NCBI GenBank assembly: GCA_964643755.1
Contig: CAZXUA010000001.1
Coordinates: 15,173-79,172, forward strand
Source: an uncultured Desulfatiglans sp.
GTDB lineage: Bacteria; Desulfobacterota; DSM-4660; Desulfatiglandales; HGW-15
DNA length: 64,000 nucleotides
Direction of reading: 5' to 3'
A program made the position numbers and the translations under genes. Positions 1 through 64,000 of the stretch are shown piece by piece. Within the stretch, counting starts at the first letter, position 1. Each line of letters starts with the position of its first letter. Under the pieces are notes generated by a model. The model had not been told where the DNA came from, did no database searches, and worked only from the letters and a program-made list of their open reading frames with translations.

Positions 1-23
1 TAAAAACAAGCTTACAAGACTGG

Positions 24-47
24 ATTCCCCGACCCGGGTCGGGGAAT
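24..47. repeat. perfect 24-nt palindrome ATTCCCCGACCCGGGTCGGGGAAT (hairpin-forming)
   Basis: The sequence equals its own reverse complement. It lies 3' of the minus-strand gene ending at 154, near the window edge. Confidence 0.5.
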
Positions 48-128
48 GACACTAAGGTCAGTTCATCAAGCAGATTTACGAGATTTTGAATTTGTCGTGT
101 TACGTTCCTCAACCCGACCTGCAAGGCT

Positions 129-152
129 GAAAGCTGATGGCTGATAGCTTTC
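129..152 (-). terminator. hairpin GAAAGCT-N10-AGCTTTC just 3' of the PP-loop ATPase gene; built from GCTGA/TCAGC units
   Basis: A 7-bp inverted repeat sits 2 nt beyond the stop codon at 154-156. No clear U-tract follows. Confidence 0.3.
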
Positions 153-153
153 A

Positions 154-1131
154 TTATGTCCCCTCGATCATGTACTCTCTGAACTCATCGAGCTCTTTCC
201 CTGTGCTCTTAATGATCTCCTTTTTACCATTATGGATAATCATCAGCTCTATCTCATTCATCTTTGCATCACTGTAGGATGCGGTTATGGATGCGGCAAG
301 CTTATCTGTCTCAGGGGTTCTTTTACCTGCAACATACACAACAGGCCCGGGTACTGTGACAGTATTTATGGTGTAGCCGTTTTCACCTGCGAGTTCTAGT
401 ATTCTCTCATTTTCCTTCATGTCCCTACCTACAACCATCTTCAGATCAGGATTAATGCGGAAATGTCTGCCAACCTTTAAGAGCTCTATCTCATTTCTGT
501 TTAGGTCAGGGCTGTTATCGATAAGGTCCTTGAACCTCTTGCAGAATATCGGGTCTGTTAAGAGGCAGCCTCCGCCTGGTGTAGGGTAATGTTTTACACC
601 AAGCTCTTTTGCGAGTTTTATCTGCGGTTTTCTGGAGCGGCCGGATAGCCTGAGCAGGCTTATATCCCGTACCCAACCATTTATTTCAGGTGTGGTCTTT
701 TCAAGTAACTTTGCAGAAAGGGGCCTTAACACTAAGCCCTTCATGGTACTTGTCTTTTCAACCGCTGCAAGGGCTGATTTTTGCTGTGACATTGGCCTCT
801 GGCCCAGCACCTCTCCGCTTATTAAAAATGATGCGTTCTCCTCTTTCAGCATTTCTCCTGCAATCTTAAGCATGAGTGCATGGCAGTCTATGCACGGGTT
901 CATATAGCCGCCAAAACCATACACAGGAGCCTTGAACATGGGGAAATATCTGTCCGTGATATCGACAACTTTTAAGGGGAGATTATTTTTTTCGGCGGAT
1001 TCAATTGCCTTATCAGGGCTAAAAAAAGGGGTGGTAAAATTGATAGGTAAAACATCCACCCCTGACAGCATTACAAGCTTTACTGCGAGGATGCTGTCAA
1101 GCCCTCCGGAAAAGATGGATAGCGCCTTCAT
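154..1131 (-). CDS. PP-loop superfamily ATPase (tRNA sulfurtransferase / MnmA-ThiI-like)
   Basis: 325-aa ORF. The N-terminal SGGLDS PP-loop motif is present, with conserved Cys (CIDCH) downstream. Its start lies 1 nt downstream of the stop of the upstream DnaJ-like gene. Confidence 0.65.
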   Translation of the reverse strand: MKALSIFSGGLDSILAVKLVMLSGVDVLPINFTTPFFSPDKAIESAEKNNLPLKVVDITDRYFPMFKAPVYGFGGYMNPCIDCHALMLKIAGEMLKEENASFLISGEVLGQRPMSQQKSALAAVEKTSTMKGLVLRPLSAKLLEKTTPEINGWVRDISLLRLSGRSRKPQIKLAKELGVKHYPTPGGGCLLTDPIFCKRFKDLIDNSPDLNRNEIELLKVGRHFRINPDLKMVVGRDMKENERILELAGENGYTINTVTVPGPVVYVAGKRTPETDKLAASITASYSDAKMNEIELMIIHNGKKEIIKSTGKELDEFREYMIEGT

Positions 1132-1132
1132 G

Positions 1133-2065
1133 CTAGAGGCCCATTTCAGCGAGCTTTTTTATGGTCTCTTCCTGTTTTTTTGTAAGGCTCTTTGGAACTT
1201 CTATACTGATGCTGACATAGGCATCGCCACGGTCAACGCCGTTCATGCGAGGTACACCATAACCCTTGAGTCTTAGTTTAGCATTATTCTGTGTCCCTGC
1301 AGGCACCTTTAGTCTTAAGGTCTTTTTATCTATGGTTTGTACCTCTATCTCTGTGCCGAGCACAGCCTCTGTATATTTTATGCTCTTTGTCATGGTGAGA
1401 TCATCACCGTCACGTTTAAATACCGGGTGATCCATAATCCTTACCTGTATGTAAAGGTCGCCATTCGGGCCGCCGTTTATACCGGGGTTACCCTTGCCGG
1501 CTAATCTTAGTTTTTTCCCGGTGGATATGCCTGCAGGTATCTTTACAGATATCTTTTCCTGCTCAGAGTTATCCTTTCGGTATGCAATCATCTTTTCTGT
1601 ATCAGCTATAGTGTCTTCAAGGCTGATAGAAAGTTCATATATGATATCTTTACCCTTTATAGGCTGAGGCCTGCCCCCGAATGCATTGCCAAATGGTGAA
1701 GCGCCCCCCTTGAATGAGTTACCTCCCATGTTGCCGAATATATTTCCAAAGCCACCCCGGCCACGTCCCCCAAAACCGAATTCGCTGAATATGCTGTCAA
1801 AATCGAAATTGCGGAATATGTCTTCCTGCGAATACTGTTTCTGGAACCCCTCTGAGCCGAACATGTCATACTGCTGCCTCTTTTCCTTGTTGCTTAAAAC
1901 AGCATATGCCTCAGATATATCCTTGAACCTGGCCTCTGCATTCTTATCACCCTTATTGCGGTCAGGATGATATTTCATGGCAAGCTTGCGATATGCCTTT
2001 TTTATTTCATCCTCAGTTGCTGTTTTTGAAATGCCCAATATCTTGTAATAGTCTTTCCCTGCCAT
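1133..2065 (-). CDS. cbpA: DnaJ-class co-chaperone without zinc finger (CbpA-like curved DNA-binding protein)
   Basis: N-terminal J domain (DYYKILGIS...KYHPDRNK), a G/F-rich linker, and two C-terminal substrate-binding domains. There is no CxxCxGxG zinc finger. 310 aa. Confidence 0.8.
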
Positions 2066-2128
2066 TAGAAACTCCAGAATCTAATTATTCATAGCCTTAA
2101 CACTGCATTCAATGAATCTAAATTTCTC

Positions 2129-2198
2129 ACCACGGAGGACAAGGAGGTCGGAGGTCACGGAGTATTAATTTTATTTTTTTCTCCGTGTTCTCCGTGGT
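2129..2198. repeat. CACGGAG-unit hairpin repeat, copy 1
   Basis: ACCACGGAGGACAAGGAGGTCGGAGGTCACGGAG ... CTCCGTGTTCTCCGTGGT. The arms are tandem CACGGAG-like units. It lies 3' of the TonB-like gene. Confidence 0.7.
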
Positions 2199-2291
2199 TA
2201 AATATTAAGTTTTTTTATTTCTTCCAATCTTATTAATTTCCCTAAAATAAGCATATTTTTATTTGAGTCAAGAAGCCTATAACTCCCTGAT

Positions 2292-2912
2292 TTATAAATT
2301 CTTTTTTGCAGCAGAAAGGCGGTATTCAAAGGTGACCTTTATATTTAGCCTCTCTACTGTAATAGATTCAGGAAATGGGGGGAAAGGCGCTGCCCGTCTG
2401 ATGGCATCAAGCCCCTCCTGGTCAAGTATCTCATATCCTGAGGTGCCGGTTATCTCAACACCTGTAAGGTGACCATCCTTTGACAGGCTGAATATGGCAT
2501 AGGCTTTTCCCTCCATCTTATTTTCCTTTGCCTCCCTTGGATAGCCCCAGCAGGCGGTAAGCCTTTTTTTTATGAGCCCTGTATAGGATACATAGCGCTT
2601 ATCAACCGTATCAAGGGATATGGTCTCCTCAGATTTTTTATCTGCCTCAATGATCTTCTTTATGGTATTTTCCCTCTCCTTTTCTGTCATCTTTTCAAAT
2701 GGAATATCATCTATTGCATCCCTTATAAATTCCACCCTGTAGCTCTTGAGATCTTCAATCCGCCATATGTCTGGCGCAAACTGCTGTATTATGAGTATCA
2801 GGACAATGTGTGAAAAAAAAGAGAGCCCGAATGCGGTCTTTCTTATCCTTGATGCGGCAAAAAGACTATTTGCTATTGTTGTTTTTCTGTCCATTGACCC
2901 AAAGCTCAACAT
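2292..2912 (-). CDS. TonB C-terminal domain protein (energy transducer TonB-like)
   Basis: One N-terminal TM helix and a C-terminal TonB_C-like block (GYEILDQEGLDAIRRAAPFPPFP). I moved the start to the internal Met with a GGTGG RBS; the ORF-track start at 2957 overlaps the HD gene. The start remains uncertain. Confidence 0.6.
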   Translation of the reverse strand: MLSFGSMDRKTTIANSLFAASRIRKTAFGLSFFSHIVLILIIQQFAPDIWRIEDLKSYRVEFIRDAIDDIPFEKMTEKERENTIKKIIEADKKSEETISLDTVDKRYVSYTGLIKKRLTACWGYPREAKENKMEGKAYAIFSLSKDGHLTGVEITGTSGYEILDQEGLDAIRRAAPFPPFPESITVERLNIKVTFEYRLSAAKKNL

Positions 2913-3453
2913 TTTTATCAAACCACCATTCTGCCTGGTCAGTATTAAGGATTTCATCTACCATCTCTTTTGCCTTTTCGGTGATAAGCCGTTTTTTTGC
3001 ATAAAAAATCCACTCATCCGCATATCTGTTTCCAAGGTCCTTCGCACGCTTGAGTTCAAGGATCAGGTCAATCTGATCCGCATCCCGGGCAATTTTTGCC
3101 TCAATAGTGGCCAGTTCATTGAATTCCTCAGTCAATGATGCAATTTCGGCACCAAAAGAGAGCCCCTCTGTCATATGGGTGACCGCCTTTTTTTCATCAA
3201 CCGTGTTATACTGCTTATTAACATAATTCATGTCGCCGCTCCTTGCCTCATGCAGGTCATGGAAAAGGCACATGAGCACGGTTTTGTTCCTGTCTGCCTC
3301 CGGCATTTGTCCGGCAAGGATATAACCGATTATTGTCATCCTGAATGAGTGGTCAGCCACTGATTCACTCCCCGAACCAAGGAACTGGTAACCAGTACGG
3401 GGGGTCTTTTTCAGCATGCCCACTTCAAAGAGAAAATTTGCTATCTTTTTCAT
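2866..3453 (-). CDS. HD-domain phosphohydrolase (YfbR-like 5'-nucleotidase family)
   Basis: His...HD...D metal motif (ADHSFRM, FHDLHEARSGD). 195 aa. Confidence 0.7.
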   Translation of the reverse strand: MKKIANFLFEVGMLKKTPRTGYQFLGSGSESVADHSFRMTIIGYILAGQMPEADRNKTVLMCLFHDLHEARSGDMNYVNKQYNTVDEKKAVTHMTEGLSFGAEIASLTEEFNELATIEAKIARDADQIDLILELKRAKDLGNRYADEWIFYAKKRLITEKAKEMVDEILNTDQAEWWFDKNVELWVNGQKNNNSK

Positions 3454-3601
3454 AATGCTAATTCAATATGGAGAATAGCTCTAAATGTCAAGAAACAATA
3501 ATAAAACCTCCTAACTTAAAATATTGGGCGCTATATTTAAAGTCTGGTTAATTAACCTGTTTTGTAGTATAGAGAGACAAAAAAATAATGGTGGTACAGA
3601 A

Positions 3602-4114
3602 ATGAGCGATACACTTAAAATATTCAGGTTTCCTGACCCGGTCCTGAGGACAAAGGCAAAACCGGTTGAAAACATAGACGGAAAGCTACAAAAGCTAATA
3701 GATGACATGACCGAAACCATGTACAGGGCGCCCGGTATAGGGCTTGCTGCCATTCAGGTGGGTGAACCCATAAGTCTTGTTGTATATGATGTGGCACCCC
3801 CTGAGGAGGCACACAAGATCAACGTGATAATGAACCCGGAGATCGTCTCCCGCGAAGGCTCAATCACCTATGAAGAGGCATGCCTCTCTGTTTTTGACTA
3901 TTCCGCAGAGGTAAAAAGGAGCAACAGGGTAGTGGTGAAGGCTATTGATCGTGAGGGCAACCCAATAGAGATAGAGGCAGAGGGGCTGCACGCTGTCTGC
4001 CTTCAGCATGAGATAGACCACCTGAATGGTCTGCTTTTTATTGACCATATCAGCTCCTTGAAAAGGTCTCTATATAAAAACCGACTTAAAAAGATTTTAA
4101 ACAAAGAAGCATAA
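3602..4114 (+). CDS. def: peptide deformylase
   Basis: Motifs GIGLAAIQVG, EACLSV and QHEIDHLNG are present. The start was trimmed to MSDTLKIF, because the ORF-track start adds 26 non-conserved residues. Confidence 0.95.
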   Translation: MSDTLKIFRFPDPVLRTKAKPVENIDGKLQKLIDDMTETMYRAPGIGLAAIQVGEPISLVVYDVAPPEEAHKINVIMNPEIVSREGSITYEEACLSVFDYSAEVKRSNRVVVKAIDREGNPIEIEAEGLHAVCLQHEIDHLNGLLFIDHISSLKRSLYKNRLKKILNKEA

Positions 4115-4122
4115 CAGGGATA

Positions 4123-5091
4123 ATGGAACAGGTTATTTCAGACAGATTGCCGGAAAGGCCAAGGATCATCTACATGGGCACGCCTGACTTTGCTGTGCCT
4201 GCGCTTGTTAGCCTTGTAAAGGCCGGTTATGATATTGAGGCAGTTATTACCCAGCCTGATAAACCAAAGGGGAGGGGGCTTACCCTCTCATTCTGCCCAG
4301 TTAAGGAGGCTGCTATTGCATACGGGCTTAATGTAATGCAGCCTGATAATGTAAATAATCAACCATTCATAGAGGGGTTAAGGCTGATAAACCCTGATCT
4401 TTTTATTGTTGCTGCATTTGGTCAACTGCTTGGGCAGGAGCTGCTATCTGTGCCAAGGTTGGGAGCAATAAATATTCATGCATCACTTCTGCCTCTTTAC
4501 AGGGGTGCAGCGCCCATACAGTGGGCAATACTGGACAACAGGGCTGTAACAGGTATCACACTCATGAAGATGACAAAGGGGCTGGATAAGGGGCCTGTAC
4601 TATTTATGCATGAGGTTGCTATTCATGAAAATGAGACTGCCGGGGGACTTTTTGACAGGCTTGCAGCAATATCAGGGGATGTGATTGTAAGGTTTCTAAA
4701 GGAATTCGCGGGTAAAGAGATATCAGGCACACCGCAGGATGACAGGCTTTCCTCCTATGCCTCAAAGATAACAAAGGAGATGGCAAGGATAGACTGGACA
4801 AAGGGCGCTGTAAGTATTGCCGCGCTTATAAGGGCAATGGACCCCTTTCCCGGTGCAACAACAAATATGAATGGAAAGATCGTGAAACTCTTTTCACCTT
4901 TTGTTATTGATAAGATCACCAGGTCAGAAAAACCTGGAAGGATAATCACTGATGACCCTAACAGGCTTATGGTGGAGACAGGGGAGGGCATCATTGAAAT
5001 AGGTGAGATACAGCTCCCAAATAAAAACAGGATGGCTGTAAAGGCATTTTTAGCTGGCAACAGGATAGAAAAAGAGACCATATTATTATAG
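4123..5091 (+). CDS. fmt: methionyl-tRNA formyltransferase
   Basis: HASLLPLYRGAAPIQWAI motif. Directly follows def. Confidence 0.95.
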   Translation: MEQVISDRLPERPRIIYMGTPDFAVPALVSLVKAGYDIEAVITQPDKPKGRGLTLSFCPVKEAAIAYGLNVMQPDNVNNQPFIEGLRLINPDLFIVAAFGQLLGQELLSVPRLGAINIHASLLPLYRGAAPIQWAILDNRAVTGITLMKMTKGLDKGPVLFMHEVAIHENETAGGLFDRLAAISGDVIVRFLKEFAGKEISGTPQDDRLSSYASKITKEMARIDWTKGAVSIAALIRAMDPFPGATTNMNGKIVKLFSPFVIDKITRSEKPGRIITDDPNRLMVETGEGIIEIGEIQLPNKNRMAVKAFLAGNRIEKETILL

Positions 5092-5105
5092 ATTACAGCA
5101 CTCAT

Positions 5106-5149
5106 CGTTCAGCTTTCAGCTAACTGTTCTGAATGCTTTTAGCTGAACG
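5106..5149. repeat. TCAGC/GCTGA-unit hairpin (CGTTCAGCT ... AGCTGAACG)
   Basis: A 9-bp inverted repeat encloses more TCAGC units. It lies between fmt and the DUF116 gene. Confidence 0.55.
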
Positions 5150-5211
5150 CTAACTTGAAAATTGCGGTCTTATAAAAGGTATAACCGGAAAATAACCTTT
5201 CAGGGCAAAAG

Positions 5212-5991
5212 ATGAACGATTTTGATAACAGGCAGAGCAGAACCAGTGACAGAAACAGGTTTATCCTTCTGCTTCTTCTTACCTGCGCAGCGCTAATGGG
5301 GCTTGCTATACTCCTGTGGCTGATTCCATATATCGGTTTCAGCAATATCCATCCGAAGCTCCCCCTGATAATGGCGCTGTTTTTCGCTGCTGTAGTGCTG
5401 TACATGATCGGTGGCGGCCTGACCCTGATATTTACAATCCTGAGGGGTAAAAATCTCTTTTTCAACCGCAGGATAAGGGGTGTTGTCATACGTTTTCTAT
5501 TTCCCATGCTTGTGGTTATTGGAAAGCTTATTGGCATCAGTAAGGATCAGGTCAGGAGATCATTTATAGAGATAAACAATCAGCTTGTCCTTAGTGAGGC
5601 CAGAAAGGTAAAACCAGAAAAGCTACTCATTCTTTTACCCCACTGTTTACAGTTCCATGACTGCCAGGTCAGGATAACAGGGGATATATCAAACTGCAAA
5701 AAATGCGGTAAATGCAAGATCAGGGATCTGGTAAGTCTCACAGAAAGATATAATGTGCCGGTTTCTGTTGCAACAGGAGGCACCCTTGCTAGAAGAATAG
5801 TGGTGGAAAAGAGGCCGGATATCATCATTGCTGTAGCATGTGAGAGGGACCTTACAAGCGGGATACAGGACAGCTTCCCCATACCTGTATATGGAATATT
5901 AAACAAAAGACCGTTTGGCCCATGTTACGACACTGATATAGATATGGAGATGGTGGAAGGGGCTGTAAAGGCGTTTTTAGGCAATGGCTAA
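5212..5991 (+). CDS. DUF116-family membrane protein with C-terminal Cys cluster
   Basis: N-terminal TM helices, HCLQFHDC...CKKCGKC cysteines, and the conserved position between fmt and rsmB. Family assignment is from memory. Confidence 0.55.
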   Translation: MNDFDNRQSRTSDRNRFILLLLLTCAALMGLAILLWLIPYIGFSNIHPKLPLIMALFFAAVVLYMIGGGLTLIFTILRGKNLFFNRRIRGVVIRFLFPMLVVIGKLIGISKDQVRRSFIEINNQLVLSEARKVKPEKLLILLPHCLQFHDCQVRITGDISNCKKCGKCKIRDLVSLTERYNVPVSVATGGTLARRIVVEKRPDIIIAVACERDLTSGIQDSFPIPVYGILNKRPFGPCYDTDIDMEMVEGAVKAFLGNG

Positions 5992-7345
5992 AGATAAACC
6001 CCGTGAACTGGCACTTGATACACTTATCGGCCTTGAAAAGGCGGGTGAATATACCGGCAATTACCTTGAGGAGATATTCAGCAAAAACCCTGGCCTTGAC
6101 GGGAGGGATAGAGGTTTTATTGCCAACCTGATTCAGGGTGTAATTCGCTACAGGCTAAGACTGGACTATATTATAGGCGGTTTTTCAAACACCCCTTTAA
6201 AGAAGATTGATATAAGGGTGCTCAATATACTGCGTCTTGCGATCTATCAGATATATCTTATGGACAGGGTGCCTGAATCTGCCGCGGTTGACAGGGCGGT
6301 TGAGCAGGTAAAGGGATTAAAGGGACAAGCGCATGTTGTGCCATTTGTTAATGGTCTTTTAAGAAACCTGTGCCGCAATAAGGATGGTGTTAAATTCCCT
6401 GACCGAAAAAAGGCCACTGTAAAATATTTGAGCAGTTTTTATTCATTCCCTTTATGGCATGCACAGAGGTGCCTTGATGAATTCGGCCTTACAGAAACAG
6501 AGGCGTTATTTGAGGCACAGAACAGGTTCCCATCCATCAATATCAGGGCGAACAGGCTTAAGACCACAGCAGATGAGCTTATGAAGGTGCTTGCTGATGA
6601 AGGTATCAAAGCTGTTCATGCTGAGTATGTGCCTGACTGCTTTATATTGGAAAATTTCAATGGCAGGATAGAGAGGATTGCTTCATTTAAAAATGGGCTT
6701 TTTCAGGTACAGGATCAGGCCGCACAGGTAATCCCATGGCTCCTTGATGTAAAGCAGGGGCAGGCAATACTTGATGTGTGCGCCGGTCTTGGCGGTAAAT
6801 CAAGCCACCTGATGGAGCTGATGGGCGGAGAGGGGCATGTCACCAGTCTTGATACGGATAAACGCAGGCTTGAGATGCTCCATGAAAATTCAAGGAGGCT
6901 TGGAATAAAAGGAATAAAGAGTATTGTTGCAGATGCATCTGAGCCTTTTCCTGACAGGTTAAAGAATGGTTTTGACAGGGTGTTAATAGATGCCCCATGT
7001 TCAGGCCTGGGCACAATAGGCAGACACCCTGATATCAAATGGAACAGGACAGAGATAGATATAAAAAGGATCTCAAGGATACAGAGAAAGATACTGGAGA
7101 ACTCTTTTGAGGCGGTAAGGCCGGGCGGGCTCATACTCTATGTCGTATGCACATACACAAGAGAGGAAAACAGGACTGTTATAGATAACTTTATTAATAA
7201 AAACAGCGGGGCATCACTTGTTGATCTGAATACAATTGTACCGGAATGGGGAAGAAACCTTATTGACAATGAGGGGTTTTTCAGGTCATATCCCCATAAA
7301 CATAAAATGGACGGGTTTTTTGCGGCCCTTATGAGAAAAGGATAA
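5984..7345 (+). CDS. rsmB: 16S rRNA (cytosine967-C5)-methyltransferase
   Basis: NusB-like N-terminus, a SAM-binding [10 protein letters not shown] block, and DAPCSGLGT plus the catalytic Cys region. Confidence 0.9.
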
Positions 7346-7358
7346 TAAGGAGTTACAA

Positions 7359-8015
7359 ATGGGAATAATAGCGCCATCAATATTGTCAGCCGATTTTTCA
7401 AAACTGGGTGAAGAGGTTCAAGCTGCTGAAAGGGCAGGGGCTGACTACATACATGTGGATGTAATGGACGGCCATTTTGTGCCCAATATAACCATAGGCC
7501 CGCTGGTTGTTAACGGGGTAAAAAAGGCGACAAAACTCCCCCTTGATGTACACCTTATGATAGAAAACCCTGATCAGTATATTGTTGCGTTTGCAGAGGC
7601 TGGCGCAGATATCATTACCATACACGCAGAGGCGGTTAACCACCTGCACAGGTCTATCCAGATCATAAAAGGCGCAGGGTGCAGGGCAGGTGTATCCCTT
7701 AACCCTGCAACACCCATTGATGTTCTGGAGTATATCCTTGATGATATTGATATGGTGCTTATCATGACAGTAAACCCCGGGTTTGGTGGTCAGAGGTTTA
7801 TACCCGCCACACTCTCCAAGATAGAAAGTCTCAAAGAGATGATTGTAAGCAGGGGCCTTAATGTTGATATAGAGGTGGATGGAGGCATAAACCCGGATAC
7901 AATAGCAAAGGTATCTGCTGCCGGGGCAAATGTATTTGTTGCAGGGGCATTTGTGTTTAACAGCCCTAATTACAGTGATGCAATAAAGGCGCTTAGAAAC
8001 GGGATAGTTGAATAA
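7359..8015 (+). CDS. rpe: ribulose-phosphate 3-epimerase
   Basis: [22 protein letters not shown] and VNPGFGGQ motifs. Confidence 0.95.
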
Positions 8016-8125
8016 AAAGGGTTTATCTGCCTCCGCAAGATGCTATGGCAGGACAAGCAATTCAAGGTTTGAGGTTTTCGGGCACTGAAATTATATTTAT
8101 AGGGTAAAAAAAGTTTATTTTACCC

Positions 8126-8154
8126 TTGATATTTTTAAGGTGTGCCATTATTAT
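8126..8154 (+). promoter_or_regulatory. sigma70-type promoter for tRNA-Ser (TTGATA-17-TATTAT)
   Basis: -35 at 8126-8131 and -10 at 8149-8154, about 20 nt upstream of the tRNA 5' end. Confidence 0.5.
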
Positions 8155-8173
8155 ACGCACCTTGCAGATTGAT

Positions 8174-8268
8174 GGAGAGATGGCCGAGTATGGCTTAAGG
8201 CGCTCGCCTGCTAAGCGAGTGTAGGGCGTAAAGCTTTACCGAGGGTTCGAATCCCTCTCTCTCCGCCA
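8174..8268 (+). tRNA. tRNA-Ser (anticodon GCU), CCA encoded
   Basis: Manual cloverleaf: acceptor GGAGAGA/TCTCTCC, anticodon arm CTCGC-CTGCTAA-GCGAG, long variable arm, T arm GAGGG-TTCGAAT-CCCTC. Confidence 0.95.
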
Positions 8269-8289
8269 TAAACAAAGTTAAAATAAATA

Positions 8290-8318
8290 AGGCTGGTAAA
8301 AATCCCAGCCTTTTTCTT
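8290..8318 (+). terminator. intrinsic terminator after tRNA-Ser
   Basis: AGGCTGG-loop-CCAGCCT hairpin followed by TTTTTCTTT. Confidence 0.7.
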
Positions 8319-8451
8319 TATGGGCGCAAATTCAGATCATGCAATACGGCAGAAGAAATATTTTGATTTTTATTCCTGCAGTAATACCCAATTATCATGC
8401 TTGATTTTTAAAACATATCCTGTAAGCTCAGAAGAAAATTGAAAGGTAACA

Positions 8452-9642
8452 ATGAATACTCAGAATGTGACTATACGGCCCGGGTGGCTTATTGATGGTT
8501 CGGGCAGGCCTGCCAGAAAAGATATGCTGATAAAGATTGCAGGGGGTATTATTTCCTCTGTAGCTTATTTCATCCCTGGTCAGCATGCAACTGATGAATG
8601 CCTTGATTTTACTGACTGCACAATTATACCTGCCCTTTGTGACAGCCATACACACCTTGCCATATCAGGGCGCCTTGACCCTGAAATCAGGGACAACCAG
8701 ATGGCGTATGGATATGATCATGCAGAGGCAATGATAGCTGGTCATGTCAGCGATTACCTCAAATATGGTGTGCTTACAGTTCGGGATAGTGGTGATTTTC
8801 ATGCCCATTGCCTGAGATATAAAAATCTTTGTCATGATAAAAAGAACCAATATGTTTCGATCTATGCAGCCGGTAATGGCCTTCACGTGAAGGGGAGATA
8901 CGGGCAGCTTTTAGGCATGCATCTTCAACCCGGACGGGAACTCTCCCAGGCCATTCTGGAAGATTTCAGGCCAGGTATGGATCATGTCAAGATTGTGAAC
9001 TCCGGTGTAAACAGCCTTACCGAGTTTGGTAAAGAGACATCACCACAATTTACTTTAAAAGAGCTCAAAGCTGCTGTTAAGGCGGCTGACAGTATTGGTC
9101 TTAAAGTGATGGTTCATGCAAATGGTAAAGAACCTGTAAGGTTGGCTATAGAAGCTGGTTGTCATACAATAGAGCACGGCTTTTTCATGGGTGCTGATAA
9201 CCTTAAACTGATGGCTGACATGGGTGTTACATGGGTACCCACTATATGCACCATGAAGGCATACATGGATAATTCAGCCCCAGAATCAGGCGGGCACAAG
9301 GTTGCAGAGAAGAATTTGATGCATCAGCTTGAGCAGGTTGAAAAAGCCATTAAATATGGTGTCACAATAGCACTGGGCACAGACGCAGGCTCTCCGGGTG
9401 TATACCACGGCTCAGGGGTTATAGAAGAGTTAGGGCTTTTAATTAAGGCAGGTTTTACAGTTGAACAGGCAATCAAATGCGCAACATCCAATGCAATGCA
9501 AATTATAAATGATGCCCCGAATACTGGTACTATTTCAAAGGATAATCAAGTTACCTTTGTGGTTGTAAATGGAAAGCCGGCTGATCTGCCGGGATCATTA
9601 AAGGATATTAAGTGCATCTGGATAAATGGAACAAGAATATGA
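8452..9642 (+). CDS. amidohydrolase-family metal-dependent hydrolase
   Basis: CDSHTHL (HxH) near the N-terminus, plus later His and Asp (VHANG, GTDAG) typical of the amidohydrolase fold. Confidence 0.75.
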   Translation: MNTQNVTIRPGWLIDGSGRPARKDMLIKIAGGIISSVAYFIPGQHATDECLDFTDCTIIPALCDSHTHLAISGRLDPEIRDNQMAYGYDHAEAMIAGHVSDYLKYGVLTVRDSGDFHAHCLRYKNLCHDKKNQYVSIYAAGNGLHVKGRYGQLLGMHLQPGRELSQAILEDFRPGMDHVKIVNSGVNSLTEFGKETSPQFTLKELKAAVKAADSIGLKVMVHANGKEPVRLAIEAGCHTIEHGFFMGADNLKLMADMGVTWVPTICTMKAYMDNSAPESGGHKVAEKNLMHQLEQVEKAIKYGVTIALGTDAGSPGVYHGSGVIEELGLLIKAGFTVEQAIKCATSNAMQIINDAPNTGTISKDNQVTFVVVNGKPADLPGSLKDIKCIWINGTRI

Positions 9643-9680
9643 CTTTATAGTGATAGTGAAATATGAAAAACTAATAGTTT

Positions 9681-9755
9681 ACCACGGAGTACACGGAGAT
9701 CACGGAGTATTCACCTTTTAAGTTTTTACTCCGTGCTCTCCGTGTACTCCGTGGT
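9681..9755. repeat. CACGGAG-unit hairpin repeat, copy 2
   Basis: ACCACGGAGTACACGGAGATCACGGAGTA ... TACTCCGTGCTCTCCGTGTACTCCGTGGT. It lies between convergent genes. Confidence 0.8.
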
Positions 9756-9832
9756 AAAAAATATCCTCTTGTATTTCACCATCGTATATATATTTAGAAA
9801 CACAATAAAAATTGAGGTTTTTAACTCACAAG

Positions 9833-10231
9833 CTAGGGTTCATTCCACCCAGTAAGGTTTCCCTTTTCATCAAATGATACATAGCTCTGGTAAAAGTTGG
9901 GGTAATACCAGATCAGCCTTGAACCATCCACAGACTTTACCGGTTCACCAAGCAGCTTTTTAACCTCTTCCTGGGTCATCCCCTTTTTAAGGTTACGCCA
10001 ATTTTTCTTGTTGAGCCAGCCATAGGCAGTCTCTTTTTCCTGCTCTTTGGGGACATCATAGATCTTAATGATCTGCTCAAGGTCTTTTATCCTGTTTTCA
10101 AGCTCAATGATACGCTGCTGCATGTTTTTTATTTCTTTATCGTTTGATTCATCTGATGATGCATTTGCTGTAAAGGTCAAAGTGATTAAAAAAAATATAA
10201 ACAGGGTGATTGATCTGAAATTGATTTTCAT
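9833..10231 (-). CDS. secreted coiled-coil protein with BamE/SmpA-OmlA-like C-terminal domain
   Basis: Signal peptide MKINFRSITLFIFFLITLTFTANA. The C-terminal block GMTQEEVKKLLGEP...W is present. I trimmed the start because the upstream part of the track ORF is a tRNA. Confidence 0.5.
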   Translation of the reverse strand: MKINFRSITLFIFFLITLTFTANASSDESNDKEIKNMQQRIIELENRIKDLEQIIKIYDVPKEQEKETAYGWLNKKNWRNLKKGMTQEEVKKLLGEPVKSVDGSRLIWYYPNFYQSYVSFDEKGNLTGWNEP

Positions 10232-10278
10232 GATTGACCTCCAGTGATGCATGATACTTTTAATATTAAAAGGTTTCA

Positions 10279-10363
10279 TGGTGCGAGAGAGGGGATTTGA
10301 ACCCCTACACCTTGCGGCACTGGATCCTAAGTCCAGCGCGTCTGCCAGTTCCGCCACTCTCGC
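10279..10363 (-). tRNA. tRNA-Leu (anticodon UAG), CCA encoded
   Basis: Reverse complement reads GCGAGAGTGGCGGAA...CTGGA-CTTAGGA-TCCAG...GGGGTTCAAATCCCC-TCTCGCACCA. It has a long variable arm. Confidence 0.95.
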
Positions 10364-10374
10364 ATGGAGTGTCT

Positions 10375-10402
10375 ATTTTCATCATAAATGAAAAAGAGTC
10401 AA
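10375..10402 (-). promoter_or_regulatory. candidate promoter for tRNA-Leu (TTGACT-16-GAAAAT)
   Basis: On the minus strand, -35 is at 10402-10397 and -10 at 10380-10375, about 12 nt before the tRNA 5' end. Confidence 0.4.
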
Positions 10403-10407
10403 GGTTT

Positions 10408-11136
10408 TTATAGATTTAGTTTCGTTCTGTATTCTTCAGTGAAGAGTTTTATAACCCCTTCATCCGCAAAGCTATAGTACCTGTTATAGCCGATAATAAT
10501 ATGATCCAGCACCTGCAAAGACAAAAGCTGTGATGCAAATACAAGGTTTCTCGTAAGGTTTCTGTCTTCTGCTGATGGCTGAGGGTCACCTGAGGGGTGG
10601 TTATGTACAAATACAAGCGCTGCCGCATTGCTGTTGAGCGCCAGTTTCATAATCTCGGCTGGGTAGACCGCACTCCCGGTAAGCCCTCCTTGAAACACAT
10701 CCTGATCAGAGACAAGCTCATTTTTTCTATTGAGAAAAAGCACCTTGAAAACCTCCCTTTTAAGGTCGCGCATGGAGTAAAACAGGTATTCATATACCGC
10801 CTTTGATGAATTAAAAAAGGCGCTGTTTACAACCCTGTCCCTGAGATACCTGCCAGCCACCTCATGAACAAGTTTAAGGTATAATACATTTTTTTCACCA
10901 ATCCCATTTATGGTCTTTAGCTCATCCAGGGGGGCTGATAAAACCCCTGAAAGGGTGCCATGCCGCCTGAGCGCCTCCCTTGCCTCCAGTTTTACATCCT
11001 TCCTGGGGGTGCCAAGTGTAAGAAGAAACTCAATAACCTCCTCATCTGTAAACCTTTCTATTCCCCCTTCTATAAACCGTTCCCTGAGTCTTCCCCTGTG
11101 ACCTTCACCCCTGTTTCCATTTTCAATTTCTGACAT
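10408..11136 (-). CDS. radC: RadC-family JAB/MPN domain protein
   Basis: HhH region and the HNHPSGDPQPSAED JAMM motif. The start was set at the Met preceded by a GAGGGGG RBS. Confidence 0.85.
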   Translation of the reverse strand: MSEIENGNRGEGHRGRLRERFIEGGIERFTDEEVIEFLLTLGTPRKDVKLEAREALRRHGTLSGVLSAPLDELKTINGIGEKNVLYLKLVHEVAGRYLRDRVVNSAFFNSSKAVYEYLFYSMRDLKREVFKVLFLNRKNELVSDQDVFQGGLTGSAVYPAEIMKLALNSNAAALVFVHNHPSGDPQPSAEDRNLTRNLVFASQLLSLQVLDHIIIGYNRYYSFADEGVIKLFTEEYRTKLNL

Positions 11137-11199
11137 AAAGAATTCCCCCTCTTTTTGGGTCATTTATTAAATTCATCCAAAACTGTTGTTTTTGAATGA

Positions 11200-11285
11200 A
11201 AGCGGTCAGCCATTAGCGTTCAGCATTCAGCAAAAGGCATATAATATAAAGAGTTAGCTGACAGCTGATAGCTGAATGCTCAAAG
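11200..11285. repeat. TCAGC/GCTGA-unit inverted repeat (…GTTCAGCATTCAGC … GCTGATAGCTGAATGCT)
   Basis: AGCATTCAGC at about 11221-11231 pairs with GCTGAATGCT at 11271-11280. More heptad units flank both arms. Confidence 0.6.
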
Positions 11286-11660
11286 CTTCATCCTGAATTA
11301 ACCTTTTTCAGGATGAAAAATATTAAAAAAAGACTAAAGAAAAACCTTATGCTATCCGATGTGAGGAAAGCGTTTGAATTTTAGGAAAAACAATATTGCT
11401 TGAAAATATGTAATAGTTAATTAAATTAAGTATAATTTACGAACAATTTTTAAATGGACACAATCAAAATAATAACTGGCATTAATTCTAATGTTCTGCT
11501 ATATTTCGCCGGCTTTTACAAGATGATCAGCATGGTAATGAAAAATTTACTTTACATCCATAAAAAAATCATTATTTTCATTTCGATTTTTATTTCGGAT
11601 AGTTCATGCGGCTTTCATCCTGTTGTGAGTAAATAGTAGAAGGAAGGTCATAGTTTTACA

Positions 11661-12527
11661 ATGATTTTAATAAATATTGCTGTTTCATTACTGGCTGTTT
11701 TTATATATCAGATAATCTTTGCAGACAGCGCATATGCCTGGGGTCCTGCTGTTCATACTGTTATATCCTGTTCCATACTCGATGGATTAAAATTTATCCT
11801 GCCTGACATTGCGGCTATCCTCAAACAGTTTCCACTTGAATATATATATGGTAACCTTGCTGCTGATTTTTTTATAGGCAAGGGGAGCAAAAGAAAAGAG
11901 GGGCACTCCCACAACTGGGAGACTGGATTTTCCATGCTAGGTGAGGCGGAAAATGAAAGGGAGGCCTCATATGCATATGGTTTTCTCTCCCATCTGGCTG
12001 CTGATGTTGTGGCTCATAACTATTTTGTGCCTGATCTTATCTACAGGTTCATTATGCTTAAAAAATTGGGCCATTTTTATTCTGAGGCAGTTGCTGATAA
12101 ATTCACAGGCTCGTTTTATCTCAAGATGGCTGCGGATGTGCTATCAAGCAGTGAACTTGAGTGCGACAAGATGCTCAAGGCGGCAGTACTGGCAAACAGC
12201 GGCGGGCTCAGGGCAAAGAAACATATATTTAAACAGTCTGTAAAGGTCTCTGATTATCTTTATGGCTCTTCCCAGTTTTCATTTGTATGCAACCATTCGC
12301 CATACCAGATACCGGCAGCCTATATAGACATGATGATGAATCTCTCATTCAGGCTGGTTAAAGACCTTCTCTCAAATACCAGCTCATCAAAATGTCTGTC
12401 ACATGACCCCATAGGTGAGGATAATCTCAGGAAGGCAAGCCAGAATGGTTTTTTGTCCAGGATTCGCAACACAAGACAGCATGAAAGTAAATTTCCTGTT
12501 GACAAGGAGCTGCTTGAACTTGCATAA
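11661..12527 (+). CDS. zinc-dependent phospholipase C-like protein (tentative)
   Basis: N-terminal TM/signal followed by AWGPAVH, with several spaced His/Asp (HSHNW, HLAADVVAHN) resembling the Zn-PLC/S1-P1 fold. Assignment is by motif memory only. Confidence 0.4.
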   Translation: MILINIAVSLLAVFIYQIIFADSAYAWGPAVHTVISCSILDGLKFILPDIAAILKQFPLEYIYGNLAADFFIGKGSKRKEGHSHNWETGFSMLGEAENEREASYAYGFLSHLAADVVAHNYFVPDLIYRFIMLKKLGHFYSEAVADKFTGSFYLKMAADVLSSSELECDKMLKAAVLANSGGLRAKKHIFKQSVKVSDYLYGSSQFSFVCNHSPYQIPAAYIDMMMNLSFRLVKDLLSNTSSSKCLSHDPIGEDNLRKASQNGFLSRIRNTRQHESKFPVDKELLELA

Positions 12528-12533
12528 ACATGC

Positions 12534-14414
12534 ATGGGCAAAATCCAAAAACTATCACAGAATGTCGCAAACCAGATCGCTGCCGGTGAGGTTATAGATA
12601 GACCTGCATCTGTTGTAAGGGAGCTCCTTGATAACAGCATAGACTCGGGCGCAGACAGGATAACCATTCGTATAGAAGAGGGCGGTAGCGGTCTTATAAG
12701 GGTTAGTGATAATGGGGCAGGCATGGACAGAGATGACCTGCTTCTGGCCATAGAAAGACACGCCACAAGCAAGATATCAACAGTCAGCGATATATTTACC
12801 ATTAAAACATTAGGGTTCAGGGGTGAGGCGCTTCCGAGCATATGTTCTGTCTCCAGGATGGAGATTACCACAAGGCCTAATGACCAGATATCCGCATTCA
12901 GGCTTAAAGCTAGTGGCGGGGTTGTAGAGTCGGTTGAGGAGACAGGCGCCCCAGCCGGCACAACAGTTGATGTACGAGACCTCTATTATAATACCCCTGC
13001 GAGAAAAAAATTCCTTAAAACAGAAAAGACAGAGGCTGGCCTGATAACCGACACGGTTTCAAGGATCGCATTGCCATTTTCAGATATATATATAAAATTA
13101 CTTGATAATTCCACAGGTAAGACAATACTGAATTTACCTTCATCTGATAGCGAACTTAACAGGTTGACTGCCCTGTTTGGTAAAGAGACAGCACAGACCT
13201 TTATGGATGCCCGTTTTGAGCATGAAAGGTTTTCCATAAGGGCATACCTTGCACCACCCGACCTTTCAAGAACCCGTAGCGACCGGATGTACCTCTATGT
13301 AAATAACCGCAATATAAGGGATAAACTTGTACTTAGCGCCATAACAGGCGGTTATGGTCAGCGGCTCATGAAGTGGCGTTACCCGCAGGTGGCCATTTTT
13401 ATTGATATTGACCCTGCCTTTGTGGATATCAATGTGCACCCTGCAAAACAGGAGGTGCGTTTTGAGGATGGGAGGCTCATATACCAGTCCATATCATCAA
13501 CCATCGCGAGGGCGCTGGGTGACCAGATAAACCCGTTCAGGCCCTTAAGTGATGTTTATATTGAAAGGCCCACTCAACTGTTCAGCCAATCTGTTGAGGT
13601 TGATCAGGATAAAAATAAGGATGTGCCTACACCGGATTATCATCAGGTAGAAAAAACTATTAGAGAAATACTTGAGGTTAAGGAATCAATACCACAGCAG
13701 CAGGGGATATTCAGCATGAAAAAGGCTGCGTATATTCCTGATGAAATTCATGAGGTGATTATTCCAGCAAGGGAAGAAAAGCCTGTTCATCATGAGCCAT
13801 ATCCTATTAATCCAGAACGCAGGCAGAAAAATATTGGTGACAACCTCACGGTCATTGGGCAACTCAAGGGCACCTATCTCTTATTTGAGGATAGGGATGG
13901 TCTGTTAATGATAGATCAGCATGCGGCCCATGAAAGGATAGTGTATGAAACCCTCAAGGCCAAATATGCAGCGAAAAAGATGGAGAGCCAGAATTTCCTT
14001 TTACCTGTTGATATAGAGCTATCTAATAAGGATGCAAGAATACTTGAAGTAAAACTTGAGCAAATCAATAACCTAGGTTTTGAGATAGAGCACTTTGGTG
14101 GTAACAGTTTTTTAATAAGGGCAGTACCGGCTATTCTTGTGAATACCGACTGGGAGAGTTTTCTAAAAGACCTTATCCCTGTGCTTTCCGAAGAGGATGA
14201 TCTTACTAATACAAAGGCAATGGATAAGCTCATTACTGTTATGGCATGCCATGGGGCAATAAGGGCAGGGCAGAGGATGACAGAAAGGGAGATAAACCTG
14301 TTACTTACCCAGCTCCAGAGCATTGATCTCGCAACCAACTGCCCGCATGGCAGACCTGTCTATAAAAAGATCAGCTACACTGAACTGGAAAAGATGTTCA
14401 AGAGGATAGTGTAG
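12534..14414 (+). CDS. mutL: DNA mismatch repair endonuclease MutL
   Basis: GHKL ATPase N-terminus (AAGEVIDRPASVVRELLDNSIDSGA), a DQHAAHERI endonuclease motif and a CPHGRP C-terminus. Confidence 0.95.
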   Translation: MGKIQKLSQNVANQIAAGEVIDRPASVVRELLDNSIDSGADRITIRIEEGGSGLIRVSDNGAGMDRDDLLLAIERHATSKISTVSDIFTIKTLGFRGEALPSICSVSRMEITTRPNDQISAFRLKASGGVVESVEETGAPAGTTVDVRDLYYNTPARKKFLKTEKTEAGLITDTVSRIALPFSDIYIKLLDNSTGKTILNLPSSDSELNRLTALFGKETAQTFMDARFEHERFSIRAYLAPPDLSRTRSDRMYLYVNNRNIRDKLVLSAITGGYGQRLMKWRYPQVAIFIDIDPAFVDINVHPAKQEVRFEDGRLIYQSISSTIARALGDQINPFRPLSDVYIERPTQLFSQSVEVDQDKNKDVPTPDYHQVEKTIREILEVKESIPQQQGIFSMKKAAYIPDEIHEVIIPAREEKPVHHEPYPINPERRQKNIGDNLTVIGQLKGTYLLFEDRDGLLMIDQHAAHERIVYETLKAKYAAKKMESQNFLLPVDIELSNKDARILEVKLEQINNLGFEIEHFGGNSFLIRAVPAILVNTDWESFLKDLIPVLSEEDDLTNTKAMDKLITVMACHGAIRAGQRMTEREINLLLTQLQSIDLATNCPHGRPVYKKISYTELEKMFKRIV

Positions 14415-14442
14415 TGTTCATCAGGTTGAAAGCTGTTAGAAT

Positions 14443-14844
14443 TTAGAGCCATTCCACATTTACCTTATCACCAAACAGTTTAAACTCCGGGTCACCGGTA
14501 ATTATTTTAGCCTTCTTCCTTATACCAAGGGCAGCTGCAAAACAATCCGCATAGGATACTGGATGGATACTTTTCAGCCCTGCTGCTTCAAGTGTGATTT
14601 CCATATCCGCATTCATAATGGTGATAGGCAATTGTTCAATCATAAAAACAGCTTCATCAGCCTTTTTACCTCCACGCTCCCGATATGTATTGTAATATAT
14701 CTCACCCAGATTAATTACCGATAAATAAAGCTTAACCTTTCCGGATTGTGCAGCTTTAAGAAATTTTCTGACTTTTTCACCGCCTGTTTCATCTTCAAAA
14801 TGTGCGATCAGTGCATAGCTGTCGAGGACATAGGAATTATCCAT
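14443..14844 (-). CDS. vapC: PIN-domain toxin VapC (module 1)
   Basis: 133 aa, N-terminal YVLDSYALI (PIN Asp). It overlaps the upstream antitoxin gene by 8 nt. Confidence 0.85.
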   Translation of the reverse strand: MDNSYVLDSYALIAHFEDETGGEKVRKFLKAAQSGKVKLYLSVINLGEIYYNTYRERGGKKADEAVFMIEQLPITIMNADMEITLEAAGLKSIHPVSYADCFAAALGIRKKAKIITGDPEFKLFGDKVNVEWL

Positions 14845-15073
14845 GTTTTGCCTCTTCTGCCCGGTCTTTTAATAGCGCCTTGGTTAGAGAAGTATTTCCC
14901 TTCAGCATACCCCTTGATGCCTCAATAGGATCATCCGGAATTGGCTTGATTAAAATCACATTCCCTTCGCCTTCTGATATAGCCATCCTGGTTCCCTTTT
15001 TAATGTCATACTTCTTCCTGAGTGATGCAGGAATTATAACGTGACCCTTTTCAGTAGTCTTTGCTATGATCAT
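14837..15073 (-). CDS. AbrB/MazE/SpoVT-type antitoxin (module 1)
   Basis: 78 aa. It has the looped-hinge-helix signature GHVIIPASLRKKYDIKKGT. Confidence 0.8.
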   Translation of the reverse strand: MIIAKTTEKGHVIIPASLRKKYDIKKGTRMAISEGEGNVILIKPIPDDPIEASRGMLKGNTSLTKALLKDRAEEAKHG

Positions 15074-15144
15074 GGTATACCTCCAAATAAAATGTTATAA
15101 CAAAATACTATTTAGTATACCATATGTCAAGCAGTTGATATTAA

Positions 15145-15260
15145 AGCATTGATTTAGCAACCAACTGCCCCCACGGAAGACCTGTCTATAAAAAGATCAG
15201 CTATACTGAACTGGAAAAGATGTTGATGTTCAAGAGGATAGTGTAACTGGTCTTATCAGG
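15145..15260 (+). repeat. orphan second copy of the mutL 3' end (last ~32 codons plus stop plus a few nt)
   Basis: It encodes SIDLATNCPHGRPVYKKISYTELEKMLMFKRIV*. Compared with 14319-14430 the differences are mostly synonymous, plus a 6-nt duplication. Confidence 0.85.
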
Positions 15261-15362
15261 ATATCGCACCAATATGAATTGTTTAATTTAAGAGGATTTA
15301 TTGACAATGTTTCACTGAGCGTATATACTTTCGGTAAATGTATATACGGAAAGGAACAGCTT

Positions 15363-15626
15363 ATGGCATTAAGTATAAGAAATCCACAGGCTGAAAAGCT
15401 TGCAAAAGAAATCATCGCCATAGATGGGGGGAATGTTACCCAGGTTATAATCAACGCCCTACAGGATAAGCTTGATCGTCTTCGTGGAAGAACAGCTCAT
15501 ACAGATATTGCAAAAGAGATCATGGATATTTCCAGCAGGTGCAGTTCCATTCCTGATATAGACAAAAGAGATCCTGATGAAATCCTGGGCTATAACAGTA
15601 ATGGTATAAATAATAATGGTTATTGA
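15363..15626 (+). CDS. vapB: VapB-family antitoxin (Rv0623/PSK-like) (module 2)
   Basis: MALSIRNPQAEKLAKEI... N-terminus typical of this antitoxin family. It overlaps the downstream PIN gene. The start was trimmed from the track ORF. Confidence 0.7.
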   Translation: MALSIRNPQAEKLAKEIIAIDGGNVTQVIINALQDKLDRLRGRTAHTDIAKEIMDISSRCSSIPDIDKRDPDEILGYNSNGINNNGY

Positions 15627-16026
15627 TACCTCCGCCTTAATAGCTATACTACTTGGCGAACCCGAAGCTGCGGTCTTTGCCAGAGTAATATCATATGATC
15701 CCAAAAGATTGATGAGTGTTTTTACATATCTTGAGAGCAGTATTGTTATAGAGGCAAAAAAGGGTGAGGCAGGTGGCAGAGAGCTTGACCTGCTTATTAA
15801 CAGGGCAGGTATTGAAATCGTGGGGATGGAACATGAGCAGGCTGAAATCGCCAGGACTGCCTGGAGGAGATTTGGTAAAGGACGGCATCCTGCTGGACTG
15901 AATATAGGAGATTGCTGTTCATATGCCCTTTCAAAATATTCAGGTGAACCACTTCTTTTTAAAGGTGCTGACTTCTCAGCCACAGATGTTGCGGTTGTAC
16001 ATACTGTATCAGATAAAGCAAACTGA
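15616..16026 (+). CDS. vapC: PIN-domain toxin VapC (module 2)
   Basis: MVIDTSALIAILLGEPE N-terminus and NIGDCCSYALS near the C-terminus. Confidence 0.85.
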   Translation: MVIDTSALIAILLGEPEAAVFARVISYDPKRLMSVFTYLESSIVIEAKKGEAGGRELDLLINRAGIEIVGMEHEQAEIARTAWRRFGKGRHPAGLNIGDCCSYALSKYSGEPLLFKGADFSATDVAVVHTVSDKAN

Positions 16027-16072
16027 AATCGCGATATCGTATATTTAAGAAGAGCCCAATCTTTACTTTATA

Positions 16073-16101
16073 TTGACATACAATACCCAACTTCATATAC
16101 T
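16073..16101 (+). promoter_or_regulatory. strong sigma70-type promoter TTGACA-17-TATACT
   Basis: -35 at 16073-16078 and -10 at 16096-16101. This would give a ~155-nt leader before the OmpA-like gene. Confidence 0.55.
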
Positions 16102-16264
16102 TTATGCCTTTAAAAAAGAATTCTTAATGCCTGAATTTTGCATCGGGTTTTGTAGTATGGCTATAAAAGCTCAAGGGTGCCTGGTTAAAAATTCAGGTAT
16201 TAAATCAGGTCTAACCGCTTAACAAATTATTTTAATTTTTTATATATTATAGAGGAGTTCAGAT

Positions 16265-16924
16265 ATGGGAAAAAATATTTGTTTGTTAATTATTCTATTT
16301 GTCATTTCAGGCCTATTATGCTCCACAGGTTGTGAAACCACACGAACAACAAAAGGTGCAGGTATTGGGGCAGCGGCAGGCGCAGCAGTTGGCGCTATCA
16401 TCGGGCATCAATCCGACCACAGGACAGGGGGAGCAGTAATCGGCGGAGTTGTTGGAGGTGCTGTGGGAGCCCTTATAGGAAGGCGACTTGATAACCAGGC
16501 AAAGGAACTGGAGCAGGTTCAAGGCATGCAAAGTGTTAAGGTAGACCAGGAACAGCAGAAGATTGAAGCCATTTTGAAGATCAATTTTGATGTGGATAAG
16601 GATATCATTAAGCCTGCAGAGGCCACCAAACTCAATGAGCTGGCAGCTGTCTTTGCTCATTATCCTGAAAATATTGTTGTGCTGGAAGGTCATACCGACT
16701 CTGATGGTTCTGAGGCATACAATCAAACACTCTCAGAAAAACGTGTAAAATCTGCGGAAAACTATCTCAGGGGGAAAAATTTAAATATCGCAAGCCTTTC
16801 ATCGATCGGATATGGGGAGACCAGGCCGATAGCCTCAAATGAGACACCGGAAGGCAAGGCACAGAACCGAAGGGTTGAGATAAAAATCTCTGTTGATCCA
16901 AATCGTGTCCCTCAGAATCAGTGA
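16265..16924 (+). CDS. OmpA-family lipoprotein with glycine-zipper segment
   Basis: Lipoprotein-like signal, a G/A-rich glycine zipper, and a C-terminal OmpA_C block (EGHTDSDGSEAYNQTLSEKR...NRRVEI). Confidence 0.85.
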   Translation: MGKNICLLIILFVISGLLCSTGCETTRTTKGAGIGAAAGAAVGAIIGHQSDHRTGGAVIGGVVGGAVGALIGRRLDNQAKELEQVQGMQSVKVDQEQQKIEAILKINFDVDKDIIKPAEATKLNELAAVFAHYPENIVVLEGHTDSDGSEAYNQTLSEKRVKSAENYLRGKNLNIASLSSIGYGETRPIASNETPEGKAQNRRVEIKISVDPNRVPQNQ

Positions 16925-16957
16925 GCATAGCGCCAACTCAAATGAGAGGAGATTATT

Positions 16958-18310
16958 ATGACACTATTTTCAACCCGTGGGATTAAATCACAGGGTCGTT
17001 ACAGCCGACGTGAATTTATAATGATATCTTCCATAGCCTCAGCCGGTCTCCTTGCGGGATGTGCGATTAATCCGGTTACAGGACAAAAACAGTTGATGCT
17101 GGTGTCAGAGGAGTGGGAGATACAGGTCGACAGGCAAAATTCTCCTCATCAGTTTTCTGCAGACTACGGGATATTACAGGATGCAGCATTAAATAGTTAT
17201 ATTCAGCAGGTCGGGGCAGAAATGGCCCCCTATACCCATCGGCCCAAAATGCCATATTCCTTTCAGGGGGTCAACGCAACCTATATCAATGCCTATGCCT
17301 TTCCGGGCGGGAGCATTGCCACTACACGCGGCATCCTCCTTTCCCTTGAAAGCGAGGCAGCGCTCTCTGCTCTTCTCGGTCATGAGATGGGTCATGTCAA
17401 TGCCAGGCATACGGCTCAGCAGATGTCAAAAGGCACACTTCTTCAGGCTGTCGCAGGAGGACTCAGCGTATATGCCAGCACCAAAAGCGAAACCTACGGA
17501 CAGCTTGCCAGTCAACTGGGCATGCTGGGGGCAGGTGCTCTTCTGGCACGCTATAGCCGTGACAATGAAAGAGAGGCTGATTATCTGGGTATGACATATC
17601 TGGTAAAAAAAGGTTATGGGGCGGAAGGATCGATACAGCTTGCGACCATGCTGAACAGCCTCAGCAAAGGAAATTCAAATATTGCTTCAGTGCTTTTTTC
17701 CACCCACCCTATGAGTCAGGAGCGCTATGACACATCGGTGAAACTTGCTAATACTGAATTCAGTTATGCTAAAGGAAGGCCTTTGTATCGTGAGCGATAC
17801 ATGGATAATACTGCGCCTCTTAGAAAGATTAAGCCCGCTATTGAGAATTTTCAGAAGGCCGAGGAGTTGATGGCTGCTAAATCATATGACAAGGCGGGAG
17901 AGTTTTTGAAGCAGGGGTTAAAGGCTGCACCCGGGGATTATGCGGGGCTGGTAATGATGGCAAAATGCCAGTATACGCAAAAAAATTTTAGCGAGGCGCT
18001 TAAATATTCAGAGCAGGCCAGGCAGGCATATCCAAGTGAGGCTCAGGCAAACCATATGAGCGGGCTTTCTTATATCCAATTGAAGAAGTTTGATAATGCA
18101 ATCGAAGAATTTAATCTCTATGAGAAGAAGCTGCCTGGAAATCCTAACACCCTTTTTTTCAGGGGTTACGCCTATGAGGGGATGGGCAACAGGCAAAAAT
18201 CAGCCGAAGATTACACCCGATATCTTAAGCAGGTCACAGAAGGTGAGCAGGCGCAGCATGCCTACAAAAGCCTGGTAAACTGGGGAGTGGTAAAAGAGAA
18301 GTCACAGTAG
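16958..18310 (+). CDS. M48-family zinc metalloprotease with C-terminal TPR repeats (BepA-like), Tat-lipoprotein signal
   Basis: The SRREFI twin-arginine motif is followed by an LLAGC lipobox. An HEMGH zinc motif and TPR-like repeats occupy the last ~130 aa. Confidence 0.8.
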   Translation: MTLFSTRGIKSQGRYSRREFIMISSIASAGLLAGCAINPVTGQKQLMLVSEEWEIQVDRQNSPHQFSADYGILQDAALNSYIQQVGAEMAPYTHRPKMPYSFQGVNATYINAYAFPGGSIATTRGILLSLESEAALSALLGHEMGHVNARHTAQQMSKGTLLQAVAGGLSVYASTKSETYGQLASQLGMLGAGALLARYSRDNEREADYLGMTYLVKKGYGAEGSIQLATMLNSLSKGNSNIASVLFSTHPMSQERYDTSVKLANTEFSYAKGRPLYRERYMDNTAPLRKIKPAIENFQKAEELMAAKSYDKAGEFLKQGLKAAPGDYAGLVMMAKCQYTQKNFSEALKYSEQARQAYPSEAQANHMSGLSYIQLKKFDNAIEEFNLYEKKLPGNPNTLFFRGYAYEGMGNRQKSAEDYTRYLKQVTEGEQAQHAYKSLVNWGVVKEKSQ

Positions 18311-18313
18311 ATG

Positions 18314-18609
18314 ATGTCCAAGAGGATAGTGTAGTGTTCATCAGTTTGAAAGTTGCTATAATTTAGACCCATTCCACCTTTACCTTATCACCAAAAAGTT
18401 TAAACTCAGGTTCACCTGTAATGATTTTAGCCTTTTTCATTATACCAGGGGCTGCTGCAAAACAATCCGCATAGGATACCGGATGGATGCTTTTCAGCCC
18501 TGCAGCTTCAAGTGTGATTTCTTTATCCGCATCCACAATAGTGAGCGGCAATTGTTCAATCATAAAAACAGCTTCATCAGCCTTTTTTCTGCCACGCTCT
18601 CGATATGTA
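18314..18609 (-). pseudogene. third mutL-tail fragment plus truncated vapC (3' 66 codons only)
   Basis: An ~296-bp direct repeat of 14394-14689. ORF 18363..18563 encodes the C-terminal half of VapC-1 with few substitutions. Homology stops abruptly at 18609. Confidence 0.85.
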
Positions 18610-18636
18610 AGTCAAAAAATTCTGGTCTCTCTTCAT

Positions 18637-18748
18637 GTCGCTCCCCATGCGGGAGTGTGGATTGAAACGCGCAGAGCGCAGAGAGCAGAGAGCGAAGTGC
18701 AAAGGGTTTAAGTCGCTCCCCCTTAAGCAGCGTGTGAATCAGCGCAAC
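18637..18748 (+). CRISPR. relic CRISPR array: one intact 32-nt repeat, one 43-nt spacer-like segment, one degenerate repeat
   Basis: GTCGCTCCCCATGCGGGAGTGTGGATTGAAAC (18637-18668) has the palindromic core and ATTGAAAC end that I recall for type I-C repeats. The second copy GTCGCTCCCCCTTAAGCAGCGTGTGAATCAGCGCAAC (18712-18748) is degenerate. No cas genes are in the window. Confidence 0.5.
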
Positions 18749-19017
18749 TTCAATAACAAAGAAACTCATGAGATGCAGAACTATTTACACCACACTTGAT
18801 ATTTCTAAAAAAAAGGCCTAAGAATGGCTGAACGCATCAATAGAGGCACAATAATGTATAACATCCTATCCGCAAAAACAGGAGGATTAAAGCGCCTACA
18901 TAAAACATCACAGCTCTTTATCTGAAAGTCTTTCAATATCATTACCTGTCATCGCATTAATAAAATTAAAGGCCTTGATCAGGGAAACCATTTAATACTA
19001 AACCAGGGGGTAAGTGT

Positions 19018-19590
19018 ATGAGTGCAGATAAAAAGGTAAAAGCCGGATCAACAAGAAGGAAATTTATCAAAGAACTTGCCATTGGCAGCTCAACAATAGC
19101 GGTTGCCAGCGCTGTGCCGGGAATTGCTGCTGAGGCTGAACATGCGCTTAAGGGTGTTTCTCAGGACACCTCGGATGGAAAGAGCAGGTATGGCAAGTGC
19201 ATAGTTCCATTACCGATCCGCAAGTTCGGTGAGACAGTGATGTTTTCTGCCGGGGCAGAGCTCTTAAATGGCTTTCCATGTAATATTATTTATGCATTCG
19301 GGCTCAAGGTCGGCCCATTAGGGTTATCCAGAAAACCGCATGTGCATGACCATGATGAGGTGATCTACTTCATAGGGTCAGATCCGAAAAGCACTGAGCT
19401 GGGCGCAGAGGTGAATTTCAAGATAGGGCCAAAGGGGCAGGAGGAAGACCATATATTTTCCGTGCCCACTGCTGTTGTTATCCCGAAAGGGGTATGGCAC
19501 TGCCCAATGGAAACCCTGAAATGCGACCAGCCATTCCTTTGCATGGCGGTCTCCATCACAAATAATTACAGGTTTGAATCGTCAAAATAA
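19018..19590 (+). CDS. Tat-exported cupin-fold protein (paralog A)
   Basis: STRRKFIK twin-arginine signal. Cupin motif HVHDHDEVIYFIG...PKGVWHCP. Paralogous to 22008..22673. Confidence 0.6.
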   Translation: MSADKKVKAGSTRRKFIKELAIGSSTIAVASAVPGIAAEAEHALKGVSQDTSDGKSRYGKCIVPLPIRKFGETVMFSAGAELLNGFPCNIIYAFGLKVGPLGLSRKPHVHDHDEVIYFIGSDPKSTELGAEVNFKIGPKGQEEDHIFSVPTAVVIPKGVWHCPMETLKCDQPFLCMAVSITNNYRFESSK

Positions 19591-19633
19591 AAAGGAGTTG
19601 CAACATTATTCACATTCAATTCAAGGAGGAGAT

Positions 19634-20482
19634 ATGATTCGCAGATATTTTATAGCAGTATTGTTAGGTGCATTAATCATTAATGCTTTGTCTGTTTTGG
19701 CTTCATCAGAGTGCAGCAGGGCCGCGCTTCAGGAGAAAGCGGATAAGTATCTTGATGCGCTAAAAAAGGGATCATCTTCTGTCATGCCTCTTGCGCCTCA
19801 GGCAAAGTACATAGAAAACAGGAAAGAGATCCCTTTTAACGAAGGCATCTGGAAAGAGCCTCTCTCCATAGATTTCAGCCGCAGCCTTTTTGATGTGGAT
19901 ATCTGCCAGAGTTTTACAGAGATAATCCATGCAAATGGCAGCCATCCATATGTGATCGGCACCAGATTGAAGGTGGAAGATGGAAAGATATCAGAGGTGG
20001 AAAGCCTTGTGAGTGATGAGGATGACTGGCTCTTCAATGCTTCAGACTATCTCAAATATTCATCAACAGAAAAATGGGACATAATTCCTGCTGATAAACG
20101 CATGGACAGGAACGCCCTTATCAAGGTGGCAAGCGACTACTTTGACATATTTCAGGATTATGCAGCCTTTGACAGGATACCCTGGGGCATACCATGTGTG
20201 CGCATTGAGGGCGGAGCATATACAAATCCAAATAATGACCCTGAACCTTCATGCACAGCAGGTGTTCCAAAGGGCGGCGGCGTTCCTATGACAAACCGCA
20301 GCTATATTGTTGATGTGGATATGGGTTCAGTTGTGGGTTTTGTTGATTTTGGCGGGGCAAACGGCCTGCCTGATGCCCACACCTTTAGGCTTGAGAACGG
20401 GAAGCTCAGGTATGTTCATGTGATTACACTTTGCCCGAATGGATGCCCGAAAATACCAATGCCAAAGGATATGCCCAAATAA
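19634..20482 (+). CDS. secreted protein of unknown function
   Basis: Start set at MIRRYF..., preceded by an AAGGAGGA RBS. It has a Sec-type signal peptide and I recognise no family motif. Confidence 0.55.
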   Translation: MIRRYFIAVLLGALIINALSVLASSECSRAALQEKADKYLDALKKGSSSVMPLAPQAKYIENRKEIPFNEGIWKEPLSIDFSRSLFDVDICQSFTEIIHANGSHPYVIGTRLKVEDGKISEVESLVSDEDDWLFNASDYLKYSSTEKWDIIPADKRMDRNALIKVASDYFDIFQDYAAFDRIPWGIPCVRIEGGAYTNPNNDPEPSCTAGVPKGGGVPMTNRSYIVDVDMGSVVGFVDFGGANGLPDAHTFRLENGKLRYVHVITLCPNGCPKIPMPKDMPK

Positions 20483-20498
20483 AACAGAGGAGGATTAA

Positions 20499-21968
20499 AT
20501 GCACGGTGCGGAAAAAAAGAGATTCAATGCGGGACGCAGGGATTTTATCAAAACCATAACTATGGCAGGCGTAGCCGCAACTTTGCCAGCCGGGGCCTTT
20601 GCTGAGATGAATAGTGAAGAGGCTCCCCGGGCAAAACGGGCAGGTGGTAAAAAAAATATTCTTTGCCTTAGTGACAACCCTGAAACAAATGCAAAGTTTA
20701 TAGAGTCAATAGGAGCAATCCCCGGAACCACTCTTAAGGTATCTTCGCTAAAGGTCGATTATAAGAATCCCGAAGAGATTGTCAGGGCTGTTAATGAACA
20801 GGGCATGGATATACTCCTTCTGATCCTTCCCAAAATGACCTTCAGCTTTGGAAAGCTTTGTGACACAATGGGTGATCTTGAGATTCCTTTAATCGTCCTT
20901 ACCACAAACCCGGAGCTGATCCCTATAGATGCAAATCTTGCATCATCTTTAAGGGGAAATGGCGCAAATGTTACATTTGCGATTTCTCAGGAACAGGCGT
21001 TGGAGCGTATCAGGATTGCAGCATCACCCATGCTGCTTGAAGGCCAGCGCGCACTCCTGTATGGAAGGCCGTTTGACTCCACCACAGTAACCTCCCATAA
21101 CCTGAACGAAGAGATAATATTCCGGCGCACCGGGGTAAAAGTAATGTTCAGGCCAATTGAGGAACTGGCAGAACAATATAAAAAGATAGACGATAAAGAT
21201 GCCATAAAAGAGATGGAAAGATGGAAAAGGGAGGCTGCACAGGTTGAAGGTGTTTCTGATAAGACCATTATCGATGCATGCAGACTCTATGTTTTGTTAC
21301 GCTCACTGGTGGATAAAGAGGGGTTAAGTGCTGTTTCTATCGATTGCCTTGGTTTTACACTCAGCCCGAATCCTGTGCTGCCATATCCATGCCTTGCCTT
21401 TTCCAGGTTGCGGGATGAGGGTATAACTGCTGCCTGTGAAGCGGATGTGGTAAGTATGCTCTCATCCATGTTAATGGAACAAATAAGCCGCAAGCCTTCA
21501 TTTATGTGCAACCTGATGAGAGCAAATCCTGATGATTCAAATATAACAGTGAGTCACTGCGTTGCGCCATTGAAGCTCAATGGTACTGATGCCCCCCACT
21601 TGAAATACAGGCTTCACTCCTATCACGGGTTCGGCAAAGGGGCAGTGCCTGAGGTTGAATTTCCGCAGAACGGGAAGGTGCTGATAGGCGGGTTCAGCAA
21701 GGATCTGAAATACTTCACCCTGTGGCCCGGACAGATAGCAAGCCAGGTGAAGGATACTGAAAAGGCAAAGACAAAGAGCGGCCCGATAAACACTGCCTGT
21801 GCCAACACGATGGATATTAAAATCAGGGATCCGGAGAGGTTCATTCAAAACATCCCCGGGCTTCATCAGGTTGTTGTGTGCGGAAATTATACCGGCGCCA
21901 TTGAAAGCGCACTGACAGGAATGAATGTTAAACTTAACGGCCCAATGGATTTCACGCCGTTTACTTAG
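20499..21968 (+). CDS. Tat-exported L-fucose/L-arabinose isomerase-like protein (tentative)
   Basis: GRRDFIK twin-arginine signal. The overall length and the ...ITAACEADV... and ...HCVAP... blocks resemble the FucI/AraA-like superfamily. From memory, unverified. Confidence 0.45.
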   Translation: MHGAEKKRFNAGRRDFIKTITMAGVAATLPAGAFAEMNSEEAPRAKRAGGKKNILCLSDNPETNAKFIESIGAIPGTTLKVSSLKVDYKNPEEIVRAVNEQGMDILLLILPKMTFSFGKLCDTMGDLEIPLIVLTTNPELIPIDANLASSLRGNGANVTFAISQEQALERIRIAASPMLLEGQRALLYGRPFDSTTVTSHNLNEEIIFRRTGVKVMFRPIEELAEQYKKIDDKDAIKEMERWKREAAQVEGVSDKTIIDACRLYVLLRSLVDKEGLSAVSIDCLGFTLSPNPVLPYPCLAFSRLRDEGITAACEADVVSMLSSMLMEQISRKPSFMCNLMRANPDDSNITVSHCVAPLKLNGTDAPHLKYRLHSYHGFGKGAVPEVEFPQNGKVLIGGFSKDLKYFTLWPGQIASQVKDTEKAKTKSGPINTACANTMDIKIRDPERFIQNIPGLHQVVVCGNYTGAIESALTGMNVKLNGPMDFTPFT

Positions 21969-22007
21969 GGCATAGAAATAACAACCATTAATTTAAAGGA
22001 GGCATAT

Positions 22008-22673
22008 ATGAGTTCTGACCTGAAAAATGAAAAGAGCACATCACGCAGGGTGTTTATGAAGGAAATAGGCGCGGGCACAGCAGGGGTTGTCATGGCGGGC
22101 ATGTTTGGCGCGGCCTTCATGCCTGCGATGAAGGGCTTTGCGGAAACAGCAAGCACGATTGACCCAAAGGCGCCAGAGGGGTCAAAGTATCGTAAATGTT
22201 TTTTAAACGAACTGACAAAAGAGGAGAGGGATATAGGTTTTGGCGCAAGCCCCATGTTTGTCACCTTTGCAGATAATGACATCATAGAGGGGAGCCAGTA
22301 TTTTTCGGTCATGTGGATGGGCGAAAGGACAAGCAAGATGCTGGGGCACGGGCCACACACCCACCCTGTGCCTGAAATGCTGATAGCGATCGGTTCTGAC
22401 CCGAAAAACCCTGAGGATCTGGGTGCAGAGTTTGAGATGTTTATGGGAGAGGAGATGGAGAAGCATATTATCACCAAATCAACCATGATCTACATCCCCC
22501 CAAACACAGTGCACTGCCCGTTTAATATTAACAGGGTGACAAGGCCATTCCTCTTTATGCAGTCACACTATGGCGGTAAGCTGACCGAAAAGGCGAGGAG
22601 AGACCTGGTGCCAGAGGATATGAGGAACAAGTACATCTTTATAGATATGGATGGCTCCTCGGAAAAGAAATAA
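22008..22673 (+). CDS. Tat-exported cupin-fold protein (paralog B)
   Basis: SRRVFMK twin-arginine signal. It shares the block PH.H...E....IGSDPK...LGAE...IP...HCP with 19018..19590. Confidence 0.6.
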   Translation: MSSDLKNEKSTSRRVFMKEIGAGTAGVVMAGMFGAAFMPAMKGFAETASTIDPKAPEGSKYRKCFLNELTKEERDIGFGASPMFVTFADNDIIEGSQYFSVMWMGERTSKMLGHGPHTHPVPEMLIAIGSDPKNPEDLGAEFEMFMGEEMEKHIITKSTMIYIPPNTVHCPFNINRVTRPFLFMQSHYGGKLTEKARRDLVPEDMRNKYIFIDMDGSSEKK

Positions 22674-22702
22674 ATATTTATTTTCTCAAATTTATAAAAC
22701 AG

Positions 22703-22786
22703 TTGCAGGGGCAACCCCCTATGGTTGCCCAGAGGCTATTATCATGCCCGACCTGTGCGGGCCAGCCACGGGGGCCTGCCCCTACA
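22703..22786. repeat. GC-rich multi-hairpin element of the GTAGGGGCA...TGCCCCTAC family, copy 1
   Basis: GCAGGGGCAACC-CCCTAT-GGTTGCCC, GCCCG-ACCTGT-GCGGGC, ...GGCCTGCCCCTAC. Its ends are related to the element at 62087-62187. Confidence 0.6.
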
Positions 22787-22879
22787 GTTATATCCATTAT
22801 TATTCAATTCATATTACATCTTTTAGCGTCATTCGGCATTTATATTGTTCTCTATAAATTTGTTTTTTGACGAGGATGA

Positions 22880-23377
22880 TCATACATACTGACTGATGGC
22901 CTTATCCTCAGGGTTGTTCATGTCAAAGGAACAGAATTCCACATTTACAAAATTATCTTTAATGTTCCTTACAAAGACCTGTTTTTTAATAAGGGTTTTA
23001 TTAAGGTTATCCAGGTTGAATTCCACCTCTATTATGTCACCCTTCTGAAAAATGGGTTCTGTAAGCATCTTGAATTTGAGGCCGCCTTTGGATATATCCA
23101 TGACCGTTAATATGCCAGCCTGATCCTCCCCGAACAGGGAGCTGTAGGTAAATTTTCCAGGCAGCAGGGTATCTTTTCTGAAATATTTTCTTCTCTCAAG
23201 AAGCACCTCATAGACATAGCCGCATTTGCATTTGATCTTCAGCTTAATAGAGACCTCAAGCTTTTTATACTTTGAGACATCAGCCTCCTTTGAGACGTGA
23301 CACTTCGGACACTCGAAAAAGGCCGTATTTTTATCCGAGAGAAATATCTTCTGAACCGGTTCGTTTTCCATCAGCAA
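22880..23377 (-). CDS. PilZ-domain c-di-GMP-binding protein with N-terminal zinc-ribbon
   Basis: CPKC...CKC cysteines, the RRKYFRK (RxxxR) motif and DISKGG (D/NxSxxG). Confidence 0.7.
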   Translation of the reverse strand: MLMENEPVQKIFLSDKNTAFFECPKCHVSKEADVSKYKKLEVSIKLKIKCKCGYVYEVLLERRKYFRKDTLLPGKFTYSSLFGEDQAGILTVMDISKGGLKFKMLTEPIFQKGDIIEVEFNLDNLNKTLIKKQVFVRNIKDNFVNVEFCSFDMNNPEDKAISQYV

Positions 23378-23383
23378 CCTCTG

Positions 23384-24667
23384 TCAACTTATTTCCACTT
23401 CCCTGATTTCAGGTATCAGTATGTTTATTACCAGAAAGGCCAGTAAATATAAAGAGCCTGCAATGGCAAAGAGTATAAAATAACTGCCGGTAAATTCAAG
23501 TATAAAACCTGCTGCGCTCGCAATAAACATGCCGCCTATTGCCCCGAATGTGCCGCCCATACCCACCACAGAGGCAACCGCCTTTCTGGGGAATATATCC
23601 GATACAGTGGTAAAGAGATTTGCCGACCAGCCCTGGTGTGCCGCTGTTGCAAGGCTTAAAAGCCCTACGGCTGCCCAGACATTTGTGACCTTTGAGGCAA
23701 ATATAATAGGCACAGCGCACAGGGCGCAGACAAACATCGCTGTTTTACGGCTCCTGTTTACTGACCACCCGTGCTTCAGTAAAGATGAAGAGAGCCATCC
23801 GCCTGCAATGCTCCCGACATCCGCCATCAGGTAAATTACTATTAAAGGGGCAGCAAAATCATTTATTGTGAGGCCATGTTTTTCATTTAAAAATTTTGGT
23901 ATCCAGTAGATGTAAAACCACCAGGCCGGGTCGCTTAAGAGCTTGCCAAGGGCAAATGCCCAGGTGCCCCTGTAGATGATCAGCCTTCTCCAGGGGATTT
24001 TAATCTGTGTATCAGGCGGATCAGACTGGATATACTCCAGCTCAGCCCTGCTCACATATTTGCTCTTCTGAGGTGTGTCATAATACCTGAACCAGAAGAT
24101 GAGCCATAAAAATCCTGCTGCGCCTGTTAATATGAATGCCTCCTGCCATCCCCACAACTCTGTAATAAGGGGGACAACAAGGGGGGCTAATATTGCCCCG
24201 GCATTGGAGCCTGCATTAAAGAGCCCGGTGGCAAAGGCCCTTTCTTTTTTGGGGAACCATTCGGCAACCGTTTTAACAGCAGCAGGGAAGTTACCTGCCT
24301 CAAAAAAGCCCAGGAAAAATCGCGCAACGCCAAAGCCAAAGGCTGAACCTGCAAGCGCATGGCCGATAGCGGCAAAGCTCCATCCTGTCAGTGAGGCAGC
24401 ATACCCCCTTTTTGCGCCAAATATATCCATTAATCTACCTACCAGAAGAAGACCAATGGCATAGGCAGCAGTAAAGGCTGTAACAATATAACCATATTCT
24501 ATCTGGTTAAACCCTATATCCTTCTGAAGAAGAGGAGCCAGTATGCCTATCACCTGCCTGTCCACATAATTTATGGTGGTTGCAAAAAAGACAAGGGCTA
24601 CAATCACCCACCTGAAATGGCCGATATTTTTCGCATTATTTTTATTTTTATCAGGTTCTGAATACAT
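23384..24667 (-). CDS. exuT: MFS transporter, ACS family (hexuronate transporter-like)
   Basis: 12-TM MFS. The N-terminal region WVIVALVFFATTINYVDRQVIG resembles ExuT-type transporters, and uxuA lies next to it. Confidence 0.65.
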   Translation of the reverse strand: MYSEPDKNKNNAKNIGHFRWVIVALVFFATTINYVDRQVIGILAPLLQKDIGFNQIEYGYIVTAFTAAYAIGLLLVGRLMDIFGAKRGYAASLTGWSFAAIGHALAGSAFGFGVARFFLGFFEAGNFPAAVKTVAEWFPKKERAFATGLFNAGSNAGAILAPLVVPLITELWGWQEAFILTGAAGFLWLIFWFRYYDTPQKSKYVSRAELEYIQSDPPDTQIKIPWRRLIIYRGTWAFALGKLLSDPAWWFYIYWIPKFLNEKHGLTINDFAAPLIVIYLMADVGSIAGGWLSSSLLKHGWSVNRSRKTAMFVCALCAVPIIFASKVTNVWAAVGLLSLATAAHQGWSANLFTTVSDIFPRKAVASVVGMGGTFGAIGGMFIASAAGFILEFTGSYFILFAIAGSLYLLAFLVINILIPEIREVEIS

Positions 24668-24678
24668 GTAATCCCCTT

Positions 24679-25869
24679 TTAAAGATTCAGTGAACGCATA
24701 ATCCCAAGTTCAAGCCCCTTGAGCTCGAATAGCCCCCTCATACGCCCCAGCAGTGAGTAACCGGGGTATATGCCCTTTTTATCAAGCTCAAAGAGCATGA
24801 GCTGGCCATGATCAGGGCGCATGGGCATTACAGGCCTTTCCGCACCTGATTGTTCTCTTCTATCCTGTTCTATGAGCAGCTCTTTCATGATGGTGTACAG
24901 ATCAATATCACCCTCAAGGTGCGGTGATTCAATAAAATTGCCTGCTTCATCCCTTTCAAGGCTTCTCAAGTGGGCAAAATTGATTTTGTCCGCAAAGGCC
25001 TTCACCATACTTGTAAGGTCATTATTATAGCCTGCACCAAGTGAGCCTGTGCAGAAGGTTATGCCATTGTGTATGGAATCATATGCATCAAGGAGCTTTT
25101 CAATATCCTTTCGGGTGCCTGCCACCCTGGGTAGCCCCAGCAGGGTCCATGGCGGGTCATCCGGGTGTATTGCCATGAACAGGCCATACTCTTCAGCAGC
25201 AGGGGCGATCTCTTTGATAAAGAGGTAGAGATTCTCCCTTACTGCCTCCTCGCCTATGCTGTTATAATGAATGACCTCCTTTTTAAAATCATTAAGTGAC
25301 AGCGTGAAAAGGGAGCCTGGAAGACCAAAGAGGATTGTCTTTATCAGGCGCTCCTTGCCATCCTTATCCAGCTTTTTAAAATATATCTCTGCCTCCCTGA
25401 TAATATCAGGTGAGTAATCCTTTTCAGCGTCTGGTCTATCCAGAATAAAGAGGTCAAAGGCTGCAAACACCTTCTGTTCAAACCTTGTGGTTATTGTCCC
25501 ATCCTTTGTGGGCACACTAAGGTCTGTGCGCGACCAGTCCAGCACAGGCATGAAATTATAGCATATGGTCTTTATGCCGCATTTGGCCAGGTTCTTCATT
25601 GACTCCCTGTATTTTCTGATGAGCCCGGGCCGCTCTTCAGAACCTTTTTTGATATTTTCATGGACCGGCAGGCTCTCAACAACAGACCATCTGAGCCCCG
25701 TCTTTTCAATCTCATGCCTTCTTTGCATGATCTCATCCACAGACCATATCTCGCCCACAGGGATATGGTGCAGCGCTGTTACTATGCCTGTTACGCCAAC
25801 CTGTTTTATCTCCCTTAAGGTTATGGGGTCATTGGGGCCGAACCAGCGCCATGTATGTTCAAATGCCAT
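24679..25869 (-). CDS. uxuA: mannonate dehydratase
   Basis: MAFEHTWRWFGPNDPITLREIKQVGVTGIVTALHH N-terminus. The start was trimmed to avoid overlapping the upstream SDR gene. Confidence 0.9.
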   Translation of the reverse strand: MAFEHTWRWFGPNDPITLREIKQVGVTGIVTALHHIPVGEIWSVDEIMQRRHEIEKTGLRWSVVESLPVHENIKKGSEERPGLIRKYRESMKNLAKCGIKTICYNFMPVLDWSRTDLSVPTKDGTITTRFEQKVFAAFDLFILDRPDAEKDYSPDIIREAEIYFKKLDKDGKERLIKTILFGLPGSLFTLSLNDFKKEVIHYNSIGEEAVRENLYLFIKEIAPAAEEYGLFMAIHPDDPPWTLLGLPRVAGTRKDIEKLLDAYDSIHNGITFCTGSLGAGYNNDLTSMVKAFADKINFAHLRSLERDEAGNFIESPHLEGDIDLYTIMKELLIEQDRREQSGAERPVMPMRPDHGQLMLFELDKKGIYPGYSLLGRMRGLFELKGLELGIMRSLNL

Positions 25870-25876
25870 ATAGCTA

Positions 25877-26701
25877 TTATACCCCGCTGAATGAGCTGAA
25901 CCCGCCGTCAATGGGGATAATGGCCCCTGTTACAAATGAGGATGCATCGCCTGCAAGCCAGATAACAGGGCCAACCATCTCCTCCGGTTCACCAAATCTC
26001 TTAAATGGGGTGAGGCTGATAATGGATTTGCCCCGTTCTGTGAGCGAGCCGTCCTCATTGGTTAAAAGCTGTCTGTTCTGGTTTGTGAGCAGAAATCCCG
26101 GGGCAATGGCATTCACCCTTAACCCGCTGCCGAATTTACTGGCGAGCTCTACGGCCATCCATCTGGTGAAATTTTCGATAGCCGCCTTGGCTGCTGAATA
26201 CCCGGCCACCCTTGTTATTGCCCTTACTGATGCCATGGATGAGATGTTTATTATTGACCCCCTGCCATGTTCCGCCATGGATCTAGCAAAGACAAGGGTG
26301 GGTAGAACAGTGCCGTTAAGATTGAGGTCAGTAACCTTTTTAAAGGCATCCATATCAAGGTCAAAGATGTTCTGGCCAACACCAATGGTTGCGCCAGGCA
26401 TGTTGCCTCCGGCAGCGTTAACAAGCACATCGATCCTGCCATATCTTTTGAGTATTTCATCATTAACCTGAATGAGCCTGTCCTGGTCAAGAACATCACA
26501 CTGAAATGAAGTGATCTCATTTTCACCGGTTTTAAGGGCATCGACCATCCTTTTTAAGTTTGCATCTGTCCTGCCAAGGATGATTACCTTTGCCCCCGCG
26601 ATTGCAAAGCCCTTTGCTATGGCCCCGCCAATTATTCCACCGCCGCCTGTTATTAAAACAACCTTATCTTTGATGCTGAATAATGAACTGATATATTCCA
26701 T
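25877..26701 (-). CDS. SDR-family oxidoreductase (YjmF/UxuB-like fructuronate/mannonate reductase candidate)
   Basis: TGGGGIIG Rossmann motif, catalytic YSAAK, and a position directly upstream of uxuA. Confidence 0.7.
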   Translation of the reverse strand: MEYISSLFSIKDKVVLITGGGGIIGGAIAKGFAIAGAKVIILGRTDANLKRMVDALKTGENEITSFQCDVLDQDRLIQVNDEILKRYGRIDVLVNAAGGNMPGATIGVGQNIFDLDMDAFKKVTDLNLNGTVLPTLVFARSMAEHGRGSIINISSMASVRAITRVAGYSAAKAAIENFTRWMAVELASKFGSGLRVNAIAPGFLLTNQNRQLLTNEDGSLTERGKSIISLTPFKRFGEPEEMVGPVIWLAGDASSFVTGAIIPIDGGFSSFSGV

Positions 26702-26742
26702 ATCTTTGCAATCCCGACTATTTTTATTAACCTTCTCTTTGA

Positions 26743-27093
26743 CTATTCATACTCATTTGGCACAGCGCAGATAATTACAAACGGGCTCTTTTCTGAGCTG
26801 TTTCTGAACTGATGTTTTTCATCAGGGAGGACAAGGGCAAAATCACCTGCTTCAAGCGGGTGGGTAGTCTCATCCCCATCAACAAGAAGACCCTGACCGC
26901 TTATCACATAGTTAAGGTGTTCAAAACCGTGTGTGTGATAGGGGGTGTGTCCGCCAGGTTCTATGGTAAAGACCCTGAAACAGAAGGATGGGGTTCCGTC
27001 ATTTTTTGATACGGGCACCTGTTTGTAAACCTTCTCAGCCCCTGCCATTGCCATTTTTATCTTCTCTATCTCATTCAGTCTGATAGTTTTCAT
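26743..27093 (-). CDS. small cupin-domain protein
   Basis: GGHTPYHTHGFEHLNYVISG cupin motif 1. 116 aa. Confidence 0.75.
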   Translation of the reverse strand: MKTIRLNEIEKIKMAMAGAEKVYKQVPVSKNDGTPSFCFRVFTIEPGGHTPYHTHGFEHLNYVISGQGLLVDGDETTHPLEAGDFALVLPDEKHQFRNSSEKSPFVIICAVPNEYE

Positions 27094-27281
27094 TTCACAC
27101 CACTTTGATCATTTTTAAAGCTAAAATACATTTCCATTTAGCCTGTGTCAATAAAGCATATGCATTAAAACTAAAGATTGACTGATTTAAATAATGGTAT
27201 ATAAAGTATCTATATTGTAAGGCCCATGACAGGCGCTTATAAAACCCAATGCAATCACCATTTTTCAAGGAGGGACTCTAT

Positions 27282-28184
27282 ATGCAGCGATCCACACGAT
27301 CCTATTACCTGTTTTTATCACTTATCCTTTTTGTTTTTACCATCACTTCTGGTAGTTATGCCCAGGTGGTTAAAGAGGGGCATGCTCCTGTTCCTGAAGC
27401 AGTTGCCATTCCAAGACCTTCAGAGAGTGAGGTGAAGGCTGCCGAGGAGGCGCTTGTTAAATTTATGCAGACTGCTGACTCGAGGATTAAGGAGATTAAT
27501 TCAAAATACCCCGGTCTTATTTCTGTTACTGTGCCCCGTGATAATACCGCAACAGTGCCAGGCCTTATGCCCTTTTTTCAGTCGAAACACCAGGCTAACC
27601 TTGAGATTGCCGGAAAGGGTGATATAGATCTCCTGTTTTTGGGCGATTCCATAACAGACTTCTGGAGCAATGCTAGCGGGCCTTATGCAGGCAAGCCTGT
27701 TTTTGATAAATATTTCGGCCATATGAAGGTTGCAAATTTCGGGATAGCAGGTGATACCACGCAGGGGGTGCTTTTCAGGTTACAGAACGGCGAGGGCAAG
27801 GGTTTCAGCCCGAAGCTTGTTATGCTCATGGTAGGCACAAACAATACCATGCAGAATACAGCTCCTGAAATAGCCGAGGGCGTGGGTGCTGTTGTTCTTG
27901 AATTAGAAAAGGATTTCCCAACTTCAAAGATCCTGCTTCTTGCCATCTTTCCAAGGGATAAACCTGGCGACCAGGTTCGTAAAACCATAGATGAGGTAAA
28001 CCGCAGGATAGCAAAACTGCATGATGGGAAAAAGGTCTTTTATCTGGACATAGGCCAAAAATTTCTTGATGAAAATGGCTTTATTCCCAAGGATGTCATG
28101 AGCGACGCCCTTCACCCCACAACTAAGGGGTATGAGATCTGGGCAGAGGCAGTAAAGGGGCATATAGAAAAATTGATGAAGTAG
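27282..28184 (+). CDS. secreted SGNH/GDSL hydrolase (acetylesterase-like)
   Basis: Signal peptide. Block I LFLGDSITDFW, block III GTNN, and a C-terminal DALHPT (DxxH). The start is set at MQRSTRS with an AAGGAGGGA RBS. Confidence 0.8.
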   Translation: MQRSTRSYYLFLSLILFVFTITSGSYAQVVKEGHAPVPEAVAIPRPSESEVKAAEEALVKFMQTADSRIKEINSKYPGLISVTVPRDNTATVPGLMPFFQSKHQANLEIAGKGDIDLLFLGDSITDFWSNASGPYAGKPVFDKYFGHMKVANFGIAGDTTQGVLFRLQNGEGKGFSPKLVMLMVGTNNTMQNTAPEIAEGVGAVVLELEKDFPTSKILLLAIFPRDKPGDQVRKTIDEVNRRIAKLHDGKKVFYLDIGQKFLDENGFIPKDVMSDALHPTTKGYEIWAEAVKGHIEKLMK

Positions 28185-28237
28185 GTTAAGTTAACCCGGA
28201 GACCTGTGGTTTCCGGGTTAATAATGGAGATACGAAA

Positions 28238-28807
28238 ATGAATAACACCAGTCTGGAATTATTTTTTTTATTTCTCGTGATTTTCTCCATTTTTATAACT
28301 GGTATATATCCATTACAGGTATTGGCAGAGAAAGACCCTGTCCCTCCTGAAACAGCATCCCTGGAGGCCCGTTTGAAAAGATTGGAAGACCGAGAAGAGA
28401 TAAGAGGTCTCTTAATGGATTACGGGCGTTTTCTGGATAAGAGAGATTTCAAATCCTTTTCTGAACTTTTTGCAGAAACAGAAGGGGAATGGATCGGCGG
28501 GTTTGGCAGTGCAAAGGGATCGATAGCAATTTGCGACCTGATGGAAAAAACGATTGGAAAAGATACTCCAATAAGCCAGTCTGTGCATCTGTTTACAAAT
28601 GAGACAATTCGGGTAAATGGTGACAAGGCGAGCGCGCTAACCAAGTGGGTATTTGTGGTTACCGGCGAATCGGATCGTCCACAACCCTATTTCGTGGGCC
28701 ATTATGAAGACACAATGATAAGAGAGAAGGGGCGCTGGAAATTCCTGCGCCGTGTCGTTCATGCAGATATACCAGCGGATGATAAGATATCAACAGGAGA
28801 TAAATAA
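28238..28807 (+). CDS. SnoaL-like / NTF2-fold protein with N-terminal membrane anchor
   Basis: The pattern LEDREEIRGLLMDYGRFLDKRDFKSFSELFAE is typical of SnoaL_4-type domains. Confidence 0.6.
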   Translation: MNNTSLELFFLFLVIFSIFITGIYPLQVLAEKDPVPPETASLEARLKRLEDREEIRGLLMDYGRFLDKRDFKSFSELFAETEGEWIGGFGSAKGSIAICDLMEKTIGKDTPISQSVHLFTNETIRVNGDKASALTKWVFVVTGESDRPQPYFVGHYEDTMIREKGRWKFLRRVVHADIPADDKISTGDK

Positions 28808-28809
28808 TA

Positions 28810-29127
28810 ATGACAGAATATATACAGGTGTTTTCATCAGTTGTTAACCTTGAGGCCGCTGAAAAGATCGGCGAAAGCGTTATTGAAAAGAAGCTCGCAG
28901 CCATTGTCCAGATTACAGGCCCGGTAAAGAGCATGTACATGTGGAATGGTAAGTTACTCAAGGGTGAGGACTGGCGTATTGTCATGAAGACAACCAGGGA
29001 TCAATATCAAAAACTTGAGGCAGAGATAAAGAGGCTTCATCCATATGGTGTCCCTGAAATACTCGCCATGCCTGTACTTGAGGGTAACAGGGATTATCTC
29101 AACTGGATTAGTAAGGAATTGGGGTGA
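28810..29127 (+). CDS. cutA: divalent-cation tolerance protein CutA
   Basis: 105 aa, with the ...KLAACVQI-like block (KLAAIVQITGPVKSMYMW) and C-terminal YLNWI. Confidence 0.85.
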   Translation: MTEYIQVFSSVVNLEAAEKIGESVIEKKLAAIVQITGPVKSMYMWNGKLLKGEDWRIVMKTTRDQYQKLEAEIKRLHPYGVPEILAMPVLEGNRDYLNWISKELG

Positions 29128-29134
29128 TACAATT

Positions 29135-29169
29135 ATCAATGATCAGTGATCAGTTATCAATGATCAATT
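29135..29169. repeat. five tandem heptamers ATCA(A/G)T(G/T)
   Basis: ATCAATG ATCAGTG ATCAGTT ATCAATG ATCAATT. Each unit contains the palindromic TGATCA junction. It lies between convergent genes. Confidence 0.85.
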
Positions 29170-29221
29170 CATCCTGCTTCAAACAGGCTTAAAGGAAGAT
29201 ATCTGACACCAGGTTAACCTG

Positions 29222-32200
29222 TTATGGTAAAGTCCATGTACATTCACCTGTTACATTTATCCAGTATCCGTTTCCGGGTGACATGGTTTCAAGGTTACTT
29301 GACGCCGGATTACCGGGGTAATATACCTTCCATTCTTCGTTATCATAGGCCCATATACTTATTATTCTATCAGCTATTGAGGAGATTGCATCTGATATAT
29401 TCATGGATAAAAGAGAGTTATACCCTGCAAGGTTCCAGCCTTTTGAGAGTTTTATGGCATCGTAATATGCAGCCCCTGAAAATGAAATATGCGATCCGTC
29501 AGCCATGTTTATCCAGTAGCCTTTGTCTGGAACCATGGTGGTAAGATCACTGAGTGCTGGATATAAAGCGTCATATACCTTCCATTTCCCCATATCATAG
29601 GTCCAGACACTTAATACCCTCTCTGCAAAAGGTTCAATAACATTAGCGATAGTTGTATCAACTGGCTCTCTGTTCATGGAAATAAGTCTCCATCCCGGGT
29701 TATCATCAGGCACAGGTACCATGGAAATATCATCAAGCGTGAACATGCTTAGGTTACTTCCACTGTTATTAAAGAAGTTAAGCCGTTTTATTGTTGAAGG
29801 ATTACCGAGCTGATCCATTGATATATCAACCTGTGTCCATATGCCTGCCTTTGCATTGATTACTGCTGTGCTGCTGTTTTGACCCTCTTCATCCTCCGTG
29901 AAAAAATCGATCTTCCTGTCTTTAGTGCCTCCATTTACCCAGAAACTGATCTTCTCATATTCGGCACTATCAATAGGGTCGGATTCTGTAGAAAGGGCCG
30001 GTGAAAATCCTCCCCAGGCATCAAGGGTAATATTGATACTGTTATTTCCCGAGTGGACAGGGGTGGTAGCTGACAGGTTAAATGTCCCGCTCCAGCTCCA
30101 GTTTTGCCAGTTAATTCCCAGTGTATCATCATAGATAATAATCTTGCTTACAGTGTTTGAACGGAAGATCGCAGAAACAGACCTGTCACTAACCATTGAG
30201 ATTTCACAGGTACCTGTTCCTGAACAGGGTCCGTTCCATCCGATGAATGTTGAGCCTGGTTCCGCTACAGCCGTAAGTGTAATTGAGGATCCGTTTGCAT
30301 ATGATTCGGTGCAGTCAGATCCGCATTCAATGCCTGCTGGGGATGAGGTTACATTCCCTCCGGCGCTGCTCACCTTTTCCACCGATACGGTAAGTACCGG
30401 GTTTACAGGGGCTGGCCTCTTTGCAAGGCTGTACAGGTATCCATACAGTGCAACCTTGCCCTTCATGGTCTGGCGTGGTGTATATTCCGTATGTGAAAAT
30501 ACCCAGCGGGAAGGGAAATAGGTCTCACCGATAGGCCAGGTGTTAACCACGTTTCCAGGGTAGCTGTTTTCGTACAGCTTTGAAGGCATTGCCATGGTCA
30601 TGCCCTGCCACCAGTCAGTAAGATTCATATACGGGGTATGACCCGGGTCTACGCCCTTTATACCATCATCCCTTCCTGATGTATAAACCTCTGTTATACT
30701 GCGTTTTGTCTCAAGGGATGTTGTTGCGGTGCTCATCTCGATCATGTTTAGGGGATTCCTGCCCAGGCCCCAACCTGCCTCCAGATCAAGGGCTTTCTGA
30801 AAGTAATTTTTATCAATCGGGCTCTCAGTAATCGCATGTGCTACAATGGTGCGTCCTACAAAATGTGCGGTACGCCAGTAGGATGGCGGGTTATATGTAG
30901 TCCTGCGTGAGGGCCTTGTATTCATGAGGTCTGCCTCAGTACTTTTTGCTTCACTGATGATCCGGGACTTCATATTGTTATAAAGGGTGGAATAATGAAC
31001 AGGCTGCGGAGTAATAAGATAGGCCGCAGTGGCATATAACTGATTGATTCCATCATCACCGCTGTAAAAATACTGGATGGGTGATGTCACGCCTGAGGCG
31101 CATACGCTCTCGCTATTGATGACCTTTTCATAGGAGGTAATGCCTGTTACATTGTAGAGAAAGGCAGCGGCCATCATCCTGAGGTCACGCCCCCTTAAAT
31201 GGCCTTCATCAAAATAGAGTAATTCATCGAGCATCTGGTCAGCTAAACCTGATGCGTGGTTGTATGCCTCAATCGCGGCATCTCTGTAATAGTCTTTAAG
31301 AGATGTGAGACCTGCCACTCTGAATGCATCTGCAAGCATTGCTGCATTTGCGGCATTTGCCCAGGCGGCAAGGGCGGTAGGTGCGGCCTGGAAAAGCTCG
31401 TTTTCATCATTTGGGTTTGTCAGTCCATGGGAGTAACCACTGCCATCCCTGAGGCGAAGCCAGAAATCAACCTCGTAACGCACCTCGTCAATGATATCAG
31501 GTATACCGTTTCCGCTTTCGGTAATACCGAGGTCATCATCATCTATTGCACCATTACTCATGAGATAGGGGAGCAGCATATCATAGATATTAATAACATG
31601 GCCCAGGTGCCTGTCCCAGTCAGCAGCATCAGCATGGCCTCCATAGGCGTTCGGGTTTGCAGGGCTCCCGCTTTTCACATATGGTTTCCATGCATCCGGG
31701 GCATCCCATTTATCCCCGTCAGTAAAGGTTTCCCACTCCGGGTGGAATGGATGCATGGTTGTCAGGTATACCTTTGTAGAGGCAGGGCTTACTCCCGGGA
31801 TATATAATGGTGTGCGTGGCGGCGGAGAGATACCTTTCGGGTTTGTTTCACCTGCGCGCATATAAAAATAACCCAAAAGAGATACCTTGAACGGGTCATG
31901 ATACACATAATCATTGATGGTGAAATCCTGGCTGCACCCGACACCATCAACAACAAGCCGGTAGGTGCCCGGTGCTGATGCGCCTGAAAAATCTATTTTC
32001 CAGACATCCGATCCTGTGAGGTCATAACCATGTACGTCGCTGCCCTTCTTTTTCCAGAATTCAACAACCCCGACCTGTTCATGCGCGCCGGTATCAACAT
32101 TATACAGGTAGACCGGGTTACCTTCAAAGGCTGAGTAGTTGCGAGGGCCGCCGCTTCCCATCCAGTAATAGAGGTCAGCGCCCTTGTGGGGGGCATCAGG

Positions 32201-32746
32201 CGAATACCCTGTTAAATTAATATGGATTGCTTCAGAAATACTATTGAACTTATCAAAGGTGAAGGTGACATTTTGAGTGTCCGTGTTTACATTGGTCACA
32301 ATTTGCAGACTGTATGTATTTCCCTGTTTGAGCGGGAAGGGCAGTTGCAGATATATCCAGTGTTCATAGGTGTATTCGTACCTGTAGTCATTCCCTGACC
32401 ATTCCATCTCAGCGTGTCCATTTAGTTTTTTCTTTCGAGCGCAGGTTACCGGGTTCTTACCGGATGCGCTATAATTTGCGTCATCAACAGATGTGATGCT
32501 CCAGCTTGATGGCATTACAGCAACACCGGTATTTAATTCCGGCGTATAACGTAATACCTGCTCTGTCTTGTTTTTCTCATCCAGGTGTATGACATCTCCA
32601 TCGGAGATATTTACAGCCAGATAATCCTGGTCCAGTATGCTGCATTTAATGAGCTTTGCTGCATGGGATTCAGAGGCTGAAATGCCAGTGAGTAGTGCCA
32701 GACCAGCCAGTATTTTTAAAAGACAGGAGGGTGTTTTATATTTCAT
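29222..32746 (-). CDS. large secreted GH9-like glycoside hydrolase with Ig-like N-domain, Cys-containing B-repeat-like domain, CBM-like region and C-terminal tandem domain
   Basis: The start is set at MKYKTPSCLLKILAGLALLTGISA (signal peptide). Blocks FYMRAGE, GGHADAADWDRH (cf. the GH9 DAGD motif) and IPDIIDEVRYEVDFWLRL are present. Family assignment is from motif memory. Confidence 0.5.
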   Translation of the reverse strand: MKYKTPSCLLKILAGLALLTGISASESHAAKLIKCSILDQDYLAVNISDGDVIHLDEKNKTEQVLRYTPELNTGVAVMPSSWSITSVDDANYSASGKNPVTCARKKKLNGHAEMEWSGNDYRYEYTYEHWIYLQLPFPLKQGNTYSLQIVTNVNTDTQNVTFTFDKFNSISEAIHINLTGYSPDAPHKGADLYYWMGSGGPRNYSAFEGNPVYLYNVDTGAHEQVGVVEFWKKKGSDVHGYDLTGSDVWKIDFSGASAPGTYRLVVDGVGCSQDFTINDYVYHDPFKVSLLGYFYMRAGETNPKGISPPPRTPLYIPGVSPASTKVYLTTMHPFHPEWETFTDGDKWDAPDAWKPYVKSGSPANPNAYGGHADAADWDRHLGHVINIYDMLLPYLMSNGAIDDDDLGITESGNGIPDIIDEVRYEVDFWLRLRDGSGYSHGLTNPNDENELFQAAPTALAAWANAANAAMLADAFRVAGLTSLKDYYRDAAIEAYNHASGLADQMLDELLYFDEGHLRGRDLRMMAAAFLYNVTGITSYEKVINSESVCASGVTSPIQYFYSGDDGINQLYATAAYLITPQPVHYSTLYNNMKSRIISEAKSTEADLMNTRPSRRTTYNPPSYWRTAHFVGRTIVAHAITESPIDKNYFQKALDLEAGWGLGRNPLNMIEMSTATTSLETKRSITEVYTSGRDDGIKGVDPGHTPYMNLTDWWQGMTMAMPSKLYENSYPGNVVNTWPIGETYFPSRWVFSHTEYTPRQTMKGKVALYGYLYSLAKRPAPVNPVLTVSVEKVSSAGGNVTSSPAGIECGSDCTESYANGSSITLTAVAEPGSTFIGWNGPCSGTGTCEISMVSDRSVSAIFRSNTVSKIIIYDDTLGINWQNWSWSGTFNLSATTPVHSGNNSINITLDAWGGFSPALSTESDPIDSAEYEKISFWVNGGTKDRKIDFFTEDEEGQNSSTAVINAKAGIWTQVDISMDQLGNPSTIKRLNFFNNSGSNLSMFTLDDISMVPVPDDNPGWRLISMNREPVDTTIANVIEPFAERVLSVWTYDMGKWKVYDALYPALSDLTTMVPDKGYWINMADGSHISFSGAAYYDAIKLSKGWNLAGYNSLLSMNISDAISSIADRIISIWAYDNEEWKVYYPGNPASSNLETMSPGNGYWINVTGECTWTLP

Positions 32747-33320
32747 ATATGTTCCTTTATTATATGGATGAAGTATCATTAAATCTCTCTCCGACACTCT
32801 ATATTTTCTGTATAAGGAATCCAGGAATTGATCCTCAAGCATATACTCAGCAAGAAAAATGCCATTATGGGTCACAGCTGCCTAGAATTAAATATATCAT
32901 AGATAACAGTATGTTAAGTGAAAAGTCAGTAATTATATTCAAGCATATTGCTAAAAAACGTCTGAAAAAGCATACATGGCTGGTTAATGAAAGAGGTAGG
33001 CAGCCATGCAGGGAGGTAGTCCGGTTGCCCATCACTCTTTATAAAGGGGAAGCAAGTTCCCTCTTGTTTTAAATCTGTTCCGGGGAAGGTAATTATCTGA
33101 CAGGTTAGACTCCTCTTGACGGGTTATTAGAGGCGGTAAGATATCGGAAATTCTTATTTAAGCACCTGTTATCATAAATTAATGCAAATTATAAAATAAA
33201 CTTGACGTTTATAGCAAACGTATGAGGTGTAATATCCGGTTTTTTCAGCTTGAATCGGGGTAATGCATTTTATAGCTTATTTATGAACTTTTAACAAAAC
33301 TTTTCCAAATGGGGTCTTAA

Positions 33321-35562
33321 ATGTTAAAAAATTTTATCATCTTGATCTTCTCACTGACGATGATTTCTTCTGTTCCAGTATTTACCGATGAGGTGAAAAT
33401 CAACCTTCCTGAGACCGAGATTGAAGGCAATTTCGAGGAACAGGATTTTATCGGGCCTATGTTTACTGAAACCAACACCAGTATAAAGGTTACAGAAAAG
33501 GGCATTAATGCCCAGGGGCCTTCTGCTGCCATGTCACCCCACAAATCAATAACCCTTATGCCATCTGTGAATCAGCAGAGCGTTGATCCATCAGGGCTTG
33601 CCGATATCAGCAATTACCATGAATCATTCAGGTTCAGGGGGTGTTGAACCCACAGCCGGTGGTAATCCGGGTACGCCGGTCAATGTGGAAAATGTCCCAG
33701 TAACCGGGAGACCTGGCGGCGGTATGAATATTTATGACATGGAAAACTTTGAAAGTATCTCCATATACAAGGGTGGTGTCCAGGCAGATCATGCATTTGG
33801 ACTTACCAATATCGGCGGCAAGATAGACATGGATATTAAAAATCCAAAGGAGGCATTCGGCATCAACCTGAAACAGACACTGGGCAGCGACAGTTTTACA
33901 AGGAGTTTTTTCAGGGTTGATACTGGCCTCACATCTACCGGAACCGGTGGATTTATATCCTTTTCCGTTGCAGGTGGTGACAAGTGGAGGGGACAGGGGG
34001 AATCAGACAGGACGAACGCCATGATCGGGTTCTCTCAGAAAATAGGAGAGCGGGTCAAAATGGATGGCTATGCAATATATAACAATGCAGATCTCAATAC
34101 ATACCGTTCACTCAATTATTCACAGGCATCAAACCTCTCAGATTTTTATAAATTCGATTATACCGGGAACAGTTCGGATTACTACTACTATGGCTACAAC
34201 AAAAGCGACTTTGAAGACCTGAGCCTGCTTCTTGATATGGAATACATCATAAATGATGTGTCTAAAATCACCCTTAAACCATACTACTGGCAGGACAAGG
34301 GTGATTTTTATGAGACCATAACTACACAGAGCGGCGCCAACAGAATAAGAAACCGCACTATAGATCATGATATGTATGGTGTGCTTGCACAGTACTCCAT
34401 TGATATGCAGGATGTTGATCTCAATATGGGGTATTTCTACCTGAATCAGGAAAAGCCCGGTACTCCCTCTGCCATGAAACTGTATACTGTAACAGATGGG
34501 GGGTTGCTGTTTGACAGGTGGCAGATCCTTTCAGCCCCGACAAATCATATTCAAAACCAGCCCTTTGTCTCAGGAGAATATATTTCAGGCAATATGGTTT
34601 TTGAAGGAGGGATTAAATACCTTGACTACACCATGCCAGAGATAATTACCTATATGACCACCGGCATCGGGGATGTGAGTTACAAGAGAGCGCTTGGCAT
34701 GGTTAGTTTAGTGGAGCAGAATGCCAGTGCAGGAGAAGAGGAATTTACAGAGTTCCTTCCTAATTTTGGAGCAAGCTATATCATTAATGATGAGCTGAGC
34801 AGTTACTTTTCCTATGGCCGCAACTATGGACTCAGCGTATTGCTTTACACCTATTTCATCTCACAGAAACAGAGCTTTTATAACGCAGGCATTACCCTTC
34901 AGGACCTTTGGAGCAGGCAGGAGCTAGAGATTGCGGATAATTTTGATGCTGGTCTCAGATACATTACTGACAAGCTATATATTGTGCCAACCATCTATTA
35001 CGCAAGACATAAAAACAAGCTTGCGGTCTATTATGATGATACATTAAATGCCTATTCCCCTTCCACAAATGCAAAGGCCGAGGCATATGGATTTGAACTG
35101 GAGGCAGGCGCAATGCCGGTTGACCATCTGTCATTATACGGCTCATTTTCTTATAACCGTCTGTACTTTACCCAGGATCTCAGGAATTCTTCAGGGGGCA
35201 TTGTCCCGGTAGATGGGGAGCAGGTGCCGGATGCGCCTGAAGTGATGTTCAAGGGTATTGCCTCTTACATGGTCGGTGATTTTACCTTTTCAACGATCAT
35301 GCGGTATACAGGAAGCAGGTATGGTGACATTGTCCATAGCCAGAAGATCGATTCATCAACTATATTTGATTTTGAGGTTGGATACAGCAAAGAGGTGAAG
35401 AGGTTTGGCATGAAAAAACTGGATCTGTCCATAACGCTTAATAACATTTTTGACAAAGAATATATCAGCATTATAAACACAACCGATTACCAGACCCTTG
35501 GCTCGACATATATGACAGGAGCGCCTTTAACTGCCTATGTATCCCTCTCAATCTCAATATAG
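33321..35562 (+). pseudogene. TonB-dependent receptor, reading frame broken at a G5 run
   Basis: ORFs 33321..33647 (signal plus plug start, ...FRFRG) and 33583..35562 (rest of plug plus barrel, C-terminal ...YVSLSISI) join into one protein if one G is removed from GGGGG at 33637-33641. Confidence 0.8.
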
Positions 35563-35641
35563 TGATATCGATATACCCCTGGGTTTATAAGGCCCGGGGG
35601 GTACACGTAAAGAACACCTGTCATGGTTTATACTTGCCTCA

Positions 35642-36397
35642 GTGCTCCTGCATCTGTTAATTGTTTTCAGCCTGATCACCCTCAAATTTGGCAATCAGGG
35701 CGGGCTTCTTCCCGGTGAAAAGGTGGTAGAGATAAGACTTGTAGGCATGAAGATGACATCTCCCCAGAAGAGCTCTTCCATGCCGATGAAGAGCATGGTT
35801 AATAAAAAACCCGCCACTCCTCCTGTTATTAAAAAGGAAGTAAAACCGGCGATGATGCCTGCAAAGAAGATATTGAACCATACAACCGCAACAAAAGAGA
35901 TCACATCTCCTGTTAAAAGTGATCAGGCAGTGTCATCAGGTTATTCCGATGTATTAAAGGATAATCCATCCACAAACATTACAGACACAAATACAAATGC
36001 TGTTTCTCACAACTCTCCGGTGGGAAATGAGGATGTTGAACAAAATCCTGTGAATGCCTTATACGAATATGGGGTGGCTGACGCTTCAACAGGTGATGGT
36101 GCTGTTTCACAGGGAAAACAGTATGTGGATGCGAATTTTTACTATGTAAAGCAGCTTATTACCAGCAACCTTGTTTATCCGGCTGTTGCAAGAAGAATGA
36201 AGTGGCAGGGGACTGTGGAGGTCTCATTTAGGGTGTTATTGACTGGAAACGTTGAAAACATAAGGGTGTTAACCAGTTCAGGCTACAGCCTGCTGGATAA
36301 AAATGTGATTGCAACTATCGAGAGTGTTCAGCCTTTTCCCCCGCCTCCTGTGGCCGCCGAGTTTACCATGCCTATCAAATATACACTTAAACACTGA
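35642..36397 (+). CDS. tonB: TonB-family energy transducer
   Basis: GTG start, one N-terminal TM helix, a Pro/Lys-rich linker and a C-terminal TonB_C block (YPAVARRMKWQGTVEVSF...SSGYSLLDKNVIATIESVQPFPPPP). Confidence 0.8.
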   Translation: MLLHLLIVFSLITLKFGNQGGLLPGEKVVEIRLVGMKMTSPQKSSSMPMKSMVNKKPATPPVIKKEVKPAMMPAKKILNHTTATKEITSPVKSDQAVSSGYSDVLKDNPSTNITDTNTNAVSHNSPVGNEDVEQNPVNALYEYGVADASTGDGAVSQGKQYVDANFYYVKQLITSNLVYPAVARRMKWQGTVEVSFRVLLTGNVENIRVLTSSGYSLLDKNVIATIESVQPFPPPPVAAEFTMPIKYTLKH

Positions 36398-36600
36398 TCT
36401 GTTTTCAACCGGCCAGACATGCCCATATGTTATGAATTGCTCAATAGCATAGCATCAATGATTCATACTATCCTACACTGTTACTTCTTACACTCAGGGT
36501 TCATAACCTAACAGCATCCCGCTTTATCAACTAAACATTGATGATTGATCTGTCCAGCCTTTTCCAGGTCCGTCTTACTTGAATGGTTTATCGAAAACCC

Positions 36601-38868
36601 TCAGTTCTCTAATAACAACATTAACCAGGGCATCGCATTGAAAGCGGAACCGTTGAAGGTGGAGGTCACCTCGGAATCTGCTGTAAGGGAAAAAGTGCAA
36701 CTACCGGTCCCCGAACAACCTGAGGCTGAACCGCTTCCATTGCTCCAACCCCCAAAGGTCGAGCCTGCGCTGGCAGAACCGGAGAGAGTGATAGAGGTTC
36801 CCTCATTGACGGTGCAGGAACCGATTTTGTCCACCCAGCTAAGCGTACAATTGGCCCCGGCTGTCACCGTTCCGTCCCCCGAACCTGTTTTGGTCACGGT
36901 CATGGTACGGGAGGCAGCGTCAGCAAACTTGATCACCCCGATATCCTGACCTCCGCTGTAGCTGCTTACCGGGTTTCCCCAGCTCCCACTGCTAAATCCC
37001 GTGACATAAACATTTTCACTGGTTGAGGCGATCCCAAAGCCGATATCCGAACTTCCGGATCCATAAAAAGTGTGCCATTGAAGCTCACCCCCATTGTTCA
37101 ACTTCAACACAAAAATATCATTGGCGCCGTTGTGAGAGTGATCCGCATTTCCCCAATCTTGATTACTATTGCCCGTAACAAAGACATTCCCACCGCTGTC
37201 CAAGGCTATCCCATACCCGGAGTCAGAACCGGAAGAAGATCCGTGAAAGGTGTTCCATTGCAAGACCCCGGCGTTGTCCAGTTTTAAAACGAAGGCATCC
37301 GTTGTTCCCTGAAAAGGATTTACGGGACTCCCCCAGTTCGTATAACTATATCCGGTCACATAAATGTTTCCGCCTCCATCCAGGGCTATAGCCGTACCAA
37401 AATCATAATAGGCCGAACCATGAAAGGTATGCCATTGGAGGGCTCCAGAATTATTGAGTTTAAGAACGATGATATCAAATCCGTCATTAAAAGAATTCAC
37501 CGGGGTCCCCCATGCCTTGCCGGCTTCGCCGGCGATGTAGACATACCCATCTCCATCGACAGCAATTCCACGGCCTATGTGATAGGAACTATTTCCACCG
37601 TGAAAAGTATTCCACTGCAGGGTACCTGCATTATCGAGCTTGAGGACGACAATACTATCGTCTCCGCCTAGTTGCGGATGCGGATTTACCGGACTGCCCC
37701 AGTTGTAATAGCTTAATCCGGTCACATAGACGTTTCCATTAACGTCTAAGGCCAAACCATAGGCTATATCCCGATCGGTGGTGCCGTGAAAGGTGTTCCA
37801 TTGCAAGTACCCGTTGCTGTTGAGCTTCAAGACAACGATATCGTCCGATGAATTACTATGCGGATTCACCGGACTGCCCCAGCTACCTCTGCTTCTTCCG
37901 GCCACATAGACATTTCCGCTACCATCAACAGCAATAGCCGTTCCTTCATCCAAGCCTGTATAGCCATGAAAAGTGTGCCACTGTAATACTCCCGCGCTGT
38001 TAAGTTTTATCACGGCTATGTCATTTGTATTGTTCCCACTATGAGGGTTCACCGGACTGCCCTAGGTAGCGTTGCTTACACCGGCAATATAAACATTTCC
38101 GCTGCTGTCGGTCGTGATAGCATAGCCGACATCATCTCCGGACTGGCCGTAGAAGGCATGCCATTGATAGGTCGGGTCGATGATAAGCGGTTGATTAGGG
38201 TCAAACCGACCTGTTTTGAATCCTACTGAACCGTCTTTATATTTATTGAAGGCCACTTCTACACTTACCTTTTTACCCTTTATCTCCTGCCAGGCTATTG
38301 GTGCGGTTAGTGTGAAATAACCCTTTTCCTTAGGATGTTTAAATCTAAGCGATCCATTCTTTTGTATCTCAGCTTTAGCATTATATTTAATCCTGATCAA
38401 AGCCGGGTCACCCTTCGTTTCGATGATATAGGTACTTTCGGCAATTCCGCCCGGTCTGGCTTCGTAATGAAGGGTTATACCCGGCCACAAATCCGGGTAA
38501 CTCACTTTTACGAATTCTGGGACCTCTTTGGTAAGATTATCTTTCTGTTCCCGCTGATTCCCTCCAACTGGTTTTACTCCCGTGGTGCCGATAAATTCCT
38601 CAACTAATAGAAAACCCATGCCTGCCAGATAAACCTTCTCCGGCTTAAATCCAAGTACGACCACTCCTGACCTAAACTGCAAGAGATCATGGGCGGAAAT
38701 GGTTGTAGCACTTTCTGAAATGACCCCTGATATCCGGCCTTTCCCTGGGAGTGCATCCAAACTTTTATTGGCCAGAGCATCAGTAGGCAACGAGAGCCCT
38801 ATGCAAAGAAATAACTGCATCATTAAAATAAGTAAAGAAATTCGGATTTTTATTAATACTTCTTTCAT
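36601..38868 (-). pseudogene. secreted SBBP beta-propeller repeat protein interrupted by an in-frame TAG
   Basis: ORFs 38062..38868 and 36601..38052 are in one frame, separated by the TAG at 38062-38064. About 7 repeats of ...GNVYVTG.S...WG.PVNPH....D.FVLKL...G.LQW.TFHG follow. Signal peptide at the N-terminus. Confidence 0.8.
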
Positions 38869-39025
38869 ATGCCTGCCTCCTATATATAGTTTTTATAAGG
38901 TGGGGAGGAGAGAAGGACATTATTGAGCCCCTTTATTTCCCTTTCTTTTATAACAAAACAGACAATTTTTTTATTGGCTTATTGACTTAGCTCACCCACC
39001 CTATGATCTCATCAACTCATCGCGT

Positions 39026-39486
39026 GTCACAGTAGTTGTTTTAGTGGTCAAGTAAAAACCGAAACCTTATTAAGTAACGTTTGATATTTTGAAATTTTTA
39101 TAATCCATGGGACTCAGATACCCAAGAGTCGAATAGAGTAGATCAGTATTATAAAAAGTGATGTAGTCAATAACTTCGGCTTTTACTGTTTTCCTGGATA
39201 TAAAAATGTATGTGATATCCGCTGTCCACATAGTATCTGCTATATCCACTTCAAACGGTCGATCCAGCAGGTTGTGGGCGACAGGATAGTTATGGCGGCC
39301 GTCTGTTGTAACTTTATAATGTCTCGTGTTTTTAACTTTTAGCCCAAATTTTTGCATTGTTGATAAGAATTACCTTTTTTAGGAACGATGTATATGGAGT
39401 TTGGCGTTGTATGTCAATAATAAATCACCCCACCATAGAGTAGAGCCATTCAGTAAAAAAATAGGGGTCTAAAACAACGGTGTCCA
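39026..39486 (-). mobile_element. heavily deleted IS3-family insertion sequence remnant with imperfect terminal inverted repeats
   Basis: Ends are TGTCACAGTAGTTGTTTTAG (39026-) and CTAAAACAACGGTGTCCA (-39486). Internally only a 95-aa transposase fragment remains. Confidence 0.5.
39070..39357 (-). pseudogene. IS3-family OrfB transposase fragment (DDE core deleted)
   Basis: ...NLLDRPFEVDIADTMWTADITYI... is joined directly to the C-terminal ...DYITFYNTDLLYSTLGYLSPMDY motif. Confidence 0.7.
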
Positions 39487-39777
39487 AAATTTTTACTCAA
39501 AAAGCCGCATAGATTCGCTGTAAACATTTAAAAAATCGGGGTCACCCATTAAAGGATTAGTCAAGAGAAAAAACACCTCACCATTAGAAGACAATATACA
39601 GTTTTTCGATTGACACCTTAGCCCCGAACTGCCCGGATGCATGTCGAAGCCTCCTATTTGTTCTTTTTGTGAGCGGATATTTCATATTAGATAATCATAA
39701 AGAATTTAAAGAGAAACTTAACAGGCTTGGATTCCACGGTTAAAATGTGGAATGATAATAAAAAAAAGAATTAAGTG

Positions 39778-40731
39778 TTATTGAACTTTAACCCCTTCTA
39801 TGGCTGGTTGTTTTCCATTTAAGATAGGCAGTATGCATTCCTTCAGGAAATATTCAATACCTTTTTTATTAAAGTGCATATGATCATAATAGAATCTTTT
39901 ATCCTGCATAAATGATGCGCAGTTTACATAGGAAACGCTATCAACACCCTTAGCAGCTTTTCTTAAAAAGGCATCCACCTCCTTTAGCCCTGGGAAGTCC
40001 TTTATCAGGAGGGGCAGCATGACATAGGTAATCCGGCTTCCATGTTTTTTGACCATCCGGTTTATATTTTTAACCACATGGCCATAGGCAGTAAAGCCGT
40101 CCCGGTCATATTCACTGAGATAATATCTCCTAGCCTCCTCTATCTTGTTATTATCGATTGAACGGAGTGTGCCCAGTGTCAGACCTGGAGAGCCATACCT
40201 TGAGATCTTTTTAAAGTCTGTAACAGTGATCATCTTCATGTATGAAAAAAGTCTATCCAGGGGATAGCGGTCACGAACAAGTTTCAAGAAGATGGAGAAC
40301 TCAAAGGGTTCATCCTTCAGGAAAAAATCATTGTTTTCATTGTTGATTGATGAATAGAAGATAAAAGGATCAACCAGGTAAATCACATGATCTATTGTGT
40401 TACCCTGTTTAAGGAAGTTGTAGAGATGCACCTCTGCGGGCATCAGACCGCCTCCGCCTCCCTTCGAAATATTTGCTACCTTCCTATTAAGAATCTGCTT
40501 TACCATCTCATGATTGCCGTCACGGGAAAGCACGCGTCCCCTTGATGTGCCCAGGAAAACAACAGGGTAATGTTCGTTTTCACCATATGTGAGGAGGTTT
40601 GATTCACTCTCTGCATATGAGAGATGTATATCCCTGTGGCGTCCTGAAAAAGATGAAAGGAGTAAAAGCAGGATGCATAGATTAAGCATCCCGAAAATAA
40701 ATATTTTTATGATGAAAAGCCCTGCCTTCAT
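39778..40731 (-). CDS. DltD/AlgJ-X-like SGNH-fold protein (partner of MBOAT O-acyltransferase)
   Basis: N-terminal TM anchor, GTS(R) block I, and a C-terminal DHMHFNKKG (DxxH). It lies directly downstream of the MBOAT gene. Confidence 0.55.
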   Translation of the reverse strand: MKAGLFIIKIFIFGMLNLCILLLLLSSFSGRHRDIHLSYAESESNLLTYGENEHYPVVFLGTSRGRVLSRDGNHEMVKQILNRKVANISKGGGGGLMPAEVHLYNFLKQGNTIDHVIYLVDPFIFYSSINNENNDFFLKDEPFEFSIFLKLVRDRYPLDRLFSYMKMITVTDFKKISRYGSPGLTLGTLRSIDNNKIEEARRYYLSEYDRDGFTAYGHVVKNINRMVKKHGSRITYVMLPLLIKDFPGLKEVDAFLRKAAKGVDSVSYVNCASFMQDKRFYYDHMHFNKKGIEYFLKECILPILNGKQPAIEGVKVQ

Positions 40732-40863
40732 GTTCTGATATACACTAACCCCAATTCGCTAAAACTGGAAATATATAAATTCCTGCTTTACCCCGAACAC
40801 CACTGACAGAAACACCGCCCATACAGATATGGTATAAATTGTCCAGCGGAGAGTAATTGGAAA

Positions 40864-42213
40864 TTACCCAATCTTTTCATGTATCCACCCGTCTCTCTCA
40901 AATCTTTCAACAGCAAAGAGAAAAATGATCATGACTATCAAAAGGATAAATGAGGGGAGGTTAACCACGCCTGATACTGTATGGTTAAAATTAGAAATAT
41001 CCCAATTAAGGAACATTCGCCTGATAAATTAAAAGGCGCTAACCACAGAATCTGACCTGAAAAATATCCATGCAAATGTTACCATGCAGAATGTTGTTAT
41101 CACCCTGACCCCATGATGAACAGGTTCCAGCCTGACATTAAAAAACCTTGCAGTTATAAAACCTCGCCAGGCCTCAGTGACTTTCTCAGCTATCAGTATC
41201 ATACCGTGAAGGGCACCCCAGATCACAAATGTCCAGTTTGAGCCATGCCAAAGGCCGCTTATGACGAATGTAATAAAAATATTATAATTCCATCGCCATT
41301 TTGTTACCCGGTTTCCACCCAGGGGGATATAGAGATAATCACGGAACCAGGTTGAAAGCGAGATATGCCACCTTTGCCAGAAATCCTTAAGGGATGTGGC
41401 AAAGCATGGGTGCCTGAAATTTTCCATGAGGTCATATCCCACTATTCGGGCTCTCCCCCTTGCCATGTCTGTGTACCCTGAAAAATCACAGTAAATCTGA
41501 ACAGTATAAAACAGGGCTGCCATTACAAGAGGCATGCCATTGTATTCATCAACATGGTTGTGTACCCTGTTGACATACACTGCAAGATGATCAGCGATAA
41601 CTATTTTTTTGACCAGGCCCCAGAGTATGAGGCGCATGCCCTCTGTCACCTTCTGATAATCAAATGGATGGGTATCTCTTATTTGCGGAAAAAATAACCT
41701 TCCACGGTTTATCGGGCCTGACATTATCTGTGGCCAGAAGGAGGTAAACAATGCAAAAAAGCCTAGGTGCCTTTCTGCATTAACCTTGCCACTGTACACA
41801 TCAATCAGATAACCAAGGGACTGAAAAGTATAAAATGATATTCCTACCGGGAGCAGCATGGTCAGGATCGGGATATCAGCTGCTATGTTGATTGATTCAA
41901 GCATCTGTGTGGTTGTATGGCTGAAAAGATTAAAATACTTGAAAAGGAAAAGCATCCCGATGTTAAAGATAACCCCTGCCCATATGTATGGTCTTCTTCT
42001 ATTTTTTTCACTCATCTTTGCCATGATGATGCTCAGGGTATAATTCACCAGGGTCGATCCTGCAAGAAGGAATATATACTCAAATTTTGCATAACCATAA
42101 AAGAGGTAGCTCGAAACAAGCAATAGCTACCACCTGAACTTGTGAGGAGTGATATAATAAACCCCGGTGAGGATTATAAAAAACAGGGCAAAATGTAAGG
42201 AGGTAAATAGCAT
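40864..42213 (-). pseudogene. MBOAT-family (AlgI/DltB-like) O-acyltransferase with two in-frame stop codons
   Basis: A single 450-codon frame. MLFTSLHFALFFIILTGVYYITPHKFRW-TAG(42127-42129)-LLLVSSYLFYGY... runs through the track ORF, then ...SDSVVSAF-TAA(41029-41031)-FIRRMFLNWD...EKIG*. A conserved His (WHGSNW) is present. Confidence 0.75.
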
Positions 42214-42258
42214 GTTTGTCAGCGGTCAGTTAAAGAGTGATTCAGGGCTATCCCTGAA

Positions 42259-43734
42259 TCAAGGGAATACCGGAAGCGGTAAAAGAACCCTGAAGGTTGT
42301 CCCTTTTCCGGGCGTGCTTTCAACCTTGATAGTGCCGTTGTGCGCCTCTATTATCCCCTTGACTATTGAAAGCCCCAGCCCTGTCCCCATGACCTTTCTG
42401 GTTTTAGGATCCTTTACCCTGTAGAATTTATCAAATATCTTGGGAATCTCAGATGCAGGTATCCCCACGCCGGTGTCTGTCACCATGATCTCCAGAAGAT
42501 GGCTCAGGCAGCGGGCCTTAACAGTAACAACACCCCCCTCAGGCGAGTAGTTGATTGCATTGGTCAGGAGGTTATTGATTACCTCTGCAATCCTTTCAGG
42601 GTCTGCCTGAACAGGTTTCAGGTTTGTAAACTCATGCTTCAGGGTGATGCCGCCCGCCTCAGCCCTCTGTTCGAGAAGGGCAATTGTGTCAACTATTATC
42701 TTGCCTATGTCGGTTTGAGTATGATGATGCTCCTGTTTTTCAGACTCTATCTTTGCCATGTCCAGCAGGTCATTTATCATATCAAGGAGCTGATCCAGCT
42801 TCTCTCTGCCTCTTTCAAGAAATTCTGCCTGTTTGTCAGTAAGAGGCCCTGCAAGCCCTTCCAAAAGCACACTGTTCTGCTGTCTGATGGCTGATATGGG
42901 GCTTCTCAGTTCATGGGCAACCATGTTAACAAAATCGGATTTCATGGCATCAAGTTTCTTAAAGGCTGTGATATCCTCAAGCACTGTAACAGTGCCGACT
43001 ACAGAGTTGTCAGGGCCATAAGCCGGCGCTGAAATCGCACTTAAGATATTTTTTTTAAGCTCTATCTCCTGTGATACTGCCCTTTTCTCAGGCGATGCCT
43101 CTGACTGAATATCGTTAAGGGTCCTGAGCAGCCTTTCATCCTTTATGATCCCTGTTACAGGGATAGGTGAATCCACGTGATCAGTGATTTCAAGAAGCCT
43201 CATGAGGGCGGGGTTATAGAGGACAATCTCCATATTCCTGTTTGTAACCATAACGCCATTAGCCATGCAGTTTATAATGGTTTTAAGCCTGCTCTTCTCA
43301 AGGGTCAGGTCATAGAGGTTGCGTATATTTTCCTCTTCATACTGCCTTGCCTTTAGTTCAAGCAGCCTTTTTTCAGATGCACGATTTACAGTAAGCAGCA
43401 ACTGATCTATCTGGAAAGGCTTTGTAATAAAGGAGAATGCCCCATTTTTCATGCATTCAACAGCGGTATCTATGGTAACATGACCGGTGATAATGATAAC
43501 AGGTATATCAGGATAGAGCCTGTAGGTCTGCTCCAGCACCTCCTCTCCGCTCATGACAGGCATTTTCAGATCAAGTAGTATGACATCCACCGATCCCTTT
43601 TCAAGAAAGGAGAGCGCCTCCTGGCCGTTTTCAACACAGATCACCTCATATTTATTATCGGTAAGGATACGGCGGCAACCGTCCCTGATCACCTTTTCAT
43701 CATCCACAACAAGTATTCTGATCTGTTTATCCAT
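42259..43734 (-). CDS. hybrid response regulator-histidine kinase (REC-PAS-HisKA-HATPase)
   Basis: N-terminal REC (ILVVDDE...DLKMP), then a PAS region, an H-box VAHELRSPI, and an ATPase G-boxes segment ([11 protein letters not shown]). Confidence 0.85.
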   Translation of the reverse strand: MDKQIRILVVDDEKVIRDGCRRILTDNKYEVICVENGQEALSFLEKGSVDVILLDLKMPVMSGEEVLEQTYRLYPDIPVIIITGHVTIDTAVECMKNGAFSFITKPFQIDQLLLTVNRASEKRLLELKARQYEEENIRNLYDLTLEKSRLKTIINCMANGVMVTNRNMEIVLYNPALMRLLEITDHVDSPIPVTGIIKDERLLRTLNDIQSEASPEKRAVSQEIELKKNILSAISAPAYGPDNSVVGTVTVLEDITAFKKLDAMKSDFVNMVAHELRSPISAIRQQNSVLLEGLAGPLTDKQAEFLERGREKLDQLLDMINDLLDMAKIESEKQEHHHTQTDIGKIIVDTIALLEQRAEAGGITLKHEFTNLKPVQADPERIAEVINNLLTNAINYSPEGGVVTVKARCLSHLLEIMVTDTGVGIPASEIPKIFDKFYRVKDPKTRKVMGTGLGLSIVKGIIEAHNGTIKVESTPGKGTTFRVLLPLPVFP

Positions 43735-43759
43735 GATTTATAATGCTTTGAAATAGAGG

Positions 43760-45736
43760 TTATTCCTTCTGCTGATCCACAAATCCCATTGGGAGTTCTA
43801 TCGTAAACTCAGTCCCTTTACCGGGCTCGCTATCCACCGTGATGCTCCCGCCATGGAGCTGAAGAATGTTTTTTGTTATGCTTAACCCAAGACCTGTCCC
43901 CTTGCCAACAGGCTTTGTAGTAAAAAATATCTCAAATATCTTTTCTTTAAGTTCATCAGGTATGCCTGGGCCTGTGTCTGCCACTTTTATTATGAAATAC
44001 TCCCTCTTATAGTCAAACCTGACATTGATCTTAAGCTGCCCCTTGCCCTCCATTGCATCTGCCGCATTAATAAAAAGGTTAGTAAAGACCTGCTGAAGCT
44101 GCCCCATATCAGCGGCAATTGAGGGCATATTGGCGTCTATCTCCTTTATAATATCTACATTCTGAAAAAGGGGCTGGTTAATGAGCAGGTTCAGGGATTT
44201 GTCTATGAGTATAGCAAGGTTAAAGGATGTAAATTTGCCAACAGTCTGCCTGCTGAATTCGAGCAGGTCAGAGACAATCTTTTTACATCTGAGTGTCTGA
44301 TCTATTATCTCCTGTATATCCTCTATGTTCTGTCTGTTTTCCGATTCCAGCAGCATAAGATTCTTTTTTATCAGCTCAGCGTATATCATGATGCCTGAAA
44401 GGGGGTTATTGATCTCATGGGCGACACCAGCGGCCATCCTGCCTATGGATGCGATCTTTTCAGACCTGACAAGCTGAAAATGGGCCTCTTCAAGGTTTTT
44501 GCGCATTTCAAGTATCTCCCGCATATCTGTAAAGACGCCTACGCTACCCACCTCTTTGCCATCGATGACTATAATAGATGCGCTCAATGTTACAGGTATC
44601 TCTTCACCGGTTTTTGTTTTTATTGACCAGCTTGTTGGGTTAAGCTTCCCTTTGGGGCCGTATTTGCCGCTCCTCATCTTTATCAGGTTTTCCCTTGCGG
44701 TTTCCATATCGCAAAAATTGCTTATATGGCCATTCTTAACCATCTCCTCAGCCTTGAAACCGGTAAGCCTCTCCATTCCCTCATTAAAGAGCAGGATCTT
44801 TCCCTTCTGGTTTACAACAATAATACCATCCACTGTGCTCTGTATCACATTCTGTAAAAATGTATTGGATTTCTGCGCCTCCTGTTCGAGCCTGACCTTT
44901 TCAGTAACATCCCTTGACGCCTCCAGTATCTGTACTATCTCACCCCTGTCATTATATATGGGTGTGAGGGTAACAACCTCAAACCTGCTCCTGTTATTTG
45001 CATCAACATACTCCTCTATTGTGCTGTAGATGCCTTTTCCCCTGATCTCATCCATATAAAGGTCAATATAGCATCTTCCATTTTCTCGTGTGCAGGGGCG
45101 GTTTCTGCAGAGGCCGAAATCAATCTCATAACAGTGTTTGCCATAGGCATTATCTTCAGTAAGATGATAGGCGTCTAAAAAGGTCTTGTTCACTGTCTCT
45201 ATACTTTTGTCCATGTTTATTACCATGATCCGGTAGGGGAGGTAATCAGGGATCAGTTTAGACTTTTTGCTCATCGATGAGATGTAATTTCCGAATTTTT
45301 TTTCAAGGGACTCGGTTTCAACCTCATTCTGTAAAAGCCCCCAGAGCAGGAGGCTTGCAAAGTGGTCAAGAAAGGATATAGAGGTGGGTTTTGCATCTAC
45401 AATGCTTTTTACCACTTCAAGGGAGCCGGTTAACTCTATAATCAGATTCAGCCCTTCAATATTAAAGAGATCATGATAATCATTTGAGGTAAAAAGCCCC
45501 TTTTCTCTTGCAAGGGTAATTCCCGGGGCATCTGGGTTGATGTCCACAACACCGGCTATCTCCATCTTAAGCCTGGTTAATGGTATCTCCTCCAGTATTT
45601 TTAGGATGCTGTAGCATATCTTTCCGCCGCCAACAATGCCGGCCTTGAAATATATATCAGAGAGGTCTTTCCTTATGGAGCTGCCTGTCTCACGGATCAT
45701 CCTCTCAAAGGGATTTTTTTCCTGTCTGTTTTCCAA
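43760..45736 (-). CDS. cytoplasmic sensor histidine kinase with N-terminal Rossmann-type NAD-binding-like domain and PAS domains
   Basis: GIVGGGKIC dinucleotide-fold motif, no TM helix, two PAS-like regions, an H-box VAHEINNPL and [11 protein letters not shown]. The TTG start abuts the metF stop. The start is uncertain. Confidence 0.8.
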
Positions 45737-46669
45737 TTATTCTACCGGCCTTGGCAGTACCTTTGCCTTTTCTGCGATTTCAGGCACCCTGTGTTCCCAC
45801 TCAATGGCCATGAGGTGCACTCCTGAAATCCCCTTCATCTCCTTGAACTCCTCGATCTGTTCAACAACGATCCTGATCCCCTCATCTGCCGCATTGCCGG
45901 GGCCTGCCCCCTTGAGCCTCTCTATAAGAGAGTCAGGCACATCCATGCCAGGGACCGATTTTGCCATGTACCTTGCCATGCCGACGCTCTTTAATGGCGA
46001 AACCCCTGCAAGTATATAACATTTTTCATGGAGCCCCATGTCAACAACCCTTTTCATGAACTCCCTGAACTTATCCATATTATATATGCACTGGGTCTGA
46101 ATAAAATCCGCCCCTGCATTTATCTTGTTTGCGAGCCTGTAGGGCCTGTAATCAAAGGGGTCTGCAAACGGGTTTTCCGCTGCGCCTATGAATAGCCTTG
46201 GGGCGCAGTCTATCTCCTCGTCATTAAGAAATTTGCCCTCATCCCTCATCTTTTTTACAAGGGAGATGAGCTGCATGGAGTCAAGGTCATATACATTCTT
46301 TGCCTCAGGGTGGTTTCCAAAACTCTGATGGTCGCCTGTGAGGCACAGGATATTACGTATCCCTACAGTGTATGCGCCCAGTATGTCGCTCATCATGGCG
46401 AGCCTGTTTTTGTCGCGGCATACCATCTGAAAGTTGGGCTCCATCCCTTCAGCGATAATAACCGTTGAGGCTGCCCAGCTTGACATCCTTACAACAGCAG
46501 TCGGGTTATCAGTCACATTTACTGCATCCACCATGCCTTTGAGGTGATGTATCTTCTCTTTCAGATGTTCTATATTTGCCCCTTTTGGCGGGCCGCATTC
46601 ACCGGTAAAGGCAAAGTGGCCTGCCTTGAGCACCTTTTCCAGATTGCTTCCTGATTTAAATTTGCTCAT
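45737..46669 (-). CDS. metF: methylenetetrahydrofolate reductase (MetF, anaerobe type)
   Basis: TIM-barrel MTHFR blocks (NVTDNP, CLTGDH). It is translationally coupled to the upstream MetV-like gene. Confidence 0.85.
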   Translation of the reverse strand: MSKFKSGSNLEKVLKAGHFAFTGECGPPKGANIEHLKEKIHHLKGMVDAVNVTDNPTAVVRMSSWAASTVIIAEGMEPNFQMVCRDKNRLAMMSDILGAYTVGIRNILCLTGDHQSFGNHPEAKNVYDLDSMQLISLVKKMRDEGKFLNDEEIDCAPRLFIGAAENPFADPFDYRPYRLANKINAGADFIQTQCIYNMDKFREFMKRVVDMGLHEKCYILAGVSPLKSVGMARYMAKSVPGMDVPDSLIERLKGAGPGNAADEGIRIVVEQIEEFKEMKGISGVHLMAIEWEHRVPEIAEKAKVLPRPVE

Positions 46670-47334
46670 ATGGCAATATCCTCCCTGATGCTTCTGCGGG
46701 GGCCGCCATCCTTTGCTGTTCTCCAGTCCTTGGCAGGCCTGTTATTAAGCAGGTCATTCAATCTCCCCTGTTTTATCTTTTTCATGACAATGGTGTCCCA
46801 TATGCATTCTGTATCTTTTGATACCTCACATTTGCCGTTTGAAGAACCCCCGCATGGGCCATTCAGCAGGCTTTTTGAGCAGCGGGCAACAGGGCACAAT
46901 CCATCATAGTAATGAACCACGCAGGCGCCGCACCCGGCGCATCTCTCTTCCCATACGCCGTGCCTGACGGCCCCGCCAAATGATGTCGTGTTAACAGCAG
47001 GATAAACCCTTGTGCCAGGGTATCTCTCTGAAAGAAACTGCGGCCCTACGCCGCATGCCATGGTTAAAACCGCCTCATAGTCACCAATTATATCCTTGAC
47101 CATATCGACATATTCCGGGTCGCACTGCCTCTCCAGTGTCTTTTCATGTATCTCAATCGGGTTTTCTTCCCTTTTCCTTGCTATCTTAATAATGCTTGCA
47201 AGTATCCCAACCTCCTTTGCTCCGCCGATATTGCATACTGTAACGCACCCTTTGCAGCCGAGCAGAAGCACCTTTTTATATCCCTTTACCATATCCAGTA
47301 TCTCTGGTATGGGTTTTCTATCAGCAATTATCAT
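46666..47334 (-). CDS. metV: MetV-like Cys-rich subunit (MTHFR C-terminal-domain protein)
   Basis: Cys clusters CKGCVTVC and CAGCGACV...CPVARC...CGG...KCE. Overlaps metF by 4 nt. Confidence 0.75.
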   Translation of the reverse strand: MIIADRKPIPEILDMVKGYKKVLLLGCKGCVTVCNIGGAKEVGILASIIKIARKREENPIEIHEKTLERQCDPEYVDMVKDIIGDYEAVLTMACGVGPQFLSERYPGTRVYPAVNTTSFGGAVRHGVWEERCAGCGACVVHYYDGLCPVARCSKSLLNGPCGGSSNGKCEVSKDTECIWDTIVMKKIKQGRLNDLLNNRPAKDWRTAKDGGPRRSIREDIAI

Positions 47335-47606
47335 ATAAAAACCTCTTTTCCTGATAATCCAGTTTTTTCATATATTAAGGTTATCAAATATTATATAAGA
47401 GGATTGGAAGTCAAGTTTGAAGAGACCGGACGGCTGATTTTATCTGTACCTCTTTTATCTCTTGACATACTAATGGATAAAATATTATGAAAAATCCGCT
47501 CCATAATTTATTATTGAATTGTAAATAATACATAAAATAAGCTGATTTAGCATAAACACTTAACAAGCTTTTAAAAAAATAAAACCATTAGCGGAGGAAT
47601 GATCTT

Positions 47607-48803
47607 ATGCTGACAAGGGCCTATATTCCTTATAAAGGGTACTATTCTAGTCCATTCTGCAAGTGGCAGGGACAGCTCTCAACCTTTAATCCTATTATAC
47701 TTGGCGCTGAAACTGCAAAAAGGTGGTTTGCCAATGCAGCCATTGACCCGACTGTGGTGGATTACCTATACTATGGCGCAACTGTTGCAGCCAACAGGAT
47801 GTTTTATGCCCATACATGGTCAGGGGCGATCCTTATGGATGGCAAAAAGGATATACCCGGGCTCTATGTTCATCAGGCATGTACAACCGCTGCTACATGC
47901 ATACATCTGGCCGCAATAAATGTTGAGGCAAAGACATTTGATACGGCATTCACACTCATGTCTGACCGTATGTCAAACGGGCCGCACCTTGTCTGGCCCA
48001 ACCCGAACGGGCCTGGCGGTGAAGTCATATCAGAAAACTGGAATATGGATAACATCAATAATGACCCGTCAGGCGGGCTCAAGATGATCCAGACAGCGGA
48101 ACTTGTGGCAAAAGAGGCAGGCATAACAAGGGAGGAGTGTGATGAGCTTACATTAAGGAGATATGAGCAGTACCTTGATTCCTTGGCAGACAACAGGGCA
48201 TTCCAGAAGAGGTATATGTTCCCCATTGAGGCAAATATTTCAAAGAAAAAGACAATACTTGTTGAAGAGGATGAAGGCATTACACCCACCACAGCCGAGG
48301 GGCTTGCAGGGTTAAAGCCTGTTGAACCGGGCGGGGTGCTCACCTACGGCACTCAGACCCATCCTGCAGATGGCAACTGTGGTTTTATTGTAACCACCAG
48401 GGAAAAGGCAAAGGAGTTGAGCAAGGAGCCTGGCCTTGAGATTCAGATTGTATCATACGGCTATGCAAGGGCGCCAAAGGCCAGGATGGCAGCAGCCCCT
48501 GTACCTGCCGCAGAAAAGGCACTTGAGCAGGTCGGGCTTAAGATAAATGATATAAAGGCAATAAAGACCCATAACCCCTTTATTGTTAATGACCTTAACA
48601 TGGCCAAAAAGATGAACATTAATGCCATGTCCATGAATAACTATGGCAGTTCCCTGATCTATGGGCACCCCCAGGCCCCTACAGCAGGGAGGCTTATCTG
48701 TGAACTTATTGAAGAGCTGGTTGTTAAGGGCGGAGGATACGGCCTCTTTACCGGGTGCGCCGCAGGGGATACAGGCGCATCACTGATTGTTAAGGTAGGG
48801 TAG
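47607..48803 (+). CDS. thiolase-family protein
   Basis: Active-site region VHQACTTAA, a C-terminal GHPQAPTAGR block and GCAAGDTGASLIV. Confidence 0.75.
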   Translation: MLTRAYIPYKGYYSSPFCKWQGQLSTFNPIILGAETAKRWFANAAIDPTVVDYLYYGATVAANRMFYAHTWSGAILMDGKKDIPGLYVHQACTTAATCIHLAAINVEAKTFDTAFTLMSDRMSNGPHLVWPNPNGPGGEVISENWNMDNINNDPSGGLKMIQTAELVAKEAGITREECDELTLRRYEQYLDSLADNRAFQKRYMFPIEANISKKKTILVEEDEGITPTTAEGLAGLKPVEPGGVLTYGTQTHPADGNCGFIVTTREKAKELSKEPGLEIQIVSYGYARAPKARMAAAPVPAAEKALEQVGLKINDIKAIKTHNPFIVNDLNMAKKMNINAMSMNNYGSSLIYGHPQAPTAGRLICELIEELVVKGGGYGLFTGCAAGDTGASLIVKVG

Positions 48804-48872
48804 CTCTCTTTTACTGATGTTTTTCGGAATTGCTGTGATCGTTAAGAGGATCAGACTTTAACTTAAAAAGAG

Positions 48873-49748
48873 ATGAATATGAAACAGATAATTTCGTTAT
48901 TCTTACTTCTTGCGATGCTGTTTTTATTAACAAATTGTAATAACAGAACACACTTTAATAATTATTTAAATAGCCCTCCGCTTGCAAATCAGTACGCTGC
49001 TAACGGTAACATTTTAACGAATAATAAAAAGTATGATGAGGCAATATCATATTTTAATAAAGCCATCAATATAGATCCTAAGAATAGTATGTACTACTGT
49101 AATCGTGGAGAAGCCTATTTTTTAAATAACCAAAATGTTGAAGCATTTGCTGATTTTAATAGAGCTATTGAATTGGATACTAATATCCCTAATGCCTACT
49201 TTTATCGTGGAGCGGTTTACATGAAGGATGAAAAAGTCGGTAAGGCAATAATAGAGTTTAATATAGCTATTCAAAAAGACCCAGATTACGCTGAAGCCTA
49301 TTTATACAGAGGAATTGCGTATGAAAAAACAGGTGAAATAGATAAGGCCAATGCCGACAAGAAAAGGGCAAAAGACCTTGAACCAAGGGTTGAAGCCATT
49401 CTTAAAAGAAGTATAAATCCTGAGATTGATGAATCTGTTGACCCTGAAACAATATACACATTGAGCGAAGTGGAAATCCCTCCAAAAGTTGTATACACAG
49501 TTCCACCCAGATATCCCATTGATGCATATAAAAATAATATCTCAGGGTATGTAAAACTAAAGTATGTCGTGACAAAAGAGGGCAAAACAAAAGATATAAC
49601 AATTAAAGAATCGTCACCGAAAGGCGTTTTTGAGACCTCAGCAATCGAGGCTGTTGAACAGTATCGTTTTAATCCTGCTGTCAAGAAAGGTCAGACTGTT
49701 AATGTAAGTGTTAATATGCCAATCCAGTTTGATGTTAAAACTAAATAG
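48873..49748 (+). CDS. lipoprotein with TPR repeats and C-terminal TonB_C domain
   Basis: LLTNC lipobox-like signal, 4-5 TPR units, and a C-terminal PPRYPIDAYKNNISGYVKLKYVVTKEGK...NPAVKKGQ block. Confidence 0.7.
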   Translation: MNMKQIISLFLLLAMLFLLTNCNNRTHFNNYLNSPPLANQYAANGNILTNNKKYDEAISYFNKAINIDPKNSMYYCNRGEAYFLNNQNVEAFADFNRAIELDTNIPNAYFYRGAVYMKDEKVGKAIIEFNIAIQKDPDYAEAYLYRGIAYEKTGEIDKANADKKRAKDLEPRVEAILKRSINPEIDESVDPETIYTLSEVEIPPKVVYTVPPRYPIDAYKNNISGYVKLKYVVTKEGKTKDITIKESSPKGVFETSAIEAVEQYRFNPAVKKGQTVNVSVNMPIQFDVKTK

Positions 49749-50071
49749 CGTCTATAAAAATTTTAGGTTATGAATCATAATGTGTTACTTCTCAAAAAGA
49801 GGCTTGTTTGATGGTTGTAGGCGGTAAAAGGACGCTGAACGTCAAAGCGGATGATCACATGTAGACCTTGGAAACAAGGAGCTCTGAGTAATCCTCATCT
49901 ATTTTTTCAGATAACAATTTTATGTGCCGGACAAAAATTTTATCTCATGCATTTAGGTTATTGTAGTTTAAGGGCAGCTTCAAAATGGAGGACTTGATAG
50001 CCTAACGAAAATATCTAATCAAATTGGAATATTCTGCCGATCTACTGGTATCATAATAAAGGGGGCTTATT

Positions 50072-51097
50072 ATGAAGGTAGAAAGTTCAAGTGTTTACAT
50101 GTCATCACAGAGGGAGTTTATCTCCAGGGATGAAAAGCAGGAAACCCTGAGTGTCTGGGTTGATCCACCTCAGGGTAAGAGATCGGGTGAAAAGGTCACT
50201 ATTTCCGCTGAGGCAAAGTGTTTGGCAGGGGAGTGCAGGCAGGGTGAAGAGGTTTTGGATGATGACCTGCCTACCGATTCAAAAATGACCCTGAAGGCAT
50301 TGCTTGCCGAGATACTCTCAGGTAAAAAAATCAGGATTTTGGATATCTCTGAATACCAAGGCAAAACAGAAGATGCCGCAATAACAGAGGGAAATAGCAA
50401 TGCTGAGGCTGCTCAGAGCCAACGCCAGGGGTGGGGCATCTCATACGATAAAACTGATTCCCACTATGAGAAGGAGACGGTTTCATTTGTGGCAGCAGGC
50501 GTAATAAAGACCAGTGACAATAAAGAGATAAATTTTGCCCTTGAGCTTGATATGGAGCGTGAATATGCCTCATATGAAAGCTTTAGTTTCAGGGCAGGTG
50601 ATGCAAAATTAACTGACCCCCTTGTAATCAATTTTAACGGGACTGCGGCAGAGCTATCCAATGTCAGATTTGCATTTGACCTGGATTCTGACGGTATTGA
50701 GGAGGATGTGCCTCTCTTAAAACCGGGAAGCGGGTTCCTCGTGTTTGATATCAATAGTGATGGCGCAGTAAATAATGGGAGCGAACTCTTTGGCCCGAGA
50801 ACTGGCAATGGGTTTAATGAGCTTGCCGCACATGATATTGATGCCAATAACTGGATTGATGAGAATGACCCTGTTTATAATCAGCTCTATGTCTGGACAA
50901 TGGATGAGATGGGTGGCCAAAACCTTTCAAGTCTTAAACAGAGAGGAATAGGGGCCATCAATACCGGTAATGTTGCTACCATGTTTGACCTGAAGGGTGC
51001 TGACAACGAGTTACTGGGCCGGACAGTCAGGACAGGCATATATGTAAATGAAGGCGGGACAGCAGGGACGATCCAGCAGCTGGATTTAGCGGTGTGA
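50072..51097 (+). CDS. hypothetical protein with three DxDxDG-type calcium-binding loops
   Basis: FDLDSDGIEEDV, FDINSDGAVNNGSELF and HDIDANNWIDENDP. No signal peptide is recognised. Confidence 0.5.
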   Translation: MKVESSSVYMSSQREFISRDEKQETLSVWVDPPQGKRSGEKVTISAEAKCLAGECRQGEEVLDDDLPTDSKMTLKALLAEILSGKKIRILDISEYQGKTEDAAITEGNSNAEAAQSQRQGWGISYDKTDSHYEKETVSFVAAGVIKTSDNKEINFALELDMEREYASYESFSFRAGDAKLTDPLVINFNGTAAELSNVRFAFDLDSDGIEEDVPLLKPGSGFLVFDINSDGAVNNGSELFGPRTGNGFNELAAHDIDANNWIDENDPVYNQLYVWTMDEMGGQNLSSLKQRGIGAINTGNVATMFDLKGADNELLGRTVRTGIYVNEGGTAGTIQQLDLAV

Positions 51098-51140
51098 AAA
51101 GCAGGCTGAAGCTTTTTAGACTATAGGCTTTTAGGTTTTT

Positions 51141-52037
51141 TTAATGAAGTCGCTTCAGCCTTTCCCTGCCCGACATAGCTTTTATCGACGTCGGGAGTCT
51201 AAATAGCTTCGGACTATTATTTATAATAAGCCCCAGCATCACAAGTACACATCCGATTATGAACCTGGCAGTTATTACCTCATTTACTATTACAAGACTC
51301 AGCAGGATCGTGACCACTGTCTCCAGATAGAATATAATGCTCCCCTTTGCAGCAGGCACCTCCTTATATCCATAGGTCATCATGACCTGTGCGGCAAAGG
51401 TGAGAAACCCTATCAGGAATAGAAGAAAAAACCCGTTTGTTGTAATCAGGCTGAATTCATGAAAGCTGAAGGGTATTGTTGCCATGCCGAATATGCATGG
51501 TGAGAGATAGATAATCAGGCTGCTGTCTGTCTCCCTTGCCTTTTTAATGAATATAATGGCAAAGCTTGCTGCAATACCTGCGAGAATGGCAATCAGGTCA
51601 CCAACAATATTGTATGAGCTTCCATCATACATGATAAAGAATAAGCCCGCAGTACACAAAACCAGGCTTACTATAATACCCTTTGTAATCTTTTCCCTGA
51701 AAAGCAGAAAACCTAATATAGTGACAAATATCGGGTATATCTTTTCGATCATAGCGGTTCTACCGCTTGAAGTGAGGTGGATTGCCACATAAAATGAGAT
51801 CATGGCAGCAGCCCCGGCCACACCCCTTAGAACCCAGTATTTTTTGTTGTTAATCCTGAAGCCCTCTCCTGAGATAAGTATGGCAGAAACAGTGAATATA
51901 ATCCCAAACAGGAATCTTATTGAAGATATGAATATCCCTGAATAGTGCTCAGATGCGATCTTTACAATCACGAAATTGACTGCAAATAGACATGCGGACA
52001 TATAGAGCGTTGCATATGATAAATAAATCTTGCTCAT
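51141..52037 (-). CDS. DMT-superfamily (EamA-like) transporter
   Basis: 10 predicted TM helices in two EamA-type halves. 298 aa. Confidence 0.8.
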   Translation of the reverse strand: MSKIYLSYATLYMSACLFAVNFVIVKIASEHYSGIFISSIRFLFGIIFTVSAILISGEGFRINNKKYWVLRGVAGAAAMISFYVAIHLTSSGRTAMIEKIYPIFVTILGFLLFREKITKGIIVSLVLCTAGLFFIMYDGSSYNIVGDLIAILAGIAASFAIIFIKKARETDSSLIIYLSPCIFGMATIPFSFHEFSLITTNGFFLLFLIGFLTFAAQVMMTYGYKEVPAAKGSIIFYLETVVTILLSLVIVNEVITARFIIGCVLVMLGLIINNSPKLFRLPTSIKAMSGRERLKRLH

Positions 52038-52103
52038 GATCTTATTATTATCTTAAGTTCCAATTTCAAGCGCACATTACTATAAAGAGGTTAATATTTA
52101 TTT

Positions 52104-52178
52104 ACCACGGAGAACACGGAGGTCATGGAGATTTTATATTTTAAGCTTTTCTTCCGTGCTCTCCGTGTCCTCAGTGGT
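52104..52178. repeat. CACGGAG-unit hairpin repeat, copy 3
   Basis: ACCACGGAGAACACGGAGGTCATGGAG ... CTTCCGTGCTCTCCGTGTCCTCAGTGGT. It lies 3' of the PPIase gene. Confidence 0.75.
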
Positions 52179-52212
52179 CAGTTATTATATTTTATCCTTA
52201 CTAAAATGAGTG

Positions 52213-53043
52213 TCAGTTCTTTTCCTTTTCCTCAATAGTTGCCCGGTTAATAATAAGCGGCTCCTTTGGTGTGCCGTTCCGGGTGCCGGATGCCTCAAGT
52301 TTTTTAACCACATCCTGACCTCCTACCACCTCGCCAAAGATCGTATGCTTTCCATCAAGATGAGGGGTTGCAGAAAATGTGATAAAAAACTGGCTTCCGT
52401 CTGTGCCAGGCCCGGAATTCGCCGTGCTTAAAAGATATGGCCTGTTATGTTTAACATTAGGATTGAACTCGCCATCATAGCTGTAACCCGCATCACCTGT
52501 GCCTGTACCAAAGGGGCATCCTGCCTGTGCCATAAACCCAGGGATCACACGGTGAAATGTGATGCCGTTATAGAACCCCTTTTTTGTAAGAAAGATTGTG
52601 CTTGTAACATGCATAGGCGCCACATCCGGCATCAGTCTGAGTTTGATTTGCCCTTTGTTTGTGTCCAGAATCCAGATATATTCGATATTTTTATCAAAGG
52701 TCATCATATCAGGTTTTTTAAGCTGGATCTTCCATGCCTTGTCACCAAGTATTTTAGCTGCCTGTAGCTTTTTCTGCTCAGACTGGTAATCCCTCATTAT
52801 TTGTTTGATCTCATACTGTGAAAAACGGGCTGGCCTACTCTCCAAAACCTCTTTAATACCATCAATCATAATATTGTAATCAGGATCAATATCCTGTCTT
52901 TTTAGAAGGTTACCGATTTGAACCCCGACAGCATAGCTCATTTTATCCTTACCGGTTTTCAGGTCAGTCTGATTTTCATCCCCATTTAGATGAAATGTAA
53001 TCAGGAATTCCAGTAAGATTAATGTGATCAGTTTTTTCATCAT
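52213..53043 (-). CDS. periplasmic cyclophilin-type peptidyl-prolyl isomerase with FKBP_N-like N-domain
   Basis: Signal peptide, MSYAVGVQIGNLLK (FKBP_N type), and a cyclophilin core FHRVIPGFMAQAG...GSQFFIT. Confidence 0.85.
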   Translation of the reverse strand: MMKKLITLILLEFLITFHLNGDENQTDLKTGKDKMSYAVGVQIGNLLKRQDIDPDYNIMIDGIKEVLESRPARFSQYEIKQIMRDYQSEQKKLQAAKILGDKAWKIQLKKPDMMTFDKNIEYIWILDTNKGQIKLRLMPDVAPMHVTSTIFLTKKGFYNGITFHRVIPGFMAQAGCPFGTGTGDAGYSYDGEFNPNVKHNRPYLLSTANSGPGTDGSQFFITFSATPHLDGKHTIFGEVVGGQDVVKKLEASGTRNGTPKEPLIINRATIEEKEKN

Positions 53044-53116
53044 AATACCTCTCCTGTTGGTTAACTATAAAATATTAAATGATGAACAGTGTGCGAGGAA
53101 AATAGAGTATATTCCT

Positions 53117-53157
53117 TAAAAAAAAGGCCTGCTTTTAATAAATATAAAAGCAGGCCT
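53117..53157 (-). terminator. intrinsic terminator (13-bp stem AGGCCTGCTTTTA / TAAAAGCAGGCCT plus U8 on the minus strand)
   Basis: Perfect 13-bp inverted repeat with a 7-nt loop. An A8 run on the plus side gives a U-tract for the minus-strand lipoprotein gene. Confidence 0.8.
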
Positions 53158-53251
53158 GATAATCCCTATTGATTTGTACTGATAAGTCAAAAACAGGGTA
53201 TATAAGACATTACAGCCAGGAATAAGGCTTAATATCTATATGCGCCTTTAA

Positions 53252-53662
53252 CTATTTTTGCTCTGGTGCAGGGGGCATTATGCTTTCAACCGCCTTCTGA
53301 GCGCCCTCTTTAACATCCTGAGCTGCATCATTTACTGCGCCTGTAACCGCTTCGGTTGCTTCTCCAACCTTTTCACCAACCTGCTGTGTTACATCAGAAG
53401 CCTGTTCTGCTACTGTTGTGGCTACATCAGATACTGCATCGCCAACAGTTTCAACAGCCTCCTCAACCGGGGCTGTTACGTCAGCAGGAGCTGCTTCCTC
53501 AACGGGAGTTGCAGGAACTGCTGCTTCAGGAGCAGGCGCCGCCTCTTCTGTTACGGCTGCCGGGGCAGCAGCCTCTTCTTCAGCTGGTTTTGAGCAACCG
53601 CTAAAAACGAAAGCCATCATAAGAATGATCATAAACAATACGCTAATCTTTTTCATTTCCAT
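53252..53662 (-). CDS. Ala/Glu/Pro/Val-rich low-complexity lipoprotein
   Basis: FSGC lipobox, followed by ~110 aa of repetitive A/E/P/V/T sequence. Confidence 0.6.
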   Translation of the reverse strand: MEMKKISVLFMIILMMAFVFSGCSKPAEEEAAAPAAVTEEAAPAPEAAVPATPVEEAAPADVTAPVEEAVETVGDAVSDVATTVAEQASDVTQQVGEKVGEATEAVTGAVNDAAQDVKEGAQKAVESIMPPAPEQK

Positions 53663-53848
53663 CCTCCATTTATTAAATATTTTAAATCTCTGTCTGAATT
53701 AAACCATACCACAAGGATGTAACTAACATAGATACATCATATCCCGTGGTAAATGCGCCTAAAAAAATTGGCGGATTATAAACAAGATTTTTATTAATAA
53801 CAAATAAAAAATTAAAAAAATATTATGCCCATTATTTCCACTTGTCAA

Positions 53849-54940
53849 TCAGTATACCCCCTCATTAAGCCTGAGATCACCCATGATCTTGCCGGCGATG
53901 GTAAATACCCTGCCCAGTATTGAGTTGGCCTCGCTGAATGGGCCAAGGGCATCAACACCTGAATTCATGCCAAGCTCTTTTCTTATGGGGCCGTTTACAA
54001 CAATCATATTTGCCGCAGAGCTTGTGGAATTGCCAAAGCAGTTTGCCCTGGTGCATATCGCAAGAATGTTCGGGAAATACTTTTGCGTGGCCCCTGCCAT
54101 TACCGCATAAACAGCAGCCTTTTCAACTGTCATTTTGCGGGAGCCATATTCACACACGATCTCATCAGGTTTATGGCTCGTGCCTGTAAGCATCTTTGCC
54201 ACACGCTCTTCAGTTGGAAGGATGATCGGATTAAAATCTGTCCATTCCTTATCATTGAACAATCTTCGTAAGTTATCCTCTGTATCAGACGAAAGGAGGC
54301 GCGGTTCAGGTTCTGCGCCCTGCGGTAAACCTGCAAATTTCTCATCATTAGTTAATGGCAGGGTAAGTCCATCTATAATGGCCTGCATCATGGGCTTATC
54401 GCTCAAGAGGTCTTTCCCTTCAACATACGCCTTATGCACAGACCTTGGCTGCCCGGCAACCGGGAAAGGAAAGGCAACATATCTTATGGGCATGCCATTA
54501 TCATATTTAACATTATAATCTTTAAATTTAACAACATTTATTCCTGATGCGCCAACAGTGGGTATGTTCTTTTCTTCAAGCGCCCGCGCAAATCGGCTCA
54601 CGACCGACACACATCCGTGTCAGCCGCCAATCCCAATTACTGCGCCGCGTGCATTTGCAGCTATCTCTGCCCTGAGATCAGGGTCATCGCCCATCCAGCC
54701 ACCCTTTGATCTCCTTCCCTCTACCTTTACCGACGGCATGTTTTTATTAAACCACCCCTTCATCTCGGTAAAAACAGAGTAACCAGCCTCAGGGCCTCCC
54801 CACTGAAGATCAACCAGGTAAATGGTTTTACCTTCAAGGGTATCATTTACAGGTATGAGACTCTATTGAATAAAACTGGTTATGTCAAGAACGTGGTGCT
54901 CGCCCGGTAAAAGGCTGGTTCCGGATGAAGCTTTCAGCTC
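53849..54940 (-). pseudogene. UxxC (UGSC-family-like) seleno/redox protein gene with in-frame TGA, an extra in-frame TAG and no recognisable start
   Basis: One frame reads ...HHVLDITSFIQ-TAG(54863-54865)-SLIPVNDTLEGKTIYLVD...GAVIGIGG-TGA(54620-54622)-HGCVSVVSRFARALEEKNIPTV... into ORF 53849..54610. Confidence 0.5.
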
Positions 54941-54985
54941 TCAGCTGTCAGCATTTATACAGATTCAGCCATTGGCCAGTCAATC
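54925..54985. repeat. tandem TCAGC heptad units (TTCAGCTC TCAGCTG TCAGCAT ... TTCAGCC)
   Basis: Read directly. Same unit as the repeats at 129, 5106 and 11200. Confidence 0.55.
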
Positions 54986-55156
54986 CAGCTTAAGGATTAT
55001 AAAGCTAAAATCTGGCTTAAAATTTTAGATGTTGCTTTTTATGCACTTTTAACCTATTGATATTTAATAAAAAAACAGTATAAATTATGGCACGCTTTCT
55101 GCTTAACAGGCTTTTAAAACAATTGCCCTCTTTTCAAAAAACGGAAGATTATTTAC

Positions 55157-55835
55157 ATGATAAAACTGGAAAATGTACATAAGACATATTTTAATGGCAG
55201 TCCCCTTCATGTGCTTAAGGGTATAAACCTTCATATTGAGGCGGGTGAGTTTGTCTCCATCATGGGGGCATCAGGTTCAGGCAAGTCCACGCTCCTCAAT
55301 ATAATAGGCATACTTGATAATTATGATACAGGCGCATACTGGCTGGGATGAACCCATGTATTGAACCTTGATGAAAAAAAGGCCGCCTATTTCAGGAAAA
55401 GGATGATTGGGTTTGTATTTCAGTCATTTAACCTCATCAGCTTCAAGAATGCCATGGAAAACGTGGCCCTTCCCCTCTATTATCAGAACATCGGCAGGAA
55501 AAAACGCAATATGCTTGCCATGGAGTATCTTGAAAAGCTGGGCCTTCTGGAGTGGGCTGATCATACACTGAATGAGCTCTCTGGCGGCCAGAAACAAGAG
55601 GATAGCCATTGCCAGGACAATGATAACAAAGCCCAGGGTAATAGTGGCTGATGAGCCTACCGGCGCGCTCGACAGCGCTACCTCCCTTGAGGTAATTAAA
55701 CTGCTTCAGGAGATCAACAATGATGAAGGGGTAACTGATATTATTGTTACCCGTGAAGCGGAGGTCTCCCGTGTGACTAAAAGGATTATCAGGTTGAAGG
55801 ATGGTATTATCGCTGAACAGGAGGAACAGTTATAG
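55157..55835 (+). pseudogene. MacB/LolD-type ABC transporter ATPase, decayed
   Basis: Walker [10 protein letters not shown]; in-frame TGA at 55349-55351; +1 frameshift near 55596-55601 inside LSGGQKQ|RIAIAR; Walker B VADEPTG; H-loop His replaced by Arg (VTREAEV, codon 55752-55754). Confidence 0.85.
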
Positions 55836-55838
55836 ATT

Positions 55839-57070
55839 ATGCTTGATCTTGACACCTGGCAGGAGATATTCAGCATCCTTGGTAAAAACAGGCTCCGTGC
55901 TGTTCTGACAGGCTTCAGTGTGGCCTGGGGTATCTTTATGCTTATCATACTGCTGGGTGCTGGAAATGGTTTTGAAAATGCCATGAGAAAGGGCTTTTCA
56001 AATTCCCTTATAAACAGCATGTGGATATGGGGCGGCAAGACCACAAAACCCTATAAAGGCCTTAAACCCGGAAGATATACCAGGCTTACCAATGAGGATT
56101 ATGAGCAGATCAAGAAGAATATACCTGAGGTGGAACTTATATCATCTCGTTTTTACCTACCCGGCCAGAATTATGTGGCCTATAAAAGGAAAATCACTTA
56201 AATATCAGGTTATTTCAGTGCATCCCGATTATCAGGTCATAGATAAGATAGATATTATCTAGGGGCGACCGATAAATAACCTTGATATCCTTCAGAAAAG
56301 AAAGGTCGCTGTAATTACTGAGGAGGTTAAAAAAGAGCTTTTCAATCATAAAGATGCGGTTGGTGAATACATTATTGTTAACGGCTTTTATGTAAGGGTT
56401 GTGGGTGTATGTAAAGACAAGGAGCAGAATAACAATCAGGTTGTGGGTCTGCCGATCACAACGGCCCAGTTAATATGCGGAGGAAAAAAATATATCGAAT
56501 CTCTGTCTCACTATTCTGGTCTCATCATCTGTTAAGGAATCGGTGGAGATCGAGAAAAAGATCCGCTCTGTGTTATCTGGCATACATAACTTTGACCCTA
56601 AAGATGACAGGGCAATCTATATATCGAACAGCGTTGAGCAGGCGGGCAGGTACATGACCATCATTAATTCAATAAGGATGTTTGTCTGGGTAATAGGCAT
56701 CATGACCATTGTGGCAGGTATAGTCGGGGTAAGCAATATCATGACCATCGTGGTAAAGGAGCGTACCAGGGAGATAGGCATAAGAAAGGCGCTGGGCGCG
56801 AGGCCCTGTTCAATTATAGGGATGATCATGCAGGAGTCTATATTGATTACATCCCTGTCAGGGTTCATTGGTCTTCTTTTTGGAACCGGCCTGCTTGAAC
56901 TCATAAGGACAAAAATGCCTGCAAACGAATATTTCTATAATCCGGAGGCTGACATAAGGATCGCTGTTGCCGCAACCCTGTTTTTAATAACAGCAGGCCT
57001 GCTGGCCGGGTTTTTCCCCGCCCGAAAGGCGGCCCGGATCAAACCGATTGTTGCATTGAGGGATGAATAA
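55839..57070 (+). pseudogene. FtsX/MacB-type ABC permease 1, decayed
   Basis: The N-terminal and C-terminal parts are intact ORFs (55839..56201, 56543..57070). The middle needs at least 2 frameshifts and carries an in-frame TAG at 56260-56262 (DII*GRPIN). Confidence 0.8.
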
Positions 57071-57072
57071 AG

Positions 57073-57757
57073 ATGCTGGACAGAGACCTCTGGCAGGAGG
57101 TTTTTCATATACTTAAGAAAAACAAGAGCCGCACTGTGCTTACAGGTTTTGGCGTGTTCTGGGGCATATTCATGCTTGTTGTAATGCTCGGAGCAGGAAG
57201 GGGTCTAAAAAATGGCGTATTTTACGTGACAGGGGATCTTGCCCTTAACAGCCTTTTTATATGGACAAATTCTACGACAATACCATACGGGGGATTTGAC
57301 AGGGGGCGTTACTGGAATTTTACAAACGAGGATTCTCAAGCCCTGCTAGGAGGTTGTCCGAGAATAGCAAAATTGAGCATTTTTGCACCTGTAAGTATTT
57401 GAATTTACTAGGTGCTATTTTTGAAAAACCCTATTCTCGGACAGTCTCCTAGATAACATTCATGAAATAGAGGTTCTGGCGCCAAGGTTGAACTACAGGG
57501 GTGGAGATGTAGAGATATTCCGCAATAACCGGAGTGATATGTTCAGGATAATGGGAGATACCCCCCAATACCTCAGGATTGAACCACTGACCGGGGTTTC
57601 CGGCAGGTTTATCAATAATAAGGATCTGAAAGAGAGGCGAAAGGTCGTAACACTGGCGCTTATTATACTGATCATATCCGGTGCCATAGCAGGATTTCTT
57701 CCAGCGAGACGTGCTATAGCCATAAAACCCATAGATGCTTTGAGAGCGGAAATATAA
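57073..57757 (+). pseudogene. FtsX/MacB-type ABC permease 2, disrupted by a MITE and an internal deletion
   Basis: The coding sequence NEDSQALL|DNIHEIEVLAPR is split by the 57346-57452 insert. After ...KERRKVV the sequence jumps to the last TM helix and the ...FLPARRAIAIKPIDALRAEI terminus. Confidence 0.8.
57346..57452. mobile_element. ~99-bp MITE-like element with ~18-22-bp terminal inverted repeats and CTAG target duplication
   Basis: CTAG-GAGGTTGTCCGAGAATAG...CTATTCTCGGACAGTCTC-CTAG. Removing the element plus one CTAG restores the permease reading frame. Confidence 0.75.
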
Positions 57758-57770
57758 AACAAGGAAAGGT

Positions 57771-58711
57771 ATGAACATGAAAAAATTTTTTATAACTTTT
57801 ATATTCATAATCCTGTTAGCCGGTGGTGTCTCCCTGTTTGTCTCCCTGGCAGCCAAAGAGAAGAAGATCCCTGTTGTATTTGAAATAAAAGAGCCATTTA
57901 TTACCGATATTGTGAAAAAAACGGTTGCCACAGGGTCTATCAAACCGCGCAAGGAGGTGGAGATAAAGCCTCAGCTCCAGGGTATCCTGCAGGAGGTCTA
58001 TGTGGAGCCGGGGCATATGGTAAAAAAGGATGCCCCTATTGCAAAGGTACAGATTATACCTGGGATGAAGGAGCTGAATGATGCTGAGGCGCGGCTCGTT
58101 CAGGCAAAGATCAAGTATGATCATGAGAAATGGAACATTGAGCAGCAGAAGGAGACCTTTAAAGAGGGGATAACAACTCAACAGGATTATCACGGGACCG
58201 AGGCGGAATATAAAAACGCAAAGGCGGAGTATGAGGCCGCAGAGAATAATCTTGAGATAATCAAAAGGGGAGTTGCAAAGAACACCACCACAACAAATAC
58301 CCTCATATGTTCAACCATGGATGGCATGATACTTGATGTGCCTGTGGAAATAGGGGATACAGTAATACAGAGTAATTCATTCAATGCCGGGTCAACCATA
58401 GCAACAGTTGCAGATATGAATGACCTGATATTTGAGGGAAAACTAGATGAATCTGAGGTCGGAAAAATCAAGATTGGCATGAAGCTCCTTATTAACATAG
58501 GGGCAATAGATAATGTGGAGTTTAATGCCACACTGGAACATATCTCCCCCAAAGGGGTTGAAGAGAACGGGACGATTCTTTTTCCTGTAAGGGCGGATGT
58601 TGATCTGGTTGATAATATCTTTATATAGAAACAGGTATTTTAGACAGCATCAATATAGAGGTCGTCTCAGGTATTGATAAAGATGTAAAGATCAAGGTAC
58701 CAAAGGTATAA
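57771..58711 (+). pseudogene. MacA/HlyD-type periplasmic adaptor, C-terminally deleted and frameshifted
   Basis: Membrane anchor, lipoyl and coiled-coil regions are intact. The ORF stops at ...DNIFI. The conserved tail TGILDSINIEVVSGIDKDVKIKVPKV* follows in another frame. Confidence 0.7.
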
Positions 58712-58724
58712 TCAGCAAAGCTTC

Positions 58725-58761
58725 TCTATCTCCGGCCTCATTGGAATTTACCGGAGATAGA
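58725..58761. terminator. 11-bp-stem hairpin between convergent genes (TCTATCTCCGG-N15-CCGGAGATAGA)
   Basis: Perfect inverted repeat. No strong U-tract on either side. Confidence 0.35.
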
Positions 58762-58772
58762 TATATTAATCT

Positions 58773-59207
58773 TTATACCCTTACAATCATTACCGGTACA
58801 GGTGCAAGTTTTAAAATACGGTGTGCAACACTTCCAAGCAGCACCCTTTCAAGACCTGCCCTGCTGTGGCCCATAATAATTAGATCAATGCCATTCTTTT
58901 CGGCATAATCAATTATCTCATCAGCGGGATTCCCTGATAAGACCTGGGTTTTTACCTTTATCCCTGAAAATTCCTTTTCAGCGAAACTCTTAATCTGGGT
59001 GCTTGCAGCGGCTACAACCTCGGTCTCAAAGTGTTCGAGACCTGCAACAGGCATATCCAGGGTATTGTAATAATGTCCGACACTTGCGACATATACTATC
59101 TCAATATCAGCCCCGAATTTGCCTGCCATCAGTTTCACATGTTCTGCAATCTTCTTTGATTCTTCCCCTAAGTCTGTGGGAAACAATATCTTTTTATATT
59201 CTGCCAT
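58773..59207 (-). CDS. universal stress protein (UspA family)
   Basis: 144 aa, with the ...ILFPTDLGEES..., GHSRAGLERVLLGSVA... and PVMIV blocks. Confidence 0.85.
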   Translation of the reverse strand: MAEYKKILFPTDLGEESKKIAEHVKLMAGKFGADIEIVYVASVGHYYNTLDMPVAGLEHFETEVVAAASTQIKSFAEKEFSGIKVKTQVLSGNPADEIIDYAEKNGIDLIIMGHSRAGLERVLLGSVAHRILKLAPVPVMIVRV

Positions 59208-59399
59208 AATAATTACTCCTTTCTTATCAGGTACACATTAATAATTTAAAATATTCAGAGGCATTTGACATAAAAATAATAACAGAAAATTAATTTTCCA
59301 GCAATCAACTCTTGAAATAGCAGAAAATTGTAAATATAGTCAACCTGATCAAACATAAAACCGGTTTTTCATATCCCACTAACTAAAAGAGAAGAGATT

Positions 59400-60032
59400 A
59401 TGGAAAAAAAAGAGAAACTTGTACTGGCGATTGGAAGTGAATTGACCATGCAGATAGAGGGGATGGAAGAAAAATTCAGGTCTATCCTGGTAGGCATTGA
59501 GTCCCCGGTTTATCTGATGGTGCGCATGCAGATACCTACTAGATTCAGGAATCAGATAGATAAAGGCACCATTTTTATTGTACGGTATCTTTACCTTGGC
59601 AATGTTTATGGTTTCAAGACAAAGACTATAGGTTCTGTTGACAAACCATACAAGATCACCTTTCTTTCATATCCTGAAACAGTTGAGAGCCTCAATATAA
59701 GGAAGGCGCAGCGTGTAAGCTGTTTTATACCTGCCACCATTGAGATCAATAAAAGACAGATCAGGGGACTTTTAATGGAGATAAGCAGAAGCGGGACACG
59801 GTTCAGGATATCTTCAACCCCTGATCTGATAAGAGAGGTGACAATAAATGACCCTATCAGGATATCCTTCCCTTTGCTGGGGTTTGAGGGCATACAGAAT
59901 TTTAAAGGGATTATAAAGAGCGTGAACAGTGATTCTGAAGGGTTATACTTTGGAATCCAGTTTGAAGATATAAAACCAGGTGTCGAGAACATGATAGATG
60001 GATATGTAAGGGATGTTCTTGATATTCATTAA
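59400..60032 (+). CDS. YcgR-like PilZ-domain protein
   Basis: N-terminal PilZN-like half. RKAQR (RxxxR) and EISRSG (D/NxSxxG-like) lie in the C-terminal half. Confidence 0.6.
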   Translation: MEKKEKLVLAIGSELTMQIEGMEEKFRSILVGIESPVYLMVRMQIPTRFRNQIDKGTIFIVRYLYLGNVYGFKTKTIGSVDKPYKITFLSYPETVESLNIRKAQRVSCFIPATIEINKRQIRGLLMEISRSGTRFRISSTPDLIREVTINDPIRISFPLLGFEGIQNFKGIIKSVNSDSEGLYFGIQFEDIKPGVENMIDGYVRDVLDIH

Positions 60033-60051
60033 ATTTTAAGGAGGCTTATTT

Positions 60052-60627
60052 ATGAAGGTTTTAGCTATAAACGGCAGTCCCCGGAAGGATGGAAATACTG
60101 CCATAATGCTCAAGACGGTTCTTGATGTGCTTGAGAAAGAGGGTATTCAGACAGAGTTGCATCAGTTTTCGGGTAAATCAATACATGGCTGCAAGGCTTG
60201 CATGGGCTGTTTTAAAAATAAGGACATGCGGTGCACATTTAATGATGATGATTTCAATGAGTGCTTTACAAAAATGGTTGCGGCAGATGGCATTATCCTT
60301 GGTTCCCCAACCTATTTTACAGATGTTACATCCGAGATGAAAGGGCTTATAGACAGGGCTGGTTTTGTCTCATTTGCAAACGGGAGGTGCTTTAGGAGAA
60401 AGACAGGGGCCGCTGTTGTTGCTGTGAGAAGGGCAGGTAGCACACATGTATTTGATACCCTGAATCATTTCTTTTTTATCACCGAGATGATGGTGCCAGG
60501 CTCAAGTTACTGGAATATGGGCATTGGCCGGGAAAAGGGCGAGGTGGAAAAGGATGAAGAGGGGTTAAGGACAATGCGTGTCCTGGGCGAAAACATGGCA
60601 TGGATGATGAAAAAACTCTATAAATAA
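60052..60627 (+). CDS. iron-sulfur flavoprotein / NADPH-dependent FMN reductase family
   Basis: MKVLAINGSPRKDGNT flavodoxin-like N-terminus and a compact Cys motif HGCKACMGC...C. Confidence 0.8.
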   Translation: MKVLAINGSPRKDGNTAIMLKTVLDVLEKEGIQTELHQFSGKSIHGCKACMGCFKNKDMRCTFNDDDFNECFTKMVAADGIILGSPTYFTDVTSEMKGLIDRAGFVSFANGRCFRRKTGAAVVAVRRAGSTHVFDTLNHFFFITEMMVPGSSYWNMGIGREKGEVEKDEEGLRTMRVLGENMAWMMKKLYK

Positions 60628-60854
60628 CGGTTTAAGGTTTGCGGTCTACGGTCTACGGAAAAGCAAATGCCGTAAACCTCAAACCGTATACCATAAACCA
60701 TAAATCATATTCCATAAATCGCATACCGTATTTTATATACCACAGACCGCAGACCATAAACCGCTTTTTATATGATAAATCGCCATGGGGATCGATTTCG
60801 ATTGCGATTACGATTGCGATTACGATTACGAAAAAAAATCCGTGTCCGTGGTTA
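60628..60854. repeat. composite repeat region: ~20-bp inverted repeat of CGGTCTA-type units, CCATAAAYC direct repeats, six CGATTN hexamers, and a half CACGGAG-family arm
   Basis: CGGTTTAAGGTTTGCGGTCT (60628-60647) versus AGACCGCAGACCATAAACCG (60744-60763). The hexamer array is at 60793-60830 and TCCGTGTCCGTGGT at about 60839-60852. Confidence 0.7.
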
Positions 60855-60873
60855 GTTACTCGACCCTTTTCTT

Positions 60874-62007
60874 TCAAAATCTTTCAATCAGCTTATCTAT
60901 CAGAAAGCTGCTCTCCCTTAATGCCTGTTCACTGAATGGCCCGAACCATGCGGCTATCTCCTTAAATTCCTTTTCAAATTCCTCCCTGTCAGAGCTTTCT
61001 ACCATACTGATCAGCTCGGTTATTGAATAGATATATTCTTTTAGCATGGAGCGCCTCTCATCCGATGCAAAGATTATCCCTGAATAAAGATCAGGGGCCT
61101 GGGCAAAAAGGCGGCCAACCATCCCAAGTTCAAGACGGTATATGGGGCTTGAAAACTCTAAAGAACGGAAAAGGTCAACATTTTTTTTGTAAAGAAACCT
61201 GCCAAAGGTAAAGGTGGCAAAGTGCCTTAATGCCTGCACAACTGCCATGATCCTGTCATGCTCTTCCCCACTGGATCTTACTGTAATGGCGCCCCACTCT
61301 AACATCTGATCAATGACCCATTTGCATGCCACTTCATCCCTCCCCGGTGTTACCACAATTATCTGTTTGTCCATGCTCGATGTTGAAGGCCCGAACAGAG
61401 GATGAATCCCCAGTACAGGGCCTTTATGGAGTTTCATCATTGCATTAACAGGCTCTTTTTTGATACTGGTAAGATCAGAGAGGACGGCATTTTCAGGGAT
61501 GTAAGGGGTAAGCCTTTCTATAACAGATAGAGTGCTTTCAATAGGGACACTTACTATGGCAAGGTCAATCCCTTTGCATAAAACCTCTATCTTATCCCAG
61601 TCATTACGACCGAGCACCCTTGTATTGTATCCTGATTTATAAAACCACTGGGCAAAATATCTGCCCATGCCACCTTTACCACCCACAATAAGTACAGTGG
61701 CATCGGGCTTTACCCCTTTTTCGGATTTTGATTCTGTCTGCTCAACCCGTGACTGGCGCAGAAGCGATCTGAACAGCTCCTCTACATAGTCAGGGTCAAG
61801 CCCCTTTCCCTTTGCCATGAGCCTGCGTCTTGATATCATATCCTCTTCCCTGGCAGGATGGCGGACAGGCATGTTTTTTAATTTTTTATATTCAATAACC
61901 TTTTCAACCTCAGCCTGTCTTTCTGTCAGGAGGTCGATTATCTTTGAATCAATCAGGTCAATCCTGTCCCGTGATTTATCAAGAGTATTTTCTAATTGAT
62001 TGCCCAT
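60874..62007 (-). CDS. tyrA: bifunctional chorismate mutase / prephenate dehydrogenase (T-protein)
   Basis: N-terminal AroQ chorismate mutase helix pattern (RDRIDLIDSKIIDLLTERQ) plus a PDH Rossmann motif VLIVGGKGGMG and the rest of the domain. Confidence 0.9.
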   Translation of the reverse strand: MGNQLENTLDKSRDRIDLIDSKIIDLLTERQAEVEKVIEYKKLKNMPVRHPAREEDMISRRRLMAKGKGLDPDYVEELFRSLLRQSRVEQTESKSEKGVKPDATVLIVGGKGGMGRYFAQWFYKSGYNTRVLGRNDWDKIEVLCKGIDLAIVSVPIESTLSVIERLTPYIPENAVLSDLTSIKKEPVNAMMKLHKGPVLGIHPLFGPSTSSMDKQIIVVTPGRDEVACKWVIDQMLEWGAITVRSSGEEHDRIMAVVQALRHFATFTFGRFLYKKNVDLFRSLEFSSPIYRLELGMVGRLFAQAPDLYSGIIFASDERRSMLKEYIYSITELISMVESSDREEFEKEFKEIAAWFGPFSEQALRESSFLIDKLIERF

Positions 62008-62086
62008 AGTGCCATACCTCTATATTATTTTGTCTTCTGTCAAATAGTTGGCTAATGCTGGAATATCTAAAGGGATATTATATGTG

Positions 62087-62187
62087 CGTAGGGGCACAGT
62101 AAGGCGTGCCCTCACAGGCAGGGTGCGCCGCTCCTGCACTGGCACGGTGCGTCTGGCCAGCATGGGCAAGGTGCGCCGTGCCCCTAC
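62087..62187. repeat. GC-rich element: four tandem ~24-bp hairpin units closed by an 11-bp outer stem (CGTAGGGGCAC...GTGCCCCTACG), copy 2 of the family
   Basis: Units GGGCAC..GTGCCC, GCAGG..CCTGC, CTGGC..GCCAG, GGGCA..TGCCC, each with a GGTGCG-containing loop. It lies in the aroG-tyrA intergenic region. Confidence 0.75.
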
Positions 62188-62241
62188 GATGATGTTTATA
62201 AATATTTCATGGCACATGATATCAAAATTATCCCCCAAATA

Positions 62242-63315
62242 TTAAAATTTAAACCTTATCCTGTTACCTGAATGCTGCTCCAGGTAATTAGATGTAGAAA
62301 GTATCAAATCTTCGGTCATCTCCCATGATATACAGCCATCAGTTATTGATACCCCGTATCTGATATTCTCAGGTGTAGCGCCAACAGCCTGACTACCCTC
62401 GTGTATATTGCTCTCAAGCATGAGCCCTGTTATGGATTCATTTCCGTCTATGCGCTGGTTGATTATATCCTGCCAGACCGCTGGCTGCATCAGATAATCC
62501 TTTGATGAATTGCCATGTGAGCAGTCTATTATAATTGAATCACGCAGCCTGTTTTTCTTTAAAAGTGTAATGGTGCTGTTGACACTAACAGAGTCATAGT
62601 TGGGGCGTATGCCTCCCCTTAAGACAATATGCGTATAGGGGTTTCCCTTTGTTTTTACAATACTGGCCCTTCCTGTGCTGTCAATACCGATAAATGTCTG
62701 GGGGCTTGCAGAGGCCTTCATACCATTAACAGCAATAAGCAGATCCCCGTCTGTGCCGTTTTTTAAACCTACAGGCATTGAAAGACCGCTTACCATCTCC
62801 CTGTGTGTCTGGGACTCAGTTGTTCTGGCACCAATAGCGCTCCATGATATAAGGTCTGCAATATACTGGGGGCTTATTGTATCAAGCATTTCAGTAGCGG
62901 CAGGCACACCCATGCCGGTTATCTCAAGCAGCAGCTCTCTTGCAGCCCTTAAGCCTGATTCAATATCACATGAGCCATCAAGACAGGGGTCATTTATCAG
63001 CCCCTTCCACCCGATGCTGGTTCTGGGTTTCTCAAAATAGACCCTCATCACGAGAAACAGTCGGGATGCCACCTTTTCGCTTAACCTTTTTAACCGTGTG
63101 GCATATTCAATTGCCGCCTTTTTATCATGTATTGAACAGGGGCCGGTTATCACCATGAGCCTTTTATCCTTTTTATCCAGTATATCCCTGATAATTTTTC
63201 TTGAAGAGCTGACCGTATCAATTGAGTTTTGAGTAATGGGCAGTTCACTGATAAATCTATCAGGTGAAAGGATAGGGGTATATGACTCAACATAAATATC
63301 AGTTATCTTTTCCAA
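62242..63315 (-). CDS. aroG: 3-deoxy-7-phosphoheptulonate (DAHP) synthase, class I-alpha (AroF/G/H type)
   Basis: VITGPCSIHD, KPRTSIGWKGLINDP, GARTTESQTHRE. TTG start 7 nt after a GGAGG RBS. I cannot call isozyme specificity from sequence; the context suggests Tyr-related (aroF-like). Confidence 0.9.
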   Translation of the reverse strand: MEKITDIYVESYTPILSPDRFISELPITQNSIDTVSSSRKIIRDILDKKDKRLMVITGPCSIHDKKAAIEYATRLKRLSEKVASRLFLVMRVYFEKPRTSIGWKGLINDPCLDGSCDIESGLRAARELLLEITGMGVPAATEMLDTISPQYIADLISWSAIGARTTESQTHREMVSGLSMPVGLKNGTDGDLLIAVNGMKASASPQTFIGIDSTGRASIVKTKGNPYTHIVLRGGIRPNYDSVSVNSTITLLKKNRLRDSIIIDCSHGNSSKDYLMQPAVWQDIINQRIDGNESITGLMLESNIHEGSQAVGATPENIRYGVSITDGCISWEMTEDLILSTSNYLEQHSGNRIRFKF

Positions 63316-63326
63316 TATGTTACCTC

Positions 63327-63366
63327 CAAAAAAAAAGCCGCAGGGAGGTTCTCCCTGCAGCTTTTT
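63327..63366 (-). terminator. attenuator terminator: GCUGCAGGGAG-AAC-CUCCCUGCGGC followed by U9
   Basis: An 11-bp GC-rich stem plus a U9 run on the minus strand, located between the leader ORF and the aroG RBS. Confidence 0.8.
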
Positions 63367-63389
63367 GGATCAATAAAATTAAGACTGAA

Positions 63390-63467
63390 TCAACCGGCTG
63401 CAGGCAGAGCACAGGTGTAGTAATAATAGTAATAATAGCTGTTTGTTCTGCCGGAAAAGTTGTTCAT
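63390..63467 (-). CDS. tyrosine-rich leader peptide MNNFSGRTNSYYYYYYYTCALPAAG
   Basis: 25-codon ORF with 7 consecutive Tyr codons (TAT TAT TAC TAT TAT TAC TAC). It sits between a promoter and a terminator hairpin upstream of aroG-tyrA. Confidence 0.7.
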   Translation of the reverse strand: MNNFSGRTNSYYYYYYYTCALPAAG

Positions 63468-63507
63468 CTTTTAATTCCTGGTAAAATCCTTTTTTATAGG
63501 AAGGAAG

Positions 63508-63535
63508 ATTATCACATCACTTTTACCTCATGCAA
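63508..63535 (-). promoter_or_regulatory. sigma70-type promoter TTGCAT-16-GATAAT for the leader-aroG-tyrA transcript
   Basis: On the minus strand, -35 is at 63535-63530 and -10 at 63513-63508, about 40 nt upstream of the leader ATG. Confidence 0.5.
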
Positions 63536-63832
63536 GGAATATTTTCTCTATGCCCACCCCTTTGCATTTTTACTTAGTGTCCATTTAAGGCAGCTAATAC
63601 TTGACATTATAAAAAGGCTGATAAAATTTGATAATTATTTTTATAGCAAAAAGGGTCGATATGGATAGAGATCAAAAATATATGGATAAAATAACATTGC
63701 CACCAAAAAACAATATATTCATGCGGTTTTTAAACTGGATAGCAAAGGGTGTTTCAAGACCTGAGGTAGGGTCTGGCCAGTGTAAAGGATGAAGTGTCAA
63801 ACCATATGACCCGCCTGTATGGCGGAAAAAAT

Positions 63833-63862
63833 AAAGGAGGCACTGAATTAAGTGCCTCCTTT
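63833..63862. terminator. bidirectional terminator hairpin AAGGAGGCAC-N8-GTGCCTCCTT flanked by A- and T-runs
   Basis: A 10-11-bp stem with TTTT on the plus side and an A-run upstream that gives a U-tract for the convergent minus-strand thiolase. Confidence 0.65.
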
Positions 63863-63886
63863 TTCTCGAATTTCAAATCTCAAATT

Positions 63887-64000
63887 TTATATCTGCTCCA
63901 GTACCATTGCGATACCTTGACCGCCGCCTATGCAAAGGCTGCCCAGGCCAAGTGCGTCGCCTTTTCTTTTCATCTGGCTGATAAGCGAAACAAGCAGCCT
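63887..64000 (-). CDS. acetyl-CoA acetyltransferase (thiolase), C-terminal end only (gene continues beyond the window)
   Basis: Minus-strand translation is ...LLVSLISQMKRKGDALGLGSLCIGGGQGIAMVLEQI*, the canonical thiolase C-terminus (CIGGGQG). Confidence 0.8.
   Translation of the reverse strand, partial: RLLVSLISQMKRKGDALGLGSLCIGGGQGIAMVLEQI

Follow-up and report, generated by a model that had tools for sequence, protein, structure and literature searches.

Repeated mutL 3' ends bordering toxin-antitoxin modules and relocated core genes in an uncultured Desulfatiglans sp.

Results

Organization of the region downstream of mutL

In the 64-kb stretch of DNA analysed in this study (the window), which derives from an uncultured Desulfatiglans sp., mutL is followed by two VapBC-type toxin-antitoxin (TA) modules, a gene pair encoding an OmpA-like and an M48/TPR protein (ompA-M48), and orphan copies of the mutL 3' end (Table 1). 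In both vapBC units a PIN toxin gene lies just after a small, overlapping antitoxin gene, as is typical of type II VapBC systems. Pfam searches assigned vapBC-1 a PIN domain (5.5e-16) and a MazE/AbrB-type antitoxin (MazE_antitoxin, 2.3e-7), with a gene overlap of 8 nt, and vapBC-2 a PIN domain (3.2e-17) and PSK_trans_fac (7.1e-18), with an overlap of 11 nt. The ends of the vapBC-1 cassette were set by a ~80% nucleotide alignment to a cassette of a Desulfobacterales MAG (L094), which adjoins a pseudouridine synthase gene and around which no flanking duplication was found. Since the same cassette occurs in another bacterial order without the duplication, duplication of the mutL end is not a property of vapBC-1.

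Table 1. Features of the variable region behind mutL (positions in the window).
Feature	Position	Strand	Details	Evidence
mutL	12534-14414	+	626 aa; conserved left anchor of the variable region	Pfam MutL_C, DNA_mis_repair, HATPase
Resident tail t1	14319-14425	+	mutL last 96 nt and 11 nt post-stop (tgttcatcagg)	Reference copy for the repeats
vapBC-1 cassette	14426-15133	-	~710 nt; vapC1 14443-14844, vapB1 14837-15073, promoter-like site 15130-15102	Pfam PIN, MazE_antitoxin; promoter scan
Filler	15134-15144	.	11 nt (gttgatattaa) between vapBC-1 cassette end and t2	Matches neither L094 nor mutL
Orphan tail t2	15145-15260	+	mutL -96 to stop codon, 6-nt in-frame duplication, 14 nt post-stop (ctggtcttatcagg)	Repeats, BLASTN
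vapBC-2 module	15261-16054	+	Promoter-like site 15301-15329, Rv0623-type antitoxin 15363-15626, PIN toxin 15616-16026	Pfam
Native ompA-M48 (BepA-like) operon segment	16055-18312	+	Promoter-like site 16073-16101, ompA-like 16265-16924 (OmpA/Gly-zipper), M48/TPR 16958-18310	Collinearity with L093; Pfam
Orphan tail t3	18313-18334	+	mutL last 22 nt	Repeat; three-way comparison at junction
Second copy (vapC')	18335-18609	-	Post-stop 11 nt, cassette edge and vapC 3' half; truncated at 18609/18610	89.9% repeat

Copies of the mutL 3' end

A repeat search and BLASTN of the window agreed that the last 96 nt of mutL (14319-14414) are present again at 15145-15246, as had been proposed in a preliminary description of this DNA. 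This copy consists of two matching blocks, 14319-14398 = 15145-15224 (93% identity) and 14393-14413 = 15225-15245 (100%), separated by the 6-nt in-frame duplication, so that t1 and t2 are 93-100% identical over 102 nt and flank the inserted DNA as direct repeats. No gene is attached to t2, a stop codon lies directly upstream of it, and its 14 post-stop nucleotides (15247-15260) match the sequence after the resident mutL stop codon in the relatives L001, L003 and L085. The third copy belongs to a longer direct repeat (14393-14689 = 18313-18609, 89.9% identity over 297 nt, E-value 2e-112), in good agreement with the ~296 bp from about 18314 and the nine in ten identical positions of the preliminary description; its mutL part, however, is limited to 22 nt, the remainder being the spacer and the 3' half of vapC. 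The 11 post-stop nucleotides of t1 are common to this copy and to L002, and vapC' retains a weak Pfam PIN match (PIN fragment 18363-18563, minus strand). The 64-kb window contains no further mutL-tail copies, an E-value scan of 18550-19050 gave no match, an Rfam scan of the window detected two tRNAs only, and GC content across 10-24 kb displayed no sharp island signature.

The copies differ in where they begin within mutL, i.e. at -96 (t2), about -90 (the orphan tails of L001 and L085) and -24 (t3). The starts of two independent orphan tails, t2 and that of L001/L085, thus lie within ~6 nt of each other, and the ends of all copies fall close to the stop codon, between +0 and +14. For t3, the one checkable junction, a three-way comparison (window junction, M48 flank of L085 and mutL tail) placed the join with the M48 3' flank on GATGT (18313-18317); GATGT(T) is present in both the M48 3' flank of L085 and the mutL tail, and it is there that the window switches parent.

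Translated, t2 matches the resident tail at all 31 residues and has an additional LM insertion. The two copies differ by six base changes in sense codons and by TAG>TAA, and all seven changes are silent (7/7); as the synonymous share of random single changes is 20%, the probability of this pattern is ~6.5e-5. Because all seven differences are silent, t2 was once a working mutL end, which bears out the earlier suggestion that it descends from a diverged, functional allele. Moreover, t2 and the resident allele of L085 both carry CAC-GGA, TAA and the post-stop ctggtc, which makes t2 look like a displaced former resident end. Between vapC' and vapC1, 17 of the 25 nucleotide differences fall at third codon positions, and the vapC' frame is open up to the break. 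The orthologous orphan tails in L001 and L085 contain nonsynonymous changes and frameshifting indels, and the L001 version of t2 is less well conserved than that of the window.

Variability of the locus among relatives

The upstream synteny radC-PLC-mutL is kept in all relatives, while downstream of mutL seven different arrangements were found, involving (i) a vapBC cassette, (ii) a second vapBC, (iii) a hicAB-like pair, (iv) ompA-M48, (v) dcd with a gene for a large P-loop protein, or (vi) nothing. L001, a Desulfatiglans-like MAG of ~90% nucleotide identity, has the layout of the window up to M48, followed by a 91-nt orphan tail and dcd. L085 and L087 contain mutL, a REP-like repeat at the site occupied in the window by vapBC-2, ompA-M48, an orphan tail and dcd, without TA modules, whereas in L002 and L088 mutL is followed by a vapC remnant and lnt. 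Other module combinations are present in the contigs carrying P0005, P0002 and P0241, the first of which has vapBC-2 without ompA-M48. In the outgroups L005 and L090-L092 the order is plainly mutL-miaA, without orphan tails. Variants lacking the modules, which the preliminary description had proposed to look for, do exist among relatives. In relatives with module variation MutL is 81-88% identical; three variant contigs and one M48 contig of JGI sample 3300075153 were compared by their gene tables. Self-searches detected no orphan mutL tails in more distant mutL loci, and a mutL-tail DNA pattern gave two matches in metagenome contigs (L085 and L086) and none in viral contigs.

On comparative grounds, the DNA that directly follows mutL varies within this Desulfatiglans-like clade (an uncultured sulfate-reducer lineage), whose lineages carry different "alleles" of it. 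As in islet spots free of mobile genetic elements, a conserved core flank is combined with presence/absence polymorphism in close relatives and no mobility genes. Of the repeat-bounded DNA, the vapBC cassette alone appears to be horizontally mobile; its copies in the window and L001 share 95% identity against a genome background of ~90%.

ompA-M48 as relocated core genes

Pfam confirmed the genes that the preliminary description had listed as cargo (VapBC-1, VapBC-2, OmpA-like and M48/TPR), but not their grouping as a single foreign islet. The ompA-M48 segment is collinear with the locus of an outgroup MAG (L093) at 83% nucleotide identity, and the next genes in that MAG (EamA-PPIase) correspond to window positions 51217-54841, ~33 kb downstream on the same strand. 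M48 homologues form a smooth identity gradient, as is typical for a core gene. These comparisons identify ompA-M48 as core DNA, a BepA-like gene pair, and not as the cargo of a foreign element.

Relative to L093, the window M48 gene is shortened by a CAG>TAG change. The end of M48 had been considered as a breakpoint, with the post-M48 sequence in L001 and L085 as a degenerate short tail; this was rejected, as the outgroup alignment identified the point change, and the sequence 3' of M48 in L001 and L085 is probably the native flank. A model of tandem duplication with random loss was also considered; no M48 remnant was found beside EamA at 51098-51140.

Discussion

The proposed origin of the mutL-end copies

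The additional copies of the mutL end are scars without a function, and we give a probability of roughly 0.55 to their having been left by integrase-free recombination between divergent mutL-downstream alleles. We infer in which direction and sequence the events took place, and that RecA and illegitimate joining took part, as follows. DNA of one mutL-downstream allele would recombine into a chromosome carrying another, with a homologous left crossover within mutL and with the right end joined illegitimately, at a short microhomology, within the last 25-100 nt of the recipient mutL. The working gene end would then come from the incoming DNA, and the old end of the recipient would be displaced downstream together with its own cargo. 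Repeated rounds may stack modules in the order t1, vapBC-1, t2, vapBC-2-ompA-M48, t3 and vapC'; the nesting that the preliminary description attributed to at least two events was confirmed, and several events are needed. Once in place, the ~100-nt tails might serve as homology arms at which RecA could add or delete modules.

Alternative explanations

The window is metagenome-derived and the identity of its copies (89-93%) is of an order possible for strain variants, so mis-joining of such variants during assembly could in principle have created the repeats. This is hardly credible: the window is matched at 99.99% identity by the independent JGI contig L081, a separate MAG (L001, ~90% identity) shows the same t1/t2 layout and a third tail of its own, L085 and L087 carry their own tail pair, and three Logan contigs end at 14656, precisely at the last copy-1-unique 31-mer before a 41-nt stretch exactly shared with copy 3. 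Retention of the orphan tails for a function, such as that of an RNA structure, a terminator or an element upstream of a neighbouring cassette's promoter, is very unlikely as well. The position of t2 immediately upstream of the promoter-like site of vapB1 and its better conservation in the window than in L001 would fit such a role, yet its RNA fold is no better than that of shuffled sequence (z = 0.07), promoter and terminator scans found no such site within the tails, Rfam gave no match, and the orthologous L001 and L085 orphans have accumulated disruptive changes.

The preliminary description saw in the repeats the classic attL/attR signature. Integrative elements that insert into gene 3' ends (tRNA/tmRNA-targeting islands, SGI1 at trmE) restore the gene and leave attL/attR repeats, and here too the 3' end of a core gene is directly repeated with the gene intact, the old end distal and the units stackable in tandem. 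Serial site-specific integration, with an attP mimicking the last ~100 nt of mutL, the old end left as attR each time and the integrase lost or acting in trans, would agree with repeats ending near the stop codon, the ~6-nt spacing of the t2 and L001/L085 starts, the functional-allele origin of t2 and the mobility of the vapBC-1 cassette. The repeats and nesting are real, and the earlier statement that no integrase is left was upheld: no integrase, resolvase or transposase was matched by Pfam in the 58 main window ORFs (a set excluding overlapping shadow ORFs of at least 110 aa), and no recombinase was found near the tail copies in the flanks of L001, L002, L081 and L087-L092 (~7-10 kb downstream of mutL). 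Because ompA-M48 is a core operon, the tail starts differ (t3 beginning at -24, on a microhomology) and no recombinase was detected, another mechanism is better supported; the same vapBC cassette also occurs elsewhere without duplication, the mutL-tail pattern was not found in viral contigs, and the literature searched contained nothing specific on mutL as an integration site. We therefore regard site-specific integration as unlikely. A purely intrachromosomal origin is similarly improbable. It would have template switching of the MMBIR type (a model described in PMC2621351), or tandem duplication with deletions, bring ompA-M48 and vapBC to the mutL end, the stretches at the stop codon being duplicated as target overlaps. 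The ~33 kb of relocation, within one strand, that separates the native ompA-M48 from its ancestral neighbours, the microhomology at t3 and the duplicated stretch across the stop codon flanking every insert speak for it. However, t1 and t2 differ only synonymously and vapC1 and vapC' are 10% apart, mostly at third positions, a pattern more readily explained by divergence in separate genomes than by in-situ decay of a duplicate; in addition, the window and L001 are more alike in their vapBC-1 cassettes than in the genome background.

Comparison with known systems

The recombination between mutL-downstream alleles favoured here resembles homology-facilitated illegitimate recombination, reportedly described by de Vries and Wackernagel in 2002 in naturally transformable bacteria: a homologous anchor combined with a nearby junction formed at microhomology of a few bases would yield the donor end followed by the displaced recipient end. 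In the mutL locus, microhomology was seen at the one junction at which it could be checked. Islets made up of TA modules alone, which lack mobile-element genes and spread through homologous recombination at the core genes beside them, have been described (PMC13617665). As in that account, compact TA modules lie by a core gene without mobility genes, are patchy in close relatives and show visible erosion (the vapC remnant in L002 and the truncated vapC' in the window); unlike the islets as described in the text searched, the mutL locus has the core-gene end duplicated at the module borders. A fixed core flank, content highly variable in close relatives and often undetected mobility genes are shared with cDHS1/2 of Pseudomonas aeruginosa, core-gene-flanked hotspots of defence and variable genes (PMC10250203), from which the locus differs in its content (mostly TA modules and relocated housekeeping genes) and in its flank, which is mutL and no tRNA/tmRNA locus.

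Significance

Two cautions for annotation follow: direct repeats of a gene end are insufficient as evidence for an integrative element, and what looks like "cargo" may consist of core genes that have been relocated. The mutL locus offers a clean, datable case of TA modules, and even housekeeping operons, accumulating behind a conserved gene without mobile-element machinery, in which displaced gene ends preserve a record of the order in which events occurred. Tentatively, the mutL stop-codon region might act as an integrase-free cassette-stacking site, in which the ~100-nt tail of each module would be a portable homology arm and RecA alone would insert, delete and reorder TA and other cassettes between strains; in a variant of this idea, a trans-acting recombinase would recognise the mutL end, like XerCD with dif-integrating elements. 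If true, such a stacking site would in effect amount to an "integron without an integrase" with a mismatch-repair gene as its anchor; the biological impact is modest unless the tails drive cassette exchange.

Copies of the mutL 3' end

The last 96 nt of mutL recur downstream of the gene as an orphan copy (t2), and another orphan copy (t3) opens a longer repeat composed of the last 22 nt of mutL, a 28-nt spacer and the 3' half of vapC (89.9% identity, E-value 2e-112). Both recurrences claimed in the preliminary description were recovered, and every gene named there was confirmed by Pfam. The repeats are real and well beyond chance; no additional copy was found across the 64-kb window.

The resident tail (t1) and t2 are 93% identical in the first 80 nt and 100% in the last 21 nt, the two blocks being separated by a 6-nt in-frame duplication in t2. 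The peptide encoded by t2 is exactly the resident MutL end plus an LM insertion, and the six sense-codon differences, like TAG>TAA, are all synonymous, the t2 allele reading TTA..CCC CAC GGA..TAT..TAA. With a synonymous fraction of only 20% among random single changes, such silent-only divergence has P ~6.5e-5, which indicates that t2 was a working mutL end until recently and bears out its proposed descent from a diverged, once-functional allele. It extends 14 nt beyond the stop codon (ctggtcttatcagg), and these match the post-stop DNA of resident mutL in relatives. In two relatives, L001 and L085, the orthologous orphan tails are decaying, as their indels and nonsynonymous changes show.

Assembly duplication was refuted as a source of the repeats. 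The window is matched at 99.99% identity by an independent JGI contig, and L001, from another MAG (Deltaproteobacteria, ~90% nucleotide identity), repeats the order mutL-vapCB-t2-vapB2C2-ompA-M48 and has a third tail of its own. Three Logan contigs stop at 14656, the last 31-mer unique to copy 1, beyond which begins a 41-nt stretch exactly common to copies 1 and 3.

Coordinates of features in the window and in related loci
Feature	Locus	Position
Resident mutL tail, t1	window	14319-14414
Repeated mutL tail within t2	window	15145-15246
mutL end-spacer-vapC repeat, copies 1 and 3	window	14393-14689, 18313-18609
vapBC-1	window	14426-15133
vapBC-2	window	15261-16054
GATATCG repeat	window	15258-15266, 16032-16039
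Segments collinear with L093	window	16059-18306, 51217-54841
CAG>TAG change in M48	window	18305-18310
Block separating ompA-M48 from EamA-PPIase	window	18311-51140
CRISPR-like repeat	window	18637-18668, ~18711-18747
Four ORFs without Pfam match	window	19018-22673
Paralogues among them	window	19018-19590, 22008-22673
REP-like repeat	window	126-149, 5104-5151, 11201-11280, 54929-54952
157-nt REP-like copy	window	11166-11322
REP-like repeat	L001	8103-8119
REP-like repeat	L085	337-353, 2877-2893
dCTP-deaminase-like gene and 1422-1448-aa protein	L001	8239-13151
dCTP-deaminase-like gene and 1422-1448-aa protein	L087	14597-19509
ATPase/210-aa insert	L087	3601-5389

Junctions and toxin-antitoxin modules

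vapBC-1 is a discrete ~710-nt cassette with its own promoter-like site. The target stretch, -96 to +11/+14 counted from the mutL stop, is found on both of its sides, and an 11-nt filler separates the cassette from t2. A cassette ~80% identical to it at the nucleotide level is carried by L094, from a Desulfobacterales MAG, where it adjoins a pseudouridine synthase gene and has no flanking duplication. The truncated second vapC (vapC') differs from vapC1 by 10%, mainly at third codon positions, and its frame is open until the sequence breaks off sharply at 18609/18610. On either side of vapBC-2 stands GATATCG, a direct repeat of 7 nt whose left copy carries a single mismatch in L001; it may reflect a target-site duplication, or chance (roughly 2%).

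In L001 and L085 the orphan tail that precedes dcd begins at about -90 of mutL; t3 begins at -24. GATGT is common to the M48 3' flank (TAGATGATGTTT, L085) and the mutL tail (AAGATGTTCAAG), and the window switches parent from one to the other exactly at this motif.

A sequence resembling a type I-C-style CRISPR repeat (GTCGCTCCCCATGCGGGAGTGTGGATTGAAAC), with a 7-bp stem-loop and then a ...ATTGAAAC tail, is found 27 nt to the right of the break in vapC'; after it come a 'spacer' of 42 low-complexity nt and a second, degenerate repeat. An array since lost may have left its trailer end here; no cas genes were found in the window and no Rfam match to the repeat.

Variable DNA behind mutL in relatives

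Desulfatiglans-like MAGs supply the nearest MutL proteins, at 81-88% identity. The upstream block amidohydrolase-bamE-radC-PLC-mutL is kept in all relatives and the downstream DNA is not, so that variants without the inserts, sought as a check on integration, do exist. The contigs with P0005, P0002 and P0241 belong to JGI 3300075153.

Arrangements downstream of mutL in relatives
Locus	MutL identity	Downstream of mutL	Basis
L085/L087	88%	REP-like repeat, ompA, M48, decayed orphan tail, REP, dcd, 1422-aa protein; without TA modules	
L001	88%	as window through M48, then 91-nt orphan tail and dcd	
L002/L088	85%/83%	vapC remnants (~100 nt), then lnt	
Contig with P0005	81%	vapCB, vapB2C2, cutA, dapF	gene table only
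Contig with P0002	88%	HicB, vapCB	gene table only
Contig with P0241		vapCB, hic-like pair, DUF4145, cutA	gene table only
L005, L090-L092	67-69%	classical mutL-miaA; without orphan tails	

In both L001 and L087 the orphan tail is followed by a dCTP-deaminase-like gene and by a gene whose product contains a Walker-A-like GTGKT motif and lacks Pfam matches; the two may form a defence-type gene pair. In L087, Phd/ParE and HicB modules come next. L087 has another small variable spot as well, where an extra AAA_15/AAA_21 ATPase and a 210-aa protein sit between the amidohydrolase gene and rpe, at which point the window has tRNA-Ser. A dispersed REP-like intergenic repeat of 7-nt period (GCTGAnnGCTGAnn), often in inverted pairs, gave 11 matches versus 0.39 expected; each mutL tail in L001, L085 and L087 has a copy behind it, and the window, compared with L001, L002 and L087, has gained its 157-nt copy by insertion.

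Origin of ompA-M48

The M48/TPR protein is BepA-like, with thousands of homologues along a smooth identity gradient. An outgroup MAG with mutL-miaA carries MIP-ompA-M48-EamA-PPIase on a separate contig (L093), collinear, in the same orientation, with two segments of the window. ompA-M48 is therefore a core operon, probably relocated, and not element cargo as had been supposed; the piece spans the promoter-like site to just beyond the stop codon. It now lies ~33 kb from EamA-PPIase, its ancestral neighbours judging from L093; insertion of the block in between is the alternative to a move of the operon. Through a CAG>TAG change, M48 in the clade is 5 codons shorter than in L093 (which ends ...KSQQGAVN*).

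Genes for sugar-acid metabolism, TonB receptors and histidine kinases occur in the intervening block; no mobility genes were found in it, nor any match to it in the relatives' flanks examined. Among four consecutive ORFs without Pfam match, two are ~30% identical paralogues with twin-arginine-like N-termini.

Origin of the repeats

We consider the tails to be probably (about 0.55) scars left when divergent alleles of the spot downstream of mutL recombined without an integrase. A homologous crossover within mutL would be followed by an illegitimate join at microhomology within the last 25-100 nt of the recipient mutL; the gene would be completed by the donor end, and the recipient's old end, together with its cargo, would be pushed downstream. 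On this view the left part of the window would be L001-like and would have been joined to a lineage with mutL-vapBC directly; the tails, once there, could in addition act as homology arms of ~100 nt through which modules are gained or lost.

The preliminary description read the repeats as attL/attR of classical integration at the mutL end. The repeats themselves, the insert-less variants, the start of two orphan tails within ~6 nt of one another and the end of every copy close to the stop codon suit that reading, which is nevertheless unlikely: the -24 microhomology junction of t3 and the core-gene cargo do not fit, and no defining recombinase was found. As had been stated, no integrase is left in the window: none of its 58 main ORFs (overlapping shadow ORFs of at least 110 aa set aside) matched an integrase, resolvase or transposase in Pfam. 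None was found in the relatives' flanks examined, nor was the mutL-tail pattern in viral contigs. A purely intrachromosomal, replication-based rearrangement appears just as improbable; the silent-only divergence of t2 fits it less well.

TA islets without mobile-element genes, spreading via homologous recombination at core flanks, have been described (PMC13617665), and the window locus agrees with them. The mutL-tail repeats are a fresh instance of an already known kind of genomic scar.

Follow-up and report, generated by a model that had tools for sequence, protein, structure and literature searches.

What controls the aroF-tyrA operon of an uncultured Desulfatiglans sp., and does the DNA in front of it carry a switch of its own? 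In the window (the whole stretch of 64,000 nucleotides analysed here), the minus strand reads, in order, a promoter, a Shine-Dalgarno sequence, an ORF of 25 codons, a hairpin with a U9 tract, a GGAGG, a DAHP synthase (DAHPS) gene and tyrA (Table 1). Taken together with folding and with the comparison of related loci, this arrangement makes it highly probable that the region functions as a ribosome-mediated (leader-peptide) attenuator through which expression of aroF-tyrA depends on the supply of charged tRNA-Tyr. The identity of the operon had already been proposed in a first-pass annotation, which put a GGAGG ribosome-binding site and a class I DAHP synthase gene starting with TTG, with tyrA behind it, immediately after the hairpin; these elements were read where it had put them, and domain and NCBIfam models agree with the gene assignments. 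The DAHP synthase scores 502 bits against NF009395 (cut-off 343) and remains below the cut-offs of the AroG- and AroH-specific models, and TyrA reaches 435 bits against NF008400 (cut-off 273). The tyrA gene is the last one of the operon, the genes beyond it running convergent. The TTG start is located 12 nt past the U tract, and the GGAGG that precedes it is found in 8 of the 12 Tyr-type loci considered below, being degenerate in the remaining 4.

Table 1. Elements of the attenuator and of the operon, in the order in which they are transcribed
Feature	Position	Strand	Remarks
Promoter -35 hexamer, TTGCAT	63530..63535	-	read in sequence; alignment of 12 Tyr-type loci
Extended -10, TG-A-TAATCT	63506..63514	-	18-nt spacer after the -35 hexamer
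Leader Shine-Dalgarno, AGGA	63476..63479	-	8 nt before ATG
Leader ORF, 25 codons + UGA, MNNFSGRTNSYYYYYYYTCALPAAG	63390..63467 (ATG 63467 -> TGA 63390)	-	sequence and ORF list
Region 1, GGCAGA (CAGGCAGA in family consensus)	63447..63452	-	in minimum-free-energy fold
Regulatory codons, TAT TAT TAC TAT TAT TAC TAC (leader codons 11-17)	63417..63437	-	sequence
Region 2, UCUGCCUGCAGC, leader codons 20-24 (antiterminator 5' strand)	63397..63408	-	ends 4 nt before UGA
Region 3, GCUGCAGGGAGA, terminator 5' arm and first loop base	63350..63361	-	pairs with region 2 or region 4
Region 4, CUCCCUGCGGC, terminator 3' arm	63337..63347	-	folding
U9 tract of the intrinsic terminator	63328..63336	-	sequence
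GGAGG Shine-Dalgarno of the DAHP synthase gene	63323..63327	-	abuts the U tract directly
Class I DAHP synthase, 357 aa, TTG start	62242..63315	-	PF00793
Bifunctional chorismate mutase/prephenate dehydrogenase (TyrA, T-protein type), 377 aa	60874..62007	-	CM_2 + PDH_N + PDH_C

At the promoter, the earlier proposal of a TTGCAT hexamer separated by 16 nt from a GATAAT element is right in its first half only. The -35 hexamer stands, and the -10 element and the spacer have to be replaced by those conserved in the 12-locus comparison, that is, an 18-nt spacer and TG-n-TAATCT, with which GATAAT overlaps by 4 nt. Ten of the 12 Tyr-type loci keep CTTGCA, the two most distant ones reading CTTGAT instead, and TGnTAnnnT is invariant in all 12. 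Transcription is predicted to start near 63499, some 30 nt ahead of the leader's ATG. The output of a simple promoter scan did not contain the TTGCAT promoter, whose -35 matches only three of six positions; the candidate that the scan gave at 63634-63606 had to give way to the TTGCAT / TGnTAATCT pair, which is phylogenetically conserved.

The leader ORF, with its seven consecutive Tyr codons, was read exactly as first described. Its run is the sole one of at least five Tyr residues across the six frames of the window, and 200 random windows matched to it in dinucleotide content contained none of this length. Each of the 12 Tyr-type loci bears 6-7 Tyr codons, and in the relatives a GGA or GGAG is situated at the same spacing before the leader ATG. 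An alternative frame over the run, LLLLLLL, was rejected since no ORF of at least 20 aa covers the run there and the relatives vary as F/Y/W codons, not Leu. The locus shares with trpL, pheL and hisL a short ORF that precedes a biosynthetic operon and is equipped with a ribosome-binding site and a start codon of its own, as well as tandem codons for the amino acid of the regulated operon, here seven Tyr codons and an operon ending in tyrA.

Downstream of the Tyr run, the same RNA strand can be engaged in either of two structures. The predicted terminator, GCUGCAGGGAG-AAC-CUCCCUGCGGC (63361->63337, minus strand), is the 11-bp GC hairpin followed by U9 of the first description, one of the 11 bp being U.G, and folds with -20.2 kcal/mol, or -25.5 kcal/mol when the A5/U9 extension is included. 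Its 5' arm can alternatively pair with the 3' part of the leader ORF, UCU(G)CCUGCAGC (63408-63397) binding to GCUGCAGG(G)AGA (63361-63350) to give an antiterminator of -24.4 kcal/mol. This complementarity had been described as 8 nt long and ending 6 nt before the UGA; the pairing itself is borne out, its extent is larger (11 bp around one G.G mismatch) and the distance to the stop codon is 4 nt. An intrinsic terminator, predicted by folding and covariation, thus separates the leader ORF from the first structural gene and shares a strand with the antiterminator. The competition between them that had been anticipated is found on folding, with nearly iso-energetic structures and, across relatives, compensatory changes in both. 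Region 1, which in the window sits upstream of the Tyr codons, pairs through GGCAGA with the UCUGCC of region 2 and may act with it as an anti-antiterminator or as a pause hairpin. In the window this 1:2 helix is only 6 bp long and far weaker than 2:3 (-9.4 vs -24.4 kcal/mol), to which it loses in the free truncated transcript. A simple terminator scan gave the attenuator hairpin on the plus strand only, which is attributed to its way of counting the A/U pairs that extend the stem.

Masking by the ribosome was represented by constrained folds with a footprint of 29 nt and the A site on codons 11-17 or on the stop codon. When the transcript is cut before region 4, the 2:3 helix forms both in the free RNA and with the footprint on any of the Tyr codons 11-17, and it is lost when the footprint is placed at the stop codon. 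In silico, a stall at the Tyr codons consequently leaves region 2 free and a ribosome at the stop masks it. In the full-length minimum-free-energy fold the terminator is always there, even with a ribosome masking the Tyr codons; it is therefore assumed that antitermination must be kinetic, as in classical attenuators. Equilibrium folding of the full-length RNA was discarded as a test of the two states, which only the truncated co-transcriptional folds discriminate.

The following sequence of events can be proposed. RNA polymerase would start some 30 nt before the leader ATG, and a ribosome would translate the 25-codon leader as the polymerase advances. With plentiful Tyr-tRNA, the ribosome would pass the seven Tyr codons, reach the UGA and cover region 2, leaving region 3 to pair with region 4, and the resulting hairpin and U9 would terminate transcription 12 nt before the start codon of the DAHP synthase. 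When Tyr-tRNA is scarce, the ribosome would stall on codons 11-17, covering region 1 too; region 2 would stay free and pair with region 3 once this is made, no terminator would form, and the polymerase would read through into aroF-tyrA. In untranslated RNA, region 1 would pair with region 2, perhaps as a pause hairpin or anti-antiterminator. This last state is weak in the window and, given how much weaker 1:2 is than 2:3, untranslated transcripts may read through, unlike in the 'superattenuation' of trp. On this basis we infer translation of the leader ORF, termination of transcription at the hairpin and a rise in readthrough upon tyrosine starvation.

The element occurs in the window and in 36 other distinct loci from sulfate-reducer-type bacteria, each time in front of a DAHP synthase that belongs to one and the same clade of Desulfobacterota. 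Twelve of these 37 loci are Tyr-only (DAHPS identity 66-100%) and 25 are mixed-aromatic, and in all of them a Tyr-run or aromatic-run mini-ORF is followed by a terminator, so the conservation at orthologous loci on which the first proposal had been made to depend does exist. The leader ORF has a similar length and layout in the 36 other loci, and its start codon, Shine-Dalgarno sequence, frame, length and stop position are kept in the 37. No recognisable attenuator was seen at one Desulfobacterales locus with a DAHPS identity of 58% (L006). When a covariance model was made from 34 of the leaders and run on the window, it gave a single match, at 117.5 bits. Among 173 fetched loci, its strong matches (76-123 bits) are only upstream of Desulfobacterota-type DAHP synthases, and they include two loci outside the training set, L118 (90.7 bits) and that of Desulfonema limicola (L173, 112.6 bits). 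The latter species (CP061799.1) is a cultured one and has a leader of the mixed F/Y/W type; Tyr-only leaders came up in no cultured carrier. The remaining matches are weak (24-35 bits) and correspond to minus-strand ones overlapping terminators and to one upstream of tyrS in L166, and the gamma-proteobacterial and cyanobacterial loci among those fetched gave zero matches. The upstream gene varies from locus to locus (thiolase, URO-D, divergent NifU, ADH, divergent acyl-CoA dehydrogenase or PadR), which indicates that the element travels with DAHPS and not with its upstream neighbour. In the window this neighbour is the thiolase gene, whose transcription has a terminator of its own at 63862-63833, some 470 nt upstream of the attenuator.

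Three mutually exclusive helices are conserved, namely 1:2, 2:3 (the antiterminator) and 3:4 (the terminator). Across 34 sequences, 96.2% of the cells of the terminator are paired and 6 of its 11 pairs have changed on both sides; the corresponding values are 84.9% and 5 pairs for the antiterminator, and 86.5% and 2 pairs for helix 1:2. In slid controls, pairing was 29-57% overall, 30-47% for the antiterminator and 29-38% for 1:2. Alignment columns 91 and 136 illustrate the changes in the antiterminator: 20 sequences have G-C there and 9 have A-U. Column 136, in region 3 (U63359 in the window), is paired in both helices throughout the family, its pair in the terminator being C-G, U.G or U-A.

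Across the family, the composition of the leader goes with the content of the operon. Tyr-only leaders precede DAHPS-tyrA in 11 of 12 loci, the exception being L171, where the DAHPS gene is not followed by tyrA. Mixed F/Y/W leaders are followed by aroB in 8 loci, a Phe-rich leader (FFFWFYF) by pheA in a single one (L008) and a ..WWYYF leader by trpE in another (L031), and within the aromatic run the identity of the amino acids is conserved while the codons vary among TAT, TAC, TTT, TTC and TGG. The Tyr-only group is one clade, and its link with tyrA may therefore reflect a single evolutionary event. We regard it as an evenly balanced question whether one RNA scaffold (regions 1-4, the terminator and the position before DAHPS) has been re-targeted by swapping its codon run, with Tyr for tyrA, Phe-rich for pheA, Trp-containing for trpE and mixed F/Y/W for aroB. 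A second, independent Tyr-run leader with a terminator is found upstream of tyrS in L166; tyrS was sought in the window and in the other loci and was not found there, and for this reason the tyrS leader could not be generalised.

Other mechanisms might place a conserved ORF next to a switchable terminator. The conserved peptide could itself be the sensor, in a TnaC-like arrest of the nascent chain by free tyrosine or another ligand, with the ribosome held near the stop codon controlling the terminator. Conserved motifs do border the aromatic run, with ..SGR.. on its N-terminal side and ..GLPxx(R/G/C)-stop on its C-terminal side, and most members have a proline four residues before the stop. 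However, these residues are encoded by precisely the stretches that make up RNA regions 1 and 2, and the wobble positions of GGU CUG CCU in region 2 are conserved as well. Proline has been replaced by serine three times (L001, L025 and L091) through a C->U change that retains a G.U pair, and one subgroup has Ala-Pro in place of Leu-Pro, the matching antiterminator pairs being changed on both sides in some members. Region 2 is, as read from the alignment, under constraint at the RNA level. Moreover, with a ribosome arrested at the stop codon, region 2 would be hidden and the terminator would be the favoured structure, which for a biosynthetic operon has the wrong sign if the ligand is scarce and is redundant if it is abundant. 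Sensing by the peptide is accordingly given very little credence.

The alternative structures do not by themselves reveal what selects between them, and a factor acting in trans (an RNA-binding protein, an uncharged tRNA bound in a T-box-like manner or a small-molecule riboswitch ligand) could operate the terminator, the mini-ORF being incidental. Precedent comes from the Firmicutes, where Tyr T-boxes govern tyrS and aromatic genes (cited in PMC1262725). A scan of 62800-64000 against Rfam 15 at E<=10 nevertheless returned sub-threshold noise only, T-box included, with nothing reaching a gathering threshold; the leader-type family that came closest was Thr_leader, with 19.2 bits where its gathering score is 55. 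This agrees with the initial impression that the element is not a standard annotated one. The unpaired spacer is not conserved and hence offers no candidate ligand pocket. Further against an incidental ORF are the retention of its start, Shine-Dalgarno sequence, frame, length and stop position, the conservation of the run as amino acids and not as codons, and the way in which its composition follows the downstream genes. A trans-acting selector is thus considered very improbable.

It could also be argued that the element acts after transcription, either by reinitiation or coupling that boosts translation of the downstream gene or through stabilisation of the transcript by the hairpin, with no termination dependent on amino acids. 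Leader genes have been proposed to raise translation by reinitiation (PMC4833913), and here the U tract abuts the GGAGG of DAHPS, 12 nt from its start codon, so that a terminating ribosome would be released close by. Nevertheless, 74 nt separate the end of the leader ORF from the start of DAHPS in the window, and 81-314 nt do so in the relatives, distances too great for coupling; the aromatic run, the conserved 2:3 complementarity and the U tracts would be left unexplained, and the second terminator that about 10 relatives carry in tandem makes sense only for control of termination. A post-transcriptional role is hence most unlikely. Finally, a chance ORF beside the terminator of the thiolase gene, an idea favoured by the AT-rich sequence in which TAT/TAC repeats are not exotic and by the bidirectional look of a hairpin with A5 before and U9 after it, has next to no probability and is refuted by the comparative data, as far as computation can refute it, given the thiolase gene's own terminator, the absence of comparable Tyr runs from the random windows and the conservation of the element where the upstream gene differs or is divergent.

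Attenuation by translation of the leader, dependent on charged tRNA-Tyr, thus stays the preferred reading, and its interest extends beyond this locus. A literature search for a Tyr-run leader or for an aromatic attenuator of Desulfobacterota found none, many subscription papers being outside its reach. What the locus presents would be the textbook trp-type mechanism applied to an amino acid and an operon for which no published example was found. Leader-peptide attenuation is among the best-understood gene switches, and tyrosine would be added to its amino acids. Tyrosine control of aroF-tyrA is taught as a story of the TyrR protein, and the tRNA-Tyr hypothesis put forward for E. coli in 1980 was never given a structural basis; in this locus and its 36 relatives, charged tRNA-Tyr is the likely signal that sets both the tyrosine branch and the committed entry step of the aromatic pathway. 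The family also represents a natural experiment in specificity, with codons swapped on a constant RNA scaffold. If the scaffold has indeed been re-targeted, it would be an RNA-only counterpart of the aroF/aroG/aroH isoenzyme system of E. coli, which relies on the TyrR and TrpR proteins, and together with the tyrS leader of one relative it would define a tyrosine 'attenuon'. At the practical level, the covariance model can be used to annotate such loci in genomes of Desulfobacterota, where the regulation of amino-acid synthesis is almost uncharted, and a compact, protein-free, tyrosine-responsive switch of about 170 nt may serve synthetic biology.

The closest frame of reference is the set of classical attenuators of E. 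coli and Salmonella (trpL-trpEDCBA, pheL-pheA, hisL, leuL, thrL and ilvL). The element resembles them in its promoter, its short ORF with tandem codons for the end product, its regions 1-4 predicted to form 1:2, 2:3 and 3:4, its predicted intrinsic terminator just before the first structural gene and a stop codon placed so that a ribosome that finishes the leader would mask region 2. It differs in having Tyr as regulatory codons, which were found in none of the textbook set, in its lack of homology to the Rfam leader families, in its host clade, the Desulfobacterota, and in a region 1 that lies upstream of the regulatory codons instead of containing them and is weak in the window.

Two described systems come near in their target gene. 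In C. glutamicum, aroR-aroF has a leader with a Phe-Tyr-Phe motif upstream of a DAHP synthase gene (PMC11802643; predicted in PMC4046766), and its readthrough rose experimentally under amino-acid limitation (Neshat et al. 2014, as reported in PMC11802643). Both have an aromatic-codon leader peptide before a DAHP synthase gene, whereas the published motif, by which the two are set apart here, is only Phe-Tyr-Phe in a different phylum, against 6-7 Tyr, no Phe or Trp and an operon ending in tyrA. According to the same source, the aroR attenuator responds to Phe and tyrosine supply is without effect (PMC11802643), a precedent that counts against a tyrosine-responsive reading of the attenuator in the window. 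The uORFC-13-1 motif of Acholeplasma, known from comparative analysis only, places a candidate Phe-codon uORF and then an intrinsic terminator upstream of aroF (PMC8632094). The succession of a candidate aromatic uORF and an immediate terminator before a DAHP synthase gene is thus common to both, while uORFC-13-1 is Phe-based, belongs to another phylum and has another structure, the element here having no Rfam match (a distinction that holds provided the motif is in Rfam 15). The first-pass annotation had called a Tyr-codon attenuator on this operon unusual, and this is upheld for the Tyr run, of which no published example was found, and not for leader control of a DAHP synthase gene as such, given aroR-aroF and uORFC-13-1.

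In E. coli, aroF-tyrA is under protein-based control, with TyrR boxes at the promoter. The gene pair and its order (a class I DAHP synthase, then a CM/PDH T-protein) are the same here, and tyrosine-specific control is presumably the physiological aim in both, the means being the TyrR protein there and probably a Tyr mini-ORF with its RNA element here. The contrast with the enterobacterial operon drawn in the first-pass annotation is sustained from both sides. Neither a Tyr mini-ORF nor a model match was found at the aroF-tyrA loci fetched from enterobacteria and other gamma-proteobacteria, a search for Tyr mini-ORFs upstream of 36 gamma-proteobacterial aroF-tyrA loci gave nothing consistent, and in the window no TyrR box (TGTAAA-N6-TTTACA, up to 3 mismatches) occurs above position 60772 and so none upstream of the operon. 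For E. coli itself, a component dependent on tRNA-Tyr was put forward as a hypothesis only (Camakaris et al. 1980, as cited in PMC2659441 and PMC8632094). The Tyr T-boxes of Firmicutes likewise sense the charging of tRNA-Tyr and operate a terminator/antiterminator switch upstream of Tyr-related genes; they bind uncharged tRNA directly with no need of translation, whereas here, with no T-box match, it is a run of Tyr codons in a predicted leader ORF that stands in that place.

Reading of the minus strand over 63100-64000, together with the ORF list, recovered every element that the first-pass annotation had placed before the aroG/F-tyrA operon (mini-ORF, Tyr run, hairpin, U tract, RBS and TTG start), and its interpretation of them as an attenuator is supported by conservation, by covarying exclusive helices and by in-silico ribosome geometry. 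On these sequence-based grounds, the window element is very probably a transcription attenuator that senses Tyr-tRNA. The seven-Tyr run is not a chance feature: no other run of at least five Tyr exists in any of the window's six frames, and 200 random windows of matched dinucleotide content contained none. The neighbouring frame (63438-63418, minus) reads LLLLLLL, a reading that was discarded as no ORF of at least 20 aa covers the run there. For the 185-nt leader, the folding energy is -52.7 kcal/mol (z = -5.2). Regarding the promoter, an alignment of 12 loci with Tyr-only (Tyr-type) leaders displays a conserved upstream CTTGCA, replaced by CTTGAT in the two most distant members, and an extended -10, TGnTAnnnT, 18 nt past this element. 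The TTGCAT initially proposed was right, and the accompanying GATAAT overlaps the conserved TG-A-TAATCT. Transcription from this promoter is predicted to start near 63499.

Features of the attenuator and its operon (window positions, all on the minus strand)
Feature	Position	Details
-35 element, TTGCAT	63535-63530	conserved across Tyr-type loci
Extended -10, TG-A-TAATCT	63514-63506	conserved across Tyr-type loci
Shine-Dalgarno of mini-ORF, AGGA	8 nt 5' of ATG	sequence
Leader mini-ORF	63467->63390	encodes MNNFSGRTNSYYYYYYYTCALPAAG; sequence and ORF list
Region 1	63452-63447	GGCAGA; consensus CAGGCAGA; 5' of aromatic run
Seven Tyr codons	63437->63417	sequence
Region 2	63408-63397	UCUGCCUGCAGC; consensus UCUGCCUG...; end of leader ORF
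Region 3	63361-63350	GCUGCAGGGAGA; consensus ...GCAGGCAGA; terminator 5' arm
Region 4	63347-63337	CUCCCUGCGGC; terminator 3' arm
Hairpin GCUGCAGGGAG-AAC-CUCCCUGCGGC	63361->63337	11 pairs including one U.G; A5 flank
U9 tract	63336->63328	directly 3' of hairpin
GGAGG	63327-63323	precedes DAHP synthase start
TTG start	63315	357-aa protein; ORF list
aroF-tyrA spacer insert	62087-62188	GC-rich, within AT-rich surroundings
Chorismate mutase/prephenate dehydrogenase, bifunctional	62007->60874	NF008400, 435 bits vs 273

The earlier gene calls, a DAHP synthase followed by chorismate mutase/prephenate dehydrogenase, were upheld, the latter by NF008400 and the former by PF00793 and NCBIfam NF009395 (502 bits vs a cut-off of 343), which identify the 357-aa protein as a class I DAHP synthase (DAHPS); this protein stays under the cut-offs of both the AroG- and the AroH-specific models. 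Since the genes past tyrA are convergent, the operon consists of two genes. A separate terminator (63862-63833) serves the thiolase gene located upstream, in a region (63823-63974, minus) that gave a sub-threshold match to the Rfam L20_leader at 24.5 bits vs 58.7; this match was judged to be chance, as it rests on the hairpin and U tract. At 234 nt, the aroF-tyrA spacer of the window is longer than that of nine close relatives (14-136 nt). It carries an insert whose 24-nt direct repeats (GGCACGGTGCG..., three to four copies) form one imperfect hairpin of ~100 nt (-55.4 kcal/mol, z = -3.3, without a U tract). The insert has no second copy in the window, is absent from those close relatives whose spacer was read, and may be a REP-like or mRNA-stability element.

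Relatives were gathered by DAHP synthase scans of one-genome-per-species and metagenome contigs, by a protein search and by look-ups of eleven among the proteins that it returned, giving 173 loci with the source contigs of the window included. The window's own sequence also occurs in the Logan assemblies of SRR24332395 and SRR24332393, and among its named relatives, uncultured Desulfobacterota (Desulfatiglans sp., Desulfobacteraceae, 'Deltaproteobacteria bacterium') are the closest. All loci with a DAHP synthase of this clade share one upstream layout: a Shine-Dalgarno precedes an ORF, mostly of ~25 codons, in which 6-9 aromatic codons stand in a row, and its stop is followed by a spacer that is not conserved, then by a hairpin (AGCCGCAGGCAGA...GCCUGCGGC) and a U tract. 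The sole exception is a Desulfobacterales locus with 58% DAHPS identity (L006:2600-3000), without a recognisable leader or terminator 5' of the gene. An aromatic-run mini-ORF with its terminator is hence kept at orthologous loci, 12 Tyr-only and 25 mixed (F/Y/W), in line with the conservation check set by the first-pass annotation. A covariance model built from an alignment of 34 leaders, R1, detects a single copy in the whole 64-kb window (63328-63473, 117.5 bits). Its strong matches among the loci (76-123 bits) all lie just 5' of clade DAHPS genes and extend outside the training set to L118 (90.7 bits) and to the cultured Desulfonema limicola (112.6 bits); the remaining ones are weak (24-35 bits), being minus-strand matches over terminators and one 5' of tyrS at locus L166. 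R1 thus behaves specifically. Gamma-proteobacterial, cyanobacterial and other loci contain neither R1 matches nor a consistent Tyr-rich mini-ORF. Two Colwellia-like gamma-proteobacterial loci (L057 and L151) share a short reading, ..LYYYLPY.., ~130 nt 5' of aroF-tyrA, with no convincing start in L057, a GTG in L151 and no attenuator-model match in either; this may reflect conservation of a DNA site, or coincidence. Since the gene 5' of the attenuator varies between loci and is sometimes divergent, the attenuator belongs to the DAHP synthase operon and not to the preceding gene. In D. limicola, which is fully sequenced (L173; CP061799.1, 4036018-4042103), a mixed-type attenuator (VTQFYAGRNFYFWYYFFTTHLPGVR) precedes four genes, encoding DAHP synthase, aroB, a second DAHP synthase (398 aa) and CM/prephenate dehydratase, and this organism is a candidate for experiments.

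No member of the family has lost the start codon, the stop, the frame or the Shine-Dalgarno spacing, and leader length is likewise kept save for a few possible 5' extensions. Selection on the aromatic run acts at the codon level, given its variable nucleotides (TAT, TAC, TTT, TTC, TGG) and constantly aromatic residues. On the flanks it acts at the RNA level, since the flanking residues SGR and GLP fall on regions 1 and 2, their wobble positions are conserved, and Pro changed to Ser three times via C->U with retention of a G.U pair. Across the family, run composition tracks the operon. The 12 Tyr-only leaders (6-7 Tyr, no Phe/Trp; DAHPS 66-100% identical to the window's), which form one clade, precede DAHPS genes followed by tyrA in 11/12 cases, L171 having a Tyr-only leader and DAHPS without tyrA. 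After the DAHPS of the 25 mixed loci, four of which offer <250 nt of sequence past this gene, tyrA is never found and aroB is found in 8/25. Two variants of the same scaffold, each from one locus only, are a Phe-rich FFFWFYF leader with prephenate dehydratase (pheA) after DAHPS (L008:2352-2495) and a Trp-containing ..WWYYF (AWWYYF) leader with anthranilate synthase (trpE) in this position (L031:2828-2960).

In the alignments, regions 1 and 3 are near-copies, each complementary to region 2, and the four regions match the 1:2 / 2:3 / 3:4 arrangement of classical attenuators. Across 34 sequences, 96.2% of cells are paired in the terminator 3:4, 84.9% in the antiterminator 2:3 and 86.5% in the 1:2 helix, with both-side changes in 6/11, 5/12 and 2/8 pairs, respectively; sliding the partner by 1-3 columns leaves 29-57% paired. 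The most informative position is column 136 of the alignment, in region 3, where Tyr-type members have U and the majority of the family has C; its antiterminator pair is G-C in 20 sequences and A-U in 9, and terminator pairing is kept as C-G, U.G or U-A. Because this base stays paired in each helix despite the C/U change, both helices are under selection. The antiterminator pairing noted earlier is indeed present but longer than the 8 nt described, with 11 pairs around one G.G mismatch, and the competing structures expected from folding were found, 2:3 at -24.4 kcal/mol vs the terminator hairpin at -20.2 (-25.5 with its A/U extension), both covarying. The 1:2 hairpin of the window reaches -9.4 kcal/mol.

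The minimum-free-energy fold of the full-length leader always contains the terminator; the choice between terminator and antiterminator cannot be thermodynamic. The decision state would be a transcript ending just 5' of region 4. With the ribosome modelled as a 29-nt footprint placed on the mRNA, such a transcript folds into 2:3 when free and still does so if any Tyr codon from 11 to 17 occupies the A site; once the UGA, 4 nt past the end of region 2, is in the A site, 2:3 is wholly lost. On the first Tyr codon the footprint covers region 1 too. The modelled folding behaviour is what an attenuation model requires.

About ten mixed-type relatives (L002, L005, L007, L008, L084, L088, L089, L092, L097, L173) carry a tandem second terminator, hairpin plus U tract, 10-60 nt past the first; the window element has one terminator only. 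The 5' arm of the second (e.g. GGCCGUGGGG) is complementary to region 4 (8 bp, -12 to -17 kcal/mol in most) and covaries with it between loci, which suggests a relay (2:3 -> 4:5 -> no 5:6) whereby one leader peptide could control two terminators. At L166 (DAHPS identity 81%), a second, unrelated-looking Tyr-run leader (MIKPAGNNYYYLYYYPSYSGERAIAPVV) lies between tyrA and tyrS (5013-5160), with a hairpin (AGCCUCCAGG..CCUGGGGCU) and U7 ~40 nt 5' of a gene whose tRNA-synt_1b and S4 domains identify a tyrosyl-tRNA synthetase. Scoring only 32 bits with R1, it is no close copy of the DAHPS attenuator. The window and the loci other than L166 contain no tyrS. This arrangement suggests that an aminoacyl-tRNA synthetase gene is attenuated through Tyr codons, in parallel to pheST of E. 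coli.

Leaving aside the 1:2 hairpin, whose role may differ, all sequence-level defining features of the trpL/pheL/hisL class are present in the window attenuator, whose mechanism would work alike. In contrast to trp, an untranslated leader of the window probably allows readthrough instead of termination, given how far 1:2 falls short of 2:3 in stability. The element matches no Rfam family, and no TyrR-box-like site was found for the operon. Precedents for a DAHP synthase gene under leader-peptide control are the Phe-based uORFC-13-1 candidate of Acholeplasma (PMC8632094) and aroR-aroF of C. glutamicum, whose Phe-Tyr-Phe leader motif is reported to respond to Phe, tyrosine being without effect (PMC11802643, PMC4046766). 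An effect of tRNA-Tyr on E. coli aroF-tyrA was hypothesised in 1980, as cited in PMC2659441 and PMC8632094, and a generic attenuator database predicts terminator/antiterminator pairs 5' of aroF-tyrA in two Vibrio species, with no leader peptide mentioned (PMC1173090, table 7). No described Tyr-run leader peptide was found in the full-text literature searched, which covers subscription papers only in part, so that this absence is no proof. The mechanism is textbook; tyrosine as the amino acid sensed is new, and so are the operon and the RNA family.
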